The position numbers and the translations under genes were made by a program. Below are positions 1 through 64,000 of a stretch of DNA of 64,000 nucleotides, in pieces; position 1 is the stretch's first letter; every line of letters starts with the position of its first letter. The DNA is from Escherichia phage vB_EcoM_R5505. The notes under the pieces are model-generated. The model ran no database searches, had not been told where the DNA came from, and saw only the letters and a list, made by a program, of their open reading frames with translations. The DNA lies in the sequence record MK373786.1; one strand, given 5' to 3'.

Positions 1-849
<849 letters not shown>

Positions 850-868
<19 letters not shown>

Positions 869-1338
869 TCAGTGATAAAGTTATTTAAATTTTGAGTATA
901 TTTCTTTTCATCAAAAATCCTTTGTTGTCTGCGTAGCCGCCATGGCATTTCAATGAACGTGTACCATATCCCAGATAATATTGCTGCTGTAAAAATATTA
1001 ACAAGTATGGTTAAAAGAATCCAATCTCCTATTCTGTCCATTGGATTTTTTATAAAAAAGTAAAATACGAATGATGTCACAGGAAAACTAATAATGTACC
1101 ACAGAATCATAATTTTATCTGTGAACCAATCAGCATTTGTTAACTTAGCACGACCATTATGAATACACACGAATTTATCATCTGTTATAATAGATGGCTT
1201 AGCTGCTTGATATCCCATTCTAAACTCCCTAATCAACAAATTTTTCATATCTTCGGAACAACCATTCCAGTCAACTCTATTAACTGAAATGCCATCATCC
1301 CCATCATCTAAATCATACCAGCGAGTTTTTAAAATCAT
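850..1338 (-). CDS. e.2: small membrane protein, T4 e.2 position
   Basis: 162-aa ORF, ATG start, hydrophobic segments, C-terminal tail ...FITECRKLK; symbol assigned by synteny only. Confidence 0.65.
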
Positions 1339-1709
1339 TTAATTTTCCTACAATCATTCACGAATTCTTTCATTGATTCATTTTCAATATAAGACATGTA
1401 GTTATTATATTCTTTTAATTGTATTTTGTAATCCTTTTTTCTTTGCCAATTTATTTTAAAATTATCATAATGAAAATATAAAATGATACTAAAGAATGAA
1501 AATAATGAAATTGCTATAGTATAATGAAGTTCACTCCAAACTTCTATTATATCTACTATACCGCTGACGTTACTGCGGATGTTTAAAATAATACAGTCAA
1601 TCATTAATCCAATAAGACTACCAGCAAGAGCTGCAGCCAACGCCACAGCAAAAATTAAAAATGACTCAGAAAAAGAATATTTGACTTTATTTAGTTTTGG
1701 CTTTTGCAT
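1335..1709 (-). CDS. e.3: small membrane protein, T4 e.3 position
   Basis: 124-aa ORF overlapping e.2 by 4 nt; two hydrophobic helices; C-terminal tail ...FVNDCRKIK; synteny. Confidence 0.65.
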   Translation of the reverse strand: MQKPKLNKVKYSFSESFLIFAVALAAALAGSLIGLMIDCIILNIRSNVSGIVDIIEVWSELHYTIAISLFSFFSIILYFHYDNFKINWQRKKDYKIQLKEYNNYMSYIENESMKEFVNDCRKIK

Positions 1710-2083
1710 CGTGATTCCTTAACAAATTTCATAATTTCATTAAATTCATACATATTTAGTTTAAGCTGGTGTTCCTTTTTAATCTTTTTACACTGAGCTT
1801 TCCATTCACGTACACGTTTACGATAATGCCTTCCTTGATACCAATATCCTACCCAATTTACAGGTACCAATAAAAATGGAACTACTAATGGAAGAATTAA
1901 TACTAACAAAAATATTACGCCAGATTCAATATCAGTCATAAAGTCTATAACCATTCCAACAATCAATAGAATTACAAATGATATAGCTGTCACAGGACCT
2001 ATTAATACATCAGTAGGAATTAGCTGACGTTTTAGTTCATACTTCACAGGTTCACTTGGAAGGTATAGTGATGGCTTTGACAT
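1691..2083 (-). CDS. e.4: small membrane protein, T4 e.4 position
   Basis: ORF track start 2104 is a TTG; first ATG at 2083 (MSKPSLYL...); hydrophobic core; tail ...FVKESRCKSQN; synteny. Confidence 0.6.
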   Translation of the reverse strand: MSKPSLYLPSEPVKYELKRQLIPTDVLIGPVTAISFVILLIVGMVIDFMTDIESGVIFLLVLILPLVVPFLLVPVNWVGYWYQGRHYRKRVREWKAQCKKIKKEHQLKLNMYEFNEIMKFVKESRCKSQN

Positions 2084-2657
2084 ATTCTCTACATTCCTTA
2101 ACAAATTTTTCTAATAATAAATCGCTTTCAAAATTAGGATTTTCTACGAATTTATCAAAAAGATCATCAACAATAGTTAAGATATTCTTTTTACTAAGAA
2201 TACGTTTATTTTCATGCTTTGTTTCAGAATCAACTATAAGAGTAAAGAAATATTTCTTGCCCTGAAATTTTACAGTAGTATCAATATAGAATAAATTTGA
2301 CTTTTGTAAATTACGTTTAAACCATGCATCACTTAAACTATAAACACCAAGATAATCATAATCGTCGTTTAAATAACATACTGTCCATTCAGGAGAAATG
2401 AAATCAGTAAATTCAACATCAAAATCACATGTTAATGAATGAATTGATTCAATACTGTTAATAAGTATTCCAGGACGTATTAAAGACTTTTTACCTTTAT
2501 AAAATCCAGAAAGACTTTCATCAGTTTCATATGAAGAACCCCAATAATAATTACGTCCTTCTGCCATACGTTTAAGAGCATTTAATAATTGGTCTGGAAC
2601 ATCAACCTGTCTTTGGAACTCTTCAAACATTGAATTGAAATCACTTTGCATTTTCAT
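2052..2657 (-). CDS. e.5: hypothetical protein, T4 e.5 position
   Basis: 201-aa ORF, ATG start with SD (GGAGTAAGTAGGAATG on minus strand); C-terminus ...EKFVKECREYVK related to e.2-e.4 tails. Confidence 0.65.
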   Translation of the reverse strand: MKMQSDFNSMFEEFQRQVDVPDQLLNALKRMAEGRNYYWGSSYETDESLSGFYKGKKSLIRPGILINSIESIHSLTCDFDVEFTDFISPEWTVCYLNDDYDYLGVYSLSDAWFKRNLQKSNLFYIDTTVKFQGKKYFFTLIVDSETKHENKRILSKKNILTIVDDLFDKFVENPNFESDLLLEKFVKECREYVKAITIPSK

Positions 2658-2678
2658 TCCTACTTACTCCAAGTAATA

Positions 2679-2692
2679 GGGGCCGAAGCCCC
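2679..2692 (-). terminator. stem-loop GGGGCCGAAGCCCC between e.6 and e.5 (terminator or mRNA-stability hairpin)
   Basis: Perfect 5-bp GC stem with CGAA loop just downstream of e.6 stop; same hairpin recurs at 44387-44400. Confidence 0.4.
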
Positions 2693-2698
2693 TTATCA

Positions 2699-3292
2699 TT
2701 ATTTCAGAGAATTAATGTATTCCTGAACATCGGCAGAGGTAGTTTCAACCCCAGAAATATTACCATTAAAGGTTTCAACTCGAGCAAGAGTATCTTCAAT
2801 ATCAACCTTAGTCAGTGCTGCAATTTCAACTACATCATCGGCAGTACTAATTCCGAGGGCATTCGCGGCGCGAGTTTCACGGATATATTCCAATTTAACT
2901 GCAAGTTCTTGGCGAGCATCATCTAACTCAACTACTTTCTTGGCGATTTCAATTCGCATTTCAGCATAACCATCAGCTTTAGTAGTCAACTGCTCAGCTG
3001 TTCGACGATATAGTAAACCAAGTTTAGCATGCATTGTTACATCTTGACCTTCCGAAAGAAGCTTGCGAATTTCACGCTCTTTTGATTCGGCCTGCTTATT
3101 CTTTTCGACAATAAGTTCACGAATACGCTTTTCTTCATTAATAGATTTAACAGAAGCAGTTTTTAGATCTTTAATCTTATCAAGTAGTTTTGCTGCTGCA
3201 GCAGTATACTGTTCTTCAACAGATAGATTTTTAGCCATAGCAGAACCAAGTTTAGTGCGAATAAACTCAACAATTTTCTTCAGTGTGTTCAT
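2699..3292 (-). CDS. e.6: coiled-coil protein, T4 e.6 position
   Basis: 197-aa ORF, ATG start; charged, heptad-rich sequence predicting long coiled coil; no catalytic motif recognised. Confidence 0.65.
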
Positions 3293-3348
3293 AGTATTTC
3301 CTTAGGTTGGTATAATTAGATAATATCACGTTTTAATAGATTGTAAAC

Positions 3349-3684
3349 TTATTCTTCGTCTAGCTCGTCGATAAAGACGTTGATGGCCTCGATAACGGCA
3401 TCATTGATAGCTAATAAAATAAAATCATCGTCAGTACCTTTAGAAGATTCTAAAGCATTGATATATGCTTGGTTGGCGAGTTCCCAAGCCTTTTTAAAAT
3501 AAGGAGCTTCATCATCAGGACAAATATCCCGCACGCCTTCAAAGATACGTTTGGCATAATCTAACACCCATTGTACAGGCATGTTTTGAGAACGTTCGTT
3601 AAACTCTTTAAAGTCCTTAGATTCAAAAAGCTCTTCAGGATAATTATTTCTATTACAAAAAGCTTTACTAAAGTTACGTTTCAT
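3349..3684 (-). CDS. e.7: acidic hypothetical protein, T4 e.7 position
   Basis: 111-aa ORF, ATG start; synteny. Confidence 0.65.
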   Translation of the reverse strand: MKRNFSKAFCNRNNYPEELFESKDFKEFNERSQNMPVQWVLDYAKRIFEGVRDICPDDEAPYFKKAWELANQAYINALESSKGTDDDFILLAINDAVIEAINVFIDELDEE

Positions 3685-3740
3685 AATGTTTTCCTCATTT
3701 GTATAGGCTCATAATATCTCAATCATGAGCCTATGTAAAC

Positions 3741-4004
3741 TTATTTCATATTATTGAAATATTCTTCTGCGATTTCGTCGTTATCATGGTAAACTTTAGA
3801 AGACAGTTTAACATAACTTTCAGCAGTGAACATGTTAATCACAACCTTTACAGTATACCACTGACCGTCTTCATTGCCCATTACCGCATAAGTTTCAAAC
3901 ATCGGATGATCAGGACCGATAACTTTAATATCATTCACTGTACGACCGAAATCTTCTGAAACACATTTCATAAAGAAGTTGAACAGTTCGCCGTAATTAT
4001 CCAT
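3741..4004 (-). CDS. e.8: hypothetical protein, T4 e.8 position
   Basis: ORF track start 4016 is TTG; ATG at 4004 is preceded by strong SD (GGAGAACGAAATG); 87 aa from that start. Confidence 0.6.
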   Translation of the reverse strand: MDNYGELFNFFMKCVSEDFGRTVNDIKVIGPDHPMFETYAVMGNEDGQWYTVKVVINMFTAESYVKLSSKVYHDNDEIAEEYFNNMK

Positions 4005-4044
4005 TTCGTTCTCCAAGTTGTTTTCTGTATCAGTAGTTGATAGT

Positions 4045-4092
4045 TGTATAGTACCATGGAAGAAAAGGGATGTAAACAGTTTTGTGAAAAAA
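4045..4092 (-). promoter_or_regulatory. sigma70-type early promoter for the e.8-to-e transcription unit
   Basis: Minus strand reads TTCACAAAACTGTTTACA-N18-TACTAT; same cassette as the promoters at 8001-8040, 8301-8354, 8669-8721. Confidence 0.5.
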
Positions 4093-4210
4093 TTTTTAAA
4101 AAGTTTTAGGGAATTCTAGGGTCAGGAGGGGCAATTAAAAGATAGGATAATATATTATAAAGGGTAGAAACTAAATGATGCCTAGAGAGGCCCAGAAAGG
4201 CCTAGATACC

Positions 4211-4238
4211 AAAAAGTCCCAACCTTTCGGTTGGGGCT
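4211..4238 (-). terminator. rho-independent terminator after the 157-aa gene
   Basis: Minus-strand hairpin GCCCCAACC-GAAA-GGTTGGGAC followed by UUUUU; sits just 3' of the stop at 4246. Confidence 0.6.
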
Positions 4239-4245
4239 AAGAATG

Positions 4246-4719
4246 TTATTTGATTTGTTTAGCAGACCAAATGCGGTCTTTAATAATTTTTTGGATGTCT
4301 TCAACATACTCAAGAGAGTGAGCATGTGGGTTATCTTTGAAACTATAAGCACGAGCTAACTTTTGACCTTCAGTTTTGATTACTAAAAGCTCTTTAAGGA
4401 TAGCTTCATATTTGGAGATAATTCCTTTAACAATATTTTTTTCTTGTGTAGCTTTAGGATCTGCTTTAGGAGCAGGTTTACCTGAAGCCTTTGCAAAAGC
4501 AGCGCCAGTAGCAACTAAACTTTTCCAGGCCATACTAACTGCATTCCCTGTAAATCCTTCGGCTTTCATATCACGAGCAAATTGGAATCGTGATTCATCG
4601 GAAGCATCTTTATAGGAATATTTACCCGCGGCAATGGCTGCTTTTGCGACAGCTTGAATTTCGGTGCTAGATGCTTCATTTAACACCGCTTCATTTAAAA
4701 ATTGAGCATATGATTTCAT
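4246..4719 (-). CDS. Ala/Lys-rich protein with internal-protein-like N-terminal capsid-targeting motif
   Basis: 157-aa ORF, ATG start; N-terminus MKSYAQFLNEAVLNEA resembles the T4 internal-protein targeting sequence MKTYQEFIAEA and carries two L-x-E sites (prohead protease motif). Confidence 0.7.
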   Translation of the reverse strand: MKSYAQFLNEAVLNEASSTEIQAVAKAAIAAGKYSYKDASDESRFQFARDMKAEGFTGNAVSMAWKSLVATGAAFAKASGKPAPKADPKATQEKNIVKGIISKYEAILKELLVIKTEGQKLARAYSFKDNPHAHSLEYVEDIQKIIKDRIWSAKQIK

Positions 4720-4765
4720 CTTATTTCCTGTTTTAATTCGTGGTTTTAATATACTTATTTATACC

Positions 4766-4792
4766 AAAAAGCCCCAACCTTTCGGTCGGGGC
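4766..4792 (-). terminator. rho-independent terminator at the 3' end of the tRNA/stable-RNA transcription unit
   Basis: Minus-strand hairpin GCCCCGACC-GAAA-GGTTGGGGC followed by UUUUU; near-identical to the terminator at 4211-4238. Confidence 0.6.
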
Positions 4793-4844
4793 TAAGCCTT
4801 GCGGCAACCTTGTCGGGGTTCCACCTGCTAAGGCAAGTGTTTGT

Positions 4845-5002
4845 ACGAAACGCCGGGATTCGAACCCGGTTATTAAGCAGTTGACGCTACTCAATATTTT
4901 TAAAAGGCCATATCTCGACCATATCCGAACGTTCCGTCAAAAACGCTACTCGGCTTACGGCAAAGATATTTCCTCGAATCGATAATTCGGTGCGCCGTTT
5001 CT
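4845..5002 (-). ncRNA. candidate small stable RNA with tRNA-like 3' module (possibly T4 species-RNA analogue)
   Basis: Minus strand has perfect T-arm CCGGG-TTCGAAT-CCCGG followed by 7-nt acceptor-like strand that pairs with GAAACG ~150 nt upstream; no ORF; several strong hairpins at 5004-5104. Confidence 0.3.
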
Positions 5003-5104
5003 GCTGTGATATAAGAGGGCATTAACAAAACATAAAGATTTATTAATGCCAGTCCTTAAACAGGGAACATCAGTCCGACGACTTACCGGTAGCGACCCGG
5101 TTTC

Positions 5105-5455
5105 TTAATATTCTTTTAAAGCATCAATTTGTTCACGGCGTAAACGCCATAAATCAATTGCTTCATAAGCAGATTCAGCATTTCGAATTAGCCGACATTT
5201 ATGTAAAGACTTATGATTTTGATATTGTGTAGATAACGGAATTTTATCTAAAAGGTCTTTACGTTCAAAATATTCGTAACCATCTAAACCAAATGAACGA
5301 TTTTTGAGAAATTGCCAATGACCATATTCGTTTTCGACATAAACATAATCTGCATGCTGATAAAGCAAATTAATTACACGTTCAGAAATAACAGTATCAT
5401 TATGATTAAAATAGAATGTTAAATCATGAACTACTAAATAAACATTACATTTCAT
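5105..5455 (-). CDS. hypothetical protein encoded between tRNA-Arg and the stable-RNA region
   Basis: 116-aa ORF, ATG start with SD (TGAGGAAAATG); no recognisable motif; not GIY-YIG or HNH. Confidence 0.6.
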   Translation of the reverse strand: MKCNVYLVVHDLTFYFNHNDTVISERVINLLYQHADYVYVENEYGHWQFLKNRSFGLDGYEYFERKDLLDKIPLSTQYQNHKSLHKCRLIRNAESAYEAIDLWRLRREQIDALKEY

Positions 5456-5473
5456 ATTTTCCTCACTTATAAT

Positions 5474-5549
5474 TGGTCGAGGCAGTAGGGATCGAACCTA
5501 CGACCTAGGACTTAGAAGGTCCTTGCTCTTCCTTCTGAGCTATGCCCCG
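5474..5549 (-). tRNA. tRNA-Arg (anticodon UCU)
   Basis: Manual cloverleaf: acceptor CGGGGCA/TGCCTCG, D-stem GCTC/GAGC, anticodon stem AGGAC/GTCCT with loop CTTCTAA, T-arm GTAGG-TTCGATC-CCTAC, encoded CCA. Confidence 0.85.
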
Positions 5550-5553
5550 TAAT

Positions 5554-5629
5554 TGGGGTGACCGATGGGAGTCGAACCCATGACTACGAGAATCACAATC
5601 TCGAGTTCTACCAACTGAACTACGGCCAC
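5554..5629 (-). tRNA. tRNA-His (anticodon GUG)
   Basis: Cloverleaf: acceptor GTGGCCG/CGGTCAC, D-stem GTTC/GAAC, anticodon stem CGAGA/TCTCG loop TTGTGAT, T-arm ATGGG-TTCGACT-CCCAT, discriminator C, CCA encoded; no encoded G-1. Confidence 0.75.
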
Positions 5630-5743
5630 ATTAATACCTACTCCAACAATCAAGATGTCTTCACACGAAATTAAGAGAAGAGTGATCAGTTCAACCCCTA
5701 TAATCGCGTCAAGTAGATATTAATGTGACAGTTGTCACAAATT

Positions 5744-5818
5744 TGGCGGACGTGATAGGATTCGAACCTATAACCAATCGCTTAACAGGCGATCGCTCTG
5801 CCATTGAGCTACACATCC
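5744..5818 (-). tRNA. tRNA-Asn (anticodon GUU)
   Basis: Cloverleaf: acceptor GGATGTG/CACGTCC, D-stem GCTC/GAGC, anticodon stem ATCGC/GCGAT loop CTGTTAA, T-arm ATAGG-TTCGAAT-CCTAT, CCA encoded. Confidence 0.75.
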
Positions 5819-5822
5819 AAAT

Positions 5823-5909
5823 TGGTGGGGAGTGGTGGAGTCGAACCACCCGAGTCGCAATGACAATGAATTTACAGTCCACACCGCTACCTCTACGGGA
5901 TAACTCCCC
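5823..5909 (-). tRNA. tRNA-Tyr (anticodon GUA), long variable arm
   Basis: Perfect acceptor GGGGAGT/ACTCCCC, T-arm GGTGG-TTCGACT-CCACC, anticodon loop CTGTAAA, ~15-nt variable arm; D-arm pairing imperfect. Confidence 0.6.
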
Positions 5910-5918
5910 AAATTAATT

Positions 5919-5993
5919 TGGTGGCCCTGGGTGGAATTGAACCACCATCTGGCGATTATGAGTCGCTTGCTTGAACCTTCCAGCTACAGGGCC
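5919..5993 (-). tRNA. tRNA with CAU anticodon (Ile2 lysidine type as in T4, or Met)
   Basis: Acceptor GGCCCTG/CAGGGCC, D-stem GCTG/AAGC, anticodon loop CTCATAA, T-arm GGTGG-TTCAATT-CCACC, CCA encoded. Confidence 0.7.
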
Positions 5994-5994
5994 T

Positions 5995-6070
5995 TGGTGC
6001 TGATTGACGGAATCGAACCGCCGACCTTCTCATTACAAGTGAGTTGCTCTACCTACTGAGCTAAATCAGC
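5995..6070 (-). tRNA. tRNA-Thr (anticodon UGU)
   Basis: Acceptor GCTGATT/AATCAGC, D-stem GCTC/GAGC, anticodon loop CTTGTAA, T-arm GGCGG-TTCGATT-CCGTC, CCA encoded. Confidence 0.85.
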
Positions 6071-6075
6071 AAAAC

Positions 6076-6165
6076 TGGCGGAGGCGATAGGATTTGAACC
6101 TATGAGTCGCCGGAGCGACTGCCGGTTTTCAAGACCGGTGCATTAAACCACTCTGCCACGCCTCC
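6076..6165 (-). tRNA. tRNA-Ser (anticodon UGA), long variable arm
   Basis: Acceptor GGAGGCG/CGCCTCC, anticodon stem ACCGG/CCGGT loop CTTGAAA, long variable stem-loop, T-arm ATAGG-TTCAAAT-CCTAT, CCA encoded. Confidence 0.85.
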
Positions 6166-6167
6166 AG

Positions 6168-6241
6168 TCTCCATACAAGGATTTGAACCTTGGACCTCCT
6201 GATCCCAAATCAGGCGCTCTACCAAACTGAGCTACACGGAG
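6168..6241 (-). tRNA. tRNA-Pro (anticodon UGG), CCA not encoded; 2-nt spacer to tRNA-Ser
   Basis: Acceptor CTCCGTG/TATGGAG, D-stem GCTC/GAGC, anticodon stem CCTGA/TCAGG loop TTTGGGA, T-arm CAAGG-TTCAAAT-CCTTG; Pro-Ser dimeric arrangement as in T4. Confidence 0.85.
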
Positions 6242-6251
6242 TAAATTAAAT

Positions 6252-6325
<74 letters not shown>

Positions 6326-6330
6326 AAATT

Positions 6331-6417
6331 TGGTGCGAGAAGTGGGACTCGAACCCACAAGGAAATCATTCCGCAGCATTTTAAGTGCTGTGCCTTTACC
6401 AATTTGACCATTCTCGC
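6331..6417 (-). tRNA. tRNA-Leu (anticodon UAA), long variable arm
   Basis: Acceptor GCGAGAA/TTCTCGC, anticodon stem CAGCA/TGCTG loop CTTAAAA, long variable arm, T-arm GTGGG-TTCGAGT-CCCAC, CCA encoded. Confidence 0.85.
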
Positions 6418-6418
6418 G

Positions 6419-6490
6419 CTGGGAATAAAGGACTCGAACCTTTGCATCTAGCAGTCAAAGTGCTATGCCTTACCAACTTGGCTAATTCCC
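6419..6490 (-). tRNA. tRNA-Gln (anticodon UUG), CCA not encoded; 1-nt spacer to tRNA-Leu
   Basis: Acceptor TGGGAAT/ATTCCCA, D-stem GCC/GGC, anticodon stem TAGCA/TGCTA loop CTTTGAC, T-arm AAAGG-TTCGAGT-CCTTT; Gln-Leu dimeric arrangement as in T4. Confidence 0.85.
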
Positions 6491-6577
6491 AATTATTAAC
6501 AAAGGCTCTCAAACAAGAACCCTTGATGATAGAGGGTATTAATCAGTGCGGTATGAGTTAATAATAACAAATAATTC

Positions 6578-7093
6578 TTAAAGCAAATTAAACATTTTAA
6601 CGGTCGGCAAAACAATTTCTTCTTCTATATAAGAGTATTTAACACTCTCAACTACACGCAAAAAATCATAATCATAATACTCAGAAGCATTACCTAAAAT
6701 ATTAATAAGTCCTTCAAGCACTTTATTACCATTCACAAAGAATAAGTCAAATACGCGTTCTTCGTCTTCTTCGGATTTATTACCAAGGTCAACTTCTATA
6801 TCAAAGACCTTTTTAATGAATTCTGGATAAAGTTGTTCTGAGAACAGTCCTTCAACCAAGTATTCATAAATAAAAAGCGATTGCTCGCTGAACAAGCCAT
6901 TACCACAATAACGTTCAGCTTTAGTACTAGAATGTCTACTTTTAAACTTCTTTAAAAGATATTGAAATTGTAAGATTTCATGCTCTTCTACGCCAAACAG
7001 TGTTTTAGTTTTATAGTTGTCACCATCATTTTCCCAGGTAGTGACATCAATTACGTAACCCTGTGGAATTGTAGTACCTAAACAAATATTCAT
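6578..7093 (-). CDS. hypothetical protein, last gene of a four-gene early operon in the tRNA-ipI variable region
   Basis: 171-aa ORF, ATG start, 4-nt overlap with upstream gene; acidic; no motif recognised. Confidence 0.65.
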   Translation of the reverse strand: MNICLGTTIPQGYVIDVTTWENDGDNYKTKTLFGVEEHEILQFQYLLKKFKSRHSSTKAERYCGNGLFSEQSLFIYEYLVEGLFSEQLYPEFIKKVFDIEVDLGNKSEEDEERVFDLFFVNGNKVLEGLINILGNASEYYDYDFLRVVESVKYSYIEEEIVLPTVKMFNLL

Positions 7094-7383
7094 TTGCTCA
7101 CCATATTAATGTAAGTATATTCAATACATTCAAGACCCAAAGGATTCTTGAAAATATCATATTCAAGAGGACCTTTTTCCGTTTCAATAAAGAAATCAAA
7201 ATTTACTGTATTAAATTTACGGTCTTCCTTCACTAATTTAACCTGAGAAGATGAACGGTCAATGTAAACCTTTTCAACTTCAAAACATGTTAAAATGCCA
7301 TAATCATCAATCAAGGCTTTAGCTGCTTCTTGATCATATTTATATCCATTTTCAATGGATGATACTTTAGCATAAAGAATCAT
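7090..7383 (-). CDS. hypothetical protein (variable-region operon)
   Basis: 97-aa ORF, ATG start, 3-nt gap to upstream gene. Confidence 0.6.
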   Translation of the reverse strand: MILYAKVSSIENGYKYDQEAAKALIDDYGILTCFEVEKVYIDRSSSQVKLVKEDRKFNTVNFDFFIETEKGPLEYDIFKNPLGLECIEYTYINMVSK

Positions 7384-7385
7384 TA

Positions 7386-7796
7386 TCAGCCTCTATCAAC
7401 GATAGCATGAGTATGGGCATTTACGATTTGCCACCAGTCGAAACGATTGGAACCATAATCTGGTTTATTTTCATTTTCTTTAATGATATCACGCAGTTTA
7501 TCTTCTGTTTCAGCATACGCAATTAAATCATCATATCCGCCACAAGGATAATAATTATCACCTGCGAATAAAAGAAAATTTACCTTAGATGGATTTACGT
7601 AATAATGGTCTTTAGGATATTTAGTTCCTCTCCAATCAGTTACTTCAACATAACGGTAAGAAAATCCATTTTTACTTTCAATCCAACTCCACGCTTCAAA
7701 AGGAGTATTAAAAACTTTATCAGGTATTAAATTACCTTCAAAATGAGAAGGATTTGCATAATCCCCGGCATAAACATAATATTCGTTAATACTCAT
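7386..7796 (-). CDS. hypothetical protein, Tyr/Trp-rich (variable-region operon)
   Basis: 136-aa ORF, ATG start immediately after upstream stop; no motif recognised. Confidence 0.65.
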   Translation of the reverse strand: MSINEYYVYAGDYANPSHFEGNLIPDKVFNTPFEAWSWIESKNGFSYRYVEVTDWRGTKYPKDHYYVNPSKVNFLLFAGDNYYPCGGYDDLIAYAETEDKLRDIIKENENKPDYGSNRFDWWQIVNAHTHAIVDRG

Positions 7797-7982
7797 TTAT
7801 TCACCTTTAGAAATTTTATCCATAACAATAGCAATTAAACCAATTAAAAATGCTACTACAAGTGAAAACACATTTTCTGCTGTAGTCAATAATCCACATA
7901 TAAATCCAACAAACATTGAAAAACTAAAAGCGGAAGCAGAAATTGCAATAGCAACATTTCGAATTAATTCACAACGTTTCAT
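7797..7982 (-). CDS. small hydrophobic membrane protein (two predicted TM helices), first gene of operon
   Basis: 61-aa ORF, ATG start with SD GGAG (rc of 7991-7994); sequence ...AIAISASAFSFSMFVGFICGLL...LVVAFLIGLIAIVM... Confidence 0.55.
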   Translation of the reverse strand: MKRCELIRNVAIAISASAFSFSMFVGFICGLLTTAENVFSLVVAFLIGLIAIVMDKISKGE

Positions 7983-8000
7983 TTTATTCTCCTCAGTAGT

Positions 8001-8040
8001 AGATAGGGTAATAGTATCACTACCCTATCTAAAAGTAAAC
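8001..8040 (-). promoter_or_regulatory. early promoter cassette with -10 embedded in a 10-bp inverted repeat
   Basis: Minus strand: GTTTAC-N18-TACTAT; inverted repeat AGATAGGGTA/TACCCTATCT (8001-8010, 8021-8030) brackets the -10; shares 22-mer GATAGGGTAATAGTATCACTAC with 8302-8323. Confidence 0.5.
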
Positions 8041-8274
8041 TTATTTTTTACGAAAAATTGATTTATATTTATCAGCCCATTTCTCGATGACTTTTTCTGG
8101 TCCATAGATAACAAAATAATCACCAAACTCTTCACCACCGAGTTGACCGAAATTATCTAATGCATCACGAAGAACTCCATGAGGCATTTCGCCCATTTTA
8201 TCTTTCTTACCAATGTAAATAAACTCAACTTTTACATCAGCAGCTTCAGCAATAAATTCTTGATACGTTTTCAT
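8041..8274 (-). CDS. internal-protein-like small protein with canonical capsid targeting sequence
   Basis: ORF track start 8292 is GTG; ATG at 8274 with SD GGAGAATAAAATG gives 77 aa beginning MKTYQEFIAEA (matches T4 IPIII/IPII targeting motif, I-x-E cleavage site). Confidence 0.75.
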   Translation of the reverse strand: MKTYQEFIAEAADVKVEFIYIGKKDKMGEMPHGVLRDALDNFGQLGGEEFGDYFVIYGPEKVIEKWADKYKSIFRKK

Positions 8275-8300
8275 TTTATTCTCCAATTTCACATTTGTTT

Positions 8301-8354
8301 TGATAGGGTAATAGTATCACTACTAAAACCCCGTGTAAACAACTTTGTGAAATT
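8301..8354 (-). promoter_or_regulatory. early promoter cassette upstream of the internal-protein-like gene
   Basis: Minus strand: AATTTCACAAAGTTGTTTAC-N18-TACTAT; 20-mer GTAAACAACTTTGTGAAATT repeated at 8702-8721. Confidence 0.5.
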
Positions 8355-8359
8355 GTTTA

Positions 8360-8647
8360 TTACAAAAGATTTTTAGCAATAATCTTGAGATGTGCTGCAG
8401 AAATGTGTTTAGCTTTAAACAACGCAGTTTCTTCGGCAGGAGAGATAACGATTGTAGCACCATCCTTTTTAGCAGACCACCCATCACCTAGGTAAACAGT
8501 ACCTTTGATTTCTTCGCCATCAACCAGACTAATCATTGGTTTACCTTCTCGTCCTTTATTTGCTTTAATAACTTCAGAAGTAAGAGTAGCTTCGGTAATG
8601 GTAGAAACCGGGGTAGTTGTAGAAGTAAATTCTTTAAATGTTTTCAT
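8360..8647 (-). CDS. ipI: internal protein I (IPI), injected anti-restriction protein
   Basis: 95-aa ORF MKTFKEFTSTTTPVSTITEATLTSEVIKANKGREGKPMISLVDGEEIKG... recognised as T4 IPI; adjacent to 57B as in T4. Confidence 0.9.
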   Translation of the reverse strand: MKTFKEFTSTTTPVSTITEATLTSEVIKANKGREGKPMISLVDGEEIKGTVYLGDGWSAKKDGATIVISPAEETALFKAKHISAAHLKIIAKNLL

Positions 8648-8668
8648 TTTATTTTCCTAATTAATTTT

Positions 8669-8719
8669 GATGAGATAATAGTATCACTACCTCATCAGTA
8701 TGTAAACAACTTTGTGAAA

Positions 8720-8721
<2 letters not shown>
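8669..8721 (-). promoter_or_regulatory. early promoter for ipI
   Basis: Minus strand: ATTTCACAAAGTTGTTTACA-N17-TACTAT ~25 nt upstream of ipI ATG; partial inverted repeat TGATGAG/CTCATCA around the -10. Confidence 0.5.
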
Positions 8722-9416
<695 letters not shown>

Positions 9417-9417
<1 letters not shown>

Positions 9418-10142
9418 TATAGTACCTTTAGTGTATTTTTAATTTTAGAAAAAAGTTCTTCAAGAGAACCATCGTTTGTAATTACTAAATCGCCATCACG
9501 AATTGGCAATCCAGCTTCTGTAATATGTGTATCATTGGATTTTTGACCAGGACGAACTACATGAATTACTGTAGCACCCATCGCCCTAGCCGCATCCATT
9601 TCATGATCTTGACGGGTATCAGGAACGATATAATAATCATAACCTGAGTTAAATTTATCAAGATAATCTAAAGCAAATAATTTTACCCAGTACATGCGGT
9701 CGAAGTTATTAACAATCAAATCCGTACCTAGGGCTTGCATCAGACGACGGACTGACCATTGATCTTCAATATTATTTATAACGTCAGTAATTTTGTTAAA
9801 TGCTACGAAATTAACTGATTCTTTTCCTTCGTCATCAAAAACAAACACACCTTTAATTGGGCTTTTACCATTAAGATAGCAAAATGCTTGTTCCATAATC
9901 GTGATTACTTCTAATTTAGTCAGATTTAAATTAGTCTCACGATCATAGTCAATTCCTTCAAACTCTTTACGAGTTAAGCAAGGATAGTCAGTGTTTGCTG
10001 CAAATACTCCCCATGCATAAGCCAATGCATCCTTAATAGGACCAGCAAGTTGGTATTTAACTGCAGAATAATTGCTCATGATAAAATCAGCAGTAGTATC
10101 TTTTCCACTACGCTTTACACCGCTTAAAAAGATTAGTTTCAT
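9417..10142 (-). CDS. 1: deoxynucleoside monophosphate kinase gp1
   Basis: ORF track extends to 10181; ATG at 10142 gives 241 aa MKLIFLSGVKRSGKDTTADF... with P-loop; matches T4 gp1. Confidence 0.9.
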
Positions 10143-10191
10143 GTGTTTCTCCTCAAATTTAATTAAGATTATAACACACAAAACTGAAGCA

Positions 10192-10722
10192 TTAAACTTC
10201 TGCTATAATTTTACCATCTTTTTCTACTTGAAAATAGGTGTAAGGAATCGTAGCTGTACATACTAAAGCCGGGTCTGAATCTTCTGTGTAGCTAAATTCT
10301 ACTTCAGATAGGTCAGAAACCCAAGGCTTATAAAAATTTATTGACATCACGATTTCAGTTTTGCTATTATCTAAGATGTAAAGCGTAATGTACTCAGGAC
10401 CTGTTTTTTGGGCAGTATTTTCACCTGTAAGATAGTTACTAGTTCCTAGCATCCATTCATACATTCCTATCCACGACTTAAGTTCTTCATCAACTATAAA
10501 TCTCACAATGAGTGGATCGTATTCAAATGTAACACCTGGTCGTTGTGCTCGGCCAAGTCCAAACGGCCCAGTCACGGTATCAGTAACAGGTATTCTAATT
10601 CCTGGAATAGGAACTGACTGAGCATTTAAAGTAAAAGCAGATGTAGTATTACTATGTGGTATTGATACTACAAAGTTAGTTGTATTTGCTTGGTTAAAAA
10701 TTTGTTGCAGAGCTTGCGACAT
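10192..10722 (-). CDS. 3: tail completion / sheath stabiliser gp3
   Basis: ORF track extends upstream; ATG at 10722 with SD GAGGAATATATG gives 176 aa MSQALQQIFNQANTT...; T4 order 1-3-2-4. Confidence 0.85.
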   Translation of the reverse strand: MSQALQQIFNQANTTNFVVSIPHSNTTSAFTLNAQSVPIPGIRIPVTDTVTGPFGLGRAQRPGVTFEYDPLIVRFIVDEELKSWIGMYEWMLGTSNYLTGENTAQKTGPEYITLYILDNSKTEIVMSINFYKPWVSDLSEVEFSYTEDSDPALVCTATIPYTYFQVEKDGKIIAEV

Positions 10723-10828
10723 ATATTCCTCATAATGCTTTATAACTGTTGGTGGTATAATGGGTCTAAGTCCCTTCCATTCAATTCCATTTAGAACAAA
10801 CAACAGAAAAGAATGGAAGATAATAGAA

Positions 10829-11653
10829 TTAGATATTTGACCAGACTTTGTTTGCAGAGAAACGTTTTCCTTTTGAAACGAACTGCTGAAGTGGCATCAA
10901 CACAACGTTCGCCCAGTCTTTCGGGGCGATTTCAACAAGGCTACCCATAATATTACCGGGTATATATGCCTTAATCATTTGGTCTGCACCCCTAAATCCT
11001 TTCACTTGACTCCAATCAATTTTTAATTTCGTTTTATTAGTAATAGTAGGTGTATTTGAATATTGCTTTAAAAGCTCTTCTAGAAATTGCTGACGAGCTT
11101 TAGGTGGAATATAGTGCAAGTTCAATCCGTACATTAAATTATGCTTACCTAAACCAAGGTAAATTATCAAAGGAAATTTATCCCAGTAAGGAAGAGTTTC
11201 CTTGTGTTTAGCATCATAAGCAAAAGCATATATTCGTCCCGGCTGCGGGCGAACAACTTTATGTCCTTTTACTTGCTTAATAGTTTCAGCAAACCACTTT
11301 CTGGTTTTATTATTAATTGCTGCACCTTCATTACGAATTTTATCGCGCAATGTTTGTCTGAATGAATTTATCATAAGCAGTTGTCTTTCTTGCTTATTGA
11401 GCTTATTCATTGGTTTTGATTCAAGCTTTTGAATCTTTTCAGCTGTTTTAATTCCTGAAGCATATTTTGACATTGCCGAAGTAAACGTAGAGTATTTGAT
11501 TCCTCTTTCTTCAGCAAATTGCTTTCCTGTCATTCCTTTTGCTTTGGCCTTTTTGTATTCAAGACCTATTTGAATCCATTTCTTTTCGTTTAATGATTGC
11601 TTAACCTTTGGAACTTGGGGAGTGCTTTCATTAATTATTTGAAAAATAGCCAT
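10829..11653 (-). CDS. 2: DNA end protector protein gp2
   Basis: 274-aa ORF, ATG start; basic; length and position as T4 gp2. Confidence 0.85.
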
Positions 11654-12105
11654 TATGCCCCCTTAAAGCCAAGAGCTCGTAATCCATCTTCTGTTAGAAT
11701 TCTAAATTTTATTCCACGCTTTTCAGCTAAAGCTTGCGCTGCTTTCCATTTGTCGGTATTAACAGAATATGTATAAATTTCATTCATAAATCTTTTCTTC
11801 GCTGCGGTTGTTAGATGTGCTGGTTTAACCGGTGGTTGTGTTTCTTTTTTAGGTTTTATTTCAATAAAAAATTCTTGCCCAGAAGAATCTTTCATCCAAA
11901 TATCCATGAAGTATCTACGTTTTTTCCCTTCTGCATTACAAAAATAAGGAATTACTGCTGTTTCACTACCCCATGCAATAATTTCTGGATTTTTATCTAA
12001 CCATTCAAAAAAGAATTTTTCCCAATTTGATCTATACGTAATTTTTTTAGGGTCACCTCTATACTTTGATATATTTTTAGGAACCCATTTTCCAGAATAT
12101 GCCAT
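11653..12105 (-). CDS. 4: head completion protein gp4
   Basis: 150-aa ORF, ATG start with SD GGAG; overlaps gene 2 by 1 nt; position as T4 gp4. Confidence 0.85.
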
Positions 12106-12116
12106 TGGATTCTCCT

Positions 12117-12139
12117 TATAAATAGATAATATATTTATA
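12117..12139. promoter_or_regulatory. divergent late promoters (TATAAATA on each strand) between genes 4 and 53
   Basis: Plus-strand TATAAATA at 12117-12124 upstream of gene 53; minus-strand TATAAATA (rc of 12132-12139) upstream of gene 4. Confidence 0.6.
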
Positions 12140-12152
12140 AACAGGAGGGCCC

Positions 12153-12743
12153 ATGCTCTTTACATTTTTTGATCCGATTGAATATGCGGCCAAAACGGTG
12201 AATAAAAACGCGCCGACTATTCCTATGACAGATATTTTTAGAAACTATAAAGACTATTTTAAACGCGCTCTTGCGGGATACCGCTTACGTACTTATTATA
12301 TTAAAGGTTCACCACGCCCGGAAGAATTAGCAAATACTATATATGGAAATCCACAGTTGTATTGGGTTTTATTGATGTGTAATGATAATTATGATCCGTA
12401 TTATGGATGGATTACTTCACAAGAAGCTGCTTATCAAGCATCTATACAAAAATACAAAAATGTGGGTGGAGACCAGATAGTATATCATGTGAATGAGAAC
12501 GGTGAAAAATTTTATAATTTAATATCATACGATGATAATCCATATGTTTGGTATGACAAAGGTGATAAAGCTAGAAAATATCCTCAATATGAAGGAGCAC
12601 TTGCTGCGGTCGATACGTATGAAGCTGCTGTTCTTGAAAATGAAAAACTTCGTCAAATAAAAATAATAGCAAAATCCGACATTAATTCATTTATGAACGA
12701 CCTTATACGTATAATGGAGAAATCTTATGGAAATGATAAGTAA
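12153..12743 (+). CDS. 53: baseplate wedge protein gp53
   Basis: 196-aa ORF; synteny and length as T4 gp53. Confidence 0.85.
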   Translation: MLFTFFDPIEYAAKTVNKNAPTIPMTDIFRNYKDYFKRALAGYRLRTYYIKGSPRPEELANTIYGNPQLYWVLLMCNDNYDPYYGWITSQEAAYQASIQKYKNVGGDQIVYHVNENGEKFYNLISYDDNPYVWYDKGDKARKYPQYEGALAAVDTYEAAVLENEKLRQIKIIAKSDINSFMNDLIRIMEKSYGNDK

Positions 12744-14454
12744 TAACCTTAATTGGTTTGTTGGTGTTGTTGAAGATAGAATGGACCCATTAAAATTAGG
12801 TCGTGTTCGTGTTCGTGTGGTTGGTTTGCATCCACCCCAAAGAGCACAAGGTGATGTAATGGGTATTCCAACTGAAAAATTACCATGGATGTCAGTTATT
12901 CAACCTATAACTTCTGCAGCGATGTCAGGAATTGGAGGTTCTGTTACAGGGCCAGTAGAAGGAACTAGAGTTTATGGTCATTTTTTAGACAAATGGAAAA
13001 CTAACGGAATTGTCCTTGGCACATATGGTGGAATAGTTCGCGAAAAACCGAATAGACTTGAAGGATTTTCTGACCCAACTGGGCAGTATCCTAGACGTTT
13101 AGGAAATGATACGAACGTATTAAACCAAGGCGGAGAAGTAGGATATGATTCGTCTTCTAATATTATCCAAGATAGTAATCTAGACACTGCGATAAATCCC
13201 GATGATAGACCACTATCAGAGATTCCAACCGATGATAATCCAAATATGTCAATGGCTGAAATGCTTCGCCGTGATGAAGGATTAAGATTAAAAGTTTATT
13301 GGGATACCGAAGGATATCCGACAATTGGTATTGGTCATCTTATCATGAAGCAGCCAGTTCGTGATATGGCTCAAATTAATAAAGTTTTATCAAAACAAGT
13401 TGGTCGTGAAATTACAGGAAATCCAGGTTCTATTACAATGGAAGAGGCGACGACTTTATTTGAGCGTGATTTGGCTGATATGCAACGTGACATTAAATCG
13501 CATTCTAAAGTAGGACCAGTCTGGCAAGCTGTTAACCGTTCTCGTCAAATGGCATTAGAAAATATGGCATTTCAGATGGGTGTTGGTGGTGTAGCTAAAT
13601 TTAACACAATGTTAACTGCTATGTTAGCCGGAGATTGGGAAAAAGCATATAAAGCTGGTCGTGATTCATTGTGGTATCAACAAACAAAAGGCCGTGCATC
13701 CCGTGTTACCATGATTATTCTTACGGGAAATTTGGAATCATATGGTGTTGAAGTGAAAACCCCAGCTAGGTCTCTATCAGCAATGGCTGCTACTGTAGCT
13801 AAATCTTCTGACCCTGCTGATCCTCCTATTCCAAATGACTCGAGAATTTTATTCAAAGAACCAGTTTCTTCATATAAAGGTGAGTATCCTTATGTGCATA
13901 CAATGGAAACTGAAAGCGGACATATTCAGGAATTTGATGATACCCCTGGGCAAGAACGATACAGATTAGTTCATCCAACTGGAACTTATGAAGAAGTATC
14001 ACCGTCAGGAAGAAGAACAAGAAAAACTGTTGATAATTTGTATGATATAACCAACGCTGATGGTAATTTTTTGGTAGCCGGTGATAAAAAGACTAACGTC
14101 GGTGGTTCAGAAATTTATTATAACATGGATAATCGTCTTCACCAAATAGATGGAAGCAATACAATATTTGTACGTGGCGATGAAACTAAGACGGTTGAAG
14201 GTAATGGAACTATCCTAGTCAAAGGTAATGTTACTATTGTAGTTGAAGGCAATGCTGACATTACAGTTAAAGGAGATGCTACCACTTTAGTTGAAGGTAA
14301 TCAAACTAATACAGTAAATGGAAATCTTTCTTGGAAAGTTGCTGGGACAGTTGATTGGGACGTTGGCGGTGATTGGACAGAAAAAATGGCATCTATGAGT
14401 TCTATTTCATCTGGTCAATACACAATTGATGGATCGAGGATTGACATTGGCTAA
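12727..14454 (+). CDS. 5: baseplate central spike with lysozyme domain gp5
   Basis: 575-aa ORF; lysozyme domain ...EGYPTIGIGHLIMKQ... similar to gene e product; C-terminal beta-helix repeats VEGNGTILVKGNVTIVVEGNADITVKGDATTLVEGN. Confidence 0.95.
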   Translation: MEMISNNLNWFVGVVEDRMDPLKLGRVRVRVVGLHPPQRAQGDVMGIPTEKLPWMSVIQPITSAAMSGIGGSVTGPVEGTRVYGHFLDKWKTNGIVLGTYGGIVREKPNRLEGFSDPTGQYPRRLGNDTNVLNQGGEVGYDSSSNIIQDSNLDTAINPDDRPLSEIPTDDNPNMSMAEMLRRDEGLRLKVYWDTEGYPTIGIGHLIMKQPVRDMAQINKVLSKQVGREITGNPGSITMEEATTLFERDLADMQRDIKSHSKVGPVWQAVNRSRQMALENMAFQMGVGGVAKFNTMLTAMLAGDWEKAYKAGRDSLWYQQTKGRASRVTMIILTGNLESYGVEVKTPARSLSAMAATVAKSSDPADPPIPNDSRILFKEPVSSYKGEYPYVHTMETESGHIQEFDDTPGQERYRLVHPTGTYEEVSPSGRRTRKTVDNLYDITNADGNFLVAGDKKTNVGGSEIYYNMDNRLHQIDGSNTIFVRGDETKTVEGNGTILVKGNVTIVVEGNADITVKGDATTLVEGNQTNTVNGNLSWKVAGTVDWDVGGDWTEKMASMSSISSGQYTIDGSRIDIG

Positions 14455-14488
14455 TATACTTCCAATGAGCGCTGATTTAGGAGAATCC

Positions 14489-14983
14489 ATGGAAGGTTCT
14501 TCTATCGACGTCACCTTTACCGCTCAATTAGAAACAGGTGAAACGTTAGTATCTATAAATATAACTAGTTACGAAGAAACTCCTGGAGTTTTAGTAGAAG
14601 AAAATCGCTTATATGGAACATATGAATCTGTATTTGGTTTCGGAAATGACGCGTTGAAATATCGTTTAGGCGATGAATTTAAAACTGCTGCTTCATGGGA
14701 AGAACTTCCTACTGATTCTGATACTCAGTTGTATTTGTGGAAAGCTCCTCAAAATCTCCAGAAGACATTCACTTACGAAGTAACATTAATATATGACTAC
14801 CAAGAACAAAGTGAATCTGGAGGTTCTGGCAGTAATTCTAGGTCATCTTCTGATACTACTGAACCGGCAGATCCTCCTGCTCCAGTAAGAAAAACTCTCG
14901 TTAAAAATTATACTAAAACTATAGTTGGAAATTGGAGTCGTTGGGCTAATAAACTGAGAAGCTATGTGTATGAGAGGCCATAA
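14489..14983 (+). CDS. 5.1: hypothetical protein gp5.1
   Basis: ORF track start 14426 is TTG; ATG at 14489 has strong SD AGGAGA ([10 protein letters not shown]...), 164 aa; start choice uncertain. Confidence 0.65.
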
Positions 14984-15277
14984 ATGTCAGGATTAAGTTA
15001 TGATAAGTGTGTTACTGCTGGCCATGAAGCGTGGCCTCCAACAGTTGTGAATGCTACACAAAGTAAAGTATTCACTGGAGGAATTGCTGTTCTCGTAGCA
15101 GGCGATCCAATTACAGAACATACAGAAATTAAAAAGCCATATGAAACACATGGCGGAGTGACACAACCCAGAACTTCTAAAGTATATGTCACTGGAAAGA
15201 AAGCTGTTCAAATGGCTGATCCAATATCATGCGGTGATACTGTGGCTCAGGCATCATCTAAAGTATTCATTAAATAG
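14984..15277 (+). CDS. 5.4: PAAR-type spike tip protein gp5.4
   Basis: 97-aa [24 protein letters not shown]... matches T4 gp5.4; directly abuts 5.1. Confidence 0.85.
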
Positions 15278-15285
15278 GATTTAAA

Positions 15286-17268
15286 ATGGCAAATACCCCT
15301 GTAAATTATCAATTAACAAGAACAGCAAATGCTATTCCCGAGATATTCGTCGGGGGTACGTTTGCTGAAATAAAACAAAACCTCATTGAATGGCTTAATG
15401 GTCAAAATGAATTTTTGGATTATGATTTTGAAGGCTCAAGATTAAACGTTCTGTGTGACCTTTTAGCTTATAATACATTATACATTCAACAGTTTGGTAA
15501 TGCTGCTGTGTATGAAAGCTTTATGCGTACTGCTAACTTACGAAGTTCAGTTGTTCAAGCTGCACAAGATAACGGATATTTACCTACTTCAAAATCCGCT
15601 GCGCAGACCGAAATTATGTTAACATGCACCGACGCATTGAATAGGAATTACATTACTATTCCTCGCGGAACTCGCTTTTTAGCATATGCAAAAGATACTT
15701 CTGTTAATCCATACAACTTCGTTTCTACCGAAGACGTTATTGCTATTCGTGATAAAAATAACCAATATTTTCCGCGTTTAAAATTGGCCCAGGGACGTAT
15801 AGTAAGAACTGAAATCATTTATGATAAATTAACACCTATTATCATTTATGATAAAAATATTGATAGAAACCAGGTTAAATTATATGTTGATGGAGCGGAA
15901 TGGATTAACTGGACGAGAAAGTCAATGGTTCATGCTGGTTCAACATCAACGATTTATTATATGCGTGAAACTATTGATGGAAACACTGAATTCTATTTTG
16001 GTGAAGGTGAAATTTCTGTTAATGCTTCTGAAGGAGCTTTGACCGCTAATTATATCGGAGGTCTTAAACCTACTCAGAACTCTACGATTGTTATTGAGTA
16101 CATTAGTACTAATGGTGCTGACGCGAACGGAGCAGTCGGATTTTCATACGCAGATACATTAACAAATATAACTGTCATCAATATTAATGAAAATCCAAAC
16201 GATGACCCAGATTTTGTTGGGGCAGATGGCGGCGGTGATCCAGAAGATATTGAGCGTATTCGCGAATTGGGTACTATTAAACGCGAAACCCAACAACGAT
16301 GCGTAACTGCGACTGACTATGATACATTCGTTTCAGAGAGATTTGGTTCTATTATTCAAGCAGTTCAAACTTTCACTGATTCTACTAAACCTGGGTATGC
16401 ATTTATTGCTGCTAAACCTAAATCAGGTCTGTATCTAACTACTGTACAACGTGAAGATATTAAAAATTATCTCAAAGACTATAATTTAGCTCCTATTACG
16501 CCATCAATTATTTCTCCTAATTATCTTTTTATTAAGACTAATTTAAAAGTCACATATGCTTTAAATAAACTGCAAGAATCCGAGCAGTGGCTTGAAGGTC
16601 AAATAATTGATAAAATTGATCGCTATTATACCGAAGATGTAGAAATTTTTAACTCGTCTTTTGCCAAGTCTAAGATGTTGACATATGTAGATGATGCAGA
16701 TCATTCTGTCATTGGTTCATCAGCGACTATTCAAATGGTTCGTGAAGTACAAAACTTCTATAAAACGCCTGAAGCGGGTATTAAATACAATAATCAAATA
16801 AAAGATCGTTCTATGGAATCTAATACGTTTTCATTTAATTCTGGACGAAAGGTTGTAAATCCTGATACTGGTTTAGAAGAAGATGTATTATATGACGTTC
16901 GTATAGTATCAACAGACCGAGATTCTAAAGGAATTGGTAAAGTTATTATTGGTCCATTTGCTTCTGGCGATGTTACAGAAAATGAAAACATTCAGCCGTA
17001 TACAGGCAACGATTTTAACAAATTAGCAAATTCTGATGGACGCGACAAATATTATGTTATCGGTGAAATAAATTATCCAGCTGACATGATTTATTGGAAT
17101 ATCGCTAAAATTAATTTAACATCTGAAAAATTTGAAGTTCAGACTATTGAATTATATTCTGACCCAACCGATGATGTTATCTTTACTCGCGATGGTTCAC
17201 TGATTGTATTTGAAAATGACTTACGTCCACAATACTTAACTATCGATTTGGAGCCTATATCACAATGA
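15286..17268 (+). CDS. 6: baseplate wedge protein gp6
   Basis: 660-aa ORF; size and synteny as T4 gp6. Confidence 0.9.
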   Translation: MANTPVNYQLTRTANAIPEIFVGGTFAEIKQNLIEWLNGQNEFLDYDFEGSRLNVLCDLLAYNTLYIQQFGNAAVYESFMRTANLRSSVVQAAQDNGYLPTSKSAAQTEIMLTCTDALNRNYITIPRGTRFLAYAKDTSVNPYNFVSTEDVIAIRDKNNQYFPRLKLAQGRIVRTEIIYDKLTPIIIYDKNIDRNQVKLYVDGAEWINWTRKSMVHAGSTSTIYYMRETIDGNTEFYFGEGEISVNASEGALTANYIGGLKPTQNSTIVIEYISTNGADANGAVGFSYADTLTNITVININENPNDDPDFVGADGGGDPEDIERIRELGTIKRETQQRCVTATDYDTFVSERFGSIIQAVQTFTDSTKPGYAFIAAKPKSGLYLTTVQREDIKNYLKDYNLAPITPSIISPNYLFIKTNLKVTYALNKLQESEQWLEGQIIDKIDRYYTEDVEIFNSSFAKSKMLTYVDDADHSVIGSSATIQMVREVQNFYKTPEAGIKYNNQIKDRSMESNTFSFNSGRKVVNPDTGLEEDVLYDVRIVSTDRDSKGIGKVIIGPFASGDVTENENIQPYTGNDFNKLANSDGRDKYYVIGEINYPADMIYWNIAKINLTSEKFEVQTIELYSDPTDDVIFTRDGSLIVFENDLRPQYLTIDLEPISQ

Positions 17269-20200
17269 CAGTAAAAGCACCTTCAGTCACTAGTCTCAGA
17301 ATTTCCAAGTTATCCGCAAATCAGGTGCAAGTACGCTGGGATGACGTTGGTGCTAATTTCTACTATTTTGTAGAAATCGCTGAGACAAAAACAGACTCGG
17401 GGGAAAAACTCCCGAGTAATCAATATCGTTGGATTAATTTAGGATATACTGCAAATAACAGCTTCTTTTTTGATGATGCTGATCCATTAACAACATACAT
17501 TATTAGAGTAGCCACAGCTGCGCAAGATTTTGAGCAGTCTGATTGGATTTATACCGAAGAGTTTGAAACTTTTGCTACAAATGCTTATACATTTCAAAAC
17601 ATGATTGAAATGCAATTAGCCAATAAATTCATTCAGGAAAAATTTACTCTTAATAATTCTGATTATGTTAATTTTAATAATGACACTATAATGGCTGCAT
17701 TGATGAATGAATCGTTTCAATTCAGCCCATCATATGTTGATGTTTCATCAATAAGTAATTTTATTATTGGTGAAAATGAGTATCATGAAATACAAGGTTC
17801 TATTCAGCAAGTATGTAAGGATATTAACCGCGTTTATTTGATGGAATCAGAAGGGATTCTATATCTTTTTGAGCGTTATCAACCTATAGTTAAAGTATCT
17901 AATGATAAAGGACAAACCTGGAAAGCTGTGAAGCTCTTCAATGACCGTGTAGGATATCCTTTATCTAAGACAGTATATTACCAATCTGCGAACACAACAT
18001 ACGTTCTAGGATACGACAAGATTTTCTACGGCCGTAAATCAACTGATGTTAGATGGTCAGCTGATGATGTCAGATTTAGTTCGCAAGATATAACATTTGC
18101 TAAACTTGGTGACCAATTACATCTAGGATTTGATGTAGAAATTTTTGCCACTTACGCGACTTTACCAGCGAATGTATACCGCATTGCAGAAGCTATTACT
18201 TGTACAGATGATTACATTTACGTTGTTGCCAGAGACAAAGTTAGATACATAAAAACGAGTAATGCACCTATAGATTCTGATCCATTATCTCCAACATATT
18301 CGGAAAGACTTTTTGAACCCGATACAATGACTATAACTGGAAATCCTAAAGCAGTATGCTATAAAATGGATTCTATCGGTGATAAAGTTTTTGCGCTTAT
18401 TATTGGTGAAGTTGAAACATTAAATGCTAATCCTAGAACATCAAAAATAATTGATTCCGCTGATAAAGGAATATATGTTTTAAATCATGACGAAAAGACA
18501 TGGAAAAGAGTTTTCGGTAATACCGAAGAAGAAAGAAGACGTATTCAACCCGGATATGCGAATATGTCAACTGATGGTAAATTAGTTTCTCTGTCTTCGA
18601 GTAATTTTAAATTTTTAAGTGATAATGTTGTTAATGACCCTGAAACTGTGGTGAAATATCAGTTAATCGGTGCTGTTAAATATGAATTTCCTCGTGAATG
18701 GTTAACTGATAAGCATTATCATATGATGGCATTTATAGCGGATGAAACATCTGATTGGGAGACTTTTACTCCTCAACCAATGAAATACTACGCAGAACCA
18801 TTCTTTAACTGGTCTAAAAAATCTAACACACGCTGTTGGATAAACAACTCTGATAGAGCTGTAGTAGTAGTTTATGCTGATTTAAAATACACTAAAGTTA
18901 TAGAAAATATTCCGGAAACATCACCAGATAGATTAGTTCATGAATACTGGGATGATGGTGATTGCACTATAGTAATGCCAAATGTCAAATTCACTGGATT
19001 TAAAAAATACGCATCAGGAATGCTTTTCTACAAAGCCTCCGGTGAAATAATTTCTTACTATGATTTTAACTATCGTGTGAGAGATACAGTAGAAATTATT
19101 TGGAAGCCAACTGAAGTATTTTTAAAAGCATTTTTACAAAACCAAGAGCATGAGACTCCTTGGTCACCAGAAGAAGAGCGTGGATTAGCTGACCCTGATT
19201 TAAGACCATTAATTGGCACAATGATGCCTGATTCTTATTTGTTACAGGATTCGAATTTTGAAGCATTTTGCGAAGCATATATTCAATATCTTTCTGATGG
19301 ATATGGAACTCAGTATAACAATTTACGAAATTTAATTCGTAACCAATATCCACGAGAAGAGCATGCATGGGAATATTTGTGGTCAGAGATATATAAAAGA
19401 AACATTTATTTAAATGCTGACAAACGCGATGCTGTTGCGAGATTCTTTGAATCACGTAGCTATGATTTTTATTCTACTAAAGGAATTGAAGCATCATACA
19501 AGTTTCTTTTTAAAGTTCTTTATAATGAAGAAGTTGAAATTGAAATTGAATCTGGGGCTGGTACTGAATATGACATAATCGTTCAATCTGATTCTTTGAC
19601 TGAAGATTTAGTAGGACAAACGATTTATACGGCAACAGGAAGATGTAATGTTACTTATATAGAAAGAAGCTATTCTAATGGTAAATTGCAATGGACAGTA
19701 ACTATTCATAATCTTTTGGGAAGATTAATTGCTGGTCAAGAAGTTAAAGCAGAAAGACTCCCTAGTTTTGAAGGCGAAATTATTCGTGGGGTTAAAGGAA
19801 AGGATTTGCTTCAAAATAATATAGACTATATTAATAGAAGTAGATCATACTATGTAATGAAAATTAAATCCAATTTACCTTCTTCCCGCTGGAAATCTGA
19901 TGTTATTCGTTTTGTTCATCCAGTAGGATTTGGATTTATAGCAATTACACTTTTAACAATGTTTATTAATGTTGGTTTAACTCTTAAACATACAGAGACT
20001 ATAATTAATAAATACAAAAACTATAAATGGGATTCTGGATTGCCTACTGAATATGCTGATAGAGTAGCTAAATTAACTCCAGCTGGTGAAATTGAGCATG
20101 ATTCAGTAACAGGCGAAGCAATTTATGAGCCTGGCCCAATGGCTGGTGTAGAATATCCTCTTCCTGATGACTATAATGCTGAAAATAATAATTCAATATT

Positions 20201-20366
20201 TCAAGGTCAATTGCCGTCTGAACGACGTAAATTAATGAGTCCTTTATTTGATGCATCTGGAACAACATTTGCGCAATTTAGAGATTTAGTTAATAAACGT
20301 CTAAAAGACAATATAGGAAATCCAAGAGACCCTGAAAATCCAACACAGGTTAAAATAGATGAATGA
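17265..20366 (+). CDS. 7: baseplate wedge protein gp7
   Basis: 1033-aa ORF overlapping gene 6 stop (ATGA); size and synteny as T4 gp7. Confidence 0.9.
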   Translation: MTVKAPSVTSLRISKLSANQVQVRWDDVGANFYYFVEIAETKTDSGEKLPSNQYRWINLGYTANNSFFFDDADPLTTYIIRVATAAQDFEQSDWIYTEEFETFATNAYTFQNMIEMQLANKFIQEKFTLNNSDYVNFNNDTIMAALMNESFQFSPSYVDVSSISNFIIGENEYHEIQGSIQQVCKDINRVYLMESEGILYLFERYQPIVKVSNDKGQTWKAVKLFNDRVGYPLSKTVYYQSANTTYVLGYDKIFYGRKSTDVRWSADDVRFSSQDITFAKLGDQLHLGFDVEIFATYATLPANVYRIAEAITCTDDYIYVVARDKVRYIKTSNAPIDSDPLSPTYSERLFEPDTMTITGNPKAVCYKMDSIGDKVFALIIGEVETLNANPRTSKIIDSADKGIYVLNHDEKTWKRVFGNTEEERRRIQPGYANMSTDGKLVSLSSSNFKFLSDNVVNDPETVVKYQLIGAVKYEFPREWLTDKHYHMMAFIADETSDWETFTPQPMKYYAEPFFNWSKKSNTRCWINNSDRAVVVVYADLKYTKVIENIPETSPDRLVHEYWDDGDCTIVMPNVKFTGFKKYASGMLFYKASGEIISYYDFNYRVRDTVEIIWKPTEVFLKAFLQNQEHETPWSPEEERGLADPDLRPLIGTMMPDSYLLQDSNFEAFCEAYIQYLSDGYGTQYNNLRNLIRNQYPREEHAWEYLWSEIYKRNIYLNADKRDAVARFFESRSYDFYSTKGIEASYKFLFKVLYNEEVEIEIESGAGTEYDIIVQSDSLTEDLVGQTIYTATGRCNVTYIERSYSNGKLQWTVTIHNLLGRLIAGQEVKAERLPSFEGEIIRGVKGKDLLQNNIDYINRSRSYYVMKIKSNLPSSRWKSDVIRFVHPVGFGFIAITLLTMFINVGLTLKHTETIINKYKNYKWDSGLPTEYADRVAKLTPAGEIEHDSVTGEAIYEPGPMAGVEYPLPDDYNAENNNSIFQGQLPSERRKLMSPLFDASGTTFAQFRDLVNKRLKDNIGNPRDPENPTQVKIDE

Positions 20367-21363
20367 TTCAAGTGTTATCTATCGTGCGATAGTTACTTCA
20401 AAATTTAGAACAGAAAAAATGTTGAATTTTTATAATTCAATTGGAAGTGGTCCGGATAAAAACACTATCTTTATCACATTTGGAAGATCAGAACCGTGGT
20501 CATCAAATGAAAATGAGGTGGGCTTTGCCCCACCTTATCCAACCGATTCTGTATTAGGCGTAACTGACATGTGGACGCATATGATGGGAACAGTAAAGGT
20601 TCTTCCATCAATGCTTGATGCTGTTATTCCTCGCAGAGATTGGGGAGATACTAGATATCCGGATCCATACACATTTAGAATTAACGATATTGTAGTGTGT
20701 AACTCAGCTCCTTACAATGCTACTGAATCAGGCGCAGGCTGGTTAGTATATCGTTGTTTAGATGTTCCTGATACCGGAATGTGTTCAATCTCATCTTTAA
20801 CTGATAAAGATGAATGCCTCAAATTAGGTGGAAAATGGACTCCTTCTGCTAGGTCAATGACTCCTCCTGAAGGTCGAGGAGATGCTGAAGGAACAATTGA
20901 ACCTGGAGACGGGTATGTATGGGAATATCTATTTGAGATTCCGCCTGATGTATCTATAAATAGATGCACGAATGAATATATCGTGGTTCCTTGGCCTGAG
21001 GAATTAAAAGAAGACCCGACTAGATGGGGATATGAAGATAATCTCACTTGGCAACAAGATGATTTTGGATTAATTTACCGTGTTAAGGCAAATACTATCC
21101 GTTTTAAAGCATATTTAGATTCAGTTTATTTTCCTGAAGCTGCATTGCCAGGAAATAAAGGATTTAGACAAATATCAATAATCACGAATCCTCTTGAAGC
21201 TAAAGCTCATCCAAATGACCCAAACGTTAAAGCTGAAAAGGATTATTATGATCCGGAAGATTTAATGAGGCATTCGGGCGAAATGATTTATATGGAAAAT
21301 AGGCCACCTATTATTATGGCAATGGATCAAACAGAAGAAATCAATATTCTGTTTACATTTTAA
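20359..21363 (+). CDS. 8: baseplate wedge protein gp8
   Basis: 334-aa ORF; size and synteny as T4 gp8. Confidence 0.9.
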   Translation: MNDSSVIYRAIVTSKFRTEKMLNFYNSIGSGPDKNTIFITFGRSEPWSSNENEVGFAPPYPTDSVLGVTDMWTHMMGTVKVLPSMLDAVIPRRDWGDTRYPDPYTFRINDIVVCNSAPYNATESGAGWLVYRCLDVPDTGMCSISSLTDKDECLKLGGKWTPSARSMTPPEGRGDAEGTIEPGDGYVWEYLFEIPPDVSINRCTNEYIVVPWPEELKEDPTRWGYEDNLTWQQDDFGLIYRVKANTIRFKAYLDSVYFPEAALPGNKGFRQISIITNPLEAKAHPNDPNVKAEKDYYDPEDLMRHSGEMIYMENRPPIIMAMDQTEEINILFTF

Positions 21364-21368
21364 ATTAA

Positions 21369-21391
21369 GGGAGCCCATGGGCTCCCTTTTT
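21369..21391 (+). terminator. rho-independent terminator after gene 8
   Basis: Hairpin GGGAGCCC-AT-GGGCTCCC followed by TTTTT. Confidence 0.65.
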
Positions 21392-21394
21392 CTT

Positions 21395-21402
21395 TATAAA
21401 TA
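21395..21402 (+). promoter_or_regulatory. late promoter (TATAAATA) for gene 9
   Basis: Exact TATAAATA 25 nt upstream of gene 9 ATG. Confidence 0.6.
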
Positions 21403-21426
21403 CTATAAACTCATAAGGAAACCGCT

Positions 21427-22293
21427 ATGTTCATTCAAGAACCAAAGAAATTGATTGATACCGGCGAAATTGGTAACGCTTCTACTGGTGATATCTTATT
21501 CGACGGTGGTAATAAAATTAATAGTGATTTTAACGCAATTTATAATGCGTTTGGCGATCAGCGTAAAATGGCAGTAGCAAATGGCACTGGAGCAGATGGT
21601 CAAATTATCCATGCTACTGGATATTATCAAAAACACTCTATTACAGAGTACGCAACTCCAGTGAAAGTTGGCACTAGACATGATATTGATACCTCTACTG
21701 TAGGTGTTAAAGTTATCATTGAAAGAGGCGAACTCGGCGACTGTGTTGAATTTATTAACTCAAATGGATCAATATCAGTTACTAATCCTTTAACAATTCA
21801 AGCTATTGATTCAATTAAAGGTGTTTCGGGTAATTTAGTAGTAACTAGCCCATATAGTAAAGTTACTTTACGCTGTATTTCATCTGATAATTCTACTTCG
21901 GTTTGGAATTATTCTATTGAAAGTATGTTTGGACAAAAGGAATCACCAGCTGAAGGTACATGGAATATTTCTACATCTGGATCAGTTGACATTCCATTAT
22001 TTCATCGCACTGAATACAATATGGCTAAATTGCTAGTTACGTGCCAATCGGTAGATGGAAGAAAAATTAAAACAGCAGAAATAAATATTCTTGTGGATAC
22101 TGTTAATTCAGAGGTAATTTCTTCTGAATATGCTGTCATGCGAGTTGGGAATGAAACCGAAGAAGACGAAATCGCTAATATTGCATTTAGTATTAAAGAA
22201 AACTATGTAACGGCGACTATAAGTTCTTCAACTGTCGGTATGAGAGCAGCAGTTAAAGTTATCGCTACGCAGAAAATCGGGGTGGCTCAATAA
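21427..22293 (+). CDS. 9: baseplate long-tail-fibre socket protein gp9
   Basis: 288-aa ORF; size and synteny as T4 gp9. Confidence 0.9.
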   Translation: MFIQEPKKLIDTGEIGNASTGDILFDGGNKINSDFNAIYNAFGDQRKMAVANGTGADGQIIHATGYYQKHSITEYATPVKVGTRHDIDTSTVGVKVIIERGELGDCVEFINSNGSISVTNPLTIQAIDSIKGVSGNLVVTSPYSKVTLRCISSDNSTSVWNYSIESMFGQKESPAEGTWNISTSGSVDIPLFHRTEYNMAKLLVTCQSVDGRKIKTAEINILVDTVNSEVISSEYAVMRVGNETEEDEIANIAFSIKENYVTATISSSTVGMRAAVKVIATQKIGVAQ

Positions 22294-24156
22294 TGAAACA
22301 AAATATTAATATCGGTAATGTTGTAGATGATGGTACCGGTGACTACCTGCGTAAAGGTGGTATAAAAATAAATGAAAACTTTGATGAGCTTTATTATGAA
22401 CTCGGTGATGGTGATGTTCCATATTCAGCCGGTGCCTGGAAAACTTATAATGCTTCATCAGGACAAACATTAACAGCAGAATGGGGAAAATCATACGCTA
22501 TTAATACATCTTCTGGAAGAGTGACTATAAATCTTCCAAAGGGTACAGTTAATGATTACAACAAGGTAATTAGAGCTAGAGACGTATTTGCTACGTGGAA
22601 CGTCAACCCAGTTACACTAGTAGCTGCTTCCGGCGATACGATTAAAGGGTCTGCAGTACCAGTTGAAATTAATGTTCAATTCAGCGATTTAGAACTAGTG
22701 TATTGTGCCCCAGGACGTTGGGAATATGTCAAAAATAAACGATTTAGAACTAGTGTATTGTGCCCCAGGACGTTGGGAATATGTCAAAAATAAACAAATT
22801 GACAAAATTACCAGTTCAGACATTAGTAATGTAGCTCGTAAAGAATTTTTAGTCGAAGTCCAAGGGCAAACAGACTTTTTAGATGTTTTCCGTGGAACTA
22901 GTTATAATGTAAATAACATCAGAGTAAAACATCGTGGTAACGAATTGTATTACGGCGATGTGTTTAGCGAAAACAGCGATTTTGGCTCTCCGGGCGAAAA
23001 TGAAGGAGAACTAGTTCCTCTTGATGGATTTAATATTCGATTAAGACAGCCTTGTAATATTGGTGATACTGTTCAAATTGAAACATTTATGGATGGTGTA
23101 TCGCAGTGGAGAAGTTCATATACAAGACGTCAAATTAGATTGTTAGATTCAAAATTAACGTCAAAAACTTCTCTAGAAGGAAGTATTTACGTTGCTGATT
23201 TATCAACAATGAAATCAATTCCATTTTCTGCTTTTGGATTAATTCCAGGAGAACCTATTAATCCTAATTCTCTTGAGGTTCGTTTTAACGGGATTTTGCA
23301 GGAATTGGCTGGAACAGTTGGAATGCCATTATTTCATTGTGTTGGTGCCGATTCAGACGATGAAGTAGAATGCTCTGTTTTAGGTGGAACTTGGGAACAA
23401 TCTCATACCGATTATTCAGTTGAAACTGATGAAAACGGCATACCGGAAATTTTACATTTCGATAGAGTATTTGAGCATGGTGACATTATCAATATCACCT
23501 GGTTTAATAATGATTTGGGTACATTATTAACAAAAGATGAGATTATTGATGAAACTGACAATCTCTATGTATCGCAAGGACCAGGAGTAGATATTTCCGG
23601 TGATGTAAATTTAACAGACTTCGATAAAATTGGTTGGCCAAATGTAGAAGCAGTTCAATCTTATCAACGCGAATTTAATGCTGTTTCAAATATCTTTGAT
23701 ACGATTTATCCTATTGGAACTATATATGAAAACGCCGTTAATCCAAACAACCCTGTTACATATATGGGATTCGGCTCATGGAAATTATTTGGGCAAGGAA
23801 AAGTTTTAGTTGGATGGAATGAAGATATTTCGGACCCTAACTTTGCTCTAAATAACAACGATTTAGATTCGGGTGGAAATCCTTCACATACTGCAGGTGG
23901 AACAGGTGGTTCTACTTCTGTTACATTGGAAAATGCTAATCTTCCTGCAACTGAAACAGATGAAGAAGTTCTAATAGTTGATGAAAATGGATCAGTCATT
24001 GTTGGTGGGTGTCAATACGATCCAGATGAATCCGGTCCAATCTACACTAAATACCGTGAAGCTAAAGCATCTACTAACTCTACTCACACTCCGCCAACAT
24101 CAATAACTAACATTCAACCATATATTACAGTTTATCGTTGGATAAGGATTGCATAA
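22293..24156 (+). pseudogene. 10: baseplate wedge protein gp10, frameshifted by a 55-bp tandem duplication
   Basis: Frame from ATG 22293 stops at 22791-22793 after reading the second repeat copy out of frame; remaining ~455 codons continue in the +1 frame to 24156 (in-frame ATG at 22726); one copy removed gives a 602-codon ORF. Confidence 0.85.
22686..22795 (+). repeat. perfect 55-bp direct tandem duplication (2 copies)
   Basis: 22686-22740 and 22741-22795 identical: GATTTAGAACTAGTGTATTGTGCCCCAGGACGTTGGGAATATGTCAAAAATAAAC. Confidence 0.95.
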
Positions 24157-24815
24157 TGAGTTTACTTAATAATAAAGCGGGAGTTATTTCCCGCTTAGCC
24201 GATTTTCTTGGTTTTAGACCTAAAGCTGGTAATATAGATGTAATGAATCGCCAATCAGTTGGGTCAGTGACAATTTCTCAATTAGCGAAAGGATTTTATG
24301 AACCAAACGTAGAATCAGCTATTAATGACGTTCACAATTTTTCTATAAAAGACGTTGGTACAATTATTACTAATAAAACTGGTGTTTCTCCTGAGGGTGT
24401 TTCTCAAACTGATTATTGGGCATTTTCTGGAACTGTAACAGACGATTCTCTTCCTCCGGGTTCTCCCGTTACGGTATTAGTATTTGGTCTTCCAGTTTCA
24501 GCAACAACTGGAATGACGGCAATTGAGTTTGTTGCAAAAGTTCGTGTTGCCCTCCAAGAAGCTATTGCGTCATTTACTGCTATCAACTCATATAAAGACC
24601 ATCCAACAGATGGTAGTAAATTAGAAGTTACTTATTTAGATAATCAAAAACATGTATTAAGCACATATTCTACATATGGAATAACTATTTCACAGGAAAT
24701 TATTTCTGAGTCTAAACCTGGCTATGGTACATGGAATTTATTAGGCGCGCAAACTGTAACTTTAGATAATCAGCAGACTCCTACAGTATTTTATCATTTT
24801 GAGAGAACAGCATGA
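24156..24815 (+). CDS. 11: baseplate short-tail-fibre connector gp11
   Basis: ATG at 24156 overlaps gene 10 stop (TAATG); 219 aa [20 protein letters not shown]... Confidence 0.9.
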
Positions 24816-26395
24816 GTAATAATACATATCAACACGTTTCTAATGAATCTCGTTATGTAAAATTTGATCCTACCGATACGAATTTTCCACCAGAGATTAC
24901 TGATGTTCAGGCTGCTATAGCAGCCATTTCTCCTGCTGGCGTAAATGGAGTTCCTGATGCATCGTCAACAACAAAGGGAATTTTATTTCTTGCCACTGAA
25001 CAGGAAGTTATAGATGGAACTAATAATACCAAAGCAGTTACACCAGCAACGTTGGCAACAAGATTATCATATCCAAACGCAACTGAAACTGTTTACGGAT
25101 TAACAAGATATTCAACCAATGATGAAGCCATTGCCGGAGTTAATAATGAATCTTCTATAACTCCAGCTAAATTTACTGTTGCTCTTAATAATGCGTTTGA
25201 AACACGAGTTTCAACTGAATCCTCGAATGGTGTTATTAAAATTTCATCTCTACCGCAAGCATTAGCTGGTGCAGATGATACTACTGCAATGACTCCATTA
25301 AAAACACAGCAGTTAGCTATTAAATTAATTGCGCAAATTGCTCCTTCTGAAACCACAGCTACTGAATCGGACCAAGGTGTTGTTCAATTAGCAACAGTAG
25401 CGCAGGTTCGTCAGGGAACTTTAAGAGAAGGCTATGCAATTTCTCCTTATACGTTTATGAATTCATCTGCTACTGAAGAATATAAAGGCGTAATTAAATT
25501 AGGAACACAATCAGAAGTTAACTCGAATAATGCTTCTGTTGCGGTTACTGGCGCAACTCTTAATGGTCGTGGTTCTACAACGTCAATGAGAGGCGTAGTT
25601 AAATTAACTACAACTGCCGGCTCACAGAGTGGAGGTGATGCTTCATCAGCACTAGCTTGGAATGCTGATGTTATCCACCAAAGAGGTGGTCAAACGATTA
25701 ATGGAACACTTCGCATTAATAATACGCTCACGATAGCTTCAGGTGGAGCAAATATTACCGGAACAGTTAACATGACCGGTGGTTATATTCAAGGTAAGCG
25801 TGTCGTAACACAAAATGAAATTGATAGAACCATTCCTGTCGGAGCTATTATGATGTGGGCCGCTGATAGTCTTCCTAGTGATGCTTGGCGTTTTTGCCAT
25901 GGCGGAACTGTTTCAGCATCAGATTGTCCATTATATGCTTCTAGAATTGGAACAAGATACGGCGGAAGTTCATCAAATCCTGGATTACCTGATATGCGCG
26001 GTCTTTTTGTTCGCGGCTCTGGTCGTGGCTCTCACTTAACAAATCCAAATGTTAATGGTAATGACCAGTTTGGTAAGCCTAGATTAGGTGTAGGTTGTAC
26101 TGGTGGATATGTTGGTGAAGTACAAAAACAACAGATGTCTTATCATAAACATGCGGGCGGATTTGGTGAGCATGATGATTCTGGGGCATTCGGTAATACC
26201 CGTAGATCAAATTTTGTTGGTACACGCAAAGGACTTGACTGGGATAACCGTTCATACTTCACCAATGACGGATATGAAATTGACCCGGCATCACAACGAA
26301 ATTCCAAATATACATTAAATCGTCCTGAATTAATTGGAAATGAAACACGTCCATGGAACATTTCTTTAAACTACATAATTAAGGTAAAAGAATGA
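24812..26395 (+). CDS. 12: short tail fibre gp12
   Basis: 527-aa ORF; Gly/Thr/Ala-rich fibre repeats; size and synteny as T4 gp12. Confidence 0.9.
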
Positions 26396-27855
26396 CAGAT
26401 ATTGTACTGAATGACTTACCATTCGTTGACGGCCCTCCTGCAGAGGGCCAGAGCCGCATTTCCTGGATTAAAAACGGCGAAGAAATATTAGGAGCTGACA
26501 CACAGTATGGAAGTGAAGGTTCAATGAATAGACCTACAGTTTCTGTACTAAGAAATGTTGAAGTTCTCGATAAAAACATTGGAATACTTAAAACATCTTT
26601 AGAAACCGCAAATAGTGATATTAAAACAATTCAGGGCATCTTAGATGTATCTGGTGATATTGAAGCTTTGGCCCAAATAAGTATCAATAAAAATGATATT
26701 TCTGACCTTAAAACGCTAACCAGTGAACACACAGAAATATTAAATGGAACTAATAATACGGTTGACAGTATTCTTGCCGATATTGGTCCATTTAACTCCG
26801 AGGCCAACTCTGTATACAGAACAATCAGAAATGATTTATTGTGGATAAAGCGTGAACTTGGACAATACACTGGTCAAGATATTAATGGTCTTCCTGTTGT
26901 AGGAAATCCTAGTAGTGGAATGAAGCATCGTATTATTAATAATACTGATGTCATTACTTCACAGGGAATACGTTTAAGCGAATTAGAAACAAAATTTATT
27001 GAATCTGATGTAGGTTCTTTGACTATTGAAGTTGGTAATCTTCGTGAAGAGCTTGGACCGAAACCACCATCATTTTCACAGAACGTTTACAGCCGCTTAA
27101 ATGAAATTGACACTAAACAGACAACAGTTGAGTCTGACATTAGTGCTATTAAGACCTCAATAGGATATCCAGGAAATAATTCGATTATTACTAGTGTTAA
27201 TACAAACACTGATAATATTGCATCTATTAATTTAGAGCTAAATCAAAGTGGAGGTATTAAACAGCGTTTAACCGTTATTGAAACTTCTATTGGCTCAGAC
27301 GATATTCCTTCAAGTATTAAAGGCCAAATCAAAGATAATACAACTTCAATCGAATCTCTAAATGGAATCGTCGGTGAAAACACTTCATCTGGTTTAAGAG
27401 CGAATGTTTCATGGTTAAACCAAATTGTTGGAACTGATTCTAGCGGTGGACAACCTTCTCCTCCTGGGTCTCTTTTAAACCGAGTTTCTACAATTGAAAC
27501 TTCTGTTTCAGGCTTGAATAATGATGTTCAAAACCTACAAGTAGAGATTGGTAATAACAGCACAGGAATTAAAGGGCAAGTTGTAGCGTTAAATACTTTA
27601 GTAAATGGAACTAATCCAAACGGTTCAACTGTTGAAGAACGCGGATTAATCAATTCAATAAAAGCTAACGAAACCAACATTGCATCAGTTACACAAGAAG
27701 TGAATACAGCTAAAGGCAATATATCTTCTTTACAAGGCGATGTTCAAGCTCTCCAAGAAGCCGGTTATATTCCTGAAGCGCCAAGAGATGGGCAAGCTTA
27801 CGTTCGTAAAGACGGCGAATGGGTATTGCTTTCTACCTTTTTATCACCAGCATAA
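26392..27855 (+). CDS. wac: fibritin (whisker protein)
   Basis: 487-aa ORF ending in the foldon sequence [27 protein letters not shown]; long coiled-coil body. Confidence 0.95.
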
Positions 27856-27858
27856 CAT

Positions 27859-27874
27859 GGGGCCGCAAGGCCCC
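27859..27874 (+). terminator. stem-loop GGGGCCGCAAGGCCCC after wac
   Basis: 6-bp GC stem with GCAA loop 4 nt after wac stop; no clear U-run. Confidence 0.4.
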
Positions 27875-27886
27875 AAAGGATTTTAA

Positions 27887-29588
<1,702 letters not shown>

Positions 29589-29629
29589 TAAATATTATAA
29601 ACTAATTAAAGCCCAGATTAGGAGAAATC

Positions 29630-32770
<3,141 letters not shown>

Positions 32771-32798
32771 TATTAAAGCATATTAAAGAGGATTAAAA

Positions 32799-34778
32799 AT
32801 GACTTTATTATCTCCGGGCATTGAGCTCAAAGAAACTACGGTTCAAAGCACCGTGGTTAATAACTCTACTGGTACAGCAGCTTTGGCCGGTAAATTCCAG
32901 TGGGGTCCTGCTTTTCAGATTAAACAGGTTACAAATGAAGTAGATTTAGTTAATACTTTTGGTCAACCAACCGCTGAAACTGCTGACTATTTTATGTCTG
33001 CGATGAATTTCTTGCAGTACGGAAATGACTTACGAGTGGTTCGTGCTGTTGATAGAGATACCGCTAAAAACTCATCGCCAATTGCTGGTAATATTGAATA
33101 CACAATTTCTACCCCAGGTAGTAACTATGCGGTTGGAGATAAAATCACGGTCAAATATGTTTCAGATGATATTGAAACTGAAGGTAAAATTACTGAAGTA
33201 GACGCAGATGGAAAAATTAAGAAAATTAATATTCCTACTGCAAAAATTATCGCTAAAGCTAAAGAAGTCGGTGAATATCCAGCACTAGGTTCTAACTGGA
33301 CTGCGGAAATTTCTTCGTCTTCCTCTGGTTTAGCTGCAGTAATAACTCTTGGAAAAATTATTACTGATTCTGGTATTTTATTAGCTGAAATTGAAAATGC
33401 TGAAGCTGCAATTACAGCGGTTGACTTTCAAGCAAATCTCGAAAAATACGGAATTCCAGGAGTAGTAGCTCTTTATCCAGGCGAATTAGGCGATAAAATT
33501 GAAATTGAAATCGTATCTAAAGCTGACTACGCAAAAGGAGCTTCTGCATTACTCCCAATTTATCCGGGCGGTGGTACTCGTGCATCTACTGCTAAAGCAG
33601 TGTTTGGATATGGACCACAAACTGATTCACAGTATGCTATTATAGTTCGTCGTAATGATGCTATTGTTCAAAGCGTTGTTCTTTCAACTAAGCGTGGTGA
33701 AAAAGATATTTACGATAGTAACATCTATATCGATGACTTTTTCGCAAAAGGTGGTTCAGAATATATTTTTGCAACTGCGCAAAACTGGCCAGAAGGCTTC
33801 TCTGGAATTTTAACTCTGTCTGGTGGATTATCATCAAATGCTGAAGTAACAGCAGGAGATTTGATGGAAGCTTGGGACTTCTTTGCTGACCGTGAATCCG
33901 TTGATGTTCAACTGTTTATTGCGGGTTCTTGTGCCGGTGAATCTTTAGAAACAGCATCTACTGTCCAAAAACACGTCGTTTCAATTGGGGATGCTCGCCA
34001 AGATTGCTTAGTATTATGCTCTCCTCCGCGTGAAACTGTAGTTGGAATTCCTGTAACTCGTGCTGTTGATAACTTAGTCAATTGGAGAACTGCAGCAGGT
34101 TCATACACTGATAATAATTTTAATATCAGTTCAACCTATGCAGCAATCGACGGCAACTACAAATATCAGTATGACAAATATAATGATGTGAATCGTTGGG
34201 TTCCATTAGCAGCTGATATTGCTGGTTTATGCGCGAGAACCGATAACGTTTCTCAGACTTGGATGTCTCCAGCTGGTTATAATCGTGGCCAAATTTTGAA
34301 CGTTATTAAACTGGCTATTGAAACTCGCCAGGCTCAGCGCGACCGTTTATACCAAGAAGCTATCAACCCGGTAACTGGTACAGGTGGTGATGGTTACGTA
34401 TTGTATGGTGATAAAACAGCTACTTCTGTTCCTTCTCCGTTTGATCGTATTAACGTTCGTCGTCTGTTTAATATGTTGAAAACGAATATCGGACGTAGTT
34501 CAAAATATCGTTTGTTCGAATTAAACAATGCGTTTACTCGTTCATCATTCCGCACAGAAACTGCCCAGTACTTACAGGGAATTAAAGCTCTCGGTGGAAT
34601 TTATGAATATCGTGTAGTTTGCGATACAACAAATAACACTCCGTCAGTAATTGATAGAAATGAGTTTGTTGCAACATTCTACATCCAACCGGCGCGCAGT
34701 ATAAATTATATTACTTTGAATTTCGTCGCAACTGCTACCGGCGCAGATTTCGATGAGTTAACTGGTCTTGCAGGTTAA
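32799..34778 (+). CDS. 18: tail sheath protein gp18
   Basis: 659-aa ORF; size and synteny as T4 gp18. Confidence 0.95.
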   Translation: MTLLSPGIELKETTVQSTVVNNSTGTAALAGKFQWGPAFQIKQVTNEVDLVNTFGQPTAETADYFMSAMNFLQYGNDLRVVRAVDRDTAKNSSPIAGNIEYTISTPGSNYAVGDKITVKYVSDDIETEGKITEVDADGKIKKINIPTAKIIAKAKEVGEYPALGSNWTAEISSSSSGLAAVITLGKIITDSGILLAEIENAEAAITAVDFQANLEKYGIPGVVALYPGELGDKIEIEIVSKADYAKGASALLPIYPGGGTRASTAKAVFGYGPQTDSQYAIIVRRNDAIVQSVVLSTKRGEKDIYDSNIYIDDFFAKGGSEYIFATAQNWPEGFSGILTLSGGLSSNAEVTAGDLMEAWDFFADRESVDVQLFIAGSCAGESLETASTVQKHVVSIGDARQDCLVLCSPPRETVVGIPVTRAVDNLVNWRTAAGSYTDNNFNISSTYAAIDGNYKYQYDKYNDVNRWVPLAADIAGLCARTDNVSQTWMSPAGYNRGQILNVIKLAIETRQAQRDRLYQEAINPVTGTGGDGYVLYGDKTATSVPSPFDRINVRRLFNMLKTNIGRSSKYRLFELNNAFTRSSFRTETAQYLQGIKALGGIYEYRVVCDTTNNTPSVIDRNEFVATFYIQPARSINYITLNFVATATGADFDELTGLAG

Positions 34779-34785
34779 TTGATAT

Positions 34786-34799
34786 GGGGCTTCGGCCCC
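34786..34799 (+). terminator. stem-loop GGGGCTTCGGCCCC after gene 18
   Basis: 5-bp GC stem with TTCG loop 8 nt after gene 18 stop; the in-frame ATG at 34784 lies inside this hairpin. Confidence 0.5.
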
Positions 34800-34816
34800 T
34801 ATTCTCGAGGAATCAA

Positions 34817-35434
34817 GTGATTATTTCTAAATTTATTAAAGTGAAAATTGTACCATCAAATTTTAAACATTATCAGTCAAAGGGTTATAAATTAACACCT
34901 CTTGGAGCGGTTAAACACGGATTTAGGTATTATGAAATTGATGTTAAAGTTGAAGACATTAAAGGTAGTACCGCGTATGTAAAATGCCGTTGCGATAAAT
35001 GTGGAATTGAATATAACCAACGCATTGGAAGAAACACTGATATTTGTCGTGATTGCCGTCATAAAGATAAAATGCGTAATAATTCATATGGTTCCGCGAA
35101 TAAAGGAAAAACAGTAGAATGTATGCATGGCGCAAATCATCCAAGATGGAACCCAAATAAATCTGAAATGCGTGAATATATTTCATTGGTATATAAAGAA
35201 ACTCGTAAGCATAAGAAAATTTGGTCAAAATGGCCAAATGCTGATAAAATAGGAGTGTGCGGTACAAAAGGTGCTTACCAACTTGATCATAAGATATCTA
35301 TCAAATACGGTTTTGATAATTTAATTCCTGCTAAAATAATTGGCGGTATTAATAATTTAGAAATAATCACTTGGGAATCTAACCGAGAAAAATCCAAAAG
35401 AAATAGTGTAGATCTTTGGGATTTACTAGAATGA
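34817..35434 (+). CDS. free-standing HNH-family endonuclease (putative homing endonuclease) inserted between genes 18 and 19
   Basis: Cys4 zinc-finger region (CRCDKCG...CRDCRH) plus HNH-like core (GAYQLDHKISIKYG...NLEIITWESNREK); likely GTG start at 34817 preceded by SD GAGGA; ORF track starts at ATG 34784. Confidence 0.7.
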   Translation: MIISKFIKVKIVPSNFKHYQSKGYKLTPLGAVKHGFRYYEIDVKVEDIKGSTAYVKCRCDKCGIEYNQRIGRNTDICRDCRHKDKMRNNSYGSANKGKTVECMHGANHPRWNPNKSEMREYISLVYKETRKHKKIWSKWPNADKIGVCGTKGAYQLDHKISIKYGFDNLIPAKIIGGINNLEIITWESNREKSKRNSVDLWDLLE

Positions 35435-35441
35435 TTCTAAA

Positions 35442-35459
35442 GGCCTGTTTCGGCAGGCC
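35442..35459 (+). terminator. stem-loop GGCCTG-TTTCGG-CAGGCC after the HNH gene
   Basis: 6-bp stem starting 8 nt after HNH stop; followed directly by TATAAATA. Confidence 0.45.
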
Positions 35460-35460
35460 A

Positions 35461-35468
35461 TATAAATA
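35461..35468 (+). promoter_or_regulatory. late promoter TATAAATA (distal copy) upstream of gene 19
   Basis: Exact TATAAATA 81 nt upstream of gene 19 ATG. Confidence 0.5.
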
Positions 35469-35519
35469 CACTATATCCTTAATTCTTTAATTCTATATGC
35501 CCTAGGTTAAACATAGGGA

Positions 35520-35527
35520 TATAAATA
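35520..35527 (+). promoter_or_regulatory. late promoter TATAAATA (proximal copy) for gene 19
   Basis: Exact TATAAATA 14 nt upstream of gene 19 ATG, preceded by hairpin CCCTA-N9-TAGGG (35500-35518). Confidence 0.55.
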
Positions 35528-35541
35528 CTACAGAGGCTAAT

Positions 35542-36033
35542 ATGTTTGTAGATGATGTAACACGCGCGTTTGAATCGGGTGATTTTGCGCGACCTAACTT
35601 ATTCCAAGTAGAAATTTCTTATCTTGGACAAAATTTTACGTTTCAATGTAAAGCCACTGCTTTACCAGCTGGTATTGTAGAAAAAATTCCAGTCGGATTT
35701 ATGAACCGTAAAATTAACGTAGCAGGCGATCGTACATTCGATGACTGGACTGTTACAGTAATGAACGATGAAGCTCATGATGCTCGTCAGAAGTTCGTTG
35801 ATTGGCAAAGCATTGCTGCGGGGCAAGGAAACGAAATTACTGGTGGAAAACCTGCAGAGTATAAAAAGAGCGCTATCGTTCGTCAATATGCTCGTGACGC
35901 TAAAACAGTAACAAAAGAAATTGAAATTAAAGGTCTGTGGCCTACTAACGTGGGTGAACTTCAATTAGATTGGGATTCAAACAATGAAATCCAAACATTT
36001 GAAGTAACTCTTGCTCTCGATTATTGGGAATAA
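35542..36033 (+). CDS. 19: tail tube protein gp19
   Basis: 163-aa ORF MFVDDVTRAFESGDFARPNLFQVEISYLGQNF...; size and synteny as T4 gp19. Confidence 0.95.
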   Translation: MFVDDVTRAFESGDFARPNLFQVEISYLGQNFTFQCKATALPAGIVEKIPVGFMNRKINVAGDRTFDDWTVTVMNDEAHDARQKFVDWQSIAAGQGNEITGGKPAEYKKSAIVRQYARDAKTVTKEIEIKGLWPTNVGELQLDWDSNNEIQTFEVTLALDYWE

Positions 36034-36038
36034 AATGA

Positions 36039-37690
<1,652 letters not shown>

Positions 37691-37691
<1 letters not shown>

Positions 37692-37939
37692 TGGAAGGTT
37701 TAATTGAAGCTATTAAATCAAACGACCTCGTAGCCGCTCGTAAATTATTTGCTGAAGCCATGGCTGCAAGAACGATTGATTTAATTAAAGAAGAAAAAAT
37801 CGCTATCGCTCGTAATTTCTTAATCGAAGGTGAAGAACCTGATGACGAGGATGATGACGAAGACGAGGATGATGAAGATAGCGATGATAAAGACGACAAA
37901 AAAGACGAAGACTCTGACGAAGACGAGGATGATGAATAA
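37691..37939 (+). CDS. 67: prohead core protein gp67 with poly-acidic C-terminal tail
   Basis: 82-aa ORF; C-terminal 40 residues almost entirely D/E; synteny. Confidence 0.85.
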
Positions 37940-38364
37940 TGCTTCTGATCCCTGAAACTCATGAATTAGTTCTCGAGAATGTCGAAGCACTTATTCCTGA
38001 AGCACAGGGTCGCTTTGACGAATTGTCTTCTGCTTTAAATAAAGACGATATAAATACAATTGTCGAGAATATGCTTGATGATGAAACTGATTTAGCGGTT
38101 GCATTAGCTTCTATTAATGAAAATATGCCGTTAAATGAATTTATCGTTAAACATGTTTCTGCCCGTGGTGAAATTACTCGCACTAAAGATCGCAAAACCC
38201 GCGAACGTAATGCATTTCAAACTACCGGGTTGTCTAAAGCAAAACGTAGACAAATTGCTCGTAAAGCTACCAAAACGAAGATTGCCAATCCAGCAGGTCA
38301 ATCTCGTGCTCAGCGTAAGCGTAAAAAAGCTCTTAAACGCCGTAAAGCATTAGGATTAAGCTAA
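37939..38364 (+). CDS. 68: prohead core protein gp68
   Basis: 141-aa ORF; basic C-terminus; synteny. Confidence 0.85.
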
Positions 38365-39002
38365 TGAATGAACCCCAATTACTAATTGAAACTTGGGGTC
38401 AACCTGGCGAAATTATTGATGGCGTACCAATGCTTGAATCTCATGATGGAAAAGACTTAGGTTTAAAACCTGGTTTATACATCGAAGGAATATTCATGCA
38501 AGCGGAAGTCGTCAATAGAAATAAACGTCTTTATCCAAAACGTATATTAGAAAAAGCGGTAAAAGACTATATTAATGAGCAAGTTTTAACTAAACAAGCT
38601 CTCGGAGAATTAAATCATCCTCCACGCGCTAATGTTGACCCAATGCAAGCCGCTATCATTATAGAAGATATGTGGTGGAAAGGAAATGACGTATACGGAC
38701 GAGCTCGTGTTATTGAAGGTGACCATGGTCCTGGAGATAAATTAGCAGCTAATATTCGTGCCGGATGGATTCCAGGAGTTTCTTCTCGTGGATTAGGTTC
38801 ATTGACTGACACAAATAAAGGTTATCGTATCGTAAACGAAGGATTCAAATTAACTGTAGGTGTTGATGCAGTATGGGGTCCAAGTGCTCCAGATGCATGG
38901 GTAACTCCTAAGGAAATTACCGAATCACAGACGGCGGAAGCCGATACAAGTGCCGATGACGCCTATATGGCTCTCGCAGAGGCCATGAAAAAAGCGTTAT
39001 AA
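38364..39002 (+). CDS. 21: prohead core protease gp21
   Basis: 212-aa ORF; size and synteny as T4 gp21. Confidence 0.9.
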   Translation: MNEPQLLIETWGQPGEIIDGVPMLESHDGKDLGLKPGLYIEGIFMQAEVVNRNKRLYPKRILEKAVKDYINEQVLTKQALGELNHPPRANVDPMQAAIIIEDMWWKGNDVYGRARVIEGDHGPGDKLAANIRAGWIPGVSSRGLGSLTDTNKGYRIVNEGFKLTVGVDAVWGPSAPDAWVTPKEITESQTAEADTSADDAYMALAEAMKKAL

Positions 39003-39032
39003 ATATTATTATCTAAACAACAGGACTACAAA

Positions 39033-39842
39033 ATGCTTAAAGAACAACTGATTGCCGAAGCGCAGAAAATTGATGCTTCCGTTGCTCTTGATAGTATTTT
39101 CGAATCAGTTAATATTTCTCCGGAAGCAAAAGAAACTTTCGGCACTGTATTCGAAGCTACCGTCAAGCAGCACGCCGTTAAATTAGCTGAATCTCATATC
39201 GCTAAAATTGCTGAAAAAGCAGAAGAAGAAGTAGAAAAAAATAAAGAAGAAGCAGAAGAAAAAGCTGAGAAGAAAATCGCTGAGCAAGCTTCTAAATTCC
39301 TTGACCATCTTGCAAAAGAATGGCTCACTGAAAATAAATTAGCAGTAGATAAAGGCATCAAAGCCGAACTGTTTGAATCCATGCTTGGTGGATTGAAAGA
39401 GCTCTTCGTTGAACACAACGTTGTTGTTCCAGAAGAATCAGTTGATGTTGTAGCTGAAATGGAAGAAGAACTGCAAGAACATAAAGAAGAATCAGCTCGT
39501 CTGTTCGAAGAACTCAATAAGCGTGACGCATATATCAATTATGTGCAGCGTGAAGTGGCATTGAGCGAAAGTACTAAAGATCTGACTGAGTCTCAAAAAG
39601 AAAAAGTCTCTGCTCTGGTCGAAGGTATGGATTATTCAGATGCATTCTCAAGTAAATTGAGTGCAATCGTAGAAATGGTGAAGAAATCTAATAAAGATGA
39701 AAGCACTATTACTGAGAGTATAAATACTCCTGATACTGAAGCAGCCGGACTGAATTTCGTCACTGAAGCTGTAGAAGATAAATCTGCACAAGGTGCAGAA
39801 GATATTGTAAGTGTATATGCGAAAGTCGCATCTCGTTTCTAA
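39033..39842 (+). CDS. 22: prohead scaffold protein gp22
   Basis: 269-aa ORF, Glu/Lys/Ala-rich coiled coil; size and synteny. Confidence 0.9.
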   Translation: MLKEQLIAEAQKIDASVALDSIFESVNISPEAKETFGTVFEATVKQHAVKLAESHIAKIAEKAEEEVEKNKEEAEEKAEKKIAEQASKFLDHLAKEWLTENKLAVDKGIKAELFESMLGGLKELFVEHNVVVPEESVDVVAEMEEELQEHKEESARLFEELNKRDAYINYVQREVALSESTKDLTESQKEKVSALVEGMDYSDAFSSKLSAIVEMVKKSNKDESTITESINTPDTEAAGLNFVTEAVEDKSAQGAEDIVSVYAKVASRF

Positions 39843-39860
39843 TTTTAAAGGTTAACACAA

Positions 39861-41426
39861 ATGACTATCAAAACTAAAGCTGAACTTTTGAACAAATGGA
39901 AGCCATTACTGGAAGGTGAAGGTTTACCGGAAATTGCTAATAGCAAACAAGCGATTATCGCTAAAATCTTTGAAAACCAGGAAAAAGATTTCCAGACAGC
40001 TCCAGAATATAAAGACGAAAAAATTGCTCAGGCATTTGGTTCTTTCTTAACAGAAGCTGAAATCGGTGGTGACCACGGTTACAATGCTACCAACATCGCT
40101 GCAGGTCAGACTTCTGGCGCAGTAACTCAGATTGGCCCAGCTGTTATGGGTATGGTACGTCGTGCTATTCCTAACCTGATTGCTTTCGATATTTGTGGTG
40201 TTCAGCCGATGAACAGCCCAACCGGTCAGGTATTCGCACTCCGCGCGGTATATGGTAAAGACCCAATCGCTGCCGATGCTAAAGAAGCATTCCACCCAAT
40301 GTATGGTCCAGATGCAATGTTCTCTGGTCAGGGTGCTGCTAAGAAATTCCCAGCTCTGGCTGCTAGCACACAAACCACAGTAGGTGATATCTATACTCAC
40401 TTCTTCCAGGACACTGGTACTGTGTATCTGCAAGCTTCTGCTCAAGTAACAATCGATGCTGGTGCGACTGATGCTGCTAAATTAGATGCTGAAATTAAGA
40501 AACAAATGGAAGCTGGTGCACTGGTAGAAATCGCTGAAGGTATGGCTACTTCTATCGCTGAACTTCAGGAAGGTTTCAATGGTTCTACCGATAACCCATG
40601 GAATGAAATGGGCTTCCGTATCGATAAGCAAGTTATCGAAGCTAAATCTCGTCAGCTGAAAGCTGCTTACTCTATTGAATTAGCACAAGACCTCCGCGCT
40701 GTTCACGGTATGGATGCTGATGCTGAACTGTCTGGTATTCTGGCTACCGAAATCATGCTGGAAATCAACCGTGAAGTTGTTGATTGGATTAACTACTCCG
40801 CACAGGTTGGTAAATCTGGTATGACCCTGACTCCGGGTTCTAAAGCTGGCGTATTTGACTTCCAGGACCCAATCGATATTCGTGGTGCTCGCTGGGCAGG
40901 TGAATCCTTTAAAGCTCTGTTGTTCCAGATTGACAAAGAAGCAGTTGAAATTGCTCGTCAAACCGGTCGCGGCGAAGGTAACTTCATTATCGCTTCCCGT
41001 AACGTAGTTAACGTTCTGGCTTCAGTTGATACCGGCATTTCTTATGCTGCACAAGGTCTGGCTACCGGCTTTAACACTGATACTACCAAGTCAGTATTTG
41101 CTGGTGTTCTGGGTGGTAAATACCGTGTATATATCGACCAGTATGCTAAACAGGATTATTTCACTGTAGGTTATAAAGGTCCGAACGAAATGGATGCTGG
41201 TATTTACTATGCTCCATATGTAGCTCTGACTCCGCTGCGTGGTTCCGATCCGAAGAACTTCCAACCGGTAATGGGATTCAAAACTCGTTACGGTATCGGT
41301 ATCAACCCATTTGCAGAATCCGCTGCTCAGGCTCCGGCTTCTCGCATCCAGAGCGGTATGCCTTCTATTCTGAATAGCCTTGGTAAAAACGCTTACTTCC
41401 GCCGTGTATATGTTAAAGGTATCTAA
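39861..41426 (+). CDS. 23: major capsid protein gp23
   Basis: 521-aa ORF; size, codon usage (high-expression bias, GC-richer) and synteny as T4 gp23. Confidence 0.95.
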   Translation: MTIKTKAELLNKWKPLLEGEGLPEIANSKQAIIAKIFENQEKDFQTAPEYKDEKIAQAFGSFLTEAEIGGDHGYNATNIAAGQTSGAVTQIGPAVMGMVRRAIPNLIAFDICGVQPMNSPTGQVFALRAVYGKDPIAADAKEAFHPMYGPDAMFSGQGAAKKFPALAASTQTTVGDIYTHFFQDTGTVYLQASAQVTIDAGATDAAKLDAEIKKQMEAGALVEIAEGMATSIAELQEGFNGSTDNPWNEMGFRIDKQVIEAKSRQLKAAYSIELAQDLRAVHGMDADAELSGILATEIMLEINREVVDWINYSAQVGKSGMTLTPGSKAGVFDFQDPIDIRGARWAGESFKALLFQIDKEAVEIARQTGRGEGNFIIASRNVVNVLASVDTGISYAAQGLATGFNTDTTKSVFAGVLGGKYRVYIDQYAKQDYFTVGYKGPNEMDAGIYYAPYVALTPLRGSDPKNFQPVMGFKTRYGIGINPFAESAAQAPASRIQSGMPSILNSLGKNAYFRRVYVKGI

Positions 41427-41440
41427 TCTTTGACGATTTA

Positions 41441-41470
41441 AGGGACCTTCGGGTCCCTTTAGTTGTTTTT
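41441..41470 (+). terminator. rho-independent terminator after gene 23
   Basis: Hairpin AGGGACC-TTCG-GGTCCCT followed by T-rich tract TTAGTTGTTTTT. Confidence 0.65.
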
Positions 41471-41474
41471 ATGG

Positions 41475-41482
41475 TATAAATA
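41475..41482 (+). promoter_or_regulatory. late promoter (TATAAATA) for gene 24
   Basis: Exact TATAAATA 27 nt upstream of gene 24 ATG. Confidence 0.6.
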
Positions 41483-41509
41483 AATCATATAAACCAAAAG
41501 GAAAGCGCA

Positions 41510-42793
41510 ATGGCTAAAATCAACGAACTTCTGCGCGAATCAACCACAACGAATAGCAACTCAATCGGTCGCCCAAATCTCGTTGCTTTGACTCGCGCTA
41601 CCACTAAATTAATATATTCTGACATTGTAGCAACGCAAAGAACTAATCAACCTGTTGCTGCTTTTTATGGTATCAAATACCTTAACCCAGACAATGAATT
41701 TACATTTAAAACTGGTGCTACTTACGCTGGCGAAGCCGGATATGTAGACCGAGAACAAATCACAGAATTAACAGAAGAGTCTAAATTAACTCTCAATAAA
41801 GGCGATTTATTCAAATATAATAATATCGTTTATAAAGTATTAGAAGATACACCATTTGCTGATATTGAAGAAAGCGACTTAGAGTTAGCTCTTCAGATTG
41901 CAATTGTTCTTTTAAAGGTTCGTCTATTTTCTGACGCAGCGTCAACAAGCAAATTTGAAAGCTCTGATAGTGAAATTGCGGATGCTAGATTCCAGATTAA
42001 TAAATGGCAAACCGCAGTTAAATCTCGTAAACTTAAAACTGGTATCACAGTTGAATTAGCGCAAGATTTAGAAGCAAATGGATTCGATGCTCCTAATTTC
42101 TTGGAAGATTTGCTTGCAACTGAAATGGCAGATGAAATCAATAAAGATATTCTACAGTCTTTGATTACAGTGTCAAAACGCTATAAAGTTACAGGAATTA
42201 CTGATAGTGGATTCATCGATTTGAGTTATGCATCTGCTCCTGAAGCTGGTCGTTCATTATACCGAATGGTATGTGAAATGGTTTCGCATATCCAAAAAGA
42301 ATCAACTTATACAGCAACATTCTGTGTTGCTTCTGCTCGTGCTGCTGCGATTCTTGCTGCATCAGGTTGGTTAAAACATAAACCAGAAGATGATAAATAT
42401 CTTTCACAAAATGCCTATGGGTTTTTAGCTAATGGTTTACCACTTTATTGCGATACTAACAGCCCATTAGATTATGTAATCGTTGGCGTAGTAGAAAATA
42501 TCGGTGAAAAAGAAATTGTTGGATCAATTTTCTATGCTCCGTATACAGAAGGTCTCGACTTAGATGACCCTGAACATGTAGGTGCATTTAAAGTTGTAGT
42601 TGATCCAGAAAGTTTGCAGCCATCTATCGGTTTATTAGTTAGATATGCTTTATCAGCAAATCCTTACACCGTAGCAAAAGATGAAAAAGAAGCAAGAGTA
42701 ATTGATGGTGGAGACATGGATAAAATGGCGGGTCGTTCAGATTTGTCTGTTTTATTAGGTGTTAAATTACCAAAAATTATTATTGATGAATAA
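41510..42793 (+). CDS. 24: capsid vertex protein gp24
   Basis: 427-aa ORF; size and synteny as T4 gp24; no endonuclease gene between 23 and 24. Confidence 0.9.
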   Translation: MAKINELLRESTTTNSNSIGRPNLVALTRATTKLIYSDIVATQRTNQPVAAFYGIKYLNPDNEFTFKTGATYAGEAGYVDREQITELTEESKLTLNKGDLFKYNNIVYKVLEDTPFADIEESDLELALQIAIVLLKVRLFSDAASTSKFESSDSEIADARFQINKWQTAVKSRKLKTGITVELAQDLEANGFDAPNFLEDLLATEMADEINKDILQSLITVSKRYKVTGITDSGFIDLSYASAPEAGRSLYRMVCEMVSHIQKESTYTATFCVASARAAAILAASGWLKHKPEDDKYLSQNAYGFLANGLPLYCDTNSPLDYVIVGVVENIGEKEIVGSIFYAPYTEGLDLDDPEHVGAFKVVVDPESLQPSIGLLVRYALSANPYTVAKDEKEARVIDGGDMDKMAGRSDLSVLLGVKLPKIIIDE

Positions 42794-42822
42794 AACAAAG
42801 GGACCTTTCGGTCCCTTTTTAT
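42794..42822. terminator. bidirectional terminator between convergent genes 24 and rnlB
   Basis: Hairpin GGGACC-TTTC-GGTCCC flanked by A-run upstream and T-run downstream. Confidence 0.7.
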
Positions 42823-43827
42823 TTAACTTACCAATTCAATCCAAGCCGGACGAAGTACATCTTGTACCATTTTAACTAATTCCTTCTTAATCAAAGAAGG
42901 ATTATCCGCTTGAGTTAGAGTAATACCTTCACGAGAAGTTTCTTCCAAAATATCTTGAACGGTTAGTCCCATCACCTTTCCAAAATCTTTAGGACCAATT
43001 TCGCCAATTTTAGAAATAACGTTATTTACCCGGTTCAGTGTAACGTAACAAGCTAAAATCCCCACCAATTTGTTATCAGCTTCTGACAGTTCAACTTTAG
43101 CTTTAATAGGCTTATCAGACTTTTTCTTTTCACTAAATTTAGAATTCTTGCATTTGATGGCTACACGATTGCGATTAGGCAGCCAAGAAGGATAACAAGG
43201 TTTCAATACATATCCTTCAGCAGTAAATACTTCGCCTTTGGTTTCAGCTTTCCAAACACATTTGTTAGCGTCAATTAAACCTGCATTATCTACGGTAAAA
43301 TTATAAGACGGAACAACAGAATCCAAATCATTTGGAAGTTTAATAAGATCTTCAAATTTACCACGACCCAAAAGTGGAGCGATTTTAAACCCAAATGAAT
43401 TACAAAACGATTCCATCATGTAATCATCAACATAAGTTACATCACCACTTTCGGTAGTGACAATAATGTCAAATACATAAAAATCTTTATCGCCATAATC
43501 AACATTCTTCTGAATGCCAGGTCCAGCGAATTCGCCAAAAACTTGATAAGTCACAACAGCTGAAGTTTCCATAATTTCTTGTACTGCTTTAATGGAATCA
43601 GCGTAATTCTTTAAAATAATTTCATACCCAAAGAAATCTTCAGCAGGAAGAATAGGACCAGTACGTTTAGCGCAAGTTACTTTATCACGCTCAATAATCA
43701 ATGAGAAATTTGTGCCGTGAATCTTTTCACGAGCTACCCATTCGCCGCCAGTCAATCCCAAGCTATAAAGTTTTTCAATAAATTTAGAGTTGTAATGATT
43801 TTCAAGACTGCTATACTTTTTAAACAT
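42823..43827 (-). CDS. rnlB: RNA ligase 2
   Basis: 334-aa [19 protein letters not shown]... with nucleotidyltransferase lysine motif (EKIHGTN); matches T4 Rnl2. Confidence 0.9.
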
Positions 43828-43836
43828 AATTAATCC

Positions 43837-44115
43837 TCAAAATGTAATTTCTAACCAATCACCATCACGCTGATCACTATTGACTTTAAAATTAAATCCT
43901 TCTTTTCTCAGCCAATCACCAATTTCTTCAGTAATCAATTTATCGCGAGCAGTACAATAATAACTAAAATATGTTTTACCTTGTTCAGCTGCTTTATTAG
44001 CAAGTTCTGAAAAATCTTTAATAAAACACTCTAGCTTAAACTGTTTACTTTTTAATGCTTTTTCACGTAATTGATTAGCAAAAGATTCATTTTCATAAAG
44101 ATCATACTGTTCCAT
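43837..44115 (-). CDS. 24.2: hypothetical protein, T4 24.2 position
   Basis: 92-aa ORF, ATG start; synteny only. Confidence 0.6.
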   Translation of the reverse strand: MEQYDLYENESFANQLREKALKSKQFKLECFIKDFSELANKAAEQGKTYFSYYCTARDKLITEEIGDWLRKEGFNFKVNSDQRDGDWLEITF

Positions 44116-44317
44116 TTTTCACCTTTTTATTAATATGTCTTTTTCTATAGACAACTTTTTCTCGAGTTTCAAATCTATTCTTAGCAGTCATAGCTCGAGC
44201 CCATAATACAGCCACTTCTTTTGCCTGTAAGTTCAATTCACGAGCAATTTCAATGAATGACTTTCCAGACTCATGAAGCGTAAACACCACAACCTCAGTT
44301 CTCATAATCAATCTCAT
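44102..44317 (-). CDS. 24.3: hypothetical protein, T4 24.3 position
   Basis: 71-aa ORF, ATG start; synteny only. Confidence 0.6.
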   Translation of the reverse strand: MRLIMRTEVVVFTLHESGKSFIEIARELNLQAKEVAVLWARAMTAKNRFETREKVVYRKRHINKKVKNGTV

Positions 44318-44386
44318 GTTATCGAGTTGGTGCCATTATATACATCATTTTCTGATTGTGTTTTGTGTGCTTTCAAAATGAAGAAA

Positions 44387-44400
44387 GGGGCCGAAGCCCC
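44387..44400 (-). terminator. stem-loop GGGGCCGAAGCCCC after hoc
   Basis: Hairpin 7 nt downstream of hoc stop on minus strand, followed by U-rich sequence; identical hairpin at 2679-2692. Confidence 0.55.
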
Positions 44401-44406
44401 TTATGA

Positions 44407-45537
44407 TTATGGATAGGTATAGATGATACCAGTTTCTAAAGCAGTTTTATGAATGATGTATCCATTACGTGATTCTTGAACATCAACTTCTGGATAGTCT
44501 TTCATCATCTTCTGAAGAGTATAACGATGCAGATAGTATTTACTATCTGGGTCTTCAGTTTTCCAATCTTTACCTTCTTCGGTCATTTTTTGGATTTCAT
44601 CCATAACCCACCAACCGCACCAGATGTAAGCTGAAGTACGATGTGGAAGAGGATGAACATAAGGCAATTCACCTTCTGGTTCTGGAGCAACTTTATCAGT
44701 TACCTGAACTTGACCTTCTGCTGTAATAGTTTTGCTATCATAATCAGCAGCAGTAACAGTTGCAGTAACTTCAATAGTTTGACTTCCAATAGATGAGGTA
44801 TCAACGGTATATACATTAGTTGACCCTTCTACAGGAGAAGAATCTTTCTTCCATGAGTATTCGATTTGTGCTTCTTCTGGAGCATCAGTGACATTAGCAG
44901 TAAATGTAGCCAAAGCATCTTGTTGAACGTCAATAGAAGGAGGAGTCAATGTAACCTGTGGATTCATTGTCTTCTTATTAACCGTTAATGATACTTCATT
45001 CGAAGTAACTTCCTTTGCATCATAATCTGCCGCGGTTACTTGAGCCACACACTTAATTGTTTTAACTCCGCTTGCGGTAGGAGTGTAATTGAATGTAGCA
45101 GAAGTTGCTTCGCCCACAGGAGAATCATCTACATACCATTGATAAGTAGCGTTTGCGCCTGATGGCTGCGAAGCTAAAGTAGCGGTAAATTCAACAGCTG
45201 TTCCGATTACTCCAGCCGCAGGACTATCAGGAGTTACTGCCAAGGTAGTCGTCTGAGTCTTGTTTTTGACTGTGATAGTTGTACTAATTTCAGCTGTTTC
45301 AGCTTCAGAATCAGGAATAGTATTTGTTGCAACTACCTTAATAGTCTTTTGACCGGCAGGTCCTTTTAATACATAATCAAAAGTTGCGGCTGATCCTTCT
45401 TGGGGAGCATTATCTACACTCCATGCATAGGTAATAGTTCCACCTTCAGCCTGACCACTAGGTGCAGCAGTAAACTGTTTGGTTTCATCAATAACCCCTG
45501 TTGGTGTTTTAGGAGTTATATCAACTGTAAAAGCCAT
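44407..45537 (-). CDS. hoc: highly immunogenic outer capsid protein Hoc
   Basis: 376-aa ORF with repeated Ig-like T/V-rich modules; size and synteny as T4 Hoc. Confidence 0.9.
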   Translation of the reverse strand: MAFTVDITPKTPTGVIDETKQFTAAPSGQAEGGTITYAWSVDNAPQEGSAATFDYVLKGPAGQKTIKVVATNTIPDSEAETAEISTTITVKNKTQTTTLAVTPDSPAAGVIGTAVEFTATLASQPSGANATYQWYVDDSPVGEATSATFNYTPTASGVKTIKCVAQVTAADYDAKEVTSNEVSLTVNKKTMNPQVTLTPPSIDVQQDALATFTANVTDAPEEAQIEYSWKKDSSPVEGSTNVYTVDTSSIGSQTIEVTATVTAADYDSKTITAEGQVQVTDKVAPEPEGELPYVHPLPHRTSAYIWCGWWVMDEIQKMTEEGKDWKTEDPDSKYYLHRYTLQKMMKDYPEVDVQESRNGYIIHKTALETGIIYTYP

Positions 45538-45546
45538 AAGTTATCC

Positions 45547-46227
45547 TTATTTTAATGTTACGAAAGAAGAATTGCGTGTTTCACGAATTAAAACTGATCC
45601 GTCACGGTTAATGTAATAAATTAAGCTAAATAAAGTTTGGTGTGCTGACGCGTGTTCAAAACTAGTTGGGTGAGATTTCCAATCAGGAGTTTCAGCAATC
45701 CATTGATAAATCCACCAAGGAACGGTACAAAATCCTGGATTTTTTCCAATCAGCTGAAGATTCGGACTAAAGTTTTCCGGAAGAGTAAATACAGACGGCT
45801 TTTCAGATTCAATAATCTCAGCTACAGCCTGTTCAAATTTTTCTTCAACAAAAGGAGTATCTTCAATCAAAACTGAGGTATTTTCAGGAATTTTATCCGT
45901 TTCTACTACTTCAATTTTAATGTCAGATTTAACCGGAGAATCAATCAGAAGTGCTGCTTCTGGATTGACTTCTTCATCGTCATATTTTAATCCCTCTGCG
46001 GCATCAGCAGCATCAATTAAGTCTTTAATAGATAACCCATCAGTCTCTGGCATAGGTTCACTAGCAAGCTTCTGGAGGGCTTCTTCAATATCAACAACGA
46101 TATTATCAAAAGATTTATTCTTTTTGACCTTTATACCAAACTGTTCAGCATATTCAGCTAATTTAGCTTTAGCTTCTTTATTATCATCAAGAGCCTTCAG
46201 CTCTGCAATATAATCTTTATCTATCAT
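45547..46227 (-). CDS. inh: inhibitor of prohead protease
   Basis: 226-aa ORF; size and position as T4 inh; no gene between inh and uvsW. Confidence 0.8.
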   Translation of the reverse strand: MIDKDYIAELKALDDNKEAKAKLAEYAEQFGIKVKKNKSFDNIVVDIEEALQKLASEPMPETDGLSIKDLIDAADAAEGLKYDDEEVNPEAALLIDSPVKSDIKIEVVETDKIPENTSVLIEDTPFVEEKFEQAVAEIIESEKPSVFTLPENFSPNLQLIGKNPGFCTVPWWIYQWIAETPDWKSHPTSFEHASAHQTLFSLIYYINRDGSVLIRETRNSSFVTLK

Positions 46228-46240
46228 AATATTTCCTCAG

Positions 46241-46248
46241 TATAAATA
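46241..46248 (+). promoter_or_regulatory. late promoter (TATAAATA) for uvsW
   Basis: Exact TATAAATA 29 nt upstream of uvsW ATG. Confidence 0.6.
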
Positions 46249-46277
46249 TAGATATATTTATTACATGGTATTTAGAC

Positions 46278-47789
46278 ATGACTGACATTAAAGTACATTT
46301 TTATGATTTTAGTCACGTGAGAATTGATTGTGAAGAAAGTACATTTCATGAACTCCGTGATTTCTTTAGCTTTGAAGCTGATGGGTATCGTTTTAATCCG
46401 AAATACAAATATGGCCACTGGGATGGACGAATCCGTCTTTTAGATTATAATCGTCTTCTTCCATTCGGCTTAGTCGGGCAAATTAAAAAGTTCTGTGATA
46501 ACTTTGGCTATAAAGCCTGGATTGACCCACAAATTAACGAAAAAGAAGAATTATCAAGAAAAGATTTTGATGAATGGCTTTCTAAATTAGAAATCTATTC
46601 AGGAAATAAAAGAATTGAACCACACTGGTATCAAAAAGATGCAGTGTTCGAAGGATTAGTTAATCGTCGTAGAATTCTTAATCTTCCAACATCCGCTGGT
46701 AAATCTTTAATTCAAGCTTTGCTTGCGCGATATTATTTGGAAAATTATGAAGGTAAAATTCTTATCATTGTTCCAACAACTGCTCTGACAACTCAGATGG
46801 CTGATGACTTCGTCGACTATCGTTTATTCAGTCATGCAATGATAAAGAAAATTGGTGGCGGAGCATCAAAAGATGATAAATATAAAAATGATGCACCAGT
46901 CGTTGTTGGTACATGGCAAACTGTAGTAAAACAACCGAAAGAATGGTTCTCACAGTTTGGAATGATGATGAATGATGAATGCCATCTTGCTACAGGAAAA
47001 AGTATTTCATCTATCATATCAGGTTTAAATAACTGCATGTTCAAATTTGGTCTATCAGGTTCATTACGTGATGGCAAAGCCAATATCATGCAGTATGTTG
47101 GAATGTTTGGTGAAATATTTAAGCCAGTAACGACTTCTAAATTAATGGAAGATGGACAAGTAACTGAGCTAAAAATTAATAGTATTTTTCTTCGCTATCC
47201 CGATGAGTTCACTACTAAATTAAAGGGAAAAACTTATCAAGAAGAAATAAAAATTATTACTGGGCTTAGTAAAAGAAATAAATGGATCGCTAAATTAGCT
47301 ATTAAGCTTGCGCAAAAAGATGAAAACGCTTTTGTCATGTTTAAACATGTATCGCATGGTAAAGCTATTTTCGATTTAATTAAAAATGAATACGATAAAG
47401 TTTATTACGTATCAGGGGAAGTTGATACCGAAACCCGCAATATAATGAAAACCTTAGCTGAAAATGGTAAAGGAATAATTATAGTAGCTAGTTATGGTGT
47501 ATTTTCTACTGGTATTTCAGTTAAAAATCTGCATCACGTTGTTTTAGCGCACGGTGTTAAATCAAAAATCATTGTATTACAAACAATCGGTCGTGTATTA
47601 CGTAAGCATGGTTCTAAGACAATAGCAACTGTCTGGGACCTCATAGATGATTGTGGCGTTAAGCCAAAATCTGCTAATACGAAAAAGAAATATGTTCATT
47701 TGAACTATCTTTTAAAACACGGCATTGATCGTATTCAGCGCTACGCAGATGAAAAATTTAATTACGTAATGAAAACAGTTAATTTATAA
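46278..47789 (+). CDS. uvsW: UvsW DNA/RNA helicase
   Basis: 503-aa ORF with Walker A (LPTSAGKS) and DECH box (MNDECHLATG). Confidence 0.9.
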   Translation: MTDIKVHFYDFSHVRIDCEESTFHELRDFFSFEADGYRFNPKYKYGHWDGRIRLLDYNRLLPFGLVGQIKKFCDNFGYKAWIDPQINEKEELSRKDFDEWLSKLEIYSGNKRIEPHWYQKDAVFEGLVNRRRILNLPTSAGKSLIQALLARYYLENYEGKILIIVPTTALTTQMADDFVDYRLFSHAMIKKIGGGASKDDKYKNDAPVVVGTWQTVVKQPKEWFSQFGMMMNDECHLATGKSISSIISGLNNCMFKFGLSGSLRDGKANIMQYVGMFGEIFKPVTTSKLMEDGQVTELKINSIFLRYPDEFTTKLKGKTYQEEIKIITGLSKRNKWIAKLAIKLAQKDENAFVMFKHVSHGKAIFDLIKNEYDKVYYVSGEVDTETRNIMKTLAENGKGIIIVASYGVFSTGISVKNLHHVVLAHGVKSKIIVLQTIGRVLRKHGSKTIATVWDLIDDCGVKPKSANTKKKYVHLNYLLKHGIDRIQRYADEKFNYVMKTVNL

Positions 47790-47802
47790 GGGCTTCGGCC
47801 CT
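47789..47802 (+). terminator. stem-loop AGGGCTTCGGCCCT after uvsW
   Basis: Hairpin overlapping the uvsW stop; followed by the SD for uvsW.1. Confidence 0.45.
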
Positions 47803-47814
47803 TTGGAGAAAAAG

Positions 47815-48045
47815 ATGTTACTAGAATTTAAACAATTTCTTTATGAAGCTTCTATTGATGAATTTATGGGTAAAATTGCCTCTTGTCAAACATTAGAAGG
47901 TTTAGAAGAACTTGAAGCTTATTATAAGAAAAGAGTCAAAGAAACTGAATTAAAAGATACTGATGACATCTCAGTTAGAGATGCTTTGGCAGGAAAAAGA
48001 GCTGAATTAGAAGATTCAGACGATGAAGTAGAAGAAAGCTTTTAA
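47815..48045 (+). CDS. uvsW.1: hypothetical protein, T4 uvsW.1 position
   Basis: ORF track start 47803 is TTG; ATG 47815 with SD GGAGAAAAAG gives 76 aa MLLEFKQFLYEASIDEF... Confidence 0.65.
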   Translation: MLLEFKQFLYEASIDEFMGKIASCQTLEGLEELEAYYKKRVKETELKDTDDISVRDALAGKRAELEDSDDEVEESF

Positions 48046-48103
48046 ATTAAAAAAGGCCCAACCAAAAAGGAAGGGCCAAAACTATAGACTAAAGGTCACA
48101 CTA

Positions 48104-48268
48104 TAGCAAAAGTTGTGTTTCATTTAATTGTTCTTCCGAACTTTCTGAAACTGGTAGTTCTTTAATGTAATTATAGCAAGGCCCAGGATGTACAGGACCT
48201 TTGTCTGTTTCAACAACCAATGCAGAATCGATTGGAGTTTTACAGACAACACAAATCTTATCTGACAT
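48104..48268 (-). CDS. uvsY.-2: small Cys-containing protein, T4 uvsY.-2 position (missed by the ORF track, under 60 aa)
   Basis: 54-aa ORF MSDKICVVCKTPIDSALVVETDKGPVHPGPCYNY... with SD AGGAGA; C-x2-C ... H-x3-C suggests a zinc-binding knuckle. Confidence 0.55.
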
Positions 48269-48296
48269 GATTGTCTCCTCTGAATTATATATCTAT

Positions 48297-48521
48297 TTAT
48301 ACAACTCTCATATGCATATCAATGCCCATATCTTTAGAATAAAAATATTCATCAAGATATCCGGCAAATTTTCCTTTAATATAAAGGACATCTTCACCAC
48401 ACGGGTGGTCGGCCAGGATACGAATATCCTGACGCTTAAGATTATGCTTTTTCATTAAGAATTGAATCTCAGTTTCAAATTCTTCTTCATAATTAAAAGC
48501 ATCATCAATGCTATATCTCAT
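48297..48521 (-). CDS. uvsY.-1: hypothetical protein, T4 uvsY.-1 position
   Basis: 74-aa ORF, ATG start; overlaps uvsY stop by 1 nt. Confidence 0.6.
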   Translation of the reverse strand: MRYSIDDAFNYEEEFETEIQFLMKKHNLKRQDIRILADHPCGEDVLYIKGKFAGYLDEYFYSKDMGIDMHMRVV

Positions 48522-48934
48522 TATTTTCCAGCCTCAAATGCTCGCATGTCTTGAATATGCTTAATAGCAAATCCGCGTGATTTGATAGCATCAAGAGCTC
48601 CGCTACAGAAATCTAATAAAATCCCCCAATACTGTAACGAGGTATCAACCTTTAAAACATCCTTATCAGCTGATAGAACTGTCTTCATTTCTGATTTCTC
48701 GTAACGATCCATACTAAATTCATCACCATCTCCTCGTCCCGAGTAGTAGTCTAATTTAGCTTTAAGAGCAACTTTTTTCTGTGCATCAATTCTAAGCATT
48801 TCCTTTTTAATACTTGAATGCTTATTAAGCCATTTACTATATAACATCACATTATTAGCTGCTTCATACTGTAATTTAGTCGAATCTATAAACACATCTT
48901 TCTTCAATTCTTCTTGAAGATCTTCTAATCTCAT
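48521..48934 (-). CDS. uvsY: recombination mediator UvsY
   Basis: 137-aa ORF MRLEDLQEELKKDVFIDSTKLQYEAANNVMLYSKWLNKH... matches T4 UvsY. Confidence 0.9.
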   Translation of the reverse strand: MRLEDLQEELKKDVFIDSTKLQYEAANNVMLYSKWLNKHSSIKKEMLRIDAQKKVALKAKLDYYSGRGDGDEFSMDRYEKSEMKTVLSADKDVLKVDTSLQYWGILLDFCSGALDAIKSRGFAIKHIQDMRAFEAGK

Positions 48935-49000
48935 ATTGTTCTCTATTCAATTGTTATTGGATGGACTTAGATTCATTATACCACGTTTTAACGTGAAGCA

Positions 49001-49399
49001 TTATACTCTATTACTGGAAGCCAGTTGCAGTTTTATCTGCTCAATATCATCAGGATTATCGATGACCGAAAAGCGTATTTCTACTATCAGAGTATAATCA
49101 TCATAAACCGGTATTACATTAACTGCTAATTTATCAATACGTGGCTCATAGTTTCTTACTGCGCTTTCGATGTTACGCTCAACCGTATCAGCAGTAAGAG
49201 GAGTCATATTTTCAAAAAGCTGATCTGATAAATCACATCCAAATTCAGGGTCAAACGGTCTTGAACCTTTTCTTGTTGTAATAATTCCCAAAAGACTGTT
49301 TTTAATTGACCTTAATCCAAGTGATCTGGAAACGTCTTTGTTCCAATCCATTTTCATTTCCGGGTCAATGTCAGAATAAAGCTTATTAATATTTGACAT
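49001..49399 (-). CDS. 25: baseplate wedge protein gp25
   Basis: 132-aa [25 protein letters not shown]...; size and synteny as T4 gp25. Confidence 0.9.
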   Translation of the reverse strand: MSNINKLYSDIDPEMKMDWNKDVSRSLGLRSIKNSLLGIITTRKGSRPFDPEFGCDLSDQLFENMTPLTADTVERNIESAVRNYEPRIDKLAVNVIPVYDDYTLIVEIRFSVIDNPDDIEQIKLQLASSNRV

Positions 49400-50025
49400 T
49401 ATAGTAACTCAAAGAACTCTTTGAGGCCTCTTATTACGTGAGCATGGGTTTTTCCACACTCTGGACACTTAATTGGAACAGCCAAATAAACAGTAGGCTT
49501 TAAAAGCATATCTTTTATAGCTACAATATCTGACTCTGTGATGATAGAATATAAATCTTCCAGCTCTTTTTCATTTAAGTCTTCAACTGGAATGCTTTCC
49601 CCGTTAGCGTGAATCGTTTCTATACATGATACTATCATGTGGGCTATATTTTTATCATCAAAAATTTTAGGGTATCGGAATTTAATTTTAATGTCACCCA
49701 GTGTATACCAGAGGTCTTCTGGTGCATCTATTTGTGTATGTAATAGATTTATATGGGTTGATATTTCAGTTCCACAGGTGCACTTCCAGGAGTTTTCGTG
49801 ATTAACTTCACCGAGAGAATGTGCCCATAAATGAATCAACAATAGTTCTGATTCTTGGCGGTTTAAATCTTTTGCATTTGTGCAGTCTTTGATTAGCTTT
49901 TTAACAATTACTTCTACGGAACCATTATTTTTGGCAGTAATAAGTTCTAGATATTCTTTAAGCGTGAATGCGCGACAATTGATTATTTTAGAACCAACTC
50001 TCACATCAAATTTGTATTCATACAT
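49399..50025 (-). CDS. 26: baseplate hub protein gp26
   Basis: 208-aa ORF; overlaps gene 25 start by 1 nt; synteny. Confidence 0.85.
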
Positions 50026-50047
50026 ATTTTAGCTCCTTTATTTATCA

Positions 50048-50059
50048 TATTTATAAATA
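50048..50059. promoter_or_regulatory. palindromic bidirectional late promoter between genes 26 and 51
   Basis: TATTTATAAATA is its own reverse complement, giving TATAAATA on both strands; 18 nt from gene 51 ATG and 23 nt from gene 26 ATG. Confidence 0.6.
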
Positions 50060-50076
50060 GAATAAAAGGAGCATCT

Positions 50077-50826
50077 ATGGCAAACATTATTCGTTGTAAA
50101 TTACCAGATGGTGTTCATCGTTTTAAACCATTTACGGTAGAAGATTATCGAGATTTTTTGTTAGTTCGAAACGATATAGAACATCGGTCACCACAAGAAC
50201 AAAAAGAAATAATTACTGATTTAATTGATGATTATTTTGGAGACTATCCGAAGACTTGGCAACCATTTATATTTTTGCAGGTATTTGTAGGGTCAATAGG
50301 TAAAACAAAAGTACCAGTCACATTCGTATGTCCAAAATGTAAAAAAGAAAAGACAGTTCCATTTGAAATATACCAAAAAGAATTAAAGGAACCTGTTTTT
50401 GATGTAGCTAATGTTAAAATTAAATTAAAGTTTCCTTCTGAGTTTTATGAAAATAAAGCAAAGATGATTACTGAAAATATTCATTCTGTTCAAGTAGATG
50501 AAATATGGTATGATTGGAAGGAAATTAGTGAATCAAGCCAAATAGAACTTGTTGACGCCATCGAGATAGAAACATTAGAAAAAATTCTCGATGCAATGAA
50601 TCCTATTAATTTAACTCTACATATGTCATGCTGTAATAAGTACATTAAAAAATACACTGATATAGTAGACGTGTTTAAGCTATTAGTTAACCCAGATGAG
50701 ATATTTACTTTTTATCAAATTAACCACACACTTGTAAAAAGCAATTATAGCTTAAATTCAATAATGAAAATGATTCCTGCTGAGCGCGGATTCGTATTAA
50801 AACTGATTGAGAAGGATAAACAATAA
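50077..50826 (+). CDS. 51: baseplate hub assembly protein gp51
   Basis: 249-aa ORF; size and synteny. Confidence 0.85.
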
Positions 50827-51998
50827 TGAGTATGTTGCAACGCCCCGGATATCCAAATCTCAGCGTTAAATTATTTGATAGCTACGACGCTTGGAGTAAT
50901 AATAGATTTGTTGAATTAGCTGCTACTATTACCACATTAACTATGCGGGATTCTCTTTATGGCCGAAATGAAGGAATGCTGCAGTTTTATGATTCTAAAA
51001 ACATCCATACAAAAATGGATGGAAATGAAATAATTCAGATTTCTGTAGCTAATGCAAACGATATTAATAATGTTAAAACACGAATTTATGGATGCAAGCA
51101 TTTTTCCGTGTCAGTAGATTCAAAAGGCGATAACATCATTGCTATTGAATTGGGAACTATTCATTCTATAGAAAATCTTAAATTTGGTAGACCATTTTTC
51201 CCTGATGCAGGTGAATCTATAAAAGAAATGCTTGGTGTCATTTATCAAGATCGCACATTATTAACTCCAGCAATAAATGCTATAAATGCTTATGTTCCTG
51301 ATATTCCATGGACTAGCACATTTGAAAACTATTTGTCATATGTAAGAGAAGTTGCTCTAGCTGTGGGAAGTGACAAATTTGTATTTGTGTGGCAAGACAT
51401 CATGGGAGTTAACATGATGGACTATGATATGATGATAAATCAAGAACCATATCCAATGATTGTCGGTGAGCCATCTTTAATAGGTCAATTCATCCAAGAA
51501 TTAAAATATCCATTAGCATATGATTTCGTTTGGTTGACTAAATCGAATCCTCACAAACGCGACCCAATGAAAAATGCTACTATCTATGCACATTCGTTTT
51601 TAGATTCTTCACTGCCAATGATTACTACAGGAAAGGGCGAAAACTCTATTGTGGTGTCAAGGTCAGGTGCTTATTCTGAAATGACTTATAGGAATGGCTA
51701 TGAAGAAGCTATTCGTCTTCAAACTATGGCGCAATATGACGGTTATGCTAAATGTTCTACTGTCGGTAATTTTAACTTGACTCCTGGTGTTAAAATTATT
51801 TTTAATGATAGTAAAAACCAATTTAAAACAGAATTTTACGTTGATGAAGTTATCCATGAATTATCCAATAATAATTCAGTAACTCATCTATATATGTTCA
51901 CTAATGCAACGAAACTGGAAACAATAGACCCAGTTAAGGTTAAAAATGAATTTAAATCTGATACTACCACTGAAGAAAGTAGTTCTTCCAATAAGTAA
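50826..51998 (+). CDS. 27: baseplate hub protein gp27
   Basis: 390-aa ORF; size and synteny. Confidence 0.9.
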
Positions 51999-52479
51999 TA
52001 AAGAAGTTTCTATTCCTAAAATGGGTCTTAAACATTATAACATTTTAAAAGATGTTAAAGGTCCTGATGAAAATTTAAAACTTCTTATTGATTCTATTTG
52101 TCCGAATTTATCACCGGCAGAAGTTGATTTCGTTTCTATTCATTTATTGGAATTTAATGGAAAGATTAAATCTCGTAAAGAAATAGATGGTTATACTTAT
52201 GACATTAATGATGTTTATGTGTGCCAAAGATTAGAATTTCAATACCAAGGAAATACATTTTATTTTAGACCTCCTGGAAAATTTGAACAATTTTTAACGG
52301 TGAGCGATATGTTATCTAAATGCTTGCTTAAGGTCAATGATGAAGTTAAAGAAATTAATTTTCTTGAGATGCCAGCATTCGTTTTAAAATGGGCAAATGA
52401 TATTTTTACAACTTTAGCAATTCCTGGCCCTAATGGTCCAATAACTGGAATTGGCAATATTATTGGATTATTTGAATGA
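51946..52479 (+). CDS. 28: baseplate hub distal protein gp28
   Basis: 177-aa ORF overlapping gene 27 3' end by 53 nt in another frame; size and synteny. Confidence 0.85.
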
Positions 52480-54248
52480 AAAAGCCACAAGAAATGCAAA
52501 CGATGCGTAGAAAAGTTATTTCAGATAATAAACCAACACAGGAAGCGGCTAAATCCGCTTCCAACACTTTATCTGGACTTAATGATATATCTACGAAATT
52601 GGATGATGCTCAAGCTGCTTCTGAATTAATAGCTCAAACTGTCGAAGAAAAATCGAATGAAATAGTTGGAGCAATTGGTAACGTAGAAAGCGCAGTGAGT
52701 GATACTACTGCCGGTTCTGAGTTAATTGCTGAAACTGTTGAAATTGGCAACAATATTAATAAAGAAATCGGTGAATCACTCGGGAGCAAATTAGATAAAT
52801 TAACAAGTTTACTAGAGCAAAAAATTCAGACAGCTGGAATTCAACAGACTGGAACTAGTTTAGCCACAGTTGAAAGCGCTATTCCTGTTAAAGTCGTTGA
52901 GGATGATACTGCTGAATCTGTGGGTCCTTTATTACCGGCCCCTGAAGCAGTTAATAATGATCCTGACGCTGATTTTTTCCCTACCCCTCAGCCAGTTGAA
53001 CCCAAACAAGAATCGCCAGAAGAAAAACAGAAAAAAGAAGCATTTAACTTAAAATTATCTCAAGCTTTAGATAAATTAACGAAGACTGTTGATTTTGGAT
53101 TTAAAAAATCCATTTCAATTACTGATAAAATATCAAGCATGTTATTTAAGTACACCATCAGTGCTGCTATTGAAGCTGCTAAAATGACTGCAATGATATT
53201 GGCTGTTGTTGTTGGAATAGACCTGTTGATGGTTCATTTTAAATACTGGTCAGATAAATTTTCAAAAGCCTGGGATTTATTTAATACTGACTTTACTAAA
53301 TTCTCTAGCGAAACCGGAACATGGGGTCCTTTATTACAGAGCATCTTTGATTCTATTGATAAAATTAAACAACTTTGGGAAGCGGGAGATTGGGGTGGAT
53401 TGACAGTAGCTATTGTTGAAGGGCTTGGAAAGGTTCTTTATAATTTAGGAGAACTTATTCAGCTTGGAATGGCTAAATTATCTGCGGCAATTCTTCGAGT
53501 CATTCCTGGCATGAAGGATACTGCTGATGAAGTAGAAGGAAGAGCACTAGAAAATTTCCAAAATTCTACTGGAGCATCTCTCAATAAAGAAGACCAGGAA
53601 AAAGTTGCAAATTATCAAGATAAACGAATGAATGGAGACCTTGGTCCGATAGCAAAAGGATTAGATAAAATTGCTAATTGGAAAACTCGTGCATCTAATT
53701 GGATTCGTGGGGTTGATAATAAAGAAGCACTAACTACCGACGAAGAGCGTGCGGCAGAAGAAGAAAAATTAAAGCAACTTTCACCTGAAGAAAGAAAAAA
53801 TGCTTTAATGAAGGCTAATGAAGCCCGTGCCGCAATGATTCGCTTTGAAAAATATGCTGATTCAGCTGATATGAGTAAAGACTCAACGGTTAAATCAGTT
53901 GAAGCTGCCTATGAAGACCTTAAAAAACGGATGGATGACCCGGATTTAAATAATTCACCGGCAGTTAAAAAAGAACTTGCTGCTAGATTTTCTAAAATTG
54001 ATGCTACTTATCAAGAGCTCAAGAAAAATCAGCCTAATGCCAAACCTGAAACTTCTGCTAAATCACCAGAAGCGAAACAAGTCCAGGTGATTGAAAAGAA
54101 CAAAGCACAGCAAGCTCCTGTTCAACAAGCATCTCCTTCAATCAATAATACTAATAATGTTATTAAGAAAAATACTGTCGTTCATAATATGACACCCGTA
54201 ACGAGCACGACTGCTCCTGGTGTATTTGATGCGACTGGAGTTAATTAA
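52476..54248 (+). CDS. 29: tail tape-measure protein gp29
   Basis: 590-aa ORF, largely helical low-complexity; size and synteny. Confidence 0.9.
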   Translation: MKKPQEMQTMRRKVISDNKPTQEAAKSASNTLSGLNDISTKLDDAQAASELIAQTVEEKSNEIVGAIGNVESAVSDTTAGSELIAETVEIGNNINKEIGESLGSKLDKLTSLLEQKIQTAGIQQTGTSLATVESAIPVKVVEDDTAESVGPLLPAPEAVNNDPDADFFPTPQPVEPKQESPEEKQKKEAFNLKLSQALDKLTKTVDFGFKKSISITDKISSMLFKYTISAAIEAAKMTAMILAVVVGIDLLMVHFKYWSDKFSKAWDLFNTDFTKFSSETGTWGPLLQSIFDSIDKIKQLWEAGDWGGLTVAIVEGLGKVLYNLGELIQLGMAKLSAAILRVIPGMKDTADEVEGRALENFQNSTGASLNKEDQEKVANYQDKRMNGDLGPIAKGLDKIANWKTRASNWIRGVDNKEALTTDEERAAEEEKLKQLSPEERKNALMKANEARAAMIRFEKYADSADMSKDSTVKSVEAAYEDLKKRMDDPDLNNSPAVKKELAARFSKIDATYQELKKNQPNAKPETSAKSPEAKQVQVIEKNKAQQAPVQQASPSINNTNNVIKKNTVVHNMTPVTSTTAPGVFDATGVN

Positions 54249-54256
54249 GGAATAAT

Positions 54257-55351
54257 ATGGCAATTGTTAAAGAAATAACTGCTGATTTAATTAAAAAGTC
54301 TGGTGAGAAAATTTCAGCCGGACAGAGTACTAAATCAGAAGTAGGAACTAAAACATACACTGCCCAGTTTCCAACTGGGCGTGCTAGTGGTAATGACACT
54401 ACAGGGGACTTCCAGGTAACAGATCTATATAAGAATGGATTATTATTTACTGCATACAATATGTCATCTAGGGATTCTGGAAGTCTTAGATCGATGAGAT
54501 CTAACTACTCTTCTTCATCTTCGAGTATTTTACGTACAGCTAGAAACACTATTAGTAGTACAGTATCAAAACTATCAAATGGATTAATATCAAATAATAA
54601 TTCAGGAACAATAAGTAAATCTCCTATCGCAAATATTCTTTTACCGAGATCTAAATCTGATGTTGATACATCATCACATAGATTTAATGATGTTCAAGAA
54701 AGCCTCATCAGTAGAGGCGGAGGTACTGCTACTGGTGTGCTAAGTAATATTGCTTCAACCGCAGTATTTGGGGCGCTGGAAAGTATAACACAAGGTATAA
54801 TGGCTGATAATAATGAACAGATTTATACGACAGCCAGAAGTATGTATGGTGGTGCTGAAAATAGAACTAAAGTGTTTACATGGGATTTGACTCCACGTTC
54901 AACAGAAGATTTAATGGCTATTATTAATATCTATCAATATTTTAACTATTTTTCTTATGGTGAAACGGGTAAATCTCAATATGCTGCTGAAATAAAGGGA
55001 TATTTAGATGATTGGTATCGTTCTACGTTAATTGAACCTTTATCTCCGGAAGACGCAGCTAAAAATAAAACACTATTTGAGAAAATGACATCGAGTTTAA
55101 CTAACGTTCTAGTAGTTTCAAACCCGACAGTTTGGATGGTGAAAAACTTTGGTGCAACATCTAAGTTTGATGGAAAAACGGAAATATTCGGTCCATGTCA
55201 AATCCAGAGTATCAGATTTGATAAAACACCTAATGGTAACTTTAACGGATTAGCTATTGCTCCAAACCTCCCTAGTACATTTACTCTTGAGATTACTATG
55301 AGAGAAATTATCACGTTAAACCGTGCTTCTTTATATGCGGGGACTTTTTAA
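54257..55351 (+). CDS. 48: baseplate-tube junction protein gp48
   Basis: 364-aa ORF; size and synteny. Confidence 0.9.
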   Translation: MAIVKEITADLIKKSGEKISAGQSTKSEVGTKTYTAQFPTGRASGNDTTGDFQVTDLYKNGLLFTAYNMSSRDSGSLRSMRSNYSSSSSSILRTARNTISSTVSKLSNGLISNNNSGTISKSPIANILLPRSKSDVDTSSHRFNDVQESLISRGGGTATGVLSNIASTAVFGALESITQGIMADNNEQIYTTARSMYGGAENRTKVFTWDLTPRSTEDLMAIINIYQYFNYFSYGETGKSQYAAEIKGYLDDWYRSTLIEPLSPEDAAKNKTLFEKMTSSLTNVLVVSNPTVWMVKNFGATSKFDGKTEIFGPCQIQSIRFDKTPNGNFNGLAIAPNLPSTFTLEITMREIITLNRASLYAGTF

Positions 55352-56316
55352 TGTATTCTTTAGAGGAATTTAATAATCAAGCAATAAACGCAGATTTCCA
55401 ACGTAATAATATGTTTAGCTGCGTTTTTGCGACAACTCCATCAACTAAAAGCTCTTCGTTGATAAGTTCAATTAGCAACTTTTCTTATAATAACTTGGGC
55501 CTAAATTCAGATTGGTTAGGATTGACTCAAGGTGATATTAATCAGGGAATTACCACGCTAATTACTGCTGGCACACAAAAACTGATAAGAAAATCAGGGG
55601 TTAGTAAATATCTTATTGGTGCCATGAGTCAACGTACAGTTCAAAGTTTATTAGGCTCATTTACAGTTGGTACATATTTAATTGACTTCTTTAATATGGC
55701 ATATAACTCATCTGGATTGATGATATATTCAGTAAAAATGCCAGAGAATAGATTATCCTATGAAACTGACTGGAACTATAATTCTCCTAATATTCGTATA
55801 ACTGGGAGAGAATTAGACCCTTTGGTTATTTCATTTAGAATGGATTCAGAAGCATGTAACTATCGTGCAATGCAAGACTGGGTTAACGCTGTTCAAGACC
55901 CAGTAACTGGATTACGCGCTTTGCCACAAGATGTCGAGGCAGATATTCAGGTTAATCTTCATTCTCGCAATGGATTACCTCATACTGCGGTGATGTTCAC
56001 AGGATGCATTCCAATATCAGTGAGCGCTCCCGAGTTATCATATGATGGAGATAACCAAATAACTACATTTGATGTTACTTTTGCGTACAGAGTGATGCAG
56101 GCTGGAGCAGTTGATAGGCAAGCTGCGCTTGAATGGCTTGAATCTGCTGCTATAAATGGTATTCAAAGCGTTCTCGGAAATAGTGGAGGTGTTACTGGAC
56201 TATCTAATTCGCTTTCACGACTTAGTAGATTAGGAGGGACTGCTGGAAGCATTTCAAACATTAATACTATGACAGGAATTGTTAATTCGCAGAGTAAAAT
56301 ATTAGGAGCAATATAA
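55351..56316 (+). CDS. 54: baseplate-tube initiator protein gp54
   Basis: 321-aa ORF; size and synteny. Confidence 0.9.
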   Translation: MYSLEEFNNQAINADFQRNNMFSCVFATTPSTKSSSLISSISNFSYNNLGLNSDWLGLTQGDINQGITTLITAGTQKLIRKSGVSKYLIGAMSQRTVQSLLGSFTVGTYLIDFFNMAYNSSGLMIYSVKMPENRLSYETDWNYNSPNIRITGRELDPLVISFRMDSEACNYRAMQDWVNAVQDPVTGLRALPQDVEADIQVNLHSRNGLPHTAVMFTGCIPISVSAPELSYDGDNQITTFDVTFAYRVMQAGAVDRQAALEWLESAAINGIQSVLGNSGGVTGLSNSLSRLSRLGGTAGSISNINTMTGIVNSQSKILGAI

Positions 56317-56317
56317 C

Positions 56318-56350
56318 AATGGGGACCTTTCGGTCCCCATATTTTTATTT
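56318..56350. terminator. bidirectional terminator between gene 54 and alt.-3
   Basis: Hairpin ATGGGGACC-TTTCG-GTCCCCAT followed by ATTTTTATTT. Confidence 0.7.
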
Positions 56351-56635
56351 ACGGAATGAAATGAAAGCAGAAACTGAAGCAACTAAACTGTCTTCAATAT
56401 AAACTTCAATTTTTACCGGAGCTTCTGACTCGAATTTACCTGTTACTACACCTTGGAAAATACTTTCAGTTTGTTCTGGCTTTGAAAAATTTTCAGAAGG
56501 AAAAATTCCGAACTTTTTATCTGTTCCAAAAATTTTGATAAATTCATCATAAACTGCTTCATTAAAAGCATTATCAGCAGGAATAACGCCTTCAACTACA
56601 AGTTCTTGACCTAAAAAGCGCAAAGAAGATTTCAT
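56345..56635 (-). CDS. alt.-3: hypothetical protein, T4 alt.-3 position
   Basis: 96-aa ORF, ATG start with SD GAGGAACAC; synteny only. Confidence 0.6.
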   Translation of the reverse strand: MKSSLRFLGQELVVEGVIPADNAFNEAVYDEFIKIFGTDKKFGIFPSENFSKPEQTESIFQGVVTGKFESEAPVKIEVYIEDSLVASVSAFISFRK

Positions 56636-56657
56636 TTTGTGTTCCTCATGTTATGTC

Positions 56658-56687
56658 AGTAAGACTACTATAACACAACACGAGGGA
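56658..56687 (-). promoter_or_regulatory. sigma70-type promoter for alt.-3
   Basis: Minus strand: GTTTACA-N17-TATAGT ending ~20 nt upstream of alt.-3 ATG. Confidence 0.4.
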
Positions 56688-56695
56688 CTTGTAAA

Positions 56696-58753
56696 CTACA
56701 TCTTGAACTTTTTAGACATTCCGTTGATGTTAACCAAAGAAGCCAAGATTTGAGAAACTTCGTTTTCCTCTTCTTTTGATTCTTCTACAAGGAATTGATT
56801 AAATCCAGCCATTGGACGAACTTCACCAGTTTCCATTAAATGGTCGCCATCATATACTGATTCTTCTAATTGTTCAGAAGGAGGAACGATTGTACCTTCG
56901 ATTAGATACTTGTTATAAGCAGTTTCTTTCATAAAGTACGTACTTACTTTATTAATCTTCAGTAAAATTCCACGCGGTAGAATAACTTCAGCTTCTGATG
57001 GAAATCCTGATAAATGACCTGGAACGATAACTTTGATTCGCTCAGCTCCTTTAATTACCATACCCACGCTAGTTTCAGCATCTTCAATGGCATATGTAGA
57101 ATGACTACCCATATGCATTAAATCTTCTGCATCAACGGAACCTTCTCCTTCGCCAGAAAATACTGCGCCGGAATCATCTAGAGCCATATAGTTTTTACCA
57201 TGCTCACCGAAGATATTTGGTTTAAGTGATGTCGATACGAAGTTCTTGAAATAGAACATTTTGTTTTCAATGTTATGACGCAAAGTTTTAAAGGTAACTT
57301 CTTGTCCACGGTAAAGTGTAGTTCCTGGAGGAAGAACTGATCCTTTGGCAAAGGCAGAATCCAACGTCTCGATGTGCTTAATAGCTCGTTCCATATATTC
57401 TTCACGGGTAGAATCTGGTTTACCCAAAAGGAACGAGTTCATTTCAACATATGAATCTGCACAATAATCTTCAATTACATCAGATTCAGCTTGGGTTAAT
57501 CCTTTTGGAGTTACTTCGGTGCTTGCGTATTCATATGCCTGGGCAGCAGATTCATTAATCAATTTATAAATGCCATTCATGACAAATTGAATAATAGCTG
57601 TCTTTTCATCTGGCGTAGCTTTAGAACCTTTAACTAAATCATTAATAATTTTCTTAATAACATCAAAGCTATTAGAAATATTAATGTCAGCAAGATCGCT
57701 TAAAATTTTATCAGTTTTATAATCAAAGAATTCTTTATTCTTTAAATATTCTTGAGAACCTTGATATGTTATATCGCTCTGCAACTTGATAGATGGATCA
57801 CGTAAACGTGCATGGGCTAATGCAATATGATTTCGGAAGTTTTCTAGTTCATAATCGTTAGATTTAAAACGAGAAGCACTTCTCATACCACCGATAGCTC
57901 CTTTGCTAAAGTTTGAACCAATCTGGATAACCCCGGAGTTCATCGGACCTTCTGCTTTATATACCGGAACTTTAGATTCAAACTCTTGATATTTCTTGGC
58001 AGCGAAGCTATCACCCTGAAGTGAAGCATCAACAGTAGAATATTGAGCTTGTGCTGCTAATCGACGACTAATTTTAGTTTTCTGAATAACAGCTTGATCA
58101 GTGCGCTTATCATTTTCTAAAGCAATAGAAGCAGCAACAGCGACAGCTTTAGGAACAGCATTACCTGTTTTAACGTCTACATAAACATCACCAACCTTTG
58201 ATTCAACTTTTGTGAATAACTCAGTTGAAATAGGAGGTACACCTGGAATGTCTTCTAAATTGGCATTTTTACGGTAAACCATAATATATGCATACTTTTT
58301 ATCATAGTCCCAGATTTCCTTTAAAAGAACATATCGACCTGCTCCTTTAGTACGTACTAAACGGTCAGCAATAACTTGCATTTGACGAGCTGCGCCATTT
58401 GTTTTACTCTTTAGTACACGGAATAAGCACGCGTCAATTTTGTACTGCTTCATTGTTTGAAGAGCAGTATCAAAAACAGCATTAATGACGCCAATTGGAT
58501 TTCCACCCAAGTTTCTAAGCTTAACCAGCGATAATTTCTCGTTGACACCTATCATTACGATATGCATCATTTTATCGCCTGGTTTAACGTTTTTATTTGT
58601 ATCACCACCAGAGGTGTATGTACAAAATCTAAATCCAGGAAGAACGCTTTCTTCACCGGCTTGAATAGCAAAAATTTGAGGTATTTTATGCTTAGGATTT
58701 AAGTTAACAACCGGCGCCGAAGCGCCGTCAAATAATTCTGTAATAAGTTCCAT
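56696..58753 (-). CDS. Alt-family ADP-ribosyltransferase paralog (occupies the T4 alt.-2/alt.-1 position)
   Basis: 685-aa ORF MELITELFDGASAPV...; R / STS / E-x-E motifs (LYRGQ, FVSTSL, SEAEVILPRG); N-terminal ~230 aa ~65% identical to downstream alt. Confidence 0.8.
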   Translation of the reverse strand: MELITELFDGASAPVVNLNPKHKIPQIFAIQAGEESVLPGFRFCTYTSGGDTNKNVKPGDKMMHIVMIGVNEKLSLVKLRNLGGNPIGVINAVFDTALQTMKQYKIDACLFRVLKSKTNGAARQMQVIADRLVRTKGAGRYVLLKEIWDYDKKYAYIMVYRKNANLEDIPGVPPISTELFTKVESKVGDVYVDVKTGNAVPKAVAVAASIALENDKRTDQAVIQKTKISRRLAAQAQYSTVDASLQGDSFAAKKYQEFESKVPVYKAEGPMNSGVIQIGSNFSKGAIGGMRSASRFKSNDYELENFRNHIALAHARLRDPSIKLQSDITYQGSQEYLKNKEFFDYKTDKILSDLADINISNSFDVIKKIINDLVKGSKATPDEKTAIIQFVMNGIYKLINESAAQAYEYASTEVTPKGLTQAESDVIEDYCADSYVEMNSFLLGKPDSTREEYMERAIKHIETLDSAFAKGSVLPPGTTLYRGQEVTFKTLRHNIENKMFYFKNFVSTSLKPNIFGEHGKNYMALDDSGAVFSGEGEGSVDAEDLMHMGSHSTYAIEDAETSVGMVIKGAERIKVIVPGHLSGFPSEAEVILPRGILLKINKVSTYFMKETAYNKYLIEGTIVPPSEQLEESVYDGDHLMETGEVRPMAGFNQFLVEESKEEENEVSQILASLVNINGMSKKFKM

Positions 58754-58756
58754 GAT

Positions 58757-60844
58757 TTATCCTTGAACGAACTTGTAAGGCATGTTTGTAATATCTATGC
58801 AAGACGCAATAATTCCAAGAGATGATTCTACTTTCTGTTTAACATTTGATGAAACAAATGATGCAAAGTCAACTCTATCTTCTATATCACCTGTCATTGC
58901 AACTACTTCGCCGGTTTCCATTAAACGGTCACCGTCATAAATTACCGATTCGGTGAGTTCTTCTGTGGTCATAACTTCAGCTTGAATGAGTTTTGTATTA
59001 TTAGACGTGGTTCCGTCATTATTAGAAGCATCAGTTATTTTATTAACTTTAACCATCAATCCGCGCGGTAGAATAACTTCAGCTTCTGTTGCTATTCCTA
59101 GACTTCCTGGATATACAACATTAACTTTATGTGCGCCGTCAATTGCCCATCCTATTTGAACTTTAACGTATTCAGGATTTTCTTTATACGCTCTTATTTC
59201 GTTTGGATTAATAGTTATTCCTTCTTCATTTTTATCAACTGTCAATTCATTACGAGCTTCTGGTTCTAAAAGACCAATACCAGCATGTGTAATTCCAAAA
59301 CGCCCAAAAATGATAGGAGTTAAAGAAGTAGATACAAAATTTCTGAAATAGAACACTTTATTTTTAACTAGCGCTTCGTATATAGGAGCAGTCATACTTT
59401 GAGCACGATAAACTGTAATGCCTTCCGGTATGCGGTCACCATTTTCAAAAGCTGAATCTAAATTATTTATAGCAGATTCAATTTCTTTTTCACTCATTAC
59501 ATCATATCGTTCTGGATTGTAACGACCTAAAAGAAGATTATTGATGTCAGTATATCCTGAACCACAATACTCTCTAATGCCGCGCTTTTGTGATGGAGTA
59601 TATTTAGAACCATCACGAGCAATAGTAATATCAATCATTGGACCTGCACCAATTCCGGAAAAGCTATAAATCATTCGTTTGAGGAATTTAGTTTTTGCTG
59701 CGTTCCAGGAATTTTTAGTTATTTCTTCCCAGACTTCATCTGGTTGCCCTTTACGAGTTTTATTATGTTTATCAAGCCAATTATCTTTATATTCTTCAAA
59801 GAATTTATTAATAGCTGCTGCGTATTTCTCTAAACATTTTATTGAAGTAGTTGGTTCATTTTTTATCGCGTTAAAAATTACATCTTTAATTTTTTCGGAA
59901 ACTTCATCAACCTCACTTTTTGAAAAGAATTTATAGTCATAGTGAAGTTCATTCGCAGTTCCTTCGGCAATAATTTTTGCTGCCTTAGTTTTAGAAGCTA
60001 ATGAATTAATTCCAAGCTTCATTTCTTCTGCTTCGGGAATTAAAGGAGCGGTAGCGGGTTTATTGAAATTAGCTGCGGTAGATTCATACTTCTGAAATAA
60101 TTCACTTTCAAATCTAGAAGATTCCAATGACTGACTTTGTGCAATTGCTCTACGGGAAATTTTAACTTTAACGATTACAGCTTGATCAGAACGTTTATCA
60201 TTTTCTTGCGCAATAGATGCTGCAATTGCCTCATTTTTAGTTACTTGAGCTCCAGTATCTTTATTGATATAAACATCACCGACCTTCGATTCAACTTTAG
60301 TAAAGAGCTCGGTACTAATTTCCGGAACCCCTGGAATGTCTTCTAGTGATACATTTTTGCGATGTATAAGAATATATGCATACTTTTTATCGTAATCCCA
60401 GAGTTCCTTAAGAAGGACGTATCTGCCACCTGAACGACTACGGATAAGTCTATCAGCAATAACCTGAATTTGTCGAGCTTGACCAGCGGTTTTAGACTTA
60501 AGAATACGAAGCATACAGGCATCAATTTTATACTGACGCATTGTTTGCATTGCAACAGTAAAAACTGAATTGATATAATTAATTGGGCTTGAACCAAGAC
60601 CTTTCAATTTAGCAATTGAACCTTTAGCAGTTAATGTAAAAGGAACAATATGCATCATTTTATCGCCCATCTTTAAATCGCGATTAGTATCACCTCCAGA
60701 TGTATAGGTACATAAACGAAAGCCTGGTTGTTCAATTGCATCATCAACATGAACTGAAAAAATTTGTGGTATTTTCTTCTTTGGGTTTAAGTTTGTAATC
60801 GGAAGAGTAGTATCTTCGTCAAATAATTCTGTAATGAGTTCCAT
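58757..60844 (-). CDS. alt: Alt ADP-ribosyltransferase (packaged, injected with DNA)
   Basis: ATG at 60844 (second of tandem ATGs) gives MELITELFDEDTTLPITNL...; R / STS / E-x-E motifs (VYRAQ, FVSTSL, TEAEVILPRG). Confidence 0.85.
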   Translation of the reverse strand: MELITELFDEDTTLPITNLNPKKKIPQIFSVHVDDAIEQPGFRLCTYTSGGDTNRDLKMGDKMMHIVPFTLTAKGSIAKLKGLGSSPINYINSVFTVAMQTMRQYKIDACMLRILKSKTAGQARQIQVIADRLIRSRSGGRYVLLKELWDYDKKYAYILIHRKNVSLEDIPGVPEISTELFTKVESKVGDVYINKDTGAQVTKNEAIAASIAQENDKRSDQAVIVKVKISRRAIAQSQSLESSRFESELFQKYESTAANFNKPATAPLIPEAEEMKLGINSLASKTKAAKIIAEGTANELHYDYKFFSKSEVDEVSEKIKDVIFNAIKNEPTTSIKCLEKYAAAINKFFEEYKDNWLDKHNKTRKGQPDEVWEEITKNSWNAAKTKFLKRMIYSFSGIGAGPMIDITIARDGSKYTPSQKRGIREYCGSGYTDINNLLLGRYNPERYDVMSEKEIESAINNLDSAFENGDRIPEGITVYRAQSMTAPIYEALVKNKVFYFRNFVSTSLTPIIFGRFGITHAGIGLLEPEARNELTVDKNEEGITINPNEIRAYKENPEYVKVQIGWAIDGAHKVNVVYPGSLGIATEAEVILPRGLMVKVNKITDASNNDGTTSNNTKLIQAEVMTTEELTESVIYDGDRLMETGEVVAMTGDIEDRVDFASFVSSNVKQKVESSLGIIASCIDITNMPYKFVQG

Positions 60845-60867
60845 CATATCCTCTCTAGTGTTTATTC

Positions 60868-60875
60868 TATTTATA
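60868..60875 (-). promoter_or_regulatory. late promoter (TATAAATA on minus strand) for alt
   Basis: rc of 60868-60875 is TATAAATA, 23 nt upstream of alt ATG. Confidence 0.55.
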
Positions 60876-60880
60876 AAATT

Positions 60881-60898
60881 AAAGGCCCGAAGGCCTTT
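60881..60898 (-). terminator. stem-loop AAAGGCC-CGAA-GGCCTTT after the 62-aa gene
   Basis: 7-bp stem overlapping the stop of ORF 60897-61085. Confidence 0.5.
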
Positions 60899-61085
60899 AA
60901 TAATCTATTGGTAAGAGAGTACGATATATTTCAAACTTTGGACCTTTTTCATAAGCATCAAAAGTTTCTGTGAATTTATTATAAGCATATGCATCTATAA
61001 ATTCAATCATGATTTGTGATACAGAAGTAGAAACATCTCCACCTTCTTTTTGAGCCACGACAATTGTTTCTAAGTAAGCTTTCAT
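60897..61085 (-). CDS. small hypothetical protein between alt and gene 30
   Basis: 62-aa ORF, ATG start overlapping gene 30 stop by 4 nt. Confidence 0.55.
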   Translation of the reverse strand: MKAYLETIVVAQKEGGDVSTSVSQIMIEFIDAYAYNKFTETFDAYEKGPKFEIYRTLLPIDY

Positions 61086-62545
61086 AAACCAGTTACCTCA
61101 TGAAAATCACCAAATACATCCTCGAATGTATTAGCTTTAGTTTTATCTTCACGCAAACGAATCGCAATTGGAAGAAATAATTTAACGTAATCAGTGCGGC
61201 CATCGGATTTTAACCAACCGTTGCATTCGCACTCTAGAATTTTTCCAATATAATAATTTTGGTTTTCCATAATGCGAGTACGGTCAAGTTCATGTGATTT
61301 TACGCCGGCTTTATCTTTTAAGCCTGAACCGGCATTTACCTTAATTTTTCCACACTCTGACTCAAGAATAAATCCACCTGCTTTAGTAGGGTCTTTACGG
61401 TGAGGATAAATTCCTACAATTTTTAAATCAACATCAATTACTTCTTTAAATTTATAGAGATTTTTTGAACGAGCATTTTCCCATAATCCATCGATATTTT
61501 TGAGAATAATACCTTCAAGACCTTGGTCAATATACTTTTTATAAATTACCTTAGCTTCATCTAGGTTATTTACTACTTGGTTTTCAATTAAAATTACTTT
61601 ATCATATCCTGATGTCATTTGTTCTAATTTAGAAAAACGTACATCATATTTTAAACGAAATGCTGGAAGACCGTATATTTCTACCAACGGAACATAATCC
61701 CAGACCTGAAACTTCATGCATTGAGCTTCTTTTTCTGAAATAGTTCCCTTTAAAGATTTATTAGCGATTCCATTAGAAGTAGTACGTGATTCAGCTACTT
61801 CAGCAAACTCTTTAGCTTTACTAATTTCAGGATAAGCATCAAAAAGAAAATCTAGGCCTTCTGGCTCCTTTTTAACTTGCTCATGGTATACCAATTCGCC
61901 ATCAATTAACACACCTTCTGGATGAATCTGGCGGGCTTCAGCGGTCATTTTGATTAACTCTTCCTTAAGAAGATCTAATCCTAGATATTCATTACCAGCT
62001 CGTGATAAAAGACGGACATCATCTAATTCATCACCTCTAACTTCAGCAAAACACCGAGCTCCATCTGCTTTTAATTGTGCAAAGGCTGGAAATTTGATAT
62101 TCTTACTAATGCCTTTTTCATCATAAGAACTTGCGAGCATTTGAGGTTGTTCAGGAATTAAACCTGGCCAAACTTTGTTTGCAATAGATACTGAAGCACC
62201 ACATTCAAGGTCTCGCATCATCACTCGACGCAAAACTTCAACATCATCTTTTTTACCATCGGTGATATATCCAGATAATTCCTCAATTGCCGCATTTCCG
62301 GTCAATTTCCGAGTAGCTAACGTGAATTCAATGAAGTCAAGCATATCGGTAAGAGTCAACATTCCAAAACTCTGGGTAGCAATACCAGATTTAGGCCATT
62401 TCTTGATATAATACTGCAACCCACGAGAATAAGTCAGACGATATACTCGTTTAAGCAATTCATTATCTTTATTCTTTTCAAGAATTGCTTGCTTCTGCTT
62501 AGTTGAACCAATAGATGCTATTTCGTTCAGAATTTTAAGAATCAT
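61082..62545 (-). CDS. 30: ATP-dependent DNA ligase gp30
   Basis: 487-aa ORF MILKILNEIASIGSTKQKQAILEKNKDNELLKRVYRLTY... with adenylation motif KADG; matches T4 DNA ligase. Confidence 0.95.
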   Translation of the reverse strand: MILKILNEIASIGSTKQKQAILEKNKDNELLKRVYRLTYSRGLQYYIKKWPKSGIATQSFGMLTLTDMLDFIEFTLATRKLTGNAAIEELSGYITDGKKDDVEVLRRVMMRDLECGASVSIANKVWPGLIPEQPQMLASSYDEKGISKNIKFPAFAQLKADGARCFAEVRGDELDDVRLLSRAGNEYLGLDLLKEELIKMTAEARQIHPEGVLIDGELVYHEQVKKEPEGLDFLFDAYPEISKAKEFAEVAESRTTSNGIANKSLKGTISEKEAQCMKFQVWDYVPLVEIYGLPAFRLKYDVRFSKLEQMTSGYDKVILIENQVVNNLDEAKVIYKKYIDQGLEGIILKNIDGLWENARSKNLYKFKEVIDVDLKIVGIYPHRKDPTKAGGFILESECGKIKVNAGSGLKDKAGVKSHELDRTRIMENQNYYIGKILECECNGWLKSDGRTDYVKLFLPIAIRLREDKTKANTFEDVFGDFHEVTGL

Positions 62546-62811
62546 TGTTCATCCTTTAGAGTTTGGTTTACAGCTCTATTATAAATCAATTCATCATTAA
62601 GCTCAGTCAAAGACCTATGGTACGTGGTTCTAACTTTATTTCCTTGCATCCAGTGCTTGACGTAAATGAAACCTTGCTCTACACATTTTTTAAAAATTCG
62701 TTCGTCTTTTTGAGCTCGGAATTCTGGATTGCATCTAAAAAATTGATTTACGTGACCGTAATCACGTGTAGTATTACCTTCATTTTCATAAATAGTGTGA
62801 ACAACAAACAT
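62542..62811 (-). CDS. 30.1: hypothetical protein, T4 30.1 position
   Basis: 89-aa ORF, ATG start; synteny only. Confidence 0.6.
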   Translation of the reverse strand: MFVVHTIYENEGNTTRDYGHVNQFFRCNPEFRAQKDERIFKKCVEQGFIYVKHWMQGNKVRTTYHRSLTELNDELIYNRAVNQTLKDEQ

Positions 62812-63647
62812 TAGAATGCTCCTTGGAAAATATTATCACCACTAGTAGGTCTATTATACAAATACTCTATGCCACCAGGTTTAATATAGTTCCATGTCTG
62901 AAACGGATGTGTCTGATATAGATGATATGGATTATAAGGATTAAATCCAGGAGTTCTCCAGGTAGTGTTCCAACGAAAAGAATCATTTTTAATCATCTTT
63001 TCAATTACATCTTTTATAGCTTTTTCACTATCAAAACTTTCTTTATTTTCCTTTGGTGAAAAAAGCTTATTCTCTACATCGTTCCATGTATAAACTCGCT
63101 GAGCGGTTTTTGGAATACTGTCACGTTCCCCTCGAGCCATCCAATACACAGGAACACGTAATATTTCACTCGCATGATCGCAGTGGTGAGCGAGATCGTC
63201 AATATAACAAATTACGTTATATTTCTCTTTTGCCTTTTTGAACAACTCTTCTTTTGAAGAATCATGACCACACATCATTACTTCTGAGAAGGCACCAGGA
63301 AAAAGAGCATTCAAATTAAATTGACGATTCAACAGAGCGTCAATAGAATCACCCAATGCTGTAACAGCTACAAAATTATAATCTTCTTTTAATTTGTTAA
63401 TTACACACAGGGCATCTTTATATGGAGACAAGTAACGAATAAAATCTGAACGATTGTATTTTTCAATTAGCTTAACGCCAAGCTCTTCATCGCAATTAAA
63501 TAGTTTACCTGGAGAGATAAATTTCTCATCTTGGATCATTTTTAAAATATGTTCCAACGGAAGATTATATTTCTGAGCAAAATAAGGAAGACCTGATTGC
63601 CAGCTTAAACATACTCCATCAATATCAGTTAAAATAGTAGGCTTCAT
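62811..63647 (-). CDS. 30.2: hypothetical protein, T4 30.2 position
   Basis: 278-aa ORF, ATG start; synteny only. Confidence 0.65.
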   Translation of the reverse strand: MKPTILTDIDGVCLSWQSGLPYFAQKYNLPLEHILKMIQDEKFISPGKLFNCDEELGVKLIEKYNRSDFIRYLSPYKDALCVINKLKEDYNFVAVTALGDSIDALLNRQFNLNALFPGAFSEVMMCGHDSSKEELFKKAKEKYNVICYIDDLAHHCDHASEILRVPVYWMARGERDSIPKTAQRVYTWNDVENKLFSPKENKESFDSEKAIKDVIEKMIKNDSFRWNTTWRTPGFNPYNPYHLYQTHPFQTWNYIKPGGIEYLYNRPTSGDNIFQGAF

Positions 63648-63973
63648 AGAGAGTCTCTTAATAGGTTTAACACATCAATAAATTCAGCTTCGGTTAGTAT
63701 TGTATCATCTTTTGTTAGACCACTAGCCATGCTGTGCTTCAAAACTTTTCCTTTCGAGGCTTGTAATGCATCACGAAAGCCCTTGTTTTGGATCGCTGCT
63801 TCAAAATATGCATTTGTGTATAATTCTTTCCACGCCGGGGAGTATCTTGAAAACGGAACTCCAATCCAGAAGAGGGTCCCACGGTCCTGAGCTCTAGCAT
63901 AAGACCTTCCAGCTTGTTGGGCGGCAAGCCCGGATAACCCAAATATACGACGTTGTTGTTCAACATTTTTCAC
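63644..63973 (-). CDS. 30.3: hypothetical protein, T4 30.3 position
   Basis: 109-aa ORF; annotated start codon is GTG, true start uncertain; lies near the window end. Confidence 0.5.
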   Translation of the reverse strand: MKNVEQQRRIFGLSGLAAQQAGRSYARAQDRGTLFWIGVPFSRYSPAWKELYTNAYFEAAIQNKGFRDALQASKGKVLKHSMASGLTKDDTILTEAEFIDVLNLLRDSL

Positions 63974-64000
63974 CTTACACCCTTGGAGGAATCCTTCAAG

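What the first reader, a model, noticed from the sequence alone, without database searches (positions are those of the whole stretch)
8001..8721. Repeated promoter cassette with the -10 element buried in a hairpin
Four minus-strand intergenic sites (4045-4092, 8001-8040, 8301-8354, 8669-8721) share the architecture TTCACAAA-GTTGTTTAC-N17-19-TACTAT; a fifth at 56658-56687 is similar. Two copies share an exact 22-mer (GATAGGGTAATAGTATCACTAC) and two share an exact 20-mer (GTAAACAACTTTGTGAAATT). At 8001-8030 the -10 hexamer is the loop of a perfect 10-bp inverted repeat. Besides serving as promoters, such repeats provide homology for cassette shuffling between phages and could act as RNA processing or attenuation signals when read through from upstream.
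Basis: seen in the sequence. Interest (0 to 1): 0.45.

Follow-up and report, generated by a model that had tools for sequence, protein, structure and literature searches.

The report
T4 early promoters with embedded hairpins
These repeats are the well-known strong early promoters of a T4-like phage, each overlapping a small hairpin, which separate the swappable "internal protein" anti-defence genes; the sequence observation is correct but the element has been described since 1985-2014.

Summary
The window is a Tequatrovirus, 99.9% identical to phage KAW1E185 over 7700-9200. The finding lies in the 57B(Acb1) - ipI - second ip gene - trna.4 locus.

The sites are T4-type early promoters: AT-rich upstream tract, GTTTAC, 17-bp spacer, TGn, TACTAT, and an A 7 nt downstream. 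Two are orthologues of T4 PE2 and PE1. GenBank X03016 (the 1985 T4 tRNA-region record) already annotates those two inside "potential stem-loop / IpI terminator" features.

They match the published "PeSL" concept of promoter-early stem-loops (Arbiol 2010, Comeau 2014). Arbiol 2010 credits Repoila 1994 with first seeing such elements at the IP loci.

T4 lacks the second ip gene (300 bp). An IMG/VR relative lacks ipI (367 bp).
- Thirty related loci carry 1-5 genes from about 17 families between 57B and trna.4.
- Hairpins overlapping the -10 are strongly enriched: 15 of 33 non-redundant promoters and 12 of 18 in T4, against 8.8% of random windows.
- The hairpins lack a U-tract, so they are not canonical terminators. 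What they do in RNA remains inferred.

Verdict: real, correctly interpreted, already known.

The parts
8668..8721 (-). Promoter D, the orthologue of T4 PE2, which drives ipI. AT-rich/TTCACAAA upstream tract 8711-8721; GTTTAC 8707-8702; TGn + TACTAT 8683-8678; predicted +1 A at 8671. Hairpin 8697-8668: 13 bp including 3 G.U pairs, with TAC of the -10 in the loop and TAT in the 3' arm.
   Evidence: identical to T4 except one stem base, C->T, which turns G-C into G.U; X03016 PE2 plus stem-loop annotation
8363..8647 (-). ipI, internal head protein I (IPI_T4 nuclease inhibitor). This is cassette 1.
   Evidence: PF11634, E = 7e-54; phrog_4363
8284..8355 (-). Promoter C, which drives the second ip gene. 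GTTTAC 8340-8335; TACTAT 8316-8311; predicted +1 A at 8304. Inner hairpin GGGGU..UAGUA/UACUA..ACCCU. Outer perfect 10-bp inverted repeat 8346-8355 / 8284-8293 encloses the whole promoter and abuts the SD GGAG (8284-8281). It shares the 20-mer (8335-8354) with promoter D and the 22-mer (8302-8323) with promoter B.
   Evidence: I23; z = -5.9
8044..8274 (-). Second internal virion protein gene (77 aa; N-terminus MKTYQEFIAEA resembles the capsid-targeting sequence). This is cassette 2. It is absent from T4.
   Evidence: phrog_8111, E = 2e-50; annotated 'internal virion protein'; 300-bp indel against T4; family F4
8000..8040 (-). Promoter B, which drives trna.4. GTTTAC 8040-8035; TACTAT 8016-8011; predicted +1 A at 8004. 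Perfect 11-bp inverted repeat 8021-8031 / 8000-8010 with the -10 in the 10-nt loop. SD GAGGAG at 7994-7989.
   Evidence: I14; z = -4.2; DNA fold z = -4.3 on both strands
7800..7982 (-). trna.4 (61 aa, predicted membrane protein). This is the conserved right-hand anchor of the variable locus.
   Evidence: (family F1 in nearly all loci)
8723..9175 (-). 57B (Acb1, anti-CBASS). This is the conserved left-hand anchor of the variable locus.
   Evidence: (PF23474, E = 5e-60)
4048..4092 (-). Promoter A, upstream of the e.8 homologue (ATG 4004). TTCACAAA-ACTGTTTAC-N18-TACTAT. No hairpin.
   Evidence: (z = +1.0)
3703..3740 (-). GTTTAC-N18-TATTAT, with a 13-bp hairpin (3734-3703) whose loop and 3' arm contain the -10.
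   Evidence: (z = -6.1)
3320..3348 (-). No hairpin.
   Evidence: (z = +0.3)
56641..56696 (-). Promoter E, between alt and a 96-aa gene (ATG 56635). GTTTAC 56696-56691; TATAGT 56672-56667. Hairpin 56688-56641, whose 3' arm includes the SD GAGG (56647-56644).
   Evidence: (z = -5.0)

Best explanation
These sites are T4-type early promoters read by unmodified E. coli sigma70 RNA polymerase immediately after infection. Each has an AT-rich upstream tract, GTTTAC(A/T) at -35, a 17-bp spacer, TGn, and TA(C/T)(A/T)AT at -10, with +1 at an A 7 nt downstream.

They act as linkers between small, independently expressed cassettes in the hypervariable internal-protein (IP) locus: 57B/Acb1 - ipI - ip2 - trna.4. 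Each linker contains promoter, SD and, for ip genes, the first codons of the capsid-targeting sequence. Copies are alike enough (20-66 bp at 77-100% identity) for the phage's homologous recombination to delete, insert or swap the gene lying between two copies. That accounts for the natural variants seen here.

Superimposed on about half of such promoters is an inverted repeat between the spacer and the +1 region, which places the -10 in the loop or the 3' arm. The promoter's own transcript starts inside the 3' arm, so the hairpin can form only in RNA read through from the upstream cassette, or transiently in single-stranded DNA. The most likely role is as the 3'-end structure of the upstream message: a pause or attenuator and exonuclease barrier that insulates neighbouring cassettes transcriptionally. 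This is the T-even version of the published PeSL (promoter-early stem-loop).

Shown here: promoter architecture, orthology to T4 PE1 and PE2, non-random hairpins, indel junctions and locus variability.

Inferred: promoter activity in this phage, and attenuation or stabilisation by the hairpin RNA.
For: Identity and context. The region 7700-9200 is 99.9% identical to Tequatrovirus KAW1E185, and 98.3% identical to T4 over the parts they share.

Promoter.
- Six pattern matches against 1.2 expected, all on the minus strand.
- Three of the four sites (A, C, D) score as TTTACA-17-TACTAT with TG; site B (TTTACT) falls below that scan's 9-of-12 threshold.
- D, and the C/B hybrid, align with T4 PE2 and PE1, which X03016 annotates as -35/-10 boxes inside 'pot. 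stem-loop / pot. IpI terminator' features.
- The consensus agrees with Hinton 2010 and with the T4 dRNA-seq early motif.

Recombination.
- T4 lacks exactly 300 bp, the ip2 cassette, and the breakpoint is anywhere within the shared 22-mer.
- IMG/VR locus L029 lacks 367 bp, the ipI cassette, and the breakpoint is within the shared AATTTCACAAAGTTGTTTACA.
- Thirty loci show 1-5 genes of about 17 families between 57B and trna.4.
- L019 carries a tandem slippage duplication of the -10 and 3' arm.

Hairpins.
- RNA z-scores are -4.1 to -6.1 at B, C, D, e.7 and E.
- 15 of 33 non-redundant promoters have z < -2, and 12 of 33 have z < -3.
- 10 of 33 reach p <= 0.01 when the promoter consensus is held fixed and only the flanks are permuted.
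- 12 of 18 promoters in T4 have z < -2, against 8.8% of random windows (p = 2e-9).
- Nineteen distinct trna.4-upstream promoters all fold with the -10 in the loop or 3' arm, using at least 6 unrelated stem sequences.

Literature. PeSLs combine promoter and stem-loop, 'most commonly between -35 and -10 or overlapping the -10'. Promoter and terminator activity and mini-circle formation were shown in RB49/phi1. The concept was extended to T4/PST. Arbiol 2010 states that the same kind of element was seen at the T-even IP loci by Repoila 1994.
Against: - No transcript 5'-end data for these sites could be obtained. The TSS table of the T4 dRNA-seq preprint is not held, and the X03016 features are labelled 'putative'.
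- The hairpins have no downstream U-tract, and the terminator scan does not pick them up. Classical intrinsic termination is therefore unlikely, and the attenuator role rests on analogy with the GC-rich RB49 stems.
- About half of the promoters, including A and e.6 in this window, have no hairpin. The hairpin is therefore dispensable for promoter function.
- A fixed-column covariation test on 12 trna.4 promoters was no better than shuffles (62.9% against 62.0% paired), and RNAalifold found no consensus, because the stems shift register.
- The preference for sense-strand stability (13/15 and 10/12) is only marginal against a 63% background. RNA-level and DNA-level roles are therefore not cleanly separated.
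Confidence: 0.82

Rival explanations
1. The hairpins are genuine intrinsic terminators of the upstream gene (Broida and Abelson's 'potential IpI terminator'). On this view each cassette is a fully closed transcription unit.
For: X03016 labels the PE1 stem-loop 'pot. IpI terminator'. In RB49, a PeSL stem-loop reduced lacZ expression as much as rrnB T1. The hairpins sit directly after stop codons.
Against: No U-tract follows any of B, C or D; the sequences there are CUACUACUGAGG, AUCAAAACAAAUG and AAAAUUAAUUAGG. The terminator scan lists other sites (4770-4793, 4218-4235) but none of these. The stems are AT-rich with G.U pairs, with whole-segment fold energies of -17.6 to -24.6 kcal/mol for the 66-76-nt segments folded. 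T-even IP-locus stems are described as 'weaker, more AT-rich' than RB49 PeSLs.
Confidence: 0.2
2. The hairpins are translational or RegB switches. In read-through RNA the promoter's spacer pairs with the downstream Shine-Dalgarno/GGAG sequence, blocking ribosomes and RegB cleavage. The promoter's own transcript lacks the 5' arm and is open.
For: 7 of 33 non-redundant promoters show SD pairing with pre-TSS sequence beyond 95% of controls. There are clear cases in T4 upstream of regB, denV, motB.2, motB and mrh.2, and in L021, L030, L027 and L031. Site E pairs its SD completely. RegB is inhibited by RNA secondary structure (Uzan & Miller 2010).
Against: At the three promoters of the finding the SD is largely free in read-through RNA: P(paired) is 0.13 at D, 0.28 at C and 0.57 at B. 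Averaged over all 33 promoters, SD occlusion equals the shuffled control (0.415 against 0.432). It is therefore a property of a subset, not the general reason for the hairpin.
Confidence: 0.15
3. The palindromes act at the DNA level. They could be cruciforms or hairpins in single-stranded DNA recognised by a structure-specific or sequence-specific protein that targets recombination. Alternatively they could be a cis-element for the still-unexplained shut-off of early promoters.
For: B and C fold about equally well as DNA on both strands (z = -4.3/-4.3 and -5.2/-4.8). Arbiol 2010 speculated about a stem-loop-binding recombination protein. The early-promoter shut-off mechanism is described as not understood.
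Against: Stem sequences are unrelated between promoters, which rules out a single sequence-specific binder. D has three G.U pairs and folds poorly as antisense DNA (z = -1.3). Half of the early promoters lack any palindrome, yet early shut-off is described as a general decline in early transcription. The observed indel junctions lie in ordinary direct repeats, as expected for plain homologous recombination.
Confidence: 0.06
4. The inverted repeats are a chance by-product of the partly palindromic promoter consensus (TAGTGATACTA) and of AT-rich composition.
For: The core TAGT-GAT-ACTA is itself self-complementary. 8.8% of random T4 windows reach z < -2.
Against: With -35 and the extended -10 held fixed and only the flanks permuted, 10 of 33 promoters reach p <= 0.01, where 0.3 are expected. 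Enrichment over random windows gives p = 2e-9 to 3e-8. Promoters B and C (with T4 PE1) pair different 5' arms, in different registers, with the same 3' arm ACCCTAT.
Confidence: 0.03

Closest known systems
T4 early promoters PE2 and PE1 of the tRNA region (GenBank X03016, Broida & Abelson 1985 record)
   Same: Orthologous positions: upstream of ipI, and between ipI and trna.4. The sequence is the same apart from one stem base at D. The same -35 and -10 boxes lie inside annotated 'potential stem-loop' features.
   Different: The window has one more cassette (ip2) and therefore three promoters where T4 has two. T4 PE1 corresponds to the 5' part of promoter C fused to the 3' context of promoter B.
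PeSL, promoter-early stem-loop regulatory cassettes (Arbiol et al. 2010, PMC2839356; Comeau et al. 2014, PMC4122927)
   Same: Both are composites of an AT-rich tract, a sigma70-type early promoter, a stem-loop (most often between -35 and -10 or overlapping the -10), an SD and a start codon. Both are repeated between small variable ORFs in hyperplastic regions. Both have indel junctions inside the element. The published T4/PST consensus TTTACW-N17-TAYWAT fits these sites.
   Different: RB49/phi1 stems are GC-rich (polyG/polyC) and were shown to terminate transcription. Here the stems are AT-rich, contain G.U pairs, have no U-tract and are untested. Arbiol 2010 calls the T-even IP-locus elements 'analogs, not homologs' of RB49 PeSLs. 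Mini-circles have not been shown for T-even phages.
IP-locus shuffling elements of T-even phages (Repoila et al. 1994, as described in Arbiol 2010 and Comeau 2014)
   Same: Arbiol 2010 describes them at the two highly variable IP loci of T-even coliphages, of which this locus (it holds ipI) is taken to be one. They are T4-early-promoter-based repeats with weak AT-rich stem-loops, associated with swapping of ip genes.
   Different: The original paper could not be read here, so a base-level comparison with its figures was not made.
T4 genes whose ribosome-binding site is sequestered in long transcripts and freed in transcripts from a promoter inside the hairpin (e, soc, I-TevI; recalled from the T4 literature. 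A mobE RBS-sequestering hairpin paper is listed among the references)
   Same: The logic is the same for the subset of early promoters whose 3' arm contains the SD: site E in the window, and T4 regB, denV and motB.2.
   Different: In the known cases the internal promoter is late or middle, not early. The three promoters of the finding do not occlude their SD.
Integron gene cassettes with attC sites
   Same: Both are arrays of small, swappable, often defence-related genes separated by repeated imperfect palindromes. Excised circles have been reported for PeSLs.
   Different: There is no integrase and no site-specific recombination site. Each cassette carries its own promoter. Exchange is explained by homologous recombination.

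Membership tests
T4-type early promoter | -35 GTTTAC(A/T), 17 +/- 1 bp spacer, TGn extended -10, and -10 TA(C/T)(A/T)AT | tested here: met
   A, C and D are TTTACA-17-(TG)-TACTAT; B is TTTACT-17-TACTAT. They match the dRNA-seq early motif TGTG(A/G)TA(C/T)(A/T)AT except for A in place of T at the first position.
T4-type early promoter | AT-rich UP-like tract upstream of -35 | tested here: met
   TAAAATAATTTCACAAAGTT at C and D; AAAAATTTTTTCACAAAACT at A; TTTTTCGTAAAAAATAA at B. Hinton 2010 describes early promoters as UP/-35/TGn/-10.
T4-type early promoter | Orthology to a mapped or annotated T4 early promoter | tested here: met
   D corresponds to PE2, and C/B to PE1 of X03016. Those features are themselves labelled 'putative'.
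T4-type early promoter | Primary transcript 5' end about 7 nt downstream of -10 within the first minutes of infection | not testable with these tools
   The predicted +1 A positions are 8671, 8304 and 8004. The TSS table of the T4 dRNA-seq study is not held.
PeSL (promoter-early stem-loop cassette) | A stable stem-loop within or overlapping the early promoter | tested here: met
   (z = -4.1 to -6.1 at B, C, D, e.7 and E). Not met at A and e.6.
PeSL (promoter-early stem-loop cassette) | Repeated between small variable ORFs in a hyperplastic region, ending in an SD and start codon | tested here: met
   About 17 gene families occur in 1-5 slots across 30 loci.
PeSL (promoter-early stem-loop cassette) | Insertion/deletion/replacement junctions fall inside the elements | tested here: met
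   A 300-bp indel is bounded by the 22-mer and a 367-bp indel by the 20/21-mer.
PeSL (promoter-early stem-loop cassette) | The stem-loop attenuates or terminates upstream transcription | not testable with these tools
   This was shown only for RB49 PeSL211/210. Here there is no U-tract.
PeSL (promoter-early stem-loop cassette) | Recombination between flanking elements yields mini-circles | not testable with these tools
   It needs inverse PCR on infected cells.
Rho-independent (intrinsic) terminator | GC-rich stem immediately followed by a U-tract | tested here: not met
   One search lists no terminator-like site at 8000-8031, 8284-8355 or 8668-8697. The tails are A-rich or mixed.
Curated RNA family (Rfam) | A match to any Rfam covariance model | tested here: not met
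   Only tRNAs, plus sub-threshold noise that lies within the tRNA cluster, are found in 3000-9300.

The most novel reading that the evidence does not exclude
The promoter-embedded hairpins may be RNA switches that tell read-through transcripts apart from self-initiated ones across T4-like early regions. In read-through RNA the promoter's spacer pairs with the +1 region and, in a subset, with the Shine-Dalgarno/GGAG sequence. That would hide the SD from ribosomes and from RegB, and would give the upstream message a protective 3' hairpin. The promoter's own transcript starts inside the 3' arm and is open. Each cassette's translation and decay would then be tied to its own promoter, which would be why cassettes can be shuffled without disturbing their neighbours. 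The PeSL papers propose attenuation.
Probability: 0.2. Interest if true: 0.4.

Novelty: already known. Interest (0 to 1): 0.15.

Why it matters
These linkers are how T4-like phages keep a swappable set of injected anti-defence proteins, such as IpI against GmrSD, next to Acb1 against CBASS. Each gene comes with its own strong early promoter, and the repeated promoter sequence lets genes be gained, lost or exchanged between co-infecting phages. This is useful for annotation, since it marks cassette boundaries and candidate anti-defence genes, and for phage engineering. The principle, however, has been in the literature since 1985-2014. The only open point is what the hairpin RNA actually does in T-even phages.

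Tried and rejected
- RNAalifold on 12 trna.4-upstream promoters gave no consensus structure.
- A fixed-column pair count on the same alignment was no better than shuffles (62.9% against 62.0%). The stems shift register between variants, so column-wise covariation cannot be claimed. Support rests on per-sequence statistics and on the diversity of stems.
- Sense versus antisense folding was tried as a test of RNA-level selection. The hairpin sets favour sense (13/15 and 10/12), but random T4 windows already do so in 63% of cases. The result is only marginal, about p = 0.05 by my own estimate.
- SD occlusion as the general purpose of the hairpin was rejected. The mean equals the control, and it does not hold at B, C or D.
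- The intrinsic-terminator reading was rejected for lack of a U-tract.
- An Rfam search found nothing relevant.
- Direct TSS evidence was sought and not found. AF158101 carries no promoter features in this region, and the dRNA-seq TSS table is not held.
- Miller 2003 and Repoila 1994 are not held. Repoila 1994 is cited only through Arbiol 2010 and Comeau 2014.
- A literature search for ipI expression data gave nothing usable.
Full report
**What the window is.** Region 7700-9200 is 99.9% identical to Escherichia phage vB_EcoM_KAW1E185 (Tequatrovirus). It is 98.3% identical to T4 over the parts the two share. On the minus strand the genes run as follows:
- 57B (8723-9175; Pfam Acb1, anti-CBASS)
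- ipI (8363-8647; Pfam IPI_T4)
- a second internal virion protein gene of 77 aa (8044-8274; phrog_8111)
- trna.4 (7800-7982)

The finding therefore lies in the T-even internal-protein (IP) locus next to the tRNA cluster.

**Checking the observation.**
- The 22-mer is at 8002-8023 and 8302-8323.
- The 20-mer is at 8335-8354 and 8702-8721.
- The inverted repeat at 8000-8010 / 8021-8031 is perfect over 11 bp. Its 10-nt loop GTGATACTAT holds the whole -10 hexamer.

GTTTAC-N16-19-TANNAT occurs six times in 64 kb, always on the minus strand and always upstream of an SD and ATG. Shuffles give 1.22 +/- 1.07, and none of 100 reaches six.

- Site B lacks the TTCACAAA/GTTGTTTAC part.
- Site A has ACTGTTTAC and no hairpin.
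- Two further promoters of the same kind were missed: 3711-3740 before e.7 and 3320-3348 before e.6.
- Hairpins also exist at D (13 bp with three G.U pairs) and at C. The C hairpin is nested, and its outer perfect 10-bp repeat 8284-8293 / 8346-8355 encloses the whole promoter.
- The fifth site is GTTTAC-N18-TATAGT between alt and a 96-aa gene. Its hairpin has a 3' arm that contains the SD.

These points rest. RNA folding z-scores against dinucleotide shuffles are -4.2 (B), -5.9 (C), -4.1 (D), -6.1 (e.7) and -5.0 (E). Sites A and e.6 score +1.0 and +0.3.

**What the sites are.** Aligning the window with the T4 tRNA-region record X03016 shows that promoter D is T4 PE2, with a single base change. 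That change turns a G-C stem pair into G.U. T4 PE1 equals the 5' half of promoter C joined to the 3' context of promoter B. X03016 annotates both PE2 and PE1 as putative -35/-10 boxes lying inside a 'pot. stem-loop structure', and in the second case a 'pot. IpI terminator'.

The architecture is the T4 early-promoter type. It has an AT-rich upstream tract, TTTACA, a 17-bp spacer, TGn and TACTAT. Hinton 2010 describes this as 'UP/-35/TGn/-10'. The -10 region matches the early motif TGTG(A/G)TA(C/T)(A/T)AT recovered by T4 dRNA-seq. An A lies 7 nt after each -10, at 8671, 8304 and 8004. That position is inside the 3' arm of each hairpin, so a transcript started at the promoter cannot form the hairpin. 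Only RNA read through from upstream can, or single-stranded DNA.

**Cassette shuffling.**
- T4 lacks 300 bp, the second ip gene. The alignment is ambiguous only within the shared 22-mer, which comprises the -10 and the 3' arm.
- IMG/VR locus L029 lacks 367 bp, the ipI gene. The ambiguity there lies within AATTTCACAAAGTTGTTTACA, the upstream tract plus -35.

I fetched 30 related loci through gp57B. Between the conserved 57B and trna.4 genes these loci carry one to five small genes, drawn from about 17 sequence families in many combinations, usually separated by promoter matches. One locus, L019, shows a tandem slippage duplication of the -10 and 3' arm. Homology between cassettes also extends through the SD and the first codons of the ip genes (8248-8289 and 8621-8662, 81% identical).

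**Are the hairpins more than chance?**
- Among 33 non-redundant promoters from the window and the related loci, 15 have z < -2 and 12 have z < -3.
- With the -35 and extended -10 held fixed and only the flanking bases permuted, 10 of 33 reach an empirical p <= 0.01, where about 0.3 are expected.
- In T4 itself, 12 of 18 intergenic matches have z < -2. Random 54-nt windows of the same regions do so in 8.8% of cases (p = 2e-9).
- Nineteen distinct versions of the trna.4-upstream promoter all fold with the -10 in the loop or 3' arm. They use at least six unrelated stem sequences.
- Promoters B and C (with T4 PE1) pair different 5' arms, in different registers, with the same 3' arm.

The complementarity is therefore maintained. 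It is also optional, because roughly half of the promoters lack it.

Formal column-wise covariation could not be shown. RNAalifold found no consensus. A fixed structure counted on the alignment was no better than shuffles, because the stems change register between variants.

**What the hairpin does.**
- None of B, C or D is followed by a U-tract, and the terminator scan does not list them, although it finds other terminators nearby. They are therefore not canonical intrinsic terminators.
- At the three promoters of the finding the downstream SD stays largely unpaired in read-through RNA (0.13, 0.28 and 0.57). Translational occlusion is therefore not their main role.
- In a subset elsewhere the 3' arm does contain the SD/GGAG. 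This is 7 of 33 promoters, and includes T4 regB, denV and motB.2 and site E in the window. That is notable because RegB is blocked by secondary structure.
- Sense RNA is more stable than antisense in 13 of 15 and 10 of 12 hairpin promoters. The background is already 63%, so this only weakly favours an RNA-level role.
- B and C fold equally well as DNA on both strands, whereas D does not.

The best-supported reading is the published one. The stem-loop is the 3' structure of the upstream cassette's message, acting as a pause, attenuator or exonuclease barrier that insulates the cassettes. That step remains inferred for T-even phages.

**Comparison with what is known.** Arbiol et al. 2010 defined PeSLs in RB49/phi1. 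[quoted passage not shown] They are repeated in hyperplastic regions. Promoter and terminator activity were shown in lacZ fusions, and recombination between copies produced mini-circles.

The same paper states that Repoila et al. [quoted passage not shown] It describes these as based on T4 early promoters with 'weaker, more AT-rich SLSs'. Comeau et al. 2014 extended PeSLs to T4/PST, with the consensus TTTACW-N17-TAYWAT. No Rfam family covers the sites.

The finding matches these descriptions in every feature that could be tested here. The untestable features are promoter activity, attenuation and mini-circle formation.

**Verdict.** It rediscovers T4 early promoters and the PeSL-like linkers of the IP locus. 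Novelty: already known. Interest is low (0.15). The one loose end worth an experiment is the function of the hairpin RNA, including SD/RegB-site occlusion at a subset of early promoters.

Noticed in passing
window 8723-9175 (-), with 8363-8647 and 8044-8274: gp57B matches Pfam Acb1 (anti-CBASS, E = 5e-60). It sits directly upstream of IpI (a nuclease inhibitor, against GmrSD from my own knowledge) and a second injected internal protein. Together they form a compact anti-defence island whose middle part is the shuffled cassette array.
   Followed up: partly
T4 AF158101 minus strand, -35 at 62796 (regB), 65412 (denV), 8217 (motB.2), 7214 (motB), 15287 (mrh.2); also L021, L030, L027 and L031; window 56641-56688: At a subset of early promoters the hairpin's 3' arm contains the downstream Shine-Dalgarno/GGAG. 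The SD, which is also the RegB site, would then be paired only in read-through RNA and free in the promoter's own transcript. 7 of 33 non-redundant promoters are significant against shuffled upstream sequence.
   Followed up: partly
L019 around 5174-5240: There is a tandem duplication of the -10 and 3' arm (GATACTATTACCTCATCAA twice) inside a promoter cassette. It looks like recombinational slippage within a linker.
   Followed up: no
window 4770-4793 and 4218-4235 (-): Two canonical terminator-like hairpins share the core ACCGAAAGGTTGGG and are followed by T-runs, downstream of the tRNA/e.8 region. Unlike the promoter hairpins, these do fit an intrinsic terminator.
   Followed up: no
window 5477-6491 (-): Ten tRNA genes, plus one weaker long-arm tRNA-like match, form an uninterrupted cluster. 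The closest genome, KAW1E185, has a homing endonuclease gene inside its cluster, and T4 has segB. The window is therefore mosaic relative to its best match.
   Followed up: no
window 8248-8289 and 8621-8662: An 81% direct repeat covers the SD and the first ~10 codons of both ip genes (MKTYQEF.. and MKTFKEF.., the capsid-targeting sequence). It extends the recombination-prone homology beyond the promoter.
   Followed up: partly
T4 early regions (L036, L037, L003, L038): Random 54-nt windows on the early-gene sense strand fold more stably than their reverse complements in 63% of cases (mean difference 1.2 kcal/mol). This compositional bias must be controlled for in any sense/antisense test in these phages.
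   Followed up: yes

Follow-up and report, generated by a model that had tools for sequence, protein, structure and literature searches.

A 77-aa protein encoded between ipI and trna.4 in Escherichia phage vB_EcoM_R5505 is, judged by its sequence, a member of the already catalogued T-even Ip6 family and not a new protein. It is best explained as an internal-protein precursor that is probably packaged into the phage head, cut after Glu10 to 67 residues, injected with the phage DNA and used to block the type IV restriction enzyme McrBC. The analysis covered a 64,000-nt stretch of the genome (MK373786.1), which we call the window. The original prediction, made from the letters and open reading frames of the window, had presented the gene as a further internal-protein gene of the ipI locus that carries a canonical targeting sequence, a description supported by the match to the protein family PHROG 8111 and by the locus alignments. 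It had also implied novelty, and had listed, among the outcomes that would speak against it, that the protein is identical to an ipI-locus protein characterised before; the comparison of the ipI locus across T-even phages led to the catalogued Ip6, and such an identity is largely what was found.

The ip6 gene and its locus

Table 1. Features of the ip6 region, with positions in the window.
Feature	Position	Strand	Evidence or remark
trna.4 homolog, 61 aa, downstream border of the IP locus	7797..7982	-	PHROG 1692; T4 trna.4 synteny
Cassette after the ip6 stop codon, before trna.4	7983..8040	-	GTTTAC 8035-8040; hairpin ~8000-8031; fold z -3.9
ip6-type internal protein gene	8041..8274	-	77 codons + TAA stop at 8041-8043; PHROG 8111 match
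Predicted mature 67-aa protein AADVKV...FRKK	8044..8244	-	computed 7.7 kDa, pI 6.8
Allele-specific segment, codons 46-70	8065..8139	-	differs from the T6/Bas37 allele
Capsid targeting sequence MKTYQEFIAE, codons 1-10	8245..8274	-	ends in I-A-E motif for the gp21 prohead protease
Cassette before ip6	8275..8359	-	-35 TTTACA, 17-nt spacer, TG-extended -10 TACTAT at 8339..8311; inner hairpin ~8305-8332
Shine-Dalgarno GGAG	8281..8284	-	6 nt before the ip6 ATG; read from sequence; kept in the locus alignment
ipI (IPI, inhibitor of GmrS/GmrD type IV restriction)	8360..8647	-	Pfam PF11634 IPI_T4 E 7e-54; PHROG 4363; aligns with T4 ipI
Cassette before ipI	8648..8719	-	promoter scan, repeat families, cassette alignment; fold z -2.9
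57B / Acb1 (anti-CBASS), upstream border of the IP locus	8720..9175	-	Pfam PF23474 E 5e-60; T4 57B synteny

The listing of open reading frames gives an 83-aa ORF with a GTG start (8041..8292, minus strand), within which an ATG at 8274-8272 opens a 77-aa product, MKTYQEFIAEAADVKVEFIYIGKKDKMGEMPHGVLRDALDNFGQLGGEEFGDYFVIYGPEKVIEKWADKYKSIFRKK, that begins MKTYQEFIAEAADVKV and ends SIFRKK. The GTG overlaps the ribosome-binding region of ip6. The shorter reading had already been preferred for the nearness of its ATG to a Shine-Dalgarno sequence, and it is borne out by the spacing of that element and by the RefSeq record of the nearest relative, vB_EcoM_KAW1E185 (KMC14_gp269 / YP_010071347), where the same ATG is the start. 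With 12 Lys+Arg against 12 Asp+Glu, the mature protein predicted for the allele in the window would be near neutral (pI 6.8), compared with the basic values of 9.0-9.7 for T4 IPI, IPII, and IPIII. An AlphaFold2 model (mean pLDDT 80.5) showed a small beta-alpha-beta-beta-alpha-beta domain, and on this model we propose a ferredoxin-like fold for the mature protein. A fold search with the model returned generic matches that gave no functional clue, and IPI was not among them.

On the minus strand the genes run in the order 57B/Acb1, ipI, ip6, trna.4, trna.3, and trna.2. The gene had been placed immediately upstream of ipI; by the direction of transcription it lies downstream, between ipI and trna.4. 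Its slot, 57B-trna.4, is one of two polymorphic internal-protein (IP) loci, the other being denV-e. T4 carries 57B, ipI, and trna.4 with nothing between the latter two, and T2 has ip7 and ip5 in the same slot and no ip6. Over the 2.7 kb around ip6, the window is 99.9% identical to KAW1E185 (Tequatrovirus kaw) and 99.7% identical to AdolfPortmann; over 25 kb the best records reach 97-98% identity, none of them higher than about 98%.

The surroundings of the gene gave three further observations. Three counter-defence genes adjoin in 7983-9175: 57B/Acb1 (anti-CBASS), ipI (anti-GmrS/GmrD), and ip6 (putatively anti-McrBC, by orthology). In TadeuszReichstein (Bas43), the place of the 151-aa 57B/Acb1 of other phages is taken by two short ORFs (207 and 180 nt; L008 2154-2609), which suggests that the anti-CBASS gene of Bas43 is disrupted or replaced. 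The tRNA cluster of the window, eleven contiguous genes at 5474-6491 that include a tRNA-Pro at 6167-6241, differs from that of KAW1E185, where tRNA-Ser and tRNA-Gly are separated by a 651-bp homing-endonuclease gene and tRNA-Pro is missing at this place.

As an arrangement, ip6 is a self-contained cassette, made up of a promoter/stem-loop block and the gene, between ipI and trna.4. Repeat analysis (D1/D2) found the cassette core in three copies, at 8002-8040, 8302-8340, and 8669-8707, and in all three intergenic blocks the stem-loop spans the -10 element. The block before ip6 has a folding energy of -28.5 kcal/mol (z -5.2); the one before trna.4 is identical to the corresponding block of phage Bas37. 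That the gene would have its own early promoter cassette was thus confirmed by the promoter scan and by the three-copy repeat, one copy of which precedes ip6. When the window was aligned with T4, JK1, and KMB40, only the ipI module was present in T4, only ip6 in JK1, and both in the window and KMB40, and the joints between modules sat inside the conserved promoter block ATTTCACAAAGTTGTTTACA...GTGATACTATTACCCTATC. Elements of this kind have been described at the two IP loci as PeSL-like, with T4 early promoters and AT-rich stems (Arbiol et al. 2010, PMC2839356, crediting Repoila 1994). The same authors regard the T-even elements as analogs, not homologs, of PeSLs and took them to drive the shuffling of internal-protein genes, of which more than 30 variants are cited (PMC2839356; cf. 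PMC4122927).

The late-promoter core TATAAATA was found directly upstream of neither ip6 nor ipI; the nearest copy on the minus strand, at 9773-9780, lies inside gene 1. Over the whole window this core occurs 24 times against 9.6 expected.

Family membership and the capsid targeting sequence

Residues 1-77 of the protein matched positions 1-77 of the PHROG 8111 profile ('internal virion protein') with an E value of 1.8e-50, and tblastn recovered the Ip6 body from 245 phage records, all with at least 80% coverage and 230 of them at 75-100% identity. The body of the protein had been described as unique, a view that does not survive these 245 records and the full-length profile match. The label is 'Ip6' in JK1 and 'ip6: internal virion protein' in VR20 and VR26; other records use 'internal head/core protein' or 'hypothetical protein'. 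The exact 77-aa sequence has been deposited (NCBI, UniRef) for KAW1E185 and teqhad, and AdolfPortmann (Bas44) encodes the same protein. Repoila et al. reportedly named the IP genes in 1994. That the annotation 'Ip6' denotes their original ip6 rests on the annotations and on the presence of the gene in T6.

The T6 copy (YP_010067284.1; NC_054907, 68011-68244) belongs to the same family, has the same length and locus, and is 79% identical to the Ip6 of the window; it is of the allele shared by T6 and Bas37 and has an ip5-like gene beside it. No report on the function of this T6 copy came to light. The Ip6 of VR7 and VR20 (UniProt E5FII6, 'Ip6 putative internal head protein') is 84% identical, resembles the window allele in residues 46-59 and has a predicted structure that superposes on that of the window protein with a TM-score of 0.93. 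VR7 and VR20 are Gaprivervirus phages, and their IP locus holds more genes with a targeting sequence than that of the window.

Beyond these relatives the searches returned little. Pfam, NCBIfam, and PDB sequence searches with Ip6 gave no match, and the Pfam family PF11634 (IPI_T4) was absent from Ip6, whereas the neighbouring ipI scored 180 bits. An exhaustive phmmer search with the mature part, run over 1.84 billion representatives, returned the Ip6 family and one diverged 63-aa relative only; as far as sequence likeness tells, the family is narrow. A third phmmer match (P0039) was rejected as spurious, being a low-complexity repeat protein.

Some members of the family, or relatives of it, are of interest in themselves. 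Gaprivervirus phages have five tandem ORFs with a targeting sequence at this locus (DK-13, L006 580-2034), one of which is a 46-50% identical Ip6 relative, and in ECML-359 this ORF (L005 1501-1704) was left unannotated. Metagenome-derived copies of 98 aa (P0006, P0007, P0014, and P0016) extend 21 residues past ...FRKK and so read into the promoter cassette that follows (...ISLLLDRVVILLPYLLLRRIK), a sign that the stop codon may have been lost, either in reality or through an assembly or gene-calling artefact.

The beginning of the protein, MKTYQEFIAEA, had been recognised as the capsid targeting motif of T4 IPII and IPIII, and rightly so: residues 1-10 are those of both T4 proteins with no mismatch, and Ala follows in all three. 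A six-frame scan of the whole 64-kb window with a loose targeting-sequence pattern returned two ORFs, ip6 and ipI. Both fall in the IP locus, and a chance match of ip6 to the targeting sequence is excluded. The first ten residues of IPIII are enough to package foreign proteins; targeting depends on residues 4 and 7, processing on residues 8 and 10, and the prohead protease gp21 cuts after L/I-X-E (PMC9026906; for the targeting and processing of T4 internal proteins see also the review PMC3012670). Across the Ip6 family, F7, I8, and E10 do not vary, position 4 is occupied by Y, F, or H, and the targeting and processing residues are kept even in diverged members, including the Gaprivervirus relatives of about 46% identity. 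I8-A9-E10 followed by Ala fits the gp21 rule, and by inspection Ip6 holds no second L/I-X-E. The predicted cut, I8-A9-E10/A11, would leave 67 residues, one more than the processed body of about 66 aa first proposed.

Orthology to bas37_0260 and a probable role against McrBC

A function can be suggested from an ortholog. According to a HIDEN-SEQ preprint of November 2025 (bioRxiv 10.1101/2025.11.20.689424), phage Bas37 relies on its gene bas37_0260 to evade type IV restriction by McrBC: its disruption by transposons caused a strong defect on K-12 BW25113 and none on a strain without McrA, McrBC, and Mrr, and a clean knockout was specifically McrBC-sensitive. The preprint places bas37_0260 'at the same locus as' T4 ipI and finds that only an N-terminal signal is common to it and IPI-III (10.1101/2025.11.20.689424). 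Bas37 is Escherichia phage KarlGJung (MZ501089), as established by means of locus tags and taxids, and bas37_0260 (QXV82231.1) is the 77-aa ORF adjoining trna.4; the locus tags given in the preprint to rIIA, cef, and modA are those of the GenBank numbering. The two proteins align without a gap at 62 of 77 identical residues (81%) and share the targeting sequence and the slot, with an ip5-like gene as neighbour in Bas37 instead of ipI. By this identity and synteny, the Ip6 of the window is orthologous to bas37_0260. The conjecture that the second injected protein is an inhibitor of another host defence agrees with the published genetics of this 81%-identical, syntenic gene against McrBC, as given in the preprint.

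The differences between the two proteins are not spread evenly. Set against Bas37, the window shows a DNA identity of 95.6% over codons 1-45, which falls to 62.7% over codons 46-70 and reaches 100% over codons 71-77 (Fisher p 1.4e-9). Of the 15 amino-acid changes, 13 lie in residues 46-70, where they take up 13 of 25 positions. The database holds two discrete Ip6 alleles, with a block replacement of about 75 nt between them (compare 8065-8139 of the window with L012:3554-3787 and L016:12-245), and one intermediate form (P0008). The type found in the window reads GQLGGEEFGDYFVIYGPEK..WADKY, with the variable segment GGEEFGDYFVIYGPEK..ADKY; the T6/Bas37 type reads GQLAAEDYGDKIVVTGPAA..WAAEN, with the variable segment AAEDYGDKIVVTGPAA..AAEN. 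The window allele is the less common one, occurs also in KAW1E185, AdolfPortmann, TadeuszReichstein, and JK1, and is close to the Ip6 of VR7. The anti-McrBC protein of the preprint is of the T6/Bas37 type.

This matters for the target, because internal proteins are strictly target-specific and the protein of the preprint is of the other allele, so that the target of the window allele may differ. Ip1, Ip2, and Ip3 are each directed against a single type IV enzyme of the GmrSD type, which they inhibit with strict specificity and no cross-protection between GmrSD variants (PMC12373910). The window allele might then inhibit a different enzyme (another McrBC variant, a member of the GmrSD family, or another type IV enzyme), with the family and the mode of delivery unchanged, on the ground that its beta2-beta3-alpha2 segment has been replaced. 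The concentration of changes in this segment and the discreteness of the two alleles speak for such a shift; against it, both alleles conserve the C-terminal tail and the N-terminal half, in which the loop KDKMGEMP is invariant, and several substitutions in the core are conservative (F/Y, I/V) and could be compensated drift. On balance we regard a different target as unlikely, if well short of negligible. The same low expectation applies to the wider reading of the two alleles as specificity variants against different type IV enzymes, with residues 46-70 swapped as a block. If that reading were true, a comparison of the two Ip6 alleles would be a natural way to map the recognition of a nuclease by an injected protein of 67 residues.

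The reading that we prefer, with McrBC as the target, involves the following steps. The 77-aa precursor would enter the prohead scaffolding core by means of its 10-residue targeting sequence, and gp21 would cleave it after Glu10 to a roughly neutral protein that would be kept in the head and would enter the host with the phage DNA. In the new host it would block a modification-dependent (type IV) restriction enzyme, presumably by direct inhibition, before phage gene expression. The likeliest target is McrBC, which attacks hydroxymethylcytosine (hmC) left unglucosylated, and the window allele would share this target. With alpha-GT alone about 80% of hmC is glucosylated and about 20% is not, which is near the threshold of protection from McrBC and McrA (PMC13216743). 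KAW1E185 and Bas37 both carry alpha-gt and beta-glucosyl-HMC-alpha-gt, the T2/T6 type, and KAW1E185 is without the beta-gt of T4 (L013 22621-23463, 35101-36303). A need for Ip6 is plausibly tied to incomplete glucosylation of hmC, an argument drawn from the glucosyltransferases of relatives. As single cases, KAW1E185 and Bas37 have both ip6 and a glucosyltransferase of the T2/T6 type, and T4 has neither; T2 has no ip6, yet carries that glucosyltransferase (the latter according to PMC13216743), so any association is not strict.

Several points count against this explanation. The pI of the mature protein is near neutral, and the McrBC genetics come from one preprint and from the other allele. 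Late production for packaging is hard to account for, because no late promoter lies directly upstream of ip6. KAW1E185 also encodes Arn, an annotated inhibitor of McrBC restriction (L014 7130-7408). A literature search on T4-like phages found neither virion proteomics nor an N-terminal sequence for any Ip6.

The promoter evidence could also be read to mean that Ip6 acts mainly as an early cytoplasmic inhibitor in the manner of Arn, with little or no packaging and with a targeting sequence left over from the shuffling of cassettes: the sole recognisable promoter of ip6 is of the early type, no late motif adjoins it, and the Bas37 genetics do not separate injected from newly made protein. T4 ipI, however, has the same promoter layout and its product is packaged, ten such residues suffice to carry foreign proteins into the head (PMC9026906), and the retention of targeting and processing residues down to relatives of about 46% identity argues for selection on the signal; we therefore hold this alternative to be quite improbable. 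Less probable still is that Ip6 is a structural or DNA-condensing component of the head with no part in defence. In its favour, the internal proteins of T4 are abundant and in contact with DNA, and head assembly is slower in IPIII mutants (PMC9026906, PMC3012670). Such a role fits poorly with the balance of charges in the mature protein, which is not basic, with a gene that is present or absent among close relatives and missing from T4 and T2, and with an ortholog whose phenotype depends on the genotype of the host. Packaging, injection, and inhibition of McrBC by an Ip6-family protein remains the reading that we favour.

Ip6 compared with known counter-defence proteins and cassettes

Injected internal proteins are the first counter-defence of a T-even phage, and each one so far tested disables one specific type IV enzyme. 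The identification as Ip6 would explain why two such genes stand side by side in the window, IPI against GmrS/GmrD and Ip6 probably against McrBC, next to 57B/Acb1. Recognising Ip6 helps in predicting the host range of therapeutic T4-like phages. No new principle is involved, as earlier work had already described the family, the architecture of shuffled cassettes, and what the ortholog does.

[quoted passage not shown] It differs from Ip6 in having a 19-residue propeptide, in being basic, and in its target, and the two show no similarity past the N-terminal signal (30% identity in a forced alignment). Arn (anti-restriction nuclease) of T4, an inhibitor of McrBC, presumably has the same target as Ip6 and occurs in KAW1E185 as well; it is unrelated to Ip6 in sequence and locus, and it has no targeting sequence. 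Arn is made after infection and is not injected. IPII and IPIII of T4 share with Ip6 the sequence MKTYQEFIAE followed by Ala and inhibit specific GmrSD variants (PMC12373910), but their genes lie at the other IP locus, close to gene e, and they have basic bodies unrelated to that of Ip6 (26-31% identity in forced alignments). The blocks around ip6, finally, can be compared with PeSL cassettes, which combine a sigma-70-like early promoter with a stem-loop, usually polyG/polyC, lie between stop and start codons, and flank variable ORFs; the ip6 cassettes share the promoter, the stem-loop, and the flanking layout, but their stems are AT-rich rather than polyG/polyC.

Follow-up and report, generated by a model that had tools for sequence, protein, structure and literature searches.

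The window, by which we mean the whole 64-kb stretch of the Escherichia phage vB_EcoM_R5505 genome (MK373786; hereafter R5505) that was analysed, is of Tequatrovirus (T4-like) type and carries genes 9, 10, 11 and 12 in canonical order. The position of gene 10 between gene 9 and genes 11/12 is conserved, as compared with the annotation of sibling genomes. The features of this region, including the two copies of a 55-bp tandem duplication that lies within gene 10, are collected in Table 1.

Table 1. Features of the gene 9 to gene 12 region of R5505 (positions are those of the 64-kb window).
Feature	Position	Strand	Remarks
Gene 9, baseplate wedge tail-fibre connector	21427..22293	+	intact; identical to T4 gp9; upstream synteny
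Apparent 166-aa ORF, gp10 residues 1-149 plus 17 out-of-frame residues	22293..22793	+	QBQ79769.1 / UniRef100_A0A482N322
Copy 1, unit CGATTTAGAACTAGTGTATTGTGCCCCAGGACGTTGGGAATATGTCAAAAATAAA	22685..22739	+	genuine gene 10 sequence, codons ~131-149
Copy 2	22740..22794	+	identical to copy 1; proposed redundant k = 55 overlap
Remainder of gene 10, +1 frame	22726..24156	+	Pfam T4_gp9_10_C, Gp10_D3, Gp10_C
Gene 11, baseplate wedge subunit/tail pin	24156..24815	+	intact; ATG overlaps gene 10 stop, as in relatives
Gene 12, short tail fibre	24812..26395	+	intact

Analysis of the 64-kb window by Tandem Repeats Finder (TRF) revealed an array at 22685-22795 with a period of 55, 2.0 copies, 100% matches and 0 indels. 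The 55-mer CGATTTAGAACTAGTGTATTGTGCCCCAGGACGTTGGGAATATGTCAAAAATAAA occurred exactly twice in the window, at the two positions given in Table 1 and nowhere else, and 100 dinucleotide-preserving shuffles gave 0 matches. The two copies were string-identical, 55 nt each, and abutted directly, with the boundary reading AAATAAA on the copy 1 side and CGATTTAG on the copy 2 side. The period-55 match run in R5505 was 56 nt long, as the base after copy 2 (C) is identical to the first base of the unit. A preliminary description of this DNA had claimed two identical 55-nt copies, which the TRF result confirmed, and had placed them one base further on, at 22686-22740 and 22741-22795; this phase is equally valid because the extra C after copy 2 also matches. 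The array was the sole perfect tandem duplication with a period of 15-300 in the 64-kb window, and the 55-bp duplication was also the longest local exact repeat of the window. No adapters, N runs or long homopolymers were found in the window.

Two imperfect repeats were also seen in the window. Tandem repeats of 24/48 nt with 68-70% identity, at 14194-14325 (+), were located in gene 5 (baseplate hub/tail lysozyme) by alignment to the sibling genome KAW1E185, and presumably represent the octapeptide repeats already known from the C-terminal beta-helix of gp5. A GAA-rich imperfect repeat at 39213-39274 (+) was placed by alignment in the prohead core scaffold gene (gene 22 region), and is an ordinary acidic, Glu-rich stretch.

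Because 55 leaves a remainder of 1 on division by 3, gene 10 is frameshifted after codon 149. The gp10 frame that starts at 22293 misreads copy 2 and closes with 17 aberrant residues, RFRTSVLCPRTLGICQK, before a stop at 22791-22793, as had been described earlier and was borne out by the ORF translation. Pfam domain T4_gp9_10_N (PF07880) covers residues 2-146 of the resulting 166-aa N fragment. The downstream ORF opens with GTG at 22705 and has its first ATG at 22726 (MSKINDLELV...), inside copy 1; the Pfam accessions of the C fragment are PF23618, PF22670 and PF21939. After the junction, gp10 runs for 453 codons in the +1 frame to 24156; the earlier claim of a continuation in this frame to this end point held, and only its length, put at ~455 codons, was slightly off. 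Deletion of either copy restores gene 10, and removal of one copy yields an ORF of 1809 nt and 602 codons, in agreement with the single 602-codon ORF that the preliminary description had given.

Residues 1-602 of the restored ORF aligned with the T4 gp10 structures 5HX2 (5hx2_G) and 2FL8 (2fl8_A) with E = 0, and phage vB_Eco_EH2 has an intact gp10 that is 100% identical to the restored one. The N fragment has been deposited under the title 'putative baseplate wedge subunit and tail pin [Escherichia phage vB_EcoM_R5505]', on a contig of 167,317 bp. A search of the contig index returned no exact-product match for the 166-aa, 476-aa or 483-aa fragments.

The comparison set for gene 10 comprised 552 matching phage records, and spans were read among the matches listed. 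All of the full-length gene 10 matches listed span 1809 bp, except that of BYEP02 (1886 bp), which owes its extra length to a 77-bp duplication of its own where genes 10 and 11 meet, and whose gp10 CDS is intact at 1809 bp. The gp10 duplication of R5505 was not found among the matches listed of the 552 records with gene 10. Nor did the related genomes share the split or shift site, gene 10 being uninterrupted at 1809 bp among the matches listed, as is the BYEP02 CDS. With an 81-nt query for the junction, every match listed spanned 56 bp, that is, one copy, and the copy 1-copy 2 junction gave 0 matches in IMG/VR.

BYEP02 (OR757454) itself carries two perfect 77-bp tandem duplications, at ~77492-77645 and ~72801-72954, 4.7 kb apart. 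Genes 10 and 11 are pushed 77 bp apart by one of these, and the annotation nearby divides gene 8 into two, which suggests that several contig joins were left untrimmed in this 154.7-kb 'complete genome'.

R5505 was isolated from surface water by Korf et al. (2019, Viruses 11:454, PMC6563267) and sequenced to 133x coverage (Table S4 of that study). According to the methods, assembly of the Illumina genomes ("SPAdes ... (55kmer)") gave single contigs, and the circularly permuted T4-like genomes were re-arranged after assembly to match published relatives (PMC6563267). If the gene 10 duplication stems from this procedure, each T4-like genome from the same pipeline is predicted to carry one 55-bp repeat, at an arbitrary site, and three siblings were scanned whole by script. 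In the 168,756 bp of OE5505 (MK373785 = NC_054926.1), the only perfect tandem duplication was a 55-bp one at 7414-7524; because of it, the 'transcriptional regulator' gene found upstream of dexA (exonuclease A) is annotated as two CDSs, OE5505_00012 and OE5505_00013. The same regulator site is present as one copy in ~490 other phage records. D5505 (MK327929) likewise showed one perfect 55-bp tandem duplication in the whole record, at 150473-150583, which splits the long-tail-fibre gene 34 into the CDSs D5505_00252 and D5505_00253. The length of the D5505 record is 168,049 bp, as against 168,409 bp in Table S4 (PMC6563267).

The third sibling, KAW1E185 (MK373781 = NC_054922.1), carries a 55-nt segment twice in the intergenic region between rnh and gene 34 (146184-146415), at 146184-146238 and again at 146361-146415. 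Between these copies lie 56 T's followed by the 66-nt sequence CAAGCAGAAGACGGCATACGAGAT-CGATCGGT-GTCTCGTGGGCTCGGAGATGTGTATAAGAGACAG, the three parts of which are the Illumina P7 sequence, an i7 index and the Nextera read-2/ME adapter. In total, 177 nt of the 146184-146415 stretch are not phage sequence. Since an adapter can only mark the end of a read or contig, KAW1E185 shows directly how contig ends were joined without trimming.

The 55-bp signature was thus present in four of four genomes including R5505 (3/3 siblings), at four unrelated sites and once in each sibling scanned whole. It was the longest local exact repeat in each genome, all others being of 40 nt or less; for R5505 this refers to the 64-kb window. 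The match run was 56 nt rather than 55 in three of the four, namely R5505 (to 22795), OE5505 (to 7524) and D5505, in each of which the unit's first base recurs directly behind copy 2; this may be a coincidence (~0.27 per genome) or reflect the way in which the joins were produced.

Comparison with the siblings also showed differences elsewhere in the window. A 216-aa ORF at 34784-35434 (+) fills an insertion of ~650 bp between gene 18 (tail sheath) and gene 19 (tail tube), and this insertion is absent from KAW1E185 and OE5505. The ORF had no Pfam match and matched phrog_5104 (unknown function) with E = 2e-90; Cys-rich and HNH-like motifs were seen in it by eye, and from its sequence it is probably a free-standing homing endonuclease. 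Further, ~2 kb at 56997-59039 is present in R5505 and lacking in KAW1E185; two ORFs of ~2 kb lie side by side in OE5505 and D5505, versus one 'ADP-ribosyltransferase' (alt-like) gene in KAW1E185. The 56997-59039 difference is ordinary copy-number variation among relatives.

The repeat unit length in gene 10 equals the stated k (55), and the copies are perfect and directly adjacent. We consider it close to certain that the 55-bp tandem duplication is an artefact of assembly finishing and no feature of the phage. The assembly graph of circularly permuted T4-type DNA is a circle, and a de Bruijn graph assembler such as SPAdes puts out a circle in linear form, with the first k bases of the contig occurring again at its end; such an overlap of contig ends has been described by Philipson et al. 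(2018). The arbitrary contig break would have fallen inside gene 10, with copy 1 probably representing the end of the original SPAdes contig and copy 2 its start. On re-arrangement of the contig to T4 gene order, the old end would have been joined to the old start with the 55-base overlap kept, and this join, made presumably at the gene 10 site, would leave the arrangement X-X, a +1 frameshift and two annotated gene fragments. Any gene that holds such a join looks frameshifted because 55 mod 3 = 1. The sibling records start at rIIA, and the window maps to ~63-125 kb of KAW1E185, which puts the R5505 duplication ~86 kb into a rotated record. The duplication is internal, at this mapping of the window, and therefore fits rotation after assembly. 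The source study names no split between Illumina and PacBio by phage (PMC6563267), and we infer from the 55-bp signature and from the siblings that R5505 itself was among the Illumina/SPAdes genomes. An assembly or sequencing artefact was among the options raised in the preliminary description, and it is supported by the length equal to k, by the rotation and by 3/3 siblings, one of them with an Illumina adapter. In the real R5505 phage, gene 10 almost certainly holds the 55-nt unit once and encodes an uninterrupted gp10 of 602 aa.

Tandem duplications are a classical unstable type of mutation in T4. If a 55-bp tandem duplication had arisen spontaneously in gene 10 and this frameshift allele had become fixed or dominant in the lysate that was sequenced, the presence of the duplication in the deposited sequence would be accounted for; slipped or illegitimate recombination would also fit the 1-nt microhomology (C) seen where the copies meet. 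We nevertheless judge such an allele very unlikely. Its length would have to equal the assembler k exactly, and no mutational process explains 55-bp duplications at other loci in three siblings, with an adapter in one; moreover, no relative with the duplication was found among the matches listed or in IMG/VR. The phenotype of R5505 also speaks against a genuine allele. The T4 wedge assembles in the strict order gp11, gp10, gp7, gp8, gp6, gp53 and gp25, and comes to a halt when one of the products is lacking (Leiman et al. 2010, PMC3004832), which bears out the earlier statement that gp10 is needed for baseplate wedge assembly. With gp10 stopping at residue 149, no baseplates are therefore expected, yet R5505 formed plaques, was purified on CsCl and had, in TEM measurements, the form of a normal myovirus with normal, complete tails (PMC6563267). 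R5505 was also propagated normally (PMC6563267), which fits neither a phenotype of essential-gene loss nor growth on a suppressor or complementing host. The genuine frameshift allele that the preliminary description had offered as a second option thus found no support in the relatives among the matches listed, in the viability of the phage or in its normal tails. A minority variant, or a sequencing-library chimera present in a fraction of the molecules and taken up by the assembler, is extremely improbable as well. R5505 was sequenced to no more than 133x, from a lysate that by design was not clonal (Table S4, PMC6563267), but a random variant is not expected to have length k, nor to recur as 55 bp at different places in every sibling.

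It is exceedingly unlikely that the duplication is real in the R5505 stock and that gene 10 is expressed there as two polypeptides or by +1/-2 recoding; if true, this would show that the N-terminal (gp12-binding) domain of gp10 need not be supplied together with the remainder of the pin. A functional split gene, in which an N-terminal domain (1-149 plus the tail) and a C-terminal part of 476 aa are made through reinitiation at ATG 22726 or programmed frameshifting, has a vanishingly small probability, even though the break falls close to where the Pfam N-terminal domain (residues 2-146) ends and an in-frame ATG is available at 22726 in copy 1. No split was seen among the matches listed of ~550 related gene 10 records. 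The weak SD noted earlier for ATG 22726 was borne out by direct reading of the upstream GTTGGGAATATG, whose SD-like GGGA lies 2 nt before the ATG and is too closely spaced; the product from this ATG would start with 7 out-of-frame residues and repeat 16 residues of the N fragment. No obvious slippery heptamer was seen by direct reading at the junction AAATAAACGA. Every argument for an artefact applies here too, and the split gene with reinitiation proposed in the preliminary description is unsupported, given the unsplit relatives among the matches listed and the viability and normal tails of the phage. The frameshift allele, reinitiation, programmed frameshifting and the minority variant were all rejected on the basis of the length equal to k, the siblings, the relatives and the viability of the phage.

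An untrimmed overlap of k = 55, as we read the duplication, is without biological importance, and the value of the finding is curatorial. The deposited R5505 record contains a false frameshift in an essential structural gene, and the 166-aa artefact protein QBQ79769.1 / UniRef100_A0A482N322 has spread to protein databases (NCBI, UniRef). RefSeq species exemplars are affected as well, namely NC_054926.1 (OE5505), with a split gene, and NC_054922.1 (KAW1E185), with an adapter and a 56-nt poly-T. Correction is needed for the R5505 record, for the fragment proteins and for at least three sibling records. In rotated phage genomes, a length of 21, 33, 55, 77, 99 or 127 in a perfect tandem duplication offers a cheap general diagnostic, and genome scans should apply this k-length diagnostic before such duplications are called mutations.

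Among known systems, the R5505 duplication resembles the k-overlap of circular contigs written by SPAdes in being a perfect direct repeat, with the length of the largest k used, at an arbitrary break. That overlap is usually found at record ends, where it is recognised and trimmed, whereas in R5505 it is internal after rotation and mimics a frameshift of an essential gene. The 77-bp joins left untrimmed in BYEP02 are likewise perfect tandem duplications, and their length is another default SPAdes k (77); they come from another laboratory, with another k and with several joins, which suggests scaffolding of several contigs and not the closure of a single circle. T4 gp10 (PDB 2FKK, 2FL8, 5HX2, 5IV5) is matched by the restored R5505 ORF in its 602 aa and all four Pfam gp10 domains, and the R5505 gene has the same place between genes 9 and 11, whereas the deposited gene consists of fragments of 166 aa and ~476 aa in different frames. 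With the classical frameshift and tandem-duplication mutations of T4 (rII-type; Streisinger slippage), the R5505 duplication shares a tandem repeat whose length is not a multiple of 3, with a frameshift and an early stop as the result. Those mutations, however, are real, selectable and revertible, with mutant phenotypes, whereas the R5505 duplication matches software settings, recurs at unrelated loci of sibling assemblies and conflicts with the viability of the phage.

Follow-up and report, generated by a model that had tools for sequence, protein, structure and literature searches.

Two intact tandem alt paralogs in Escherichia phage vB_EcoM_R5505 with a shared N-terminal domain and divergent middle and catalytic regions

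In the textbook view, which is based on T4, the phage encodes three ADP-ribosyltransferases, of which Alt alone is injected into the host. The alt locus of Escherichia phage vB_EcoM_R5505 (MK373786.1) holds two alt-type genes in tandem, and the question is whether both encode such enzymes and whether both could be packaged, injected and directed at different host proteins. The window analysed here comprises 64,000 nt of this genome, with the pair at positions 56696-60875 (Table 1). Both of the adjoining minus-strand ORFs of 685 and 695 aa, with MELITELFD starts, that the first-pass annotation had described were recovered, and neither reading frame was interrupted. The upstream paralog (AltA) has an additional in-frame ATG at 60845-60847, from which the ORF spans 58757..60847 (696 aa); the MELITELFD start that it has in common with the downstream paralog (AltB) is obtained from its second ATG, the start position annotated in T4. 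Three nucleotides separate the TAA stop codon of AltA from the ATG of AltB, and this junction, CAAGG(A/G)TAAAnnATG, was kept in the window, T4, T2, RB32, OE5505, AR1, JS10 and L004. The pair lies between gene 30/alt.1 and alt.-3/gene 54, as does T4 alt, of which AltA is the positional ortholog. A repeat search, run independently, recovered the duplication as direct repeats 2088-2097 nt apart, and the lengths of the ORFs, their E-values and the signal of selection rule out a chance origin of the pair.

Table 1. Features of the tandem alt locus, with positions in the 64,000-nt window
Feature	Position	Strand	Remarks
G+C-rich hairpin AAAGGCC-TTCG-GGCCTTT	60881..60898	-	after alt.1, just 5' of the late promoter
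T4-type late promoter consensus TATAAATA	60868..60875	-	exact match, 5' of AltA
AltA, upstream paralog	58757..60844	-	695 aa; positional ortholog of T4 alt
AltA N-terminal propeptide MELITE, gp21 site ITE-6	60827..60844	-	same as in T4 Alt
AltA conserved N-terminal alpha/beta domain, aa 7-238	60131..60826	-	PF26846 Tevenvirinae_ADPRT
AltA variable middle, aa 239-410	59615..60130	-	19% identity to AltB, 30% to T4 Alt
AltA ADP-ribosyltransferase domain, aa 411-632	58949..59614	-	PF03496, 129 bits; ends at LTE-632
AltA predicted C-terminal propeptide, aa 633-695 (63 aa)	58760..58948	-	aligns with the T4 LTE-619 site
Shine-Dalgarno AAGGA for AltB	58760..58764	-	made by the last AltA codons
AltB, downstream paralog	56696..58753	-	685 aa; RB32 alt.-2, JS10 altb; intact form of T4 alt.-1 + alt.-2
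AltB N-terminal propeptide MELITE, gp21 site ITE-6	58736..58753	-	motif
A of A5 run, deleted in T4	58594	-	1-nt deletion relative to AltB
AltB conserved N-terminal alpha/beta domain, aa 7-238	58040..58735	-	AlphaFold pLDDT 84, pTM 0.83
1,699 bp of AltB absent from T4	56716..58414	-	direct repeats CTAAAGAGT and CTAAAAAGT at the bounds
AltB variable all-helical middle, aa 239-415	57509..58039	-	predicted helices, pLDDT about 80-90
AltB ADP-ribosyltransferase domain, aa 416-631	56861..57508	-	PF03496, 71.8 bits; ends at LEE-631
AltB predicted C-terminal propeptide, aa 632-685 (54 aa)	56699..56860	-	L-E-E|S aligns with T4 LTE-619|S

The late promoter proposed ahead of the pair was found exactly at the position claimed for it, on the minus strand, and by its consensus match represents a single putative late promoter for both alt genes; TATAAATA is kept upstream of alt in T4 and T2, while JS10 has CATAAATA instead. 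The hairpin next to it, which is unchanged across the window, T4, T2 and JS10 and which the OE5505 record labels a terminator, is likely the terminator of the upstream early/middle unit.

Judged by profile matches, both proteins belong to the T4 Alt family over their full length: phrog_802 was matched end to end by AltB (residues 1-685, E = 7e-256) and AltA (residues 1-694, E = 1e-272), AltB-type and AltA-type homologs alike are listed with PF26846 (the label on the N-terminal domain being taken from precomputed hits), and both proteins scored above the gathering cut-off of 23.4 bits for Pfam PF03496 (ADPrib_exo_Tox). In each, the ADP-ribosyltransferase domain is of the R-S-E (C3/VIP2) type and has an E-x-E motif, the form of the motif that is typical of arginine-specific enzymes. 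The Arg/STS/E-x-E signature already noted in both ORFs thus holds on PF03496 scores, motifs and conservation: YR[GA]Q, FVSTSL and EAEVILPRG occur in AltA and AltB alike, the catalytic residues being R480, S505-T-S507 and E587-A-E589 (E-A-E codons 59078-59086) in AltA and R482, S507-T-S509 and E587-A-E589 (E-A-E codons 56987-56995) in AltB, and R482, S507, S509, E587 and E589 (AltB numbering) did not vary among 18 aligned sequences from both lineages. The ARTT turns are unlike each other, with an aromatic residue in AltB-type proteins (S-G-F-P-S-E-A-E in the ARTT-like stretch of AltB) and none in AltA-type proteins; in the C3 and iota toxins the aromatic ARTT residue is linked to substrate choice. 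The AlphaFold model of AltB, with a pLDDT of about 80-90 in the catalytic region, matched the folds of Vis, C3bot, VIP2, CDTa and iota in Foldseek (E 4e-7 to 1e-4; TM about 0.6 on target for the best match, E = 4e-7), and the AltA sequence gave weak PDB matches to CdtA and iota. In T4 Alt, replacement of the second glutamate of the motif (E577A) abolished activity (PMC11404850).

AltA and AltB were 41% identical overall (BLASTP, E = 7e-163), with identity distributed unevenly: 100% over aa 1-6, 66% over aa 7-238, 19% over aa 239-415, 33% in the catalytic domain (aa 416-620) and 34% over the last 65 aa. The first-pass estimate of about 65% over the first 230 or so residues was therefore accurate, and its picture of conserved ends around a divergent centre needs amending: the N-terminus is strongly conserved but C-terminal conservation is confined to a motif block (E-S-x-YDGDxLMETGE ... 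KF), and divergence is greatest in the middle but extends into the catalytic domain. A structure search with the model of the AltB N-terminal domain gave no convincing match.

AltA and AltB are anciently diverged paralogs, each under strong purifying selection. For AltB, dN/dS was 0.021-0.047 at dS 0.12-0.21 (against five orthologs), and for AltA 0.026-0.048 within its own allele type. Between the paralogs, synonymous sites were saturated in all regions (dS 1.2-1.5), which rules out recent gene conversion of the N-terminal domain and indicates that the similarity of this domain is held by selection. The pair was also present in JS10 (Dhakavirus), where the genes are named alta and altb, and in one more divergent contig; the middle, catalytic and C-terminal parts grouped by A or B lineage across genera, and the duplication is older than the Tequatrovirus/Dhakavirus split.

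The same tandem pair occupies the same position in RB32 (alt/alt.-2), T2 (T2_203/T2_202), AR1 (alt/alt) and JS10, Tequatrovirus examples being 97-98% identical in DNA and the T2 and RB32 pairs showing no substantial difference from the pair studied here. The pair was intact in about 80% of related phage records, including T2, RB32 and AR1, and the 90%-identity cluster of AltB holds 772 member sequences. Both genes carry the RefSeq label "Alt-like RNA polymerase ADP-ribosyltransferase", and alt duplications were described in a 2006 paper. The arrangement itself is thus already known, being the majority state in Tequatrovirus, annotated and published.

T4 has one full-length alt, with alt.-1 (61 aa) and alt.-2 (67 aa) where the second copy sits, and on alignment these two ORFs are the decayed remains of AltB, as had been suggested for them. 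Apart from two deletions, of 1 nt and 1,699 bp, the T4 segment was 95% identical to AltB in DNA, its junction with alt is the same as that of AltB, and the alt.-1 and alt.-2 PHROG families scored 138 and 129 bits with AltB against 78 and 71 bits with AltA; the T4 record itself notes the remnant. The larger deletion, flanked by 9-bp CTAAA(G/A)AGT repeats, takes codons about 113-679 of AltB, including the whole catalytic domain, and the 1-nt deletion causes the frameshift that splits the remnant into alt.-1 and alt.-2. Ninety of 472 related records (~19%) carry, like T4, only the deleted remnant. In T4 and about a fifth of its sequenced relatives, AltB has been lost by slippage in the A-run plus deletion between the 9-bp repeats.

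Comparison of AltA with T4 Alt (gpAlt, 682 aa) revealed a further level of variation. The two were 70% identical overall, with 99% over aa 7-238, 30% over aa 239-410, 62% in the catalytic domain and 94% over the C-terminal 63 aa. The N-terminal 240 aa and C-terminal ~80 aa are near-identical (96-99% in DNA), whereas aa 241-615 represent another cassette, with 15-75% amino acid identity per 40-residue block and saturated synonymous sites. AltA is a T2-type allele, the middle region of which recurred in 315 phage records at 90% identity or more, and its catalytic stretch (aa 411-632) was 85-98% identical to that of JS10 alta. In OE5505, AR1 and G3G7 an intact AltB is paired with an AltA of T4 type, and the ends of the JS10 pair are genus-specific. 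The alt genes are mosaics, in which the ends track the phage lineage and the middle and catalytic part is swapped between alleles and genera. T4 Alt, 42% identical to AltB overall, has its domain order, R/STS/ExE motif and both gp21 sites in common with AltA and AltB, but has E-M-E where these have E-A-E.

T4 Alt is cleaved at two sites, ITE-6 and LTE-619, as shown by mass spectrometry, and loses 63 residues after LTE-619 (PMC5694885), six N-terminal residues being removed (X15811 annotation); it is present in 40 copies per head and ejected (PMC9026906), and has been described as a core protein besides being an enzyme. Both window proteins keep the two candidate cleavage motifs for gp21 (the prohead protease) known from T4 Alt: residue numbering that reproduced LTE-619 in T4 placed LTE-632 of AltA and LEE-631 of AltB in the aligned column, [L/I/M]-x-E occurred at both protein ends in 18 of 18 homologs, and the cleavage glutamates E6 and E631 (AltB numbering) were invariant in the same number. 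The L-x-E motif near the C-terminus stands about 55-63 residues before the protein end, and the retention of both motifs indirectly supports packaging and injection of the two proteins. The predicted C-terminal propeptide of AltB was disordered in the model (pLDDT below 50). A search of a paper library for virion proteomics or enzymology of any AltB-type protein found none.

Several known systems resemble these proteins in part. The C3, VIP2, iota, CDTa and Vis toxins have the same catalytic fold and R, S-T-S and E-x-E motif at 13-20% identity, but the Alt proteins have in addition an N-terminal alpha/beta domain, a helical middle, protease-removed ends and about 60-75 extra residues separating S-T-S from the ARTT turn, and they enter by phage ejection, not via a translocon. 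The T4 internal proteins IPI-III are, like Alt, packaged in the head, trimmed by gp21 and ejected, and with their capsid-targeting sequence they likewise join a conserved targeting end to a variable payload; they have no sequence relationship to Alt, which differs in its large conserved N-terminal domain and in having a propeptide at either end. ModA and ModB of T4 belong to the same ART clade and have the same general role in host takeover, but are small, made early after infection and unpackaged, and lack the Alt N-terminal domain and gp21 sites. These two enzymes, which act after expression, are what AltB would be likened to if it were not delivered to the next host.

The reading that we favour, with moderate confidence, is that AltA and AltB are ancient paralogs that are both packaged, trimmed by gp21, injected and arginine-modifying, probably with different targets. 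Both would be made late from one transcript, enter the prohead core via the conserved N-terminal domain and the terminal propeptides, be trimmed at both ends, be injected with the DNA and, as the next infection begins, ADP-ribosylate arginines in host proteins. The ends would be conserved because packaging and processing functions reside there, and differences in the helical middle and catalytic domain would reflect their role in setting the target range, so that the two proteins probably modify different host proteins. It is unlikely that they are instead redundant, both packaged and acting on essentially the same targets (RNA polymerase alpha and others) for dose or robustness. Family, catalytic motif type, expression unit and processing motifs are indeed all shared, T4 and about 19% of its relatives manage without AltB, and T4 Alt is reported to modify many proteins (Depping et al. 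2005); yet identities of only 19% in the middle and 33% in the catalytic domain, a different ARTT turn and strong purifying selection on each copy's own sequence all speak against redundancy, and lineages separate since before the Tequatrovirus/Dhakavirus split are unexpected for dosage duplicates.

AltB might also be an active enzyme or core-builder that acts late in the producer cell or in head assembly and is not delivered to the next host, as the core-protein role ascribed to T4 Alt would allow. We regard this as rather improbable given the conserved gp21 motifs and N-terminal domain (E6 and E631 invariant), the late operon common with AltA and the translational coupling, and the invariant catalytic residues argue against a purely structural role. 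That AltB is a decaying duplicate without a function of its own, heading to the state seen in T4 and the 90 records with a deleted remnant, is very improbable: hundreds of genomes carry an intact ORF, other genera have it as well, the catalytic and processing residues are all kept, and dN/dS values of 0.02-0.05 contradict decay. Since AltB has been lost without obvious penalty from T4 and these records, and alt is non-essential in T4, its contribution under the favoured reading of two injected enzymes may be small or host-specific. A bolder version, which we hold only tentatively, is that AltB-type proteins are a second, distinct class of injected ADP-ribosyltransferase with their own targets, possibly defence or stress proteins and not RNA polymerase, and that the alt locus is a system of exchangeable effectors. 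Packaging ends specific to the phage lineage, made up of the N-terminal domain and the two propeptides, would then flank catalytic cassettes that recombine between alleles, even between genera, and host-specific selection would account for which natural isolates have AltB and which lack it. RNA polymerase alpha may well not be a target of AltB.

The paired genes are an ordinary genomic fact, already in databases, but the second full-length Alt-type enzyme is encoded by most close relatives of T4 and appears never to have been studied, which makes AltB a reasonable experimental target. Should AltB be injected and act on targets of its own, T4 and phages like T2 would differ in the first seconds of taking over the host. 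The mosaicism of alt goes beyond the observation of paired genes and, with its cassette-like structure, is a small addition to how T4-like phages diversify their host-directed effectors.

The window is a segment of a Tequatrovirus genome (~98% identity with, for example, phages teqdroes, TB37 and Sf22), in which the alt locus, flanked by tail genes 29/48/54 (plus strand) and the DNA ligase gene 30 (minus strand), contains two adjacent alt genes: AltA, the upstream paralog and positional ortholog of T4 alt, and AltB, the downstream paralog. Both begin with MELITELFD and, as the first-pass annotation had described, they are conserved over the first ~230 residues (~65% had been estimated; 66% was measured over residues 7-238) and divergent in the middle (19% over residues 239-415), with 33% identity in the catalytic domain, 34% in the last 65 residues and 41% overall (E = 7e-163). 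A repeat search recovered the duplication independently, as direct repeats spaced 2088-2097 nt. The ADP-ribosyltransferase (ART) signature noted earlier in both proteins (catalytic arginine, S-T-S and E-x-E) was found in each and does not vary among 18 aligned, diverse members of the family; mutating the residue that matches the second glutamate of E-x-E abolishes the activity of T4 Alt (PMC11404850). The PHROG family of Alt-like ADP-ribosyltransferases matched AltA and AltB end to end, both passed the threshold of Pfam ADPrib_exo_Tox, and the curated Pfam family PF26846 (Tevenvirinae_ADPRT) covered the N-terminal part of the homologs; neither protein had an NCBIfam model. An AlphaFold model of AltB (mean pLDDT 73.5) showed four parts, listed in the table. 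By sequence, no solved Alt structure was found for AltB, and AltA yielded only weak CdtA and iota matches.

Features of the alt locus in the window and parts of the AltB model
Feature	Position	Strand	Remarks
alt.1	60897-61085	minus	
G+C-rich hairpin	60881-60898	minus	after alt.1
Late-promoter consensus TATAAATA	60868-60875	minus	exact position
AltA	58757-60844	minus	695 aa
AltA cassette differing from T4	58949-60130	minus	aa 241-615
AltB	56696-58753	minus	685 aa; 3-nt spacer after AltA
Sigma-70/T4-early-like promoter	56695..56667	minus	TTTACA-17-TATAGT, upstream TG; sequence match
alt.-3	56345-56635	minus	DUF5498
AltB model, N-terminal domain	about residues 12-220		alpha/beta
AltB model, middle region	residues 240-415		all-helical
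AltB model, ART domain	residues 420-625		matches Vis, C3, VIP2, CDTa and iota toxin structures
AltB model, C-terminal tail			disordered

The late-promoter consensus lies before the pair exactly where it had been placed, and its octamer and the upstream hairpin are kept in T4 and T2. No terminator-like site was found between AltA and AltB, the junction of which (CAAGGATAAATCATG) is conserved from the window phage to JS10 (Dhakavirus), with the last codons of AltA forming the ribosome-binding site of AltB. The uninterrupted junction, its conservation and that of the octamer and hairpin point to co-transcription of the two genes and probably coupled translation. Within the coding sequence of AltA, ~710 nt before AltB begins, TATAAATA recurs exactly (59464-59471, minus strand); this copy may act as an internal late promoter of AltB or have arisen by chance, the DNA being A+T-rich. 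AltA starts with two adjacent in-frame ATGs (60842-60847, minus strand; the extra one 3 nt upstream), as in T4; some records (AR1) annotate the first, and the second is the likelier start, given its distance from the GAGG ribosome-binding site and the six residues reported to be removed. In T4, a 5-bp tandem duplication of AATAG immediately follows the alt late-promoter octamer (about 8515-8535 of the T4 sequence, L001) and is absent from the window (60850-60875) and T2. The early-like promoter directly after the AltB stop and before alt.-3 is conserved in T4, so alt.-3 may belong to the early genes rather than to the late alt unit. The bidirectional terminator hairpin that separates alt.-3 from gene 54 (56319-56340) has a stem two G-C pairs longer than that of T4 and a 4-nt loop reading GAAA, against TTTC in T4 (the reverse complement), as if the loop had been flipped. 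No Rfam match was obtained in the alt region at E <= 0.1, and plus-strand genes there were rejected, the ORFs on that strand being short, at most 85 aa, and having no support.

T4 Alt, of which about 40 copies per head are ejected with the DNA (PMC9026906), is trimmed at both ends by the prohead protease gp21, with cuts after ITE-6 and LTE-619 determined by mass spectrometry, the latter removing 63 C-terminal residues (PMC5694885). The numbering used here reproduced LTE-619 of T4, and the same alignment column holds LTE-632 in AltA and LEE-631 in AltB, giving predicted C-terminal propeptides of 63 and 54 residues, respectively. The P1 glutamates E6 and E631 were invariant in 18/18 homologs, all of which also carried the pattern [L/I/M]-x-E at both ends. 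Although indirect, the strongest evidence available that AltB would follow the Alt route of prohead core, trimming and then ejection is this retention of gp21 cleavage motifs at both ends of AltB and its homologs.

Downstream of alt, the T4 reference has the ORFs alt.-1 (61 aa) and alt.-2 (67 aa), which its annotation describes as an old duplication of the beginning of alt. The suggestion that these are remnants of the second copy was borne out by DNA alignment: they are AltB itself (95% identity in all aligned columns), the frame being broken by one A lost from an A5 run (window 58594), and the PHROG families derived from alt.-1 and alt.-2 matched AltB better than AltA. In T4, 1,699 bp of AltB (window 56716-58414) are also missing; direct repeats, CTAAAGAGT and CTAAAAAGT, bound the lost segment. 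A probe across the T4 deletion junction (L001 6069-6158) was spanned in 90 of 472 phage records, and the identical junction in the natural isolates VEc20, vB_EcoM_112, ACG-C40 and SG1, beyond T4 stocks, shows that the deletion is not a laboratory artefact of T4. Since the junction occurs with either allele type of AltA, the presence or absence of AltB is a standing polymorphism.

Whole-locus megablast matched 541 phage records, 368 of which cover at least 80% of the locus. The AltB core was at least 95% identical in 299 records, and ~102 more scored lower only through merged A/B matches; this '60-80% identity' class (102 records) was rejected as a distinct AltB allele, being an artefact of joined AltA and AltB matches, and its member G3G7 has a normal intact pair. 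A 90-nt probe over the left deletion boundary under-counted (only 180 records), because megablast requires long exact words and the region is 90-95% identical, and was replaced by the junction probe and protein searches. By the AltB core and deletion-junction counts, most records (roughly 80%) have the intact pair and a minority have the T4 state, figures that are approximate because duplicate RefSeq/GenBank entries and several T4 stocks were counted too. The 32-kb record of Staphylococcus phage SAJK-IND (GenBank MG010123.1) ends in 99 nt (32072-32170) whose translated peptide matches the end of the AltB query at 97% identity, probably through contamination or chimeric assembly.

AltB showed dN/dS of 0.021-0.047 at dS 0.12-0.21 (five orthologs), and AltA 0.026-0.048 within its own allele type. 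The shared N-terminal domain might have been explained by recent gene conversion; we rejected this, as synonymous sites between AltA and AltB are saturated in every region (dS 1.2-1.5), the N-terminal domain (dS 1.5) included, and exact runs are short (16-21 nt). The saturation argues that the duplication is old and that selection holds the shared domain. The pair was also present in Dhakavirus (JS10) and one more divergent metagenomic contig. In distance trees, N-terminal domains grouped largely by phage lineage, with the two JS10 domains pairing together and the A and B domains staying apart within Tequatrovirus; the middle, ART and C-terminal part grouped by A/B lineage.

AltA is a mosaic: at the DNA level it is 96-98% identical to T4 alt over codons 1-240, 43-70% over codons 241-615 and 89-99% over codons 616-695, the drop being abrupt and synonymous sites within it saturated. 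This cassette (middle and catalytic part) occurs as a T2-type (at least 90% identical in 315 records) or a T4-type (at least 95% identical in 172), each found with intact or deleted AltB. In the catalytic domain (AltA residues 403-642), AltA and JS10 alta (1645-3729 of the JS10 sequence, L009) share 85-98% protein identity (pS 0.24-0.48), against 30-65% in the flanks of these two genes (pS 0.6-0.8), which indicates that the catalytic cassette was exchanged between genera; the sequences suggest exchange between alleles as well as genera. In Logan assembly SRR24155011_2765 (L003 4001-6055), alt.1 and alt.-3 enclose just one alt gene, A-type to about nt 540 and B-type beyond, as expected for a product of recombination between tandem copies in the conserved block, although an assembly artefact is possible in this automated read-archive assembly.

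The tandem pair is real but already known as a genomic fact: RefSeq labels both genes in T2 and others "Alt-like RNA polymerase ADP-ribosyltransferase", in the RB32 record the second copy is called alt.-2 ("similar to alt"), AR1 has two genes annotated as alt, JS10 has alta and altb, and Nolan et al. 2006 (PMC1524935) attributed alt.-1/alt.-2 and other ORFs to duplication of alt and reported that phage 44RR has a full-length duplicate. A literature search found the duplication described and no experiment on what the second copy does or whether virions contain it. The substrate-recognition (ARTT) turn preceding E-x-E reads S-x-[F/Y]-x-x-E-x-E in the AltB lineage and is without an aromatic residue in the AltA lineage (GIATEAE in the window, APSNEME in T4). 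In the C3 and iota toxins, the aromatic ARTT position contacts the substrate. This turn, the unrelated helical middles and the fact that the two lineages have long been kept side by side as separate genes favour target ranges that differ between AltA and AltB rather than simple redundancy. The observation of the pair is confirmed, and its earlier interpretation, that both enzymes could be packaged and injected with potentially different targets, is supported.
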